Shown here one piece after another: positions 1-14,988 of a DNA stretch of 14,988 nt. Position 1 is the stretch's first letter, and each line of letters starts with the position of its first letter. The stretch spans positions 1 to 14,988 of the forward strand of contig JAQVRT010000011.1 of the NCBI GenBank assembly GCA_028700905.1. Direction: 5' to 3'. The notes under the pieces were generated by a model. That model was not told the origin of the DNA. It worked only from the letters and a program-made list of their open reading frames with translations, and did not search any database. Source of the DNA: Candidatus Iainarchaeum sp. (GTDB taxonomy: Archaea; Iainarchaeota; Iainarchaeia; Iainarchaeales; CSSED10-239). A program made the position numbers and the translations under genes.

Positions 1-330
1 ACAAAACACATGATTACTTTAGCAAAAACATTTTCAAAAACTAAAATGGCTTTAATCTTTTATATTCCAACAAAAGAAAAAACTTTTCAATTAGGGGGCG
101 GAGATTTAGTTATTCCTTTAGTTGTAGCTTCTTCTTTTTATTTCTTTTTAATTTCTAAACTAACATTATTTTGTTCTCTTCTTTATGTTTCTTTAGTTTT
201 ACTTTCTTCTCTTTTAGGTTTATTTTTAACATTTTATCTTTTAAAAAAATATAAGTTCAAGGCAATGCCTGCTCTTCCTTTGCAAGCTTTGTTTATGATT
301 ATTGTTATGGTTGTTTTAATTAGTTTTTAA
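1..330 (+). CDS. Presenilin / signal-peptide-peptidase-like (peptidase A22) intramembrane aspartyl protease, C-terminal part; the 5' end lies outside the window
   Basis: Frame 1 is open from base 1 (T-K-H precede the first ATG at 10). The translation is hydrophobic and multi-TM. It carries the family signature pair: a GxGD-type motif 'QLGGGDLVIPLVV', then about 55 aa later a PAL motif 'AMPALPLQ' near the C-terminus. Stop TAA at 328-330. Confidence 0.6.
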   Translation, partial: TKHMITLAKTFSKTKMALIFYIPTKEKTFQLGGGDLVIPLVVASSFYFFLISKLTLFCSLLYVSLVLLSSLLGLFLTFYLLKKYKFKAMPALPLQALFMIIVMVVLISF

Positions 331-719
331 TTATATTTTATTTTCTTTTTAGGGTTTGCAATTTTTAAGTTTTTAAAAACTTCTTTTGCATTTTCATTTC
401 CTTGAAGATATGTTTCTAGAGAAATATCTTGTGTTATACCTCTTTTTGATAAAAGTGTTATAAAATCACCAATATACATTTCTGCAAATTTAGCTGCAGA
501 TGAAAGGGTGTATTTTTCTTCAACAAAAAGTTTTATTGCAAGTTCTTTTTTTATTTCTAGCATTCCTTTTTTTATAGATTGTCTATATATTATTGATTTA
601 TCTATGTTTTCTATATTTGAAATATCAATGATCTTTTTTTCGATTTCTTCTTCTATTCTTAAGCTTATTAATTTTGATTTCATTTTTTCACCTATTAAAT
701 ATTTTATAATATTTTTCAA
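327..719 (-). CDS. Putative antitoxin: ribbon-helix-helix (CopG-like) N-terminal domain fused to a UPF0175/COG2886-type HTH domain
   Basis: 'KLISLRIEEEIEKKIIDISNIENIDKSIIYRQSIKKGM' fits the RHH strand-helix-helix pattern. 'ELAIKLFVEEKYTLSSAAKFAEMYIGDFITLLSKRGI' fits the UPF0175 pattern. An alternative start at the Met at 683 (MKSKLIS..) would leave a 4-nt gap after the PIN stop instead of a 32-nt overlap. It sits immediately downstream of the PIN gene on the same strand. Confidence 0.6.
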   Translation of the reverse strand: MKNIIKYLIGEKMKSKLISLRIEEEIEKKIIDISNIENIDKSIIYRQSIKKGMLEIKKELAIKLFVEEKYTLSSAAKFAEMYIGDFITLLSKRGITQDISLETYLQGNENAKEVFKNLKIANPKKKIKYN

Positions 720-1188
720 TTATTTCTTTTTTAAAAAACCCATTCTTAATTAATATATTAAAAGAGTTTATTGTTTGCTCTTTATTAATTATTTTTAAGT
801 CAAATAACATTTTCAAAATAGCTAATATTGGTAAATATTTTATATTTAATAAAATACATACATTTATTCCTTTTTTATCATCAATTAAAATAGGATAATT
901 TTTTTGTTTTGCAAGTGCAATTGCATGTAGTTCTCCTTCTCCTAATTTTGAAATATATTTTATATTTTCTATATTTGTTTTATTTGGATTTTCTATAATT
1001 ATTTTATTTTCAAAAACTAATTTTTCTATAATAAACGCATCTTTTTTATTTTTGATTTTTCCTTTTAATATTTCTTGATAAACTACTTCAGGTATAATGA
1101 TTTTAGTTAAAGGTAATAGATAATTATGCAGATTTGATCTAACTAATAAAATCAAACTTGATGAGTCTCCCACAACATATATTTTCAT
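688..1188 (-). CDS. PIN-domain protein of the DUF3368/COG2405 type (putative toxin ribonuclease)
   Basis: N-terminal 'IYVVGDSSSLILL' carries the first PIN acidic residue. 'KLGEGELHAIALAKQKNYPILIDDKKG' matches the GEAEAIALA...LLDD(R/K)K signature of the DUF3368 PIN subfamily that normally pairs with UPF0175 proteins. Confidence 0.65.
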   Translation of the reverse strand: MKIYVVGDSSSLILLVRSNLHNYLLPLTKIIIPEVVYQEILKGKIKNKKDAFIIEKLVFENKIIIENPNKTNIENIKYISKLGEGELHAIALAKQKNYPILIDDKKGINVCILLNIKYLPILAILKMLFDLKIINKEQTINSFNILIKNGFFKKEIIEKYYKIFNR

Positions 1189-1446
1189 ATGTATATTTTA
1201 CTCAATCTTTTTTTAAATGTATTGCTTTTTATGTTTTTGTATTACTAATATATTTTTATAGATTTTTCAAAAAAACCAGTAGATTTATTTGATCCTATGA
1301 CTTATGGTGAATCATACGCTCCTTTTGCTAAGAAAATTGAAGAAATTGAGAAAAAATAATTTTTCATCTATATTTTTTTTAAAAGATTAATTTATAAACT
1401 GTTTATTTCATAAATATGTATTAAATGTGTTTAATCATATTTAAAT

Positions 1447-1728
1447 ATGAATTGTGATATTATGTATGAAGGATATACTGTGGTTGGCCAAAGAGGTCAA
1501 ATAACTATCCCTAAGGATATAAGAGATAAAATAAATCTTAAAGAAAAAGATAAGTTATTAGTAAGGTTAAAAGAAAATAACTTAATTGTAGAAAAAATAA
1601 AAACCAAGAAAGATATAGAAAATTTAATGGTTGAAGGTTATAAAGCCTTAGCTAAAATAAATCAAGAAACTTTAAATGATTTTAAACATGTTGACGATGA
1701 GTCTGAATCTTTAATTGGTGATTATTAA
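1447..1728 (+). CDS. mazE: AbrB/SpoVT-MazE family antitoxin
   Basis: 'VVGQRGQITIPKDIRDKINLKEKDKLLVRLKENNLIVEKI' is a typical swapped-hairpin AbrB/MazE DNA-binding fold sequence. The stop overlaps the MazF start by 1 nt (TAATG at 1726-1730). The start could instead be the Met at 1462. Confidence 0.75.
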   Translation: MNCDIMYEGYTVVGQRGQITIPKDIRDKINLKEKDKLLVRLKENNLIVEKIKTKKDIENLMVEGYKALAKINQETLNDFKHVDDESESLIGDY

Positions 1729-2066
1729 TGGATATTAAAAAAGGAGAAATCTATCTAATTAATTTAGATCCTGTAATTGATTCTGAGCAAGGAAAAACTA
1801 GACCTTGCTTAATCATACAAAATAATATTGGTAATAAATATTCTCAAAATACAATTATTGCCTCTATAACTTCAAAGATAGATAAAGAATATCCCTTTCT
1901 AGTTAAAATAGATAAGGGGGTAGCTAATCTCCCAAAAGATAGTTTTGTGCAGTTAGATCAGATTAGAACTATTTCTGTTAAAAGAATTATTAAAAAAATA
2001 GGTTCTTTGCCAAAGGATATTATGCTAAAAATAAATGTTGCTTTAAAAAATAGTTTAGATTTATAG
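1728..2066 (+). CDS. mazF: MazF/PemK family endoribonuclease toxin
   Basis: 'KGEIYLINLDPVIDSEQGKTRPCLIIQNN...NTIIASITSKI...FLVKID...LPKDSFVQLDQIRTISVKRI..KIGSLP' matches the PemK/MazF consensus along its whole length. It is translationally coupled to the upstream AbrB-type gene. Confidence 0.85.
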   Translation: MDIKKGEIYLINLDPVIDSEQGKTRPCLIIQNNIGNKYSQNTIIASITSKIDKEYPFLVKIDKGVANLPKDSFVQLDQIRTISVKRIIKKIGSLPKDIMLKINVALKNSLDL

Positions 2067-2105
2067 CTATTTCTTACTTTTTAAACCTCTTTCTACTTAA
2101 TAATA

Positions 2106-2113
2106 TTTATAAA
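2106..2113 (+). promoter_or_regulatory. Candidate archaeal TATA box (TTTATAAA) for the aIF2-beta operon
   Basis: TTTATAAA ends 23 nt upstream of the ATG at 2137. This is consistent with a leaderless or near-leaderless transcript. TATA-like strings are frequent by chance in DNA this AT-rich. Confidence 0.3.
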
Positions 2114-2136
2114 CACTTCTAAACATATATTATATT

Positions 2137-2574
2137 ATGGTAAACAATGAAAAAGTAAAAGATAATTCTTTAGATTATAATTCTTTATTAGATAGACTTT
2201 ACATGTCTCTTCCAACAAAAACATTAGAAGACACAAGGTTTGAACTTCCTACAGTTGACTCTATAGTCCAAGGTAAACAAACTATTTGGAAGAACTTTTC
2301 AAAATGTGCAAAAGATTTAAAAAGAGAAGAATTACAAATGTATAAGTTTGTAATGAAAGAAATCTCTACATCTTCAACTATTGTTAATGGTACTTTAGTA
2401 TTAAACGGTATTTTTAATAATCAAAAAATGAATCAAATTTTAGAAAAATATTTGAAATTTTTTGTGCTTTGTTCTGCATGTAAAAAACCAGATACAGAGA
2501 TTGTAGTTCAAAATAATGTTAAGATATTAAAATGTACAGCTTGTGGAGCAATAAGCCCATTACCTAAGTTATAA
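2137..2574 (+). CDS. eif2b: Translation initiation factor aIF2 subunit beta
   Basis: Length of 145 aa is typical. There is a central eIF2-beta/eIF5 domain ('ELPTVDSIVQGKQTIWKNF....L.RE..Q.YKF...E') and a C-terminal C4 zinc ribbon 'VLCSACKKPDTEIVVQNNVKILKCTACGA'. Confidence 0.9.
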   Translation: MVNNEKVKDNSLDYNSLLDRLYMSLPTKTLEDTRFELPTVDSIVQGKQTIWKNFSKCAKDLKREELQMYKFVMKEISTSSTIVNGTLVLNGIFNNQKMNQILEKYLKFFVLCSACKKPDTEIVVQNNVKILKCTACGAISPLPKL

Positions 2575-2605
2575 ATCTTAAGTTTTTAAAATAAAGGTAC
2601 TTTTT

Positions 2606-2896
2606 ATGATTGGTAAAATACATGATGTGAGTGGAAATAAAATTTTTGCATCTTGTGATAAATCTTTAGTTGGGAAAACAATTATTACAGAGGATTTTGA
2701 AATTTATTTTTCTGAATCTTTTTATGGTGATAGATTACTTTCTAAAGAAGAAATTTTAAAGTATATTGATGGTTGTCATTCTGCAAATATTTTTGGAGAA
2801 AAAATCTGCAATTTACTTTTAGAGGAAAAAATAATTGTTAAAGAATCAATTATTTATATTGAAAAAATTCCTCATGTTCAAATTTATAAAGTTTAG
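2606..2896 (+). CDS. DUF424-family small archaeal protein (COG2412-like)
   Basis: The 96-aa pattern 'KIH..G.KIFASCDKSLVGKT.....FEIYFSESFYGD.LLSKEE.L..I....SANIFGE......LEEKII....I.YIEKIPHVQIY' matches the DUF424 family, which commonly sits beside aIF2-beta in archaea. Confidence 0.7.
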   Translation: MIGKIHDVSGNKIFASCDKSLVGKTIITEDFEIYFSESFYGDRLLSKEEILKYIDGCHSANIFGEKICNLLLEEKIIVKESIIYIEKIPHVQIYKV

Positions 2897-2902
2897 AGAG
2901 AA

Positions 2903-2907
2903 AGGAG
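2903..2907 (+). promoter_or_regulatory. Shine-Dalgarno-like AGGAG upstream of the aIF1A TTG start
   Basis: AGGAG lies at 2903-2907, 11 nt before the TTG at 2919. It is one of the few purine-rich GGAG motifs in an intergenic spacer of this window. Confidence 0.4.
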
Positions 2908-2918
2908 TTGATTAATTT

Positions 2919-3263
2919 TTGGAACCAAATACTGATAATACAAATATTAGATTAAAAACACCAAATAAAAAAGAACTTGAAATGTTTGGTGTGGTTACTC
3001 AATTAATGGGTGTTAATAATATTTCTATAATGTGTGAAGACGGAAAAGAAAGGATTTGTAGAATCCCTGGTAAAATGTTTAAACACATCTGGATTAAACA
3101 AGGAGATTTAGTAATTGTAAAATTATGGGATTTCCAACCTACAAAAGGAGATGTTGTTTGGAGATATTTAGGTTTCCAAGTAAATGCTCTTGAAAAACGT
3201 GGGCTTTTAAATGAAATGAATAAACACGCACAAAGTTCTACTGGAAATAGAACTAAATACTAA
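2919..3263 (+). CDS. eif1a: Translation initiation factor aIF1A (S1/OB fold)
   Basis: 'IRLKTPNKKELEMFGVVTQLMGVNNISIMCEDGKERICRIPGKMFKHIWIKQGDLVIVKLWDFQPTKGDVVWRY' matches the aIF1A/eIF1A consensus. An in-frame TAA at 2913 means the TTG at 2919 is the first possible start. The first ATG would delete the conserved N-terminal segment. Confidence 0.9.
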   Translation: MEPNTDNTNIRLKTPNKKELEMFGVVTQLMGVNNISIMCEDGKERICRIPGKMFKHIWIKQGDLVIVKLWDFQPTKGDVVWRYLGFQVNALEKRGLLNEMNKHAQSSTGNRTKY

Positions 3264-3265
3264 GG

Positions 3266-4015
3266 ATGTCTTTTAAGATGATTGAAAAAAGAAAAGTTGA
3301 AGGTTATGTGTTTGATAATAGAACACATGAAGCTATTTTTAAACTTTCAAAGAACGGTATAATGGATACTATAGATTCTCCAATATCAAGTGGAAAAGAA
3401 GCTATAACTTTTCTTGGTTATCTAAATGATACTCCTCTTGCTTTAAAGATATATAAAGTAGAAACTTCTGATTTTAAAAACATGGATAAATACATTATTG
3501 GAGATCACAGATTTAAAAGAATCTCTAAAGATAAAAGAGAGTTATTTTTAATCTGGGCTTCAAAAGAATATAAAAATCTAACTTTGGCTTTAAGAAATAA
3601 TGTTAAGGTTCCAATTGTTATTGCAAAAGAAAAAAATATAATTGTTATGTCTTTTTTAGGTTCAAAAGACGGTATTCCTTTTCCTAAACTTTCAGAGGTG
3701 AAATTTTCTTTTGATGTGGTATATCCACAGATAATTGAAAACTATGCAAAAATGTTATATGGTGCAAAGATTGTTCATGCAGATTTTTCTGCATTTAATA
3801 TTTTAATAAATCCAGAAACAGAAGAAATTACAATTATTGATATGGGTCAAGCTGTAGTTTATAGTCATCCTTTATCTAAAGATTTTTTAAAAAGAGATAT
3901 AATTTCTATTACTGATTTTTTAAATAAAAAATTTAAAAATAAAAATATTACTTATGAATCTTTTTTAGAAGATTTAAAAATTAAAAAAGAAGAGCTTTAT
4001 GGAAGAAATAATTAG
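3266..4015 (+). CDS. rio1: RIO-type serine/threonine protein kinase (Rio1-like, no N-terminal wHTH)
   Basis: Residues follow the RIO kinase consensus order: 'ISSGKEAITF', 'ALKIYK', 'EYKNL', catalytic/metal loop 'VHADFSAFNILI' and 'IIDMGQAV'. It lies between aIF1A and a KH protein, as in many archaea. Confidence 0.85.
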   Translation: MSFKMIEKRKVEGYVFDNRTHEAIFKLSKNGIMDTIDSPISSGKEAITFLGYLNDTPLALKIYKVETSDFKNMDKYIIGDHRFKRISKDKRELFLIWASKEYKNLTLALRNNVKVPIVIAKEKNIIVMSFLGSKDGIPFPKLSEVKFSFDVVYPQIIENYAKMLYGAKIVHADFSAFNILINPETEEITIIDMGQAVVYSHPLSKDFLKRDIISITDFLNKKFKNKNITYESFLEDLKIKKEELYGRNN

Positions 4016-4565
4016 AGTTGGTCATAACAGACTTCCTGTCTTAATTGGACCAAATGGAACTGTTAAAAAACAGATTGAAAAGAAAACAAAAACAAAGATA
4101 GATATTGATTCTCATTTAGGAGAAGTTACAATTTCTTCTGATCAATCTTTTTTTGAAGTGCATACTGCAAAGAATATTATTTCTGCAATTGGAAGAGGGT
4201 TTTCTCCAGAGAATGCTTTTAATCTTTTAAAAGATGATTTTGTACTTGAAATAATTCCTCTTGAAGATTTTGTTAAAAACTCAAGACATAGACATACTCA
4301 AATAAAGGGAAGAGTTATTGGTAGAGAAGGAAGAATTAAAAAATTAATTGAAAGTAAATTTTCTTCAATTATTTCTGTTTATGGAAAAACAGTTTCAATA
4401 ATTGCATCTGAAGATAATATTAAAGATGCAAGAGATGCTGTTGAAAAAATACTTGCTGGTGCTAAACATTCAACTGTAATTAAAGCAATCAAAAGAAGTT
4501 CTCTTCTTGAAGGTTATAAAGAAGTTAAAGAAGAAGAAAAAATTGATGATATTGATTTTTCTTAA
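3999..4565 (+). CDS. KH-domain RNA-binding protein, archaeal Dim2/Pno1-like
   Basis: Two KH GXXG-type segments are present ('LIGPNGTVKKQIEKKTKTKIDID' and 'GRVIGREGRIKKLIES'). The 17-nt overlap with the RIO kinase gene implies co-translation. Confidence 0.8.
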   Translation: MEEIIRVGHNRLPVLIGPNGTVKKQIEKKTKTKIDIDSHLGEVTISSDQSFFEVHTAKNIISAIGRGFSPENAFNLLKDDFVLEIIPLEDFVKNSRHRHTQIKGRVIGREGRIKKLIESKFSSIISVYGKTVSIIASEDNIKDARDAVEKILAGAKHSTVIKAIKRSSLLEGYKEVKEEEKIDDIDFS

Positions 4566-4580
4566 AAATAAGAAATATTT

Positions 4581-5426
4581 ATGGATGCTCTAGATTTTAT
4601 AAATAGTTTAGAAAAAATATTAATTTCTGAAAAAAATAAAAGTTTAAAACTTTTTAAAAAACAAAAATCAGATAATCATAGAATTCCTATTTTTCATTTT
4701 CATACTCTTGATTATCCTAAATTATCTTCTTACTTAAATAATTTTTCTTCAAAAGAACTTAATAGTATTTTAAATGTTTATAAAACTCTTTCTTTTAATC
4801 AAAAAAATTTATTTTTACTTGCAATTGATAACAATAGTTATAATTATAAATTTTCTAAAAAAATTAATTCCTTTAATTCTCTTGAAAGAGAGCTTTGGAG
4901 GATTAAAAAAGGAATTATTCCTAAGGGGTTAATTTTTCATACTGGTTATGCAACTTGTGACGAAACTATATTTGGTTTTATTAGAGCTTTTAAACAAGAT
5001 TCTGTTTTTTCAACAAAAATAAATATTGATGGAGAAAATAGAAGAGTTTTTATAAAAACTTTTGTTGGACTTTCTAAAAATCCTTCAGAAAATTTAGGTT
5101 TTTCTCCTTTGATTTTAGATCCTAAGAGTTTTAAAATATATAATCTTGCAGGCATTTCAAATGTTTTTTCTCTAAAAGACACTTCTAAAATAAAGCTTAG
5201 TAGTAGAAGAGATTCTATTCTTTCTTTAAGAACAGATCCTAAATCTAAAAATTTAGTTCCTGCTTTAAAAGAAGAAATGAAAAATTATCTTTCAAGATTT
5301 AAAGAAAGGACTTCTTTTAAAGAAAGACATAAAGAACCATTTATTTTAAAAGAAATTAAAAAAGAATCTTTAAAAGAAAAAAAGAATCTTTTTTCAAGAA
5401 TTAAGAAAAAGTTTGTAAGAAAATAA
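4581..5426 (+). CDS. Hypothetical protein, 281 aa, with a lysine-rich C-terminal tail; no family recognised
   Basis: A long ORF in the same orientation, 16 nt after the KH gene. Composition is coding-like. The C-terminal ~60 aa are highly basic ('KERTSFKERHKEPFILKEIKKESLKEKKNLFSRIKKKFVRK'). It is followed by a perfect palindrome/terminator. Confidence 0.55.
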   Translation: MDALDFINSLEKILISEKNKSLKLFKKQKSDNHRIPIFHFHTLDYPKLSSYLNNFSSKELNSILNVYKTLSFNQKNLFLLAIDNNSYNYKFSKKINSFNSLERELWRIKKGIIPKGLIFHTGYATCDETIFGFIRAFKQDSVFSTKINIDGENRRVFIKTFVGLSKNPSENLGFSPLILDPKSFKIYNLAGISNVFSLKDTSKIKLSSRRDSILSLRTDPKSKNLVPALKEEMKNYLSRFKERTSFKERHKEPFILKEIKKESLKEKKNLFSRIKKKFVRK

Positions 5427-5477
5427 ATCATTCTTTTAAAAGAATGATTATTCTTTTAAAAAAACAATCATTTTTTA
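5426..5477 (+). terminator. Two overlapping hairpins plus a T-tract downstream of the 281-aa ORF
   Basis: A perfect 24-bp palindrome AATCATTCTTTT|AAAAGAATGATT lies at 5426-5449. A second hairpin has arms ATGATTATT (5444-5452) and AACAATCAT (5463-5471), pairing 8 of 9 bp, and is followed by TTTTTT. Confidence 0.5.
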
Positions 5478-5500
5478 AATAAAATGGTTCTATTATACTT

Positions 5501-6070
5501 ATGCTTAAAGAATGGTCTCAATATACTGGTTTTAAAGTTCTCTCTTATTTTATAGAAAATCCAAATACAAAGATTCATTTAAATGAACTTGCTAGAAAAT
5601 TAAATGTAAGTGCAAGTAGTGTTTTAAAATACTGTAATAGTTATGTTAAAGATACTGTTCTTTTTAAAGAGAAAAAATCAAATTCTGTTTTTTTTAGTCT
5701 TAATAATGATAATGTTTTTGTAAAATCTTTTAAAAAATCATATTTTATTGGAAGTATATTAAATTCTTCTTCTTTTTCTAAATTTATTGAAGAAAATAAA
5801 TCTAGTTTAGTTTCATTAATCCTTTATGGTGGATATTCTTCTGGTAATTATTCAGAAAATAGCGATGTTGATATATTAATAATTTATAATTCTGATAAGA
5901 TAAATTATAATTCAATTTTAAATCTTGAAAATGTTTTTAAAAAAGAGATTAATATAACAAAGTTATCTTTAAATCAATGGGTTAAAAAATTAAATCAAAA
6001 GGATGAATTTATAACTTCTATTTTAAATAATCATGTTTGTTTGTGGGGTGCTAATATTAATGACTCTTGA
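5501..6070 (+). CDS. Winged-HTH + minimal nucleotidyltransferase (MNT) domain protein, putative HEPN-cognate antitoxin
   Basis: N-terminal wHTH-like 'IHLNELARKLNVSASSVLKYCNSY'. NTase core 'LILYGGYSSGNYSENSDVDILIIY' fits hG[GS]x9-13 D-x-D. The 3' end overlaps the HEPN reading frame. Confidence 0.75.
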   Translation: MLKEWSQYTGFKVLSYFIENPNTKIHLNELARKLNVSASSVLKYCNSYVKDTVLFKEKKSNSVFFSLNNDNVFVKSFKKSYFIGSILNSSSFSKFIEENKSSLVSLILYGGYSSGNYSENSDVDILIIYNSDKINYNSILNLENVFKKEINITKLSLNQWVKKLNQKDEFITSILNNHVCLWGANINDS

Positions 6071-6514
6071 AGAATGTTTAGAAAAAAAATTAATTAAAAA
6101 AGACAATAATACTTTTGAAAGAATTAATGGTTCACTTAAAGTTTCAAGACATTTTTTAGAAAGAGCAGAAGGGAGTTTTAATATAGATTATTATGATACT
6201 TCTTATTTAATGTCTAATAATAGTTTATTTCATTCAGCAAGAGCTTTATTGTTTAATAAAGGATATACAGAAAGAAGCCATTATTGTTTAATAAAGGATA
6301 TACAGAAAGAAGCCATTATTGTTTAATTACTTTTTTAAAAGAAGAATATAGTAAATATCCTCAAGTTTTAAAATATTTAAATCTATTAAACATGTATAGA
6401 TCTTTTAGAGAATCAATTTAATATTCTGGAGATTTATGTTCTAAAGAAGATTCTTTAGGAATTAAAAAAAGTGCTTATGAATTTTTATCAATTGTTGAAG
6501 ATATTTTAAAATGA
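6060..6514 (+). pseudogene. HEPN-domain protein gene (COG2250/PF05168-like), disrupted by a 35-bp tandem duplication and an in-frame TAA
   Basis: From the ATG at 6060: 'MTLEECLEKKL...SLFHSARALLFNKGYTERSHYCLI' is HEPN-like, and then the frame breaks. Removing one 35-bp repeat copy continues the protein as '..YCLITFLKEEYSKYPQVLKYLNLLNMYRSFRESI*YSGDLCSKEDSLGIKKSAYEFLSIVEDILK*' in the frame of codon 6317, ending at TGA 6512-6514. The TAA at 6419-6421 falls inside the conserved R-x4-Y segment. Confidence 0.7.
6246..6327. repeat. 35-bp perfect tandem duplication (2 full copies plus a 12-bp partial third copy)
   Basis: TTATTGTTTAATAAAGGATATACAGAAAGAAGCCA occurs at 6246-6280 and identically at 6281-6315. 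TTATTGTTTAAT recurs at 6316-6327. The unit length is not a multiple of 3. Confidence 0.95.
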
Positions 6515-6543
6515 TTGTTCTCTTTAAAAAAAACAATCATTTT
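6508..6543. terminator. Hairpin between the convergent HEPN remnant and the AsnB-Dph6 gene (candidate bidirectional terminator)
   Basis: Arms AAAATGATTGTT (6508-6519) and AACAATCATTTT (6532-6543) form a 12-bp perfect stem with a 12-nt loop. A-rich and T-rich runs flank it. The stop codons of both convergent reading frames lie inside the stem arms (TGA 6512-6514 on plus; TCA 6537-6539, read as TGA, on minus). Confidence 0.5.
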
Positions 6544-8645
6544 TCTTCTAAACCTAATTTTAAAATATCTAAATAACCAGTAATCTCATTTTCCATAATT
6601 GGGTTTGCACTTGTGATTACTATTTTTTGTTTATAAAGTGGAGCATCAAGAACAATACTTTCATATTCTCCTCCTTCTCCTGCAACATTAATGCCTTTCT
6701 TTTTATTAATTATCTTTAAGTTAATGACGTCTTCTTTAGTTAAAACTTTTCCAAGCCAATTTTCTGAAAGTCCTTGTCCTGCAATCTTTACAATCATTAC
6801 TTTGAAATTATCATCAATAAGTTCTTTTAAAACACCTTCTTGTGTTTTGTTCCAAAGAGGAGAAAACATTCTTAAACCAAGTTCATTACAAACATCTTGT
6901 ATTCTTTCTCTTTGATAATTACTTTTTATAGCTCCAGTAATTATTCCTTGAAGAGAATATTTTTCTTTTGCTTTAAAGAGTAATCTTTTAAGGTCTTTAA
7001 GTTCTTCTTCTTTAATTCCTTTTGTTTTTTGAAAAACAAAAGGCACTTCTAATGCTTGAGACTGAAGAGAAAGTATTTTTTCATCAATTTTTTGAAACAT
7101 ATAAGAATCTGGGTTTTCAGTGACCATTGTCATTAAGCATGCAATCTTATAATTTTGTCTTGCCATAATGTGATATGCAAGGTTTGAATCTTTTCCACCT
7201 GAGAAAAGACATCCTAAAGTAAGGTTTTCTTTTTTTGAAAGTTTTTTTAAAAATTCACCTTTTTGTTTAACATTATTTTCTTTTGCTATTTTTTCAATCA
7301 TTTTATCAAATCCACTTCCGTATTGTGCTGCTGTTTTTTTCCTCTTGTAATCTTCTTTTAAAAGACCAATTTCTTTTCCAATCTCTCTTAAGATTACTTT
7401 ATTTTCTTCATTATTAATTTTTTGTTTGTCTGTAAGATTAAAAGATTCTTCAATAACTTCTTTATCAAGATATGGAAATCTTGCTTCTATGTTATTATTT
7501 GTACAAACCACATCTTCTCTATAAAGATCATTTTCATGCATTTGGTATAAAAGGTTTAAAGTATCTTTTAAAAGATTTGTTGATTCTTTAAATCTTGAAT
7601 ATCCTGCAAATATTTCATCAGAACCTAGTCCTGAAAGAATAACTTTACAACCATCTTTTCTTGCTTTTTTTGAAGCAAAGTATATAGGTAAGGACACACC
7701 AATTTTTATAGGGTTTGATGACTCTACTCTCTCTATAAGTAAAGGTAATGTTTTTTCAATTTCTGTTTTAGAAATTTTTATTTTTTCAATAGAAAAACCA
7801 TATTCTTTTTCTGTTCTTAAAACATTTGAAAGATCTTTAGGGTTTAAAACATCTTGAGAATATGCAAAATACCCTTTAAAAGGAATTTTATTATCTTTTA
7901 ATATTTTTGCAATAACTAAAGAATCTATTCCTGAACTATATAAAAGAGCAATTTTTTGTTTTCCAGAAGCTCTTTTTAAAATTGCATTTTTTAGTTTTTC
8001 ATATACTTTCTCTTTTGTTGTTTTTCTATTTTCTATTTTAAAGAATGGTATTTGTTTAAAACTAATTTTATTTTTTAAAACATTATAAGAAAGTTCTTTT
8101 CTAGGATCTAGAAATTCAATTTTTTTAAAACCTGCATTTTCTAAAACTTTTTTTTCTGAAGCAAACCCAAATGATTTTTCTTCTATTGAATACCATAAAG
8201 GCTTTATCCCTAATATATCTCTTCTTAAATAAATTTCTCTACCATCATAATAACATATAGCATAAGGTCCATTAATTTCAGTAAATATTTTTTTTCCAAT
8301 CTTTATTATTGCTTTAAGTAAAAAATCAGAATCATTTTTTGAATCTATTTTGTATTTAGAAGAAAGTTCTTTGTAATTATATATTTCACAATTAGATAAA
8401 AGTACTTTTTTATCAATAATAATAGGTTGTGAAACATTTCCTGTTATAGAAAGTAAGTTGTGTCCAAAAACCACATCGTCAGGGATGTTTTTATGTTCTA
8501 TTTCTTTAATCTCTTTAAAATAACTACACTTATCATTACAAAAAACTCCATATCCATCAAGACCTCTTTTTTCTAAAGTTTTAAAAGCAGAGATTATTTC
8601 TTTTTTAGTTTCTTTAAGGTTTACAAAACCAATTATTGAGCACAT
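6537..8645 (-). CDS. Fusion protein: class-II (Ntn) glutamine amidotransferase + asparagine-synthetase-B-like PP-loop synthetase + Dph6/MJ0570-type diphthine-ammonia ligase (DUF71, Diphthami_syn_2) domain
   Basis: aa 1-~445 (nt ~7311-8645): 'MCSIIGF' (Cys2 nucleophile), 'NCEIYNYKEL', 'NGPYAICYYDGREIYLRRDILGIKPLWY', PP-loop 'LLYSSGIDS', 'ILSGLGSDEIFAGY', 'REDVVCTNNNIEARFPYLD'. aa ~474-702 (nt 6540-~7226): 'GCLFSGGKDSNLA', 'YMFQ', 'GIITGAIKSNYQRERIQDVCNELGLRMFSPLWNK', 'GINVAGEGGEYESIVLDAPLY', matching the MJ0570/Dph6 ATP pyrophosphatase family end to end. It is a single uninterrupted ORF with a K/E-rich linker at aa ~446-473. Confidence 0.8.
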   Translation of the reverse strand: MCSIIGFVNLKETKKEIISAFKTLEKRGLDGYGVFCNDKCSYFKEIKEIEHKNIPDDVVFGHNLLSITGNVSQPIIIDKKVLLSNCEIYNYKELSSKYKIDSKNDSDFLLKAIIKIGKKIFTEINGPYAICYYDGREIYLRRDILGIKPLWYSIEEKSFGFASEKKVLENAGFKKIEFLDPRKELSYNVLKNKISFKQIPFFKIENRKTTKEKVYEKLKNAILKRASGKQKIALLYSSGIDSLVIAKILKDNKIPFKGYFAYSQDVLNPKDLSNVLRTEKEYGFSIEKIKISKTEIEKTLPLLIERVESSNPIKIGVSLPIYFASKKARKDGCKVILSGLGSDEIFAGYSRFKESTNLLKDTLNLLYQMHENDLYREDVVCTNNNIEARFPYLDKEVIEESFNLTDKQKINNEENKVILREIGKEIGLLKEDYKRKKTAAQYGSGFDKMIEKIAKENNVKQKGEFLKKLSKKENLTLGCLFSGGKDSNLAYHIMARQNYKIACLMTMVTENPDSYMFQKIDEKILSLQSQALEVPFVFQKTKGIKEEELKDLKRLLFKAKEKYSLQGIITGAIKSNYQRERIQDVCNELGLRMFSPLWNKTQEGVLKELIDDNFKVMIVKIAGQGLSENWLGKVLTKEDVINLKIINKKKGINVAGEGGEYESIVLDAPLYKQKIVITSANPIMENEITGYLDILKLGLEEK

Positions 8646-8671
8646 AGTTTTTTTGTAATTTAAAGGTTAGG

Positions 8672-8677
8672 TATAAA
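8672..8677 (-). promoter_or_regulatory. Candidate TATA box (TTTATA on the minus strand) for the AsnB-Dph6 gene
   Basis: TATAAA at 8672-8677 reads TTTATA on the coding strand, 27-32 nt upstream of the start codon at 8645. This is consistent with a leaderless mRNA. Confidence 0.3.
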
Positions 8678-8771
8678 TACTTATTGATACAAATATTCTT
8701 TAATACTTTTTATTTTGAAAAGTTTAGAAAGATTTAAGATAACCTTTTTAAATCTTTTTAAGTATATTATA

Positions 8772-8780
8772 TATATAAAT
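8772..8780 (+). promoter_or_regulatory. Candidate TATA box (TATATAAAT) for top6B-top6A
   Basis: It lies 19-27 nt upstream of the ATG at 8799, in the divergent intergenic region shared with the AsnB-Dph6 gene. Confidence 0.3.
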
Positions 8781-8798
8781 ATATTTTAGTGATACTTT

Positions 8799-10526
8799 AT
8801 GAGTAATGAAAAAACAACAAAACAAGAAACTCAAGTTTCAAAAGATGGAATAGATGCTAATGTTTTATTCTCTGAATTTAAAGAACATTCAGTTGCTGAC
8901 TTTTTTAAAAAAAACAGACAAATGTTAGGACTTTATGGAAAACAAAGAACTTTAACAACAATTATTCACGAACTTGTTACAAATTCTTTAGATGCTTGTG
9001 AAGAAGCAGGTATCTTACCTGAGATTGAAGTTAAGATTTCAGAGATTGGAGAAGAATACTATGAAATATCTGTAATGGATAATGGTCCTGGTATTCCAGA
9101 AAACAAAATTGGTTCTGCTTTAGGAAAACTTCTTGCTGGAACTAAATTTCATAGGTTAGTTCAGACAAGAGGACAACAAGGAATTGGTGTTTCAGGAATT
9201 ATTTTATTTTCTCAAATTACAACTGGAAAACCAACAAAAGTTATTTCTGGAACTTCAAAGGAAAGAGCTGTTTCTTTAGAAATAACAATTGATTCAAAAA
9301 CTAATTCTCCAAAAATGACAAATAAAGTATATTTAGAAAAAAAATTTAGAGGTACTGGAATAAAAGCTAAATTTAAAGAAATCCAGTATAAGAAAGGACA
9401 AGGTTCTGTTGATGAATATTTAAGAAGAACTGCTATTGCAAATCCTCATGCAACTATAGTTTTCCAAGATCCTTTCCAAGAAGTTACAAAATATGAAAGA
9501 ATAGTTAAAACTTTACCAAAGATACCAAAACAAGTAAAACCTCACCCTAGAGGAGTTACTGTTGATGAATTATTATCTCTTGCAAGATATACTTCTGCAA
9601 GAAAAATATCTTCTTATCTTATGTTAACTTTTGATAGATTTGGTCAAACTGCAGTTGATTCAATTGCAAAAATGATTCATTTTGATATTAATAAAGATCC
9701 AAGAAAAATAACTTGGGAAGAAGCAGAAGAAATTGTTTCTGCTATCAAGAAAACTAAATTTATTGCACCAAATACAAATAACTTAGTTCCAATTGGTGAA
9801 AATTTTATTGAAAAGTCTTTACAAACAATTGTTGAGCCTGAATTTTGCTTTGTGTATACAAGAAAGCCTTCTGTTTACAAAGGAGGATATGCTTTCCAAG
9901 TTGAAGTTGCTGTTGCTTTTGGAGGTAATGCAGGACGTCTTGTAAGTGTTTCTTCTCCTAAGGCAAAAAACAGAAAAGATTCTCTTGATGATCAAGAAGA
10001 TACTAAAGAAGTTAGAGTTTCTGAAATAATAAGATATGCAAATAAATCTCCTCTTTTATTTGATGCAGGAGGTTGTGCAATTACAAAAACTGTTCAATCT
10101 ATTGATTGGAAAAGATATGGAATTCATAATTTTGAATCTGCTCCAGTAACTGTTTTTGTAAATTTAATTTCTGTGCATATCCCTTACACTTCAGCTGGTA
10201 AATCTGCAATTGCTGATGAAGAAGAAATTTTAGTTGAAACAAAGCTTGCTTTAATGGATGTTTCAAGAAGACTTGGAAGATATATTATTGATAAAAAGAA
10301 AGAAGCTGAAAAATTAGAAAAAAGAAAAGTCTTTGCAAAATATGCTCCTGAAATTGTTCAAGCCCTTTCAAGAATAACAGGTGCTGATGCTACTAAACTT
10401 CAAAAGAATTTAGATAAAATGGTTCTTGAAAAATTAAAAATGGAAGATTTAGAAGATCAAAAGCAAAAAGCAAAAGATGACAAGATAGAAGAAGAAATTG
10501 AAGAAGAAGAAGAAATTGAAGAATGA
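8799..10526 (+). CDS. top6B: DNA topoisomerase VI subunit B (GHKL ATPase)
   Basis: 'SVADFFKKNRQMLGL', Bergerat-fold motifs 'ELVTNSLDA', 'DNGPGIP', 'GQQGIGVSG', and the transducer region. It has an acidic low-complexity C-terminal tail (EEEIEEEEEIEE) and is followed directly by top6A. Confidence 0.95.
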   Translation: MSNEKTTKQETQVSKDGIDANVLFSEFKEHSVADFFKKNRQMLGLYGKQRTLTTIIHELVTNSLDACEEAGILPEIEVKISEIGEEYYEISVMDNGPGIPENKIGSALGKLLAGTKFHRLVQTRGQQGIGVSGIILFSQITTGKPTKVISGTSKERAVSLEITIDSKTNSPKMTNKVYLEKKFRGTGIKAKFKEIQYKKGQGSVDEYLRRTAIANPHATIVFQDPFQEVTKYERIVKTLPKIPKQVKPHPRGVTVDELLSLARYTSARKISSYLMLTFDRFGQTAVDSIAKMIHFDINKDPRKITWEEAEEIVSAIKKTKFIAPNTNNLVPIGENFIEKSLQTIVEPEFCFVYTRKPSVYKGGYAFQVEVAVAFGGNAGRLVSVSSPKAKNRKDSLDDQEDTKEVRVSEIIRYANKSPLLFDAGGCAITKTVQSIDWKRYGIHNFESAPVTVFVNLISVHIPYTSAGKSAIADEEEILVETKLALMDVSRRLGRYIIDKKKEAEKLEKRKVFAKYAPEIVQALSRITGADATKLQKNLDKMVLEKLKMEDLEDQKQKAKDDKIEEEIEEEEEIEE

Positions 10527-10571
10527 TTCTTTTTTTAAAAAAATAAAACTTTATAAAAATGTGATTAAGAT

Positions 10572-11711
10572 ATGGCAAACCAAAAACCAAAAAAACAAGA
10601 ACTTGAAAAGCACGAAGTTGAGGGTGCAAAAGAAATCGGTAAAAGAGTGTATGAAATTGCAGAAAATATTGTTCATCAAATAGAACATGAACATACTCCA
10701 ACTTTTTCAACAAAGGTAAGAGGACTTTCAAATGTTTATTTTGATCAAGATAAAGGTTTTATACAACTTGGAGATAAAACTGTTACAAGGCCTTTCTTAA
10801 ATCTTGGTGCTGCAAGAAAATTTATGCAAACTGTTTTAGTCACAGAAAAATGTAATGAATATTTAAAACATTCAAAAACAGCATCAATCAGAGAAATTTA
10901 TTATGAGCTTAAGCACACTGTTGCAAAAACTAATGAAAATACTTTTGATGGTCAAGAAGAATCTAATGATGTAATTGTTGATATTGAACATTCTGTTTCA
11001 ACAATTAGAGAAAAATTAGGACTTCAAGCTGATCCTAAAGGTTCACTTTATGGTGACATTACTTTAATTGATAGAAAACACAACAATGATGAGTTTAGTT
11101 GTAAAAACCTTGGAAGAGGTGGATGGTCTATCATGTCCAGAATTGAGCCTGATGAAATTGAAATTAAAGAAGTTAATGCTGATTTTGTTTTAGTTGTAGA
11201 GACATCTGCGATGTATGGTAGATTAATTGAAGAAAATTATCCTAAAAAACATAACGCTATATTAATTGGAACTTCAGGTCAAGCAGCAAGAGGTGCAAGA
11301 AGACTTGTTCACCGTTTAAGATATGAGTTTAATCTTCCAATTGTTGTTTTCACTGATGGGGATCCTTATGGTTGGTATATTTATTCTGTAATTAAGAGTG
11401 GTTCTATGGCTCTTGCAGCTCACTCTAAGTTTTTAGCAGTTCCTGATGCAAAGTATGTTGGTATGACTTTAACAGATGTTGAAGAATACGGTCTTCAAGC
11501 AGTAACTGAAAAAATGAAAGATGGGGATGTTAAGAGAGCAAAAGAGCTTATGTCTTATGATTGGTTTAAATCTCCTGCTTGGCAAAAAGAACTAAAGCTT
11601 GCAATTGATAAAAAGATCAGAATAGAGCAGCAGGCTCTTGCAAACAAATCTTTAGATTTTGTTGCTAAAAAGTATTTGCCAGAAAAAATAGATAATGAGA
11701 TTTTCTTATAG
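10572..11711 (+). CDS. top6A: DNA topoisomerase VI subunit A (Spo11 family)
   Basis: The catalytic-Tyr segment is 'ASIREIYYELKH'. Toprim acidic residues are in 'VLVVETSAMY' and 'VVFTDGDPYGWYIY'. Length of 379 aa is typical. Confidence 0.95.
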   Translation: MANQKPKKQELEKHEVEGAKEIGKRVYEIAENIVHQIEHEHTPTFSTKVRGLSNVYFDQDKGFIQLGDKTVTRPFLNLGAARKFMQTVLVTEKCNEYLKHSKTASIREIYYELKHTVAKTNENTFDGQEESNDVIVDIEHSVSTIREKLGLQADPKGSLYGDITLIDRKHNNDEFSCKNLGRGGWSIMSRIEPDEIEIKEVNADFVLVVETSAMYGRLIEENYPKKHNAILIGTSGQAARGARRLVHRLRYEFNLPIVVFTDGDPYGWYIYSVIKSGSMALAAHSKFLAVPDAKYVGMTLTDVEEYGLQAVTEKMKDGDVKRAKELMSYDWFKSPAWQKELKLAIDKKIRIEQQALANKSLDFVAKKYLPEKIDNEIFL

Positions 11712-11733
11712 ATTTTTTTAAAAAAGAAAAAAA

Positions 11734-12326
11734 ATGATTATGGATAGAGATTTGCTTAAAAGAGCTTTATTTATTTTAAGTGTTTCTTCCATTGTTACTT
11801 TTTCTACTCTTAAGATTGATCAAAATAAAAAAAGAGAAACTGTAAAAAAATATCTCTTTGAAAACCAAGCTAATTTTTTAACAAAAAATATCAATTAACA
11901 AAAGAAGATAGTGCTTTTGTTGTTAAAGAAATTTCATCTATTTTAAAAAATCCAGATGTTTTATTTAATGCTAAAAGTTTTATTGAGCATATTGATTATT
12001 ATAGAGCAGGAACTTTAACTAAAAAATCATGTTATCCTGCTTTTAATAGATTTTATGAAGCTTTTACAAATTCTTTGTCAAACCAGAAATTAGATTCTCT
12101 TTATCCTGTTTTAGAAAAATATTCTGCTTTTAAAAACTTAGAAAAAAATAAAAAAGCATCAAATATTGTTTTTAAAAGTAAATTTAGAGATTATTTTTTT
12201 GAAAAATATATAGAAGTTAAAAAACCTAAACCTAAATTAAATCCTTTTAATACAAAAAGTCCTAAAAATTATTTTACAAAAGAAGTTTCTAAAAAGAAAC
12301 CTATTGTTAGAAAAAAGATAATTTAA
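11734..12326 (+). pseudogene. Membrane-anchored, lysine-rich hypothetical protein gene split by a -1/+2 frame break at an A6 run (frameshifted gene, or a homopolymer sequencing error)
   Basis: The frame-1 ORF 11734-11898 (MIMDRDLLKRALFILSVSSIVTFSTL...FLTKNIN*) has an N-terminal TM/signal anchor. Frame 0 is open from 11874 to 12326 (..KKYQLTKEDSAFVVKEISSILKNPDVLFNAKSFIEHIDYYRAG...KKPIVRKKII*). One extra A in the run at 11883-11888 joins them into a ~197-aa ORF. The ORF track only reports the TTG-initiated tail at 12075-12326. Confidence 0.5.
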
Positions 12327-12361
12327 AAACATATAAATATCTTTTCATCTACTCTTTTATC

Positions 12362-12372
12362 TATATATAAAA
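12362..12372 (+). promoter_or_regulatory. Candidate TATA box (TATATATAAAA) for acs
   Basis: It ends 18 nt upstream of the ATG at 12391. No SD-like motif lies in between, so the transcript is possibly leaderless. Confidence 0.3.
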
Positions 12373-12390
12373 TGAAAAATAAGATTATTT

Positions 12391-14325
12391 ATGAGTGATG
12401 AAAAAAAATATTACCCTTCAAAAGATTTTCAAGAAAAAGCATATATTAAATCAATGGAAGAATATCAAAAGATATATGATGCTTCTATAAAAGATCCAGA
12501 AAGCTTCTGGGCAGATGCTGCAAAAGACATAGTGTGGTTTAAACCATATTCTTCTGTCTTTCAGTGGGAAGATAAAGAAAAATATCTTTACTCTTGGTTT
12601 AAGAACGGAAAATTAAATGTTTCTTACAACTGCTTAGATAGACATTTAGAAAAAAATGCAGACAAAATAGCTTTAATCTTTCAAGGGGAAGAAGAAAGTA
12701 ATGTAAAAAAATACACTTACAGAGAGCTGCACTTAGAAGTTTCAAGATTTGCAAATGTTTTAAAGAAGCATGGTATAAAGAAAGGAGATAGAGTTTCTAT
12801 CTATATGCCAATGATACCTGAATTTCTAATTTCTCTTTTAGCATGTGCAAGAATAGGTGCAATTCATTCTGTTGTTTTTGCAGGATACAGCACACAAACA
12901 ACAAAAGAAAGAATTGAGTTTGCAAAATCAAAAATGCTTATAACAGCTGATGGTTCTCTAAGAGCTGGAAAGAAAATAAACTTTAAGGAAGAAGTTGATA
13001 AAGCAATTACTGATATAAATGATATTGAAAGTATATTAATTGTTAGAAATATAGATATTCCTTTAACTTTAAAAGAAAATGAGTATATTTATCAAGAAGA
13101 AATTAAAGCTCCAGATATCTTGGACACTTGCGCGCCAGAGGAAATGGATTCTGAAGATCCTTTATTTATTTTATTTAATTCAGGAACTGTTGAAAAACCA
13201 AAAGGTACACTTCACACAAATGCTGGTTATTTGGTATACACAAAGGAGACTTTTAAATATATTTTTAATTATCATAAAGATGATGTTTATTGGTGTACAG
13301 CAGACATAGGCTGGATTACAGGGCACTCATACTTAGTTTATGGTCCTCTTGCAAATGCTGCAACAGTTTTAATGTATGAAGGAATTCCAACCTTTCCAGA
13401 TAATGAAACATACTGGAGAATTATTGAAAAACATAAAGTAAATATTTTTTATACAGCTCCAACAGTTATAAGATCTTTAATGAGATATGGAACTGATCCG
13501 GTAGAAAAACATGATCTTTCATCCTTAAAACTTTTAGGGTCAGTTGGTGAGCCTATAAATCCTGAAGCATGGGTTTGGTATTATGAAAACATTGGTAAAA
13601 GTAATTGTCCAATAGTTGATACTTGGTGGCAAACAGAGTCTGGTGGATTTTTAATAGCACCATTTCCAGGAGCCTTTCCTCTAAAACCAGGCTTTGCAAC
13701 AAAACCTTTTTTTGGTATTGATGCTGATGTCTTAAGAGAGGATGGTTCTAAAGCTGATGTTAATGAACCAGGTTCTGTGGTTATTAAAAAACCATGGCCA
13801 GGAATGATGAGAACAATTTATGGAGAACATCAAAAATATTTAGACATCTATATTTCAAAATATCCTGGTTATTATTTCTGTGGAGATAGAGGAAAAATAG
13901 ATGAAGATGGTTATTTTTTCATAATTGGAAGAATGGATGATGTGATTAAAGTTTCAGGACATCGTTTAGGTTCTGCAGAAGTTGAATCTGCTTTAGTTTC
14001 AAATAAAAATGTTGGTGAAGCAGCAGTTGTTCCTTTCCCTCATGAAATAAAAGGACAAGCTCTTTATGCTTTTATTATTTTAAGAGCAGGAATAAAACCT
14101 TCTGATGATTTAGTAAAAGAATTAAGAGAGCATGTTGCAAAGGAAATAGGTCCAATTGCAAAACCTGATAAAATACAGTTTGTAGAAGCTCTTCCAAAGA
14201 CAAGTAGTGGTAAGATCATAAGAAGGATCTTAAGAGCAATTGCTTATGACTCTGAAGATTATGGAGACCTTTCAACACTTTACAATCCAGAGGTTATTGA
14301 AAAAATTAAATCTAAAAAGATTTAA
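12391..14325 (+). CDS. acs: Acetyl-CoA synthetase (AMP-forming, acetate-CoA ligase)
   Basis: Full-length 644-aa match to the Acs consensus: 'FWADAAKDI.WFKP', 'WFKNGKLNVSYNCLDRHL', 'YTYRELHLEVSRFANVLKKHGIKKGDRVSIYMPMIPE', 'YWCTADIGWITGHSY', 'DTWWQTESGG', 'DEDGYFFIIGRMDDVIKVSGHRLGSAEVESAL', 'LPKTSSGKIIRRILR'. Confidence 0.95.
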   Translation: MSDEKKYYPSKDFQEKAYIKSMEEYQKIYDASIKDPESFWADAAKDIVWFKPYSSVFQWEDKEKYLYSWFKNGKLNVSYNCLDRHLEKNADKIALIFQGEEESNVKKYTYRELHLEVSRFANVLKKHGIKKGDRVSIYMPMIPEFLISLLACARIGAIHSVVFAGYSTQTTKERIEFAKSKMLITADGSLRAGKKINFKEEVDKAITDINDIESILIVRNIDIPLTLKENEYIYQEEIKAPDILDTCAPEEMDSEDPLFILFNSGTVEKPKGTLHTNAGYLVYTKETFKYIFNYHKDDVYWCTADIGWITGHSYLVYGPLANAATVLMYEGIPTFPDNETYWRIIEKHKVNIFYTAPTVIRSLMRYGTDPVEKHDLSSLKLLGSVGEPINPEAWVWYYENIGKSNCPIVDTWWQTESGGFLIAPFPGAFPLKPGFATKPFFGIDADVLREDGSKADVNEPGSVVIKKPWPGMMRTIYGEHQKYLDIYISKYPGYYFCGDRGKIDEDGYFFIIGRMDDVIKVSGHRLGSAEVESALVSNKNVGEAAVVPFPHEIKGQALYAFIILRAGIKPSDDLVKELREHVAKEIGPIAKPDKIQFVEALPKTSSGKIIRRILRAIAYDSEDYGDLSTLYNPEVIEKIKSKKI

Positions 14326-14345
14326 TTCTTTTTTTAAAATGATTT

Positions 14346-14374
14346 ATAATAGTGGTTATAATAACCACCATTAT
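14346..14374. terminator. Hairpin between convergent acs and porB-like genes (candidate bidirectional terminator)
   Basis: ATAATAGTGGTTAT (14346-14359) and ATAACCACCATTAT (14361-14374) form an inverted repeat with one mismatch. The core GTGGTTAT/ATAACCAC is perfect. T-runs flank it on both sides (14329-14335 and 14376-14380). Confidence 0.45.
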
Positions 14375-14378
14375 ATTT

Positions 14379-14988
14379 TTATTTTAAAGGAAAAGCTTCT
14401 TCCATTTTTAGAAGTTCTTTAAAATCATCATCTATTTCTTGTTGTATCTTTTTAATTTCATTTTTATCTTTTAAAACTTCTTTAAACTTAGTTTGCATTT
14501 TTAAAAATTCTTCAATTGGTTTTTTGTTTGTAGGCTTATAGTTTATTTTATATTTTCCATCTTCAACTTCATAAAGTGGCCAAAAATTAGTTTCTGTTGC
14601 AAGCTTTGAAATATCAATTGTTAAGTCTTCAGGAGCCTTCATGTTTGTAGGGCATGCTGCATAAACAATGATTACAGCTGGTCCTTTCTTTTCAAAAGCT
14701 TTTCTAAACTTTTCATGCATATCTAAAAGATTTCCTGGGTTTGCAGTTGCAACATATGGTATTTTATGAGCAATAGCTATCTTTGCAAGATCTTTTTGAA
14801 ATTCTTTTTTCTCTCCTGGAGTTGTTGTTGTTTGTGCTCCATAAGGTGTTGCAGAGGATCTTTGTGCTCCTGTGTTATGAACAACAATTCCATCTGCAAT
14901 AAAGTTGTGTTCTCCATCAACTCTTAAATCTAATGTTTGTTCAATTCCTCTAGGGATAATATTTTTTATTTTTCTTGTTTCAAAATAT
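14379..14988 (-). CDS. porB: Pyruvate/2-oxoacid:ferredoxin oxidoreductase beta (TPP-binding) subunit, C-terminal extein, preceded by the C-terminal end of an intein; the 5' end lies outside the window
   Basis: The reading frame is open from 14987 down to the stop at 14379-14381; the ORF track shows only the Met-initiated tail. Extein (nt 14382-14873): 'TGAQRSSATPYGAQTTTTPGEKKEFQKDLAKIAIAHKIPYVATANPGNLLD MHEKFRKAFEKKGPAVIIVYAACPTN...WPLYEVEDGKYKINY...EEFLKMQTKFKEVL' matches the PorB-type beta subunit C-terminal half. The ferredoxin-oxidoreductase family is confident. Substrate specificity (por, vor or kor) is not. Confidence 0.8.
   Translation of the reverse strand, partial: YFETRKIKNIIPRGIEQTLDLRVDGEHNFIADGIVVHNTGAQRSSATPYGAQTTTTPGEKKEFQKDLAKIAIAHKIPYVATANPGNLLDMHEKFRKAFEKKGPAVIIVYAACPTNMKAPEDLTIDISKLATETNFWPLYEVEDGKYKINYKPTNKKPIEEFLKMQTKFKEVLKDKNEIKKIQQEIDDDFKELLKMEEAFPLK
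14874..14988 (-). mobile_element. Intein, C-terminal splicing region (blocks F/G), truncated by the window edge
   Basis: The minus-strand translation from the window edge is 'YFETRKIKNIIPRGIEQTLDLRVDGEHNFIADGIVVHN' and is immediately followed by Thr (+1) of 'TGAQRSS'. 'LDLRVDGEHNFIADGIVVHN' matches the canonical intein block F/G consensus (vyDLtVe..HNFvAnGilvHN + S/T/C). The terminal Asn codon is at 14874-14876 and the +1 Thr codon at 14871-14873. Confidence 0.7.

Follow-up and report, generated by a model that had tools for sequence, protein, structure and literature searches.

The 702-aa fusion protein encoded by the DPANN archaeon Candidatus Iainarchaeum is best explained as an archaeal diphthamide synthetase (Dph6) that is joined to an ammonia-generating module derived from AsnB. 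In the window, meaning the whole stretch of 14,988 nt that was analysed, its gene occupies positions 6537..8645 of the minus strand, where all of the features given below also lie, and by ORF and profile matches it encodes, in the order GATase, Asn_synthase-like domain and Dph6, 702 aa followed by TGA (NCBI MDD4049711.1). The frame runs from an ATG start to the TGA stop with no interruption, and translation of the opposite (+) strand is riddled with stops. An earlier note on this DNA had reported a single 702-aa ORF at 6537-8645, which is borne out once the strand is corrected to minus; all of the motifs that it quoted are found in the translation, and its domain assignment, with two PP-loop ATP sites, is correct as judged by Pfam and NCBIfam profiles and conserved motifs. 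The Pfam search that it had proposed returned GATase_7 (aa 72-169, 7.6e-19), GATase_6 (6.8e-14), Asn_synthase (aa 214-357, 3.7e-36) and Diphthami_syn_2 (PF01902; aa 479-696, 6.3e-58; 196.3 bits against a cutoff of 23.2). Scans of the whole window for tRNAs and Rfam families gave no matches.

The architecture had not been recognised as a described one, but the AsnB–DUF71 fusion was reported in 2012, together with the proposal that Dph6 uses ammonia derived from glutamine (de Crécy-Lagard et al., Biol Direct 7:32, PMC3541065). It has also proved to be widespread, being frequent in the genomes of DPANN archaea and of some methanogens, and it is already annotated, with this exact protein named "diphthine--ammonia ligase"; the idea as first stated thus adds little. 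As a single archaeal polypeptide with GAT-II, an Asn_synthase PP-loop domain and DUF71 in that order, the window's protein belongs to the class drawn in Fig. 2C of the 2012 paper, and it shares its domain order, its archaeal origin and the suggested function of its GATase, to supply NH3, with the fusions of Methanohalophilus mahii, Methanosalsum zhilinae and 'Ca. Nanosalinarum' (PMC3541065). It differs in that it comes from an Iainarchaeota (DPANN) MAG and belongs to a clade that keeps an intact Cys-GATase, unlike Methanohalophilus sp. RSK and Methanococcoides vulcani, in which the GATase half is degenerate and lacks Cys1. Homologs from three related genera of Methanosarcinales (Methanolobus, Methanohalophilus, Methanococcoides) and from Nanosalina are 30-41% identical to it. 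Because the same fusion is also present in Methanosarcinales, whose genomes are of normal size, the suggestion that it makes up for genes lost from a reduced genome is unsupported and was set aside. The 2012 description (PMC3541065) left out the active site of the AsnB half, whose residues are covered here; what is added is a non-canonical AsnB half, repeated loss of the GATase, and residues that track GATase integrity.

The AsnB-like and Dph6 parts are connected by a K/E-rich linker (aa 446-476, nt 7218..7310), which by structure model and alignment consists of two helices and includes N474, a residue that covaries with the integrity of the GATase. In the AlphaFold2 model of the 702-aa protein (mean pLDDT 92.3, pTM 0.88), both helices are predicted with a pLDDT of at least 88 and within a single compact body. 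The linker aligns end to end in 119 full-length homologs of 41-98% identity and is read through in more than 190 independent fused homologs across phyla, and the same protein and its 90% cluster are found on many independent contigs. No sign was found here that two neighbouring genes had been merged by chimeric assembly or by an overlooked stop or frameshift; in one relative, M. vulcani (L032), the halves lie in different frames and the junction falls exactly within the linker. Such an artefactual join is effectively excluded here by the continuous ORF, the independent homologs and contigs, and the confidently modelled linker.

The C-terminal domain (aa 477-702, 6540..7217) bears every hallmark of Dph6 in both sequence and fold, and is identified as a Dph6/DUF71 diphthine--ammonia ligase domain by Pfam, NCBIfam and structure matches. 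It scores 240.4 bits against TIGR03679 (Dph6_archaeal), above the curated NCBIfam cutoff of 197.3, and contains the second PP-loop, SGGKDS (aa 482-487, 7185..7202), and the Dph6 signature motif EGGEYE (aa 657-662, 6660..6677; E183/E186/E188 of PF0828), both invariant in the family, as well as Y577-Q578-R579 (6909..6917), where Y and Q belong to the Dph6 signature (PF0828 Y103, Q104) and R579 is specific to fused forms. When the signature residues listed in PMC3541065 were mapped through a phmmer alignment to 3RJZ, PF0828 S44, Y45, E78, Y103, Q104, E183, E186 and E188 corresponded to S514, Y515, E548, Y577, Q578, E657, E660 and E662; the position of PF0828 A149 is Gly623 in the 702-aa protein, the family consensus being Ala. 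Foldseek places the domain in the N-type ATP-pyrophosphatase fold, with TM 0.92-0.95 and rmsd 1.5-1.8 Å to PF0828 and PH1257.

Compared with the stand-alone archaeal Dph6 proteins PF0828 (3RJZ/3RK1), PH1257 (2D13) and MJ0570, these C-terminal 226 aa agree in the PP-loop and in every signature residue checked, with 41-42% identity to PF0828 and PH1257, whereas the window's protein has a 476-aa N-terminal extension, and M494, N498, Y499 and R579, which are conserved in fused forms, are Ala, Gly, His and Ala/Lys in stand-alone Dph6. The sole Dph6 with experimental validation is yeast YLR143W, which likewise combines DUF71 with extra domains proposed as NH3 suppliers (PMC3541065), but there the extras are two C-terminal RidA/YjgF-like domains and not an N-terminal AsnB module. 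No experiments on the AsnB–Dph6 fusion or on any archaeal Dph6 were found in the literature, and a 2021 review describes the archaeal assignment as one that 'awaits experimental confirmation'. When ORFs within ±6 kb were clustered for 30 related loci and the window, none of dph2, dph5, EF-2 and asnS was a conserved neighbour, and neither a further dph gene nor EF-2 lay in the window or at the related loci; the only recurring neighbour was a GTPase-like ORF, at 5 loci, and the window was syntenic only with L019.

The middle domain (aa 210-445, 7311..8018) is an asparagine-synthetase-type PP-loop ATP-pyrophosphatase domain by profile and structure match. Its PP-loop reads SSGIDS (aa 237-242, 7920..7937) in place of the family consensus SGGIDS, a deviation that the earlier note had taken as a hint that the AsnB half may be repurposed. 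A canonical SGG is present in 113/119 relatives and in 187/194 fused proteins (family SGG[ILV]DS), so SSGIDS, as a minority variant in an SGG family, is weak evidence of repurposing and was set aside as such. It is the loss of Glu348 and Arg49 throughout the family that argues strongly for it. In characterised enzymes Glu348 (human Glu-364) is essential, for aspartate activation, and the human ASNS variants E364A and E364Q are inactive even when given NH4Cl (PMC6748925). By alignment, Leu340 replaces this residue in the segment SGLGSDE (aa 338-344, 7614..7634), and among 187 fused proteins the position is Leu in 156, Ser in 5, Ile in 4, Met, Asn and Thr in 3 each, Val and Phe in 2 each, and Ala, Gly and Tyr once each, with 6 unreadable; none of the 181 readable proteins has Glu, Asp or Gln. 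Residue numbers follow the E. coli AsnB sequence, and the key alignments were cross-checked with a phmmer alignment to PDB 1CT9.

The remainder of the ATP site is kept. The equivalents of K449 (K437 here), R387 and E352 are invariant in fused proteins, and from this strict conservation the middle domain is predicted to be an active ATP-pyrophosphatase. The segment YREDVVCTNNNIEA (aa 375-388, 7482..7523), defined by alignment and covariation and adjoined by R389, holds Y375, R376, D378 and E387; R376, which is AsnB R387, is invariant whether the GATase is intact or lost, and E387 corresponds to human ASNS Glu-414, at the interface between GATase and synthetase. The asparagine synthase model TIGR01536 scores 247.5 bits and does not reach its cutoff of 267.1, nor does NF006949 (192.6 against 499). 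With Arg49->Leu, Gly75->Cys and Glu348->Leu as family-wide changes, the AsnB-like half is almost certainly not a canonical asparagine synthetase.

The N-terminal domain (aa 1-200, 8046..8645) matches class-II (Ntn) glutamine amidotransferases by profiles and structure. The protein begins MCSIIGF, with the Cys nucleophile straight after Met as the AsnB class demands; this Cys2 (8640..8642) is Cys in 117/119 close homologs, and Cys2, R27, D30, N85, E87 and D105 are invariant or almost so among 119 homologs. The glutamine-recognition network defined for asparagine synthetase, Arg49/Asn74/Gly75/Glu76/Asp98 (PMC6748925), is incomplete, in that Asn, Glu and Asp are kept, Arg49 (human Arg-48) is replaced by Leu64 (8454..8456; Leu in 119/119 homologs), and Asn74-Gly75-Glu76 has become Asn85-Cys86-Glu87 (8385..8393; Gly->Cys in 117/119 homologs). 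In AsnB/ASNS, Arg49 is positioned for direct contact with the glutamine substrate (PMC6748925), and because its position is Leu in all of these homologs, free L-glutamine is not assured as the donor. The residue conservation in the clade of the 702-aa protein supports a live GATase.

The two-domain fold is shared with E. coli AsnB (1CT9) and human ASNS (6GQ3) at TM 0.76-0.79, as are Cys1, Asn74/Glu76/Asp98, the SGGxDS PP-loop, D351/E352, D384, R387 and K449; apart from the three replacements described above, the fusion is unlike AsnB in that the linker and Dph6 stand where AsnB has its last ~100 residues. Beta-lactam synthetase (1JGT/1MBZ), carbapenam synthetase (1Q15) and TsnB9 (7YLZ) also share the fold (TM 0.6-0.74) at just 13-17% identity, and none is joined to Dph6; these AsnB-fold enzymes are precedents for the adenylation of non-aspartate carboxylates by PP-loop domains of the AsnB type. 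To our knowledge, all three are without Glu at the 348 position. The nearest stand-alone AsnB-like relatives, with Gln at 348 and mostly Leu at 49, are found in Methanobacteriaceae, ANME-1 and Methanocella, and no dph6 lies adjacent to these copies; the neighbourhood of one stand-alone copy, P0129, stops at a contig edge.

Across the family, loss or inactivation of the GATase has occurred on at least six independent occasions (L019/P0140 and P0013, L021/P0229, P0247, P0260, L025/L026/P0255, L028, L022/L038, L023, L032), a syntenic relative of the window included. The GATase-less forms retain 100% of the catalytic residues of both PP-loop domains and 95% of the conserved Dph6 core. In the middle domain, Y375, D378, E387 and R389 are at least 95% conserved where the GATase is intact and have decayed in independent lineages that are without it. 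Only fused proteins whose GATase is intact conserve N474 in the linker and N498 and R579 in the Dph6 domain; after loss of the GATase these positions are back to the states of stand-alone Dph6 (Gly; Lys/Ala/Ser); R579, which adjoins the Y-Q signature, is gone from most GATase-less lineages. This covariation of Dph6-domain residues with GATase integrity lends some new support to the idea of a glutamine-dependent diphthamide synthetase, although a plain contact between domains could also account for it. That the GATase was lost repeatedly shows the putative glutamine route to be non-essential. At one locus (L052), the two parts are separate but neighbouring genes.

The glutamine-dependent diphthamide synthetase put forward in the earlier note, an ammonia-supply idea proposed independently in PMC3541065, is the best reading of these results. 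In its refined form, a diphthamide synthetase with an AsnB-derived ammonia module, able to use glutamine but not in need of it, and with a second ATP-pyrophosphatase domain that acts on another substrate, we regard it as about evenly poised between right and wrong. By homology, the Dph6 domain would adenylate the diphthine carboxylate on aEF-2 and then amidate it with NH3. The Ntn-type GATase would hydrolyse an amide donor, probably glutamine, and the NH3 would travel through an AsnB-type interdomain tunnel to be offered to the Dph6 site within one rigid three-domain body. The middle domain, with its ATP-pyrophosphatase site strictly conserved and the aspartate-activating glutamate gone, would not be a relic and most likely adenylates a carboxylate other than aspartate, in a reaction that also draws on NH3. 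Because related lineages repeatedly dropped the GATase, presumably using free ammonia, the supply of glutamine-derived NH3 would be accessory. Stand-alone Dph6 works without an AsnB-like module in most archaea, which counts against this reading, as do the Leu in place of Arg49 and the missing dph2, dph5 and EF-2 neighbours.

An unlikely alternative to this mechanism is a bifunctional enzyme, in which the first two domains function as a glutamine-dependent asparagine synthetase whose GATase is shared with Dph6. This corresponds to the 2012 hypothesis in its 'both' version and agrees with the JGI annotation as asparagine synthase, with the overall AsnB fold (TM 0.79 to 1CT9), with a TIGR01536 score that is short by only 20 bits, and with conservation of K449 and of the residues around the amino-acid moiety of beta-aspartyl-AMP (D351/D367, D384/D400, R387/R403 equivalents); DPANN genome papers also name an 'asparagine synthase AsnB' as one of the few amino-acid genes that are both present and expressed. 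It is opposed by the loss of Arg49 and by the Glu348 position, which is never acidic among the readable fused proteins and whose substitution leaves the human enzyme dead, and by the occurrence of the nearest stand-alone relatives in Methanobacteriaceae, ANME-1 and Methanocella. Methanobacteriales, at least, make Asn-tRNA by transamidation and have no need of AsnB, which also counts against a bifunctional enzyme.

We consider it improbable, too, that there is no channelling at all, the GATase serving the middle PP-loop domain alone, Dph6 working on free ammonia like the stand-alone enzymes, and the fusion only co-expressing two ammonia-consuming ATP-pyrophosphatases. It is true that the strongest coupling to GATase integrity is seen for middle-domain residues at the classical AsnB interface, that the Dph6 core is retained after GATase loss, and that fused proteins persist without a GATase, with the parts of L052 separate but adjacent and those of L032 in different frames. 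Yet in independent lineages N498, R579 and N474 change together with GATase integrity and return to their stand-alone states, and the high pTM suggests a fixed arrangement, not beads on a string. The middle domain could also be catalytically silent and serve only to pass NH3 along, or to sense ATP, and to activate the glutaminase. Such a role would fit the replacement of the essential Glu348 by a hydrophobic residue at the tunnel end, and conservation of the ATP site could then serve allosteric activation of the glutaminase; we judge it very unlikely, as the PP-loop, E344, R376 and K437 remain 100% conserved even where no GATase is left for the domain to activate or to relay NH3 for.

A further reading, offered tentatively and with more doubt than belief, is that the AsnB-like module represents an archaeal amidotransferase subfamily in its own right, which occurs as a fusion in DPANN and Methanosarcinales and on its own in Methanobacteriales, ANME-1 and Methanocella. 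The PP-loop domain of the module would carry out an ATP-dependent amidation that does not yield asparagine, possibly of a translation-related substrate, and the GATase, with Arg49->Leu and Gly75->Cys, might draw on an amide donor different from free L-glutamine. If this is true, metabolic reconstructions of DPANN would have counted a misannotated 'asparagine synthase', and a second modification would be tied to diphthamide synthesis by the fusion. The residue-level and comparative results sharpen the question raised by a reviewer of the 2012 paper, namely which PP-loop domain takes the ammonia and what the AsnB-like domain does. Caution is advised for 'asnB' calls in reconstructions of DPANN and Methanosarcinales, and the AsnB–Dph6 family is a good system for the first biochemistry on an archaeal Dph6.

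The fusion gene occupies 6537..8645 on the minus strand as an open reading frame of 702 aa that starts with ATG and ends with TGA; the earlier note had correctly described an uninterrupted fusion here, and the coding strand is the minus one, not the plus. The union of AsnB-type and Dph6-type domains in a single ORF is borne out by Pfam, NCBIfam and PDB-sequence matches. In Pfam, GATase_7/GATase_6 covers about aa 54-169 and Asn_synthase starts at aa 214, and the check that had been proposed for the C-terminus returned Diphthami_syn_2 at aa 479-696 (E = 6e-58). This C-terminal domain is a bona fide Dph6, which scores 240 bits, over the curated Dph6_archaeal cutoff of 197 (NCBIfam), and is matched among PDB sequences by PF0828 (E = 3.5e-52) and PH1257 (E = 2.2e-49). 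The N-terminal part scores 247.5 bits, slightly below the AsnB equivalog cutoff of 267.1 (NCBIfam), and is matched over residues 56-424 by E. coli AsnB (PDB sequences).

The fusion protein is identical to NCBI MDD4049711.1, 'diphthine--ammonia ligase [Candidatus ainarchaeum sp.]', encoded on the 14,988-bp contig that makes up the window, and its 90% cluster holds 11 member sequences, named diphthine--ammonia ligase at NCBI versus asparagine synthase at JGI, with a representative recorded on 35 contigs, the longest of 840 kb. A homology search matched 764 clusters at E ≤ 1e-10, and 119 of the best 120 of these are full-length homologs, about 670-740 aa long, that share all three domains (41-98% identity), across which the linker (aa 446-476) aligns without interruption. 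An AlphaFold2 model built on a 45-sequence alignment has a mean pLDDT of 92.3 and a pTM of 0.88; the linker is modelled as two confident helices, and the protein is therefore predicted to be a single compact, rigid three-domain body, not beads on a string. With this model as query, Foldseek aligned residues 1 to about 470 with AsnB/ASNS (TM 0.76-0.79) and the C-terminus with PF0828/PH1257 (TM 0.92-0.95), and found no solved structure covering all three domains.

De Crécy-Lagard et al. (2012, PMC3541065) had already described the same architecture, from Methanohalophilus mahii, Methanosalsum zhilinae and 'Ca. Nanosalinarum', and had proposed glutamine-derived NH3 as the supply for Dph6. Reviewing that paper, L. 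Aravind raised the questions of which of the PP-loop domains consumes the ammonia and what the Asn-synthetase-like domain is for. The suggestion that the architecture was undescribed is contradicted by this account and by the existing NCBI annotation, and it fails on the earlier note's own terms; the observation was correct and its interpretation reasonable, both being already published and the protein already annotated. Experimental work on the AsnB–DUF71 fusion after 2012 was not found in the literature, and archaeal dph6 was still given as awaiting confirmation in a 2021 review.

Among GTDB species representatives scanned for fused and stand-alone forms, which yielded 80 loci, each from a different assembly, the fused form occurs in DPANN (Iainarchaeota, Woesearchaeota, Nanoarchaeota, Altiarchaeota, Nanosalina) and in Halobacteriota (Methanolobus, Methanohalophilus, Methanococcoides, other Methanosarcinales, Methanospirareceae). 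Most other archaea, some Woesearchaeota included, have a stand-alone Dph6, and the AsnB-like module has stand-alone relatives in Methanobacteriaceae, Methanobrevibacter, Methanocella and ANME-1/Methanophagales. When the N-terminal 470 aa were used as query in an exhaustive search, 333 representatives (50% clusters) matched at E ≤ 1e-30, and 54 of the best 148 have a Dph6 domain. The stand-alone genes of these methanogens and ANME-1 (loci L030, L035, L072, L079, L036, L037 and L033) belong to the same AsnB-like subfamily, with Gln at Glu348 and mostly Leu at Arg49 (E. coli AsnB numbering); they look like a family of archaeal amidotransferases, as yet uncharacterised, whose members probably carry asparagine synthase annotations. 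One fused homolog, P0149 (1005 aa), carries an additional N-terminal extension of about 370 aa before the GATase; either a further fusion or an artefact of gene calling or assembly could account for it.

When 119 fused homologs were aligned to E. coli AsnB, Cys1, Arg30, Asp33, Asn74, Glu76 and Asp98 were found to be kept, and the Ntn GATase of the fusion protein looks live. The PP-loop is also kept (SGG in 113/119, the SSG of the window being a minority variant), as are Asp351/Glu352, Asp384, Arg387 and Lys449, and the second ATP-pyrophosphatase site, in the middle domain, is intact. Three positions depart from AsnB: Arg49 is Leu in 119/119 (Leu64 in the fusion protein), Gly75 is Cys in 117/119 (Cys86) and Glu348 is Leu in 117/119 (Leu340). 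Position 348 is readable in 181/187 fused proteins, where it is L, S, I, M, N, T, V, F, A, G or Y and never acidic (0/181); stand-alone methanogen relatives of the module have Gln. The human ASNS counterpart of E. coli Arg49, Arg-48, is part of the glutamine-recognition network and is the residue placed to touch substrate, and human Glu-364 (E. coli Glu348) is 'required for catalytic activity', E364A and E364Q being dead even with NH4Cl (PMC6748925); Glu-364 lines the ammonia tunnel at its synthetase end (PMC11615228). It is thus very improbable that the AsnB-like module is a standard asparagine synthetase. The module is nevertheless under strong purifying selection: conservation reaches at least 95% in 22% of the columns of the middle domain, about equal to Dph6 (23%).

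With a GC content of about 25%, the window is AT-rich; this archaeal contig encodes aIF2β, aIF1A, Rio kinase, a KH protein, topoisomerase VI B and A and acetyl-CoA synthetase, and it shares with the related locus L019 the order aIF2β, DUF424, aIF1A, Rio, KH, orf281, [fusion], Top6B, Top6A, with Top6B 79% identical. The translation/ribosome-biogenesis cluster, made up of aIF2β, DUF424, aIF1A, Rio kinase and a KH/KRR1-like protein, spans window 2137-4565 and L019 12672-15251 in common order, with Top6B/Top6A on the fusion gene's other side. The 281-aa ORF (4581-5426, +) has no Pfam match and keeps its syntenic position in L019 at 36% identity; a 113-aa ORF (14379-14720, -), likewise without a Pfam match, is kept in L019 (68%) and L006 (50%) and by eye resembles the C-terminal part of a 2-oxoacid:ferredoxin oxidoreductase beta subunit. 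Three toxin-antitoxin-like gene pairs lie within about 6 kb (327-2066 and 5501-6326): a UPF0175-family ORF (327-719, -) overlapping a 166-aa ORF without Pfam match (688-1188, -), MazE/PemK-MazF (1447-1728 and 1728-2066, +), and a nucleotidyltransferase with HTH followed by HEPN (5501-6070 and 6033-6326, +).

Despite this synteny, the L019 copy begins MFKLIGFVN… and about 90 GATase residues are gone, and the GATase is dispensable to the fused family. It is entirely absent, leaving Asn_synthase and Dph6 only, from L025 (482 aa), L026, L028 (500 aa), L021, P0229, P0247, P0255 and P0260, and for the four locus-derived cases (L021, L025, L026 and L028) none was detectable elsewhere in the locus. 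A dead GATase is retained in P0013 (MGRII…), L022 (MTRILG…) and L032 (Methanococcoides vulcani, MGRIAG…), and L023 (Methanohalophilus sp. RSK) lacks the Cys1 motif and has a sub-threshold GATase_7 remnant only. These forms imply at least six independent losses, because the nearest neighbour of each is an intact-GATase protein. In all of them, both PP-loop domains retain 100% of their catalytic residues. L052 has two neighbouring genes, one for the Dph6 part and one for the Asn_synthase-like part, and in L032 the two parts lie in different frames, the junction falling exactly within the linker. One sub-clade displays a stepwise decay series, in which P0013 retains a full-length GATase with Cys1→Gly, and L019 (9728-11635) and P0140 keep only the N-terminal relic MFKLIGFVN and the last ~50 GATase residues; interface residues decay in step along this series.

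In 165 proteins with an intact GATase, 74 columns reach at least 95% conservation; across these columns, mean retention in 13 defective sequences is 0.95 for Dph6 and 0.85 for the middle domain, whose losses concentrate at Y375, D378, E387 and R389; E387 is equivalent to human Glu-414, a conserved glutamate at the GATase/synthetase interface (PMC6748925). Compared with 33 stand-alone Dph6 sequences, the linker and Dph6 domain have only five fusion-specific positions, N474, M494, N498, Y499 and R579, the last immediately after the Dph6 signature Y577-Q578. N474 and N498 are missing from most GATase-defective lineages and R579 is lost to a lesser extent; N498 and R579 return to their stand-alone states (Gly at 498; Lys/Ala/Ser at 579), and matched intact-GATase neighbours keep them. 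This covariation indirectly suggests that the GATase may be coupled not only to the middle domain but also to Dph6, and is to our knowledge the first such evidence, drawn from few lineages; plain domain contact would produce an identical pattern at these positions.

In the proposed mechanism, NH3 generated by the GATase would pass via an AsnB-type tunnel to the Dph6 reaction (diphthine-AMP + NH3 → diphthamide), and the middle domain would likewise consume GATase-derived NH3, presumably with a substrate other than aspartate. The glutamine route would be facultative, and Arg49→Leu leaves glutamine a putative donor. The new residue-level, GATase-loss and covariation findings are modest, yet the open question is now directly testable. 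In DPANN genome papers, an 'asparagine synthase AsnB' is one of very few genes for amino-acid biosynthesis listed as present or expressed (PMC10266531, PMC11606122); should these entries correspond to the fusion, the asparagine-making capacity deduced from them may be an annotation artefact.

Follow-up and report, generated by a model that had tools for sequence, protein, structure and literature searches.

Among solved inteins, the closest relative by sequence of the splicing domain described here is that of the Ssp DnaB intein (1MI8, E 2e-9). The same group comes first by predicted fold: a Foldseek search with the AlphaFold2 model of a mini-intein relative (P0006) returned inteins as its best matches, namely the Ssp DnaB mini-intein (1MI8, TM 0.89, rmsd 2.4 Å) and the Npu DnaB intein (4O1R, TM 0.88), at 27-28% identity. 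These DnaB inteins and the element described here share Cys1, a block B of the form TxxH, a block F/G of the form ...HNF.A.. ..VHN and a nucleophile at position +1. They differ in that the host here is not a replicative helicase, that Thr takes the place of Ser at +1, and that the element carries a LAGLIDADG domain of a different origin. This endonuclease domain aligns with residues 256-418 of PI-PkoII, the Pol-2 intein of Thermococcus kodakarensis (2CW7, E 4e-8), and like PI-PkoII it contains a pair of LAGLIDADG motifs bearing acidic residues, although the similarity is low, the host gene is another one and the DNA target is presumably not shared. Inteins in metabolic hosts have reportedly been found in the PEP synthase and GlmS/GF6P of Methanocaldococcus jannaschii, in mycobacterial SufB and, as a split intein, in metagenomic IMPDH-1. 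These are precedents for the interruption of conserved cofactor or substrate sites, and an intein in central metabolism is therefore not unprecedented in kind. None of them is known to reside in a 2-oxoacid:ferredoxin oxidoreductase that depends on TPP. Compared with them, the allele described here, in the beta subunit PorB, has spread unusually widely among uncultured anaerobes, archaeal and bacterial alike.

The window takes in a complete contig, 14,988 bp long, from a 'Candidatus Iainarchaeum sp.' MAG. Its source belongs to the DPANN archaea, within the Candidatus Forterrea / Iainarchaeota group, Forterrea being placed in Iainarchaeota, a DPANN phylum. The contig ends within porB, which encodes the TPP-binding beta subunit of a pyruvate (2-oxoacid):ferredoxin oxidoreductase (PFOR) with four subunits. 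PFOR is described as central to the minimal catabolism of Forterrea (PMC5905446). Read on the minus strand from 14987 to 14376, the window gives a single open frame, YFETRKIKNIIPRGIEQTLDLRVDGEHNFIADGIVVHN followed by TGAQRSSATPYGAQTTTTPGEKKEF...EEAFPLK and a stop codon, and the remaining two frames are riddled with stops. The first 38 codons (14874..14987, minus strand) encode the C-terminal 38 residues of an intein, comprising blocks F and G (...TLDLRVDGEHNFIADGIVVHN) and ending in ...EHNFIADGIVVHN. They are followed by the Thr+1 codon (14871..14873, minus strand), whose Thr would supply the C-extein nucleophile for transesterification and opens the TG.QRS segment of PorB. The C-extein itself, the C-terminal 164 residues of a PorB/VorB-type beta subunit plus the stop, occupies 14379..14873 on the minus strand, with the last codon ending at 14382 and the stop codon at 14379-14381. 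Base 14988 (minus strand) is a single nucleotide of the next upstream intein codon, severed by the end of the contig, the frame starting at 14987. None of the 38 intein codons is ATG, GTG or TTG, so the reading frame must extend past the contig end. In public data this fragment (P0001) is labelled merely as 'thiamine pyrophosphate-dependent enzyme, partial'. Scans of the window for tRNA genes and Rfam families returned no matches.

Profile searches agree with both halves of this reading. The NCBIfam intein C-terminus model TIGR01443 gives 28.3 bits for the 202-aa fragment and 31.9 bits for a 39-aa piece of it, compared with a curated cutoff of 15.6 bits (E 1e-7). The Pfam Intein_splicing model PF14890 is matched over profile positions 122-155 of 155 (E 2.9e-5), with a score below the whole-domain cutoff, as expected because the window holds only a fragment of the domain. 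Blocks F and G end in His-Asn (...LDLRVDGEHNFIADGIVVHN), as in class 1 inteins, and the Thr that follows is one of the residues (Cys, Ser or Thr) that inteins have at +1. Residues 39-202 match PorB/VorB models from about profile position 133 to the end (NF008818, E 7e-52; NF008819, E 4e-48), and PF02775 also matches the C-extein (E 4.6e-7). Between pyruvate and 2-oxoisovalerate as substrate, the PorB and VorB-like models give similar scores. The initial annotation of this DNA had proposed a C-terminal intein motif of block F/G, His-Asn and Thr+1 inside a PorB-like protein. The motif is real by these scores, the translation it quoted is reproduced exactly when the minus strand is retranslated from 14987, and its range of 14871-14988 corresponds to the 38 intein codons and the Thr+1 codon, with base 14988 belonging to the cut codon.

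The missing part of the gene is found in close relatives. In one metagenome scan, a degenerate pattern built on the extein peptide next to the junction retrieved a single contig (L086, Ga0334894_1002895), which is 99.0% identical to the window at the nucleotide level over 7651-12205 and 98.2% over 12318-14988, an identity that places it in the same species, and which continues beyond the right end of the window. Its porB, on the minus strand at L086:8333-10366, is a continuous 677-aa ORF made up of a 141-aa N-extein, a 372-aa intein and a 164-aa C-extein, and over the overlap 200/202 residues are identical to the window fragment. The N-extein contains GDGG and ends in ...DNEGYQN. The intein is of class 1, with Cys1, a block B TSNH (IKATSNHPFL), a terminal HN followed by T, and two LAGLIDADG motifs, LGLYVGDGW and GLLMSDGY. 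Two further genomes share the architecture of this contig, with Cys1 and KATSNH: that of Candidatus Forterrea multitransposorum, which is complete (L018, CP045477.1; 95.4% nucleotide identity to window positions 12614-14988), and an Iainarchaeum MAG (L016; 89.5% nucleotide identity). The 38 intein residues of the window are 100% identical to the C-terminus of the complete 372-aa inteins in all three. In the Forterrea protein, Pfam reports Intein_splicing at 56.4 bits (cutoff 35.8) and TPP_enzyme_C in two stretches, and LAGLIDADG_3 (PF14528) reaches 35 bits (cutoff 22.5) there and in the same-species contig. The window contig presumably continues upstream as in the separate, 98-99% identical assembly, with Cys1 and block B lying beyond its end. 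The N-terminal Hint block and the PorB N-extein, for which the initial annotation had suggested a search upstream, are both present in the same-species contig, and the intein size and endonuclease content it had left open are, in the nearest relatives, 372 aa and a LAGLIDADG_3 domain. The host gene has the features of a PorB/VorB-type beta subunit, namely TPP_enzyme_C with GDG...N and a por gamma-delta-alpha-beta operon: the gene order is POR, Fer4, POR_N, porB in L001-L004, and porA lies upstream of porB in the same-species contig.

Intein-free alleles define the insertion precisely. Two intein-free homologues (P0002 and P0003), the first of them 89% identical over the extein, read ...NEGYQN directly followed by TGAQRSSATP..., without a gap or an additional residue at the junction. 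The genomic counterpart of P0002 (L087) is 85.8% identical at the nucleotide level to the exteins of the same-species contig. Its empty porB site reads ...GGATACCAAAAT followed by ACTGGTGCTCAACG..., and its DNA runs from ...TACCAAAAT straight into ACTGGTGCT... precisely at the position of the 1116-bp intein. The initial annotation had allowed that 'DGIVVHN' might be a native part of this PorB lineage. Its absence from both intein-free homologues, together with the seamless junction, identifies it as part of an insertion. We also considered whether synonymous differences beside the junction, occupied versus empty, carry a signature of co-conversion or immunity, and set this aside because a comparison of two lineages at 86% identity is too small a sample.

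The position of the insertion in the enzyme can be read from solved structures. The best structure matches of the spliced protein are the beta subunits of oxalate oxidoreductase (5C4I_C, E 1e-70) and of Methanosarcina acetivorans PFOR (9BT4_C, E 1.5e-69), and Desulfovibrio africanus PFOR (DaPFOR, 1B0P) is also alignable to it. The solved PFOR and OOR beta subunits are uninterrupted at the intein site. In the alignment, the -1 Asn corresponds to Asn996 of DaPFOR and Thr+1 to Thr997, and position -6 is occupied by the Asn of DNE, the counterpart of Asn118b of StOFOR, which is the Mg2+ ligand of the GDG...N TPP motif. In DaPFOR, Asn996 lines the pyruvate pocket and rotates upon substrate binding; Leu123b, its equivalent in StOFOR1, influences substrate specificity; and in StOFOR, GDG and Asn118b bind Mg2+ (Yan et al. 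2016, PMC5020499). This mapping of the -1 and -6 positions bears out the placement in the TPP-binding loop that had been proposed from the fragment.

We are highly confident that porB carries a canonical class 1 intein, 372 aa long in the closest genomes and with a LAGLIDADG homing endonuclease; its product is predicted to mature by splicing. The splicing chemistry, the endonuclease activity and the homing are predictions from sequence. The intein separates the Asn of the substrate pocket (the counterpart of DaPFOR Asn996) from the Thr of N-TG.QRS, five residues past the Mg2+-ligand position. A 677-aa precursor would be translated first, Cys1 would undergo an N-S acyl shift, Thr+1 would attack the thioester in a transesterification, and the terminal Asn would cyclise with the help of the penultimate His, leaving ligated exteins as a PorB of about 305 aa with the TPP and substrate pocket intact. 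Since a 372-residue insertion at this pocket could not plausibly allow TPP binding, and should likewise keep the substrate from binding until its removal, PFOR maturation would depend on splicing. The endonuclease would cut intein-free porB alleles and thereby copy the element into them, and such homing would explain its spread over many anaerobic archaeal and bacterial lineages.

Conservation, predicted fold and selection point in the same direction. Among 81 inteins at the PorB site, Asn-1, the penultimate His, the terminal Asn, Thr+1 and G+2/Q+4/R+5/S+6 are present in 81/81, and Cys1 and T65-x-N67-H68 in 80/81; the extraction pattern demanded C at position 1 and the terminal HN, so only the counts for -1, +1 and block B are independent. 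The AlphaFold2 model of the mini-intein relative is all-beta with a mean pLDDT of 81, its splicing-domain blocks lie mostly at pLDDT 84-94, the internal loop 111-121 is of low confidence, and its C-terminal half resembles PFOR/OOR beta subunits, including 9BT4_C. The HINT fold is accordingly a property of this relative's model and not of the window fragment. In comparisons within the Forterrea/Iainarchaeum clade, the splicing domain has a dN/dS of 0.05-0.06 and the endonuclease domain one of 0.07-0.17, next to 0.04-0.07 in the exteins, which indicates that purifying selection acts on both domains of the intein. Motif conservation and these ratios suggest that the intein-borne endonuclease may be active.

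An intein that had decayed into a splicing-incompetent remnant, with porB a pseudogene or the insertion tolerated or removed in some other way, would be the most serious competitor to this reading. It could draw on the position of the N-terminal catalytic part outside the window, and on the mini-inteins and one frameshifted copy among relatives, which show that the element does decay. However, every catalytic residue visible in the window is intact (the D and H of block F, the terminal HN and Thr+1), the full copy from the same species retains Cys1 and TxxH, the dN/dS of the splicing domain is at the level of the exteins, and the insertion lies within the TPP/substrate pocket of an enzyme described as key to catabolism in the nearest described organism. 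We therefore regard decay as very unlikely for this locus.

Still less probable, to the point of being hardly credible, is a naturally split, trans-splicing intein, in which the window would hold an IntC-PorB(C) gene and the N-terminal half of PorB with IntN would be a separate gene. The idea takes its appeal from a related contig (L003), in which the gene is called as two pieces and the second piece (P0128) begins MKKIKSIKKKKMEPTLDLRVEGEHNFIANGIVVHN followed by TG..., a 35-aa leader that resembles an IntC and is about as long as those of DnaE-type split inteins. The second frame in that contig, however, is open upstream of the Met, and the break resembles a 1-nt frameshift that interrupts the intein ORF and not a designed gene boundary. 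For the window itself we rejected a split intein, given that its intein codons offer no start codon, that the frame stays open up to the contig end, and that the ORF is continuous in the same-species contig, as it is, singly, in the Forterrea genome and the Iainarchaeum MAG. Non-functional or split copies may nevertheless exist elsewhere, as the frameshift illustrates. A lineage-specific native PorB insertion, or a BIL- or Hedgehog-type Hint domain that cleaves without ligation, has a negligible chance of being correct: BIL and Hedgehog domains share the fold and occur among the structural matches (6Y75, 1AT0, 2LWY), but comparison with intein-free alleles shows a seamless insertion, which ends in HN with a nucleophile next to it at +1, sits inside a conserved enzyme core and carries a homing endonuclease domain, and the best structural matches are bona fide inteins, with the intein-specific TIGR01443 above its cutoff.

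Returning to the reading as a class 1 intein, could its splicing respond to the environment of its host? Cys41 is near-invariant, present in 80/81 of the PorB-site inteins, and under oxidising conditions a Cys1-Cys41 disulfide would keep the precursor unspliced. Such a disulfide might act as a redox- or O2-responsive splicing switch on the oxygen-sensitive PFOR of anaerobes with minimal metabolism, a proposal we consider unlikely. If it were true, the intein would be more than a selfish passenger, and its retention and cross-domain spread would reflect a benefit.

The element is by no means confined to Iainarchaeota. Two conserved intein peptides, used as patterns against a single genome from each GTDB species, gave 489 matches, from which 268 loci encoding a related intein were obtained. 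The best 80 of the 268 loci are all PorB with an identical site, ...N-x-x-Y-x-N followed by CLS...HN and TG.QRS, and by record title 41 of these 80 are bacterial (Omnitrophota, Aerophobetes, Planctomycetia, Clostridia, Parcubacteria, Cloacimonadota, Dependentiae, Actinomycetota) and 39 archaeal (Iainarchaeota, Micrarchaeota, Woese-/Nano-/Aenigmatarchaeota, Hadarchaeota, Bathyarchaeia, Heimdallarchaeota and others), with the caveat that the 'uncultured X' titles of third-party assemblies may not all be trustworthy. The allele thus occurs in no fewer than 80 genomes at species level, and many of the 268 loci probably represent it. For such a census, a word-indexed protein search with the mini-intein alone was too insensitive, returning 9 matches, compared with the genome pattern scan. 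A first-pass set of 72 inteins comprised 53 full-length elements (326-372 aa, with LAGLIDADG) and 19 mini-inteins (141-212 aa), and among the full-length ones LAGLIDADG motif 1 was found in 48/53 and motif 2 in 49/53. In 97% of archaeon-bacterium pairs the splicing blocks (mean 68%) are more similar than the flanking 250 extein residues (mean 51%), a comparison biased by the selection of loci through intein similarity and by the use of the conserved intein ends only. The higher similarity of the splicing blocks is compatible with horizontal spread by homing. Since these blocks are more conserved than the host protein, the intein is a candidate marker of gene flow among co-occurring subsurface archaea and bacteria. 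Base composition, which we also considered as a sign of foreign origin, gives no evidence of it: GC content is 25.7% in the intein and 32.8% in the exteins, and 26% in the whole contig.

With this element, the known hosts of inteins come to include a TPP-dependent enzyme of central carbon metabolism, the PFOR/OFOR beta subunit. The TPP/Mg2+ motif holds a cluster of at least three insertion sites, in keeping with the rule that conserved cofactor sites are where inteins insert. In the full-text literature searched, we found no description of an intein in PorB, PFOR or OFOR, and the NCBIfam 'intein-containing' exception models among the matches cover RtcB, GyrA, RecA and DnaB, with none for PorB. 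The suggestion in the initial annotation that this may be a new insertion allele holds in the sense that no paper we found treats a PorB/PFOR intein, and fails in the sense that the allele is abundant in public MAGs. The PorB intein allele is undescribed rather than unseen: Pfam intein matches are already precomputed on public MAG proteins that carry it. By this search the host and the insertion site are new, and the element itself is an ordinary class 1 LAGLIDADG intein with an unsurprising mechanism. As a Thr+1 family with natural mini-variants (141-212 aa), it may serve biotechnology as a tool.

The intein also leaves its mark on genome annotation. In public data, genes are often called from the Met of ...YMN onwards or split at the intein, and assemblies frequently stop within the element, the window contig being one case. 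As a result of these misplaced starts, breaks and contig ends, PorB may be scored as missing or partial when metabolism is reconstructed from MAGs. This is relevant to DPANN, CPR and Omnitrophota genomes, PFOR being regarded as the key catabolic step in Forterrea-like organisms.

PorB has at least two more intein insertion sites within the same TPP motif as the main site. The first (GDGG/C...N/SFDIG) directly follows the Mg2+-binding GDG and is occupied by an intein of about 343 aa with a LAGLIDADG_3 domain in three loci, the relative L001 (porB at 4519-6990, the same as L006), L013 and L078. The second (YV/CLPPETEI...FVISN/CYDNEAYMN), just 8 residues ahead of the main site, holds an intein of roughly 550 aa in another locus, L051. 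Some porB genes hold two inteins, and their ORFs run to 823-1231 aa. At the main site, a second cysteine, Cys41, is kept in 80 of the 81 inteins compared (for example ...LKECTGVF... in the Candidatus Forterrea multitransposorum genome, L018; the position lies beyond the window); the Ssp DnaB intein has Val at the aligned position. If it sits near Cys1, Cys41 might act as a redox-trap partner.

Across the 18 nt on each side of the main insertion point, most synonymous third positions differ between the occupied alleles of the same-species contig L086 and of L018 and the empty allele of a relative, L087, with AAC/ACAGGAGCACAACGATCC at the occupied junction versus AAT/ACTGGTGCTCAACGTTCA at the empty one. 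These differences could stem from co-conversion or from an endonuclease target that has been lost; two lineages make too small a comparison to decide.

In the relative locus L003 (JGI Ga0115371_10063850), the porB at 2469-4483 carries a LAGLIDADG intein at the main site, but its ORF is broken. The first product, of 464 aa, comprises the N-extein and most of the intein and is closed by a stop; the second (P0128, 207 aa) starts with MKKIKSIKKKKMEPTLDLRVEGEHNFIANGIVVHN, a 35-aa IntC-like leader, and continues into /TG.... The frame of P0128 is open 5' of its Met, and thus the likeliest cause of the break is a 1-nt frameshift near 3770-3790, whether an error or a pseudogene. Less probably, the two pieces represent a natural split intein.

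Public gene calls of intein-bearing porB frequently start at the Met of ...YMN/C and leave the N-extein uncalled, as in P0006 (a mini-intein relative, L001:6001), P0037 (L002:5818), P0045, P0048 and P0121; the uncalled stretch is 1465 nt long in L001 and 408 nt long in L002. Many of the fragments in databases (P0122, P0123, P0125, P0126) end at a contig edge inside the main-site intein, as does the window at 14988. Metabolic reconstructions of MAGs are therefore prone to record PorB, wrongly, as partial or absent.

Downstream, porB (minus strand, stop at 14379-14381) converges with acs (12391-14325, plus strand) across a 53-nt spacer, within which an AT-rich inverted repeat with imperfectly matching arms (ATAATGGTGGTTAT / ATAACCACTATTAT, about 14346-14374) may form a bidirectional terminator-like hairpin. 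The counterpart of this region in the Iainarchaeum MAG L016 aligns to it in inverted orientation as well.

Elsewhere, a hypothetical gene at 11736-12326 (plus strand) is frameshifted at a stretch of A residues around 11885-11895, so that it reads ...FLTKNIN* where the intact 198-aa counterpart (L086:4087-4683) has ...FLTKKYQLTKED.... Either an error of sequencing or assembly or a genuine pseudogene could explain the shift. Comparison of 12205-12318 with L086:4559-6273 reveals a 524-aa gene (L086:4706-6280) absent from the window, a strain-level presence/absence difference between contigs that are 98-99% identical; its product has a hydrophobic N-terminal segment, and its recurring CWG.N..GQLG motifs call RCC1-type repeats to mind. 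On the minus strand, 6537-8645 encodes a 702-aa fusion of glutamine amidotransferase, asparagine synthase and diphthamide-synthase (Dph6-like, PF01902) domains, and the same fusion occurs in L001 (714 aa).
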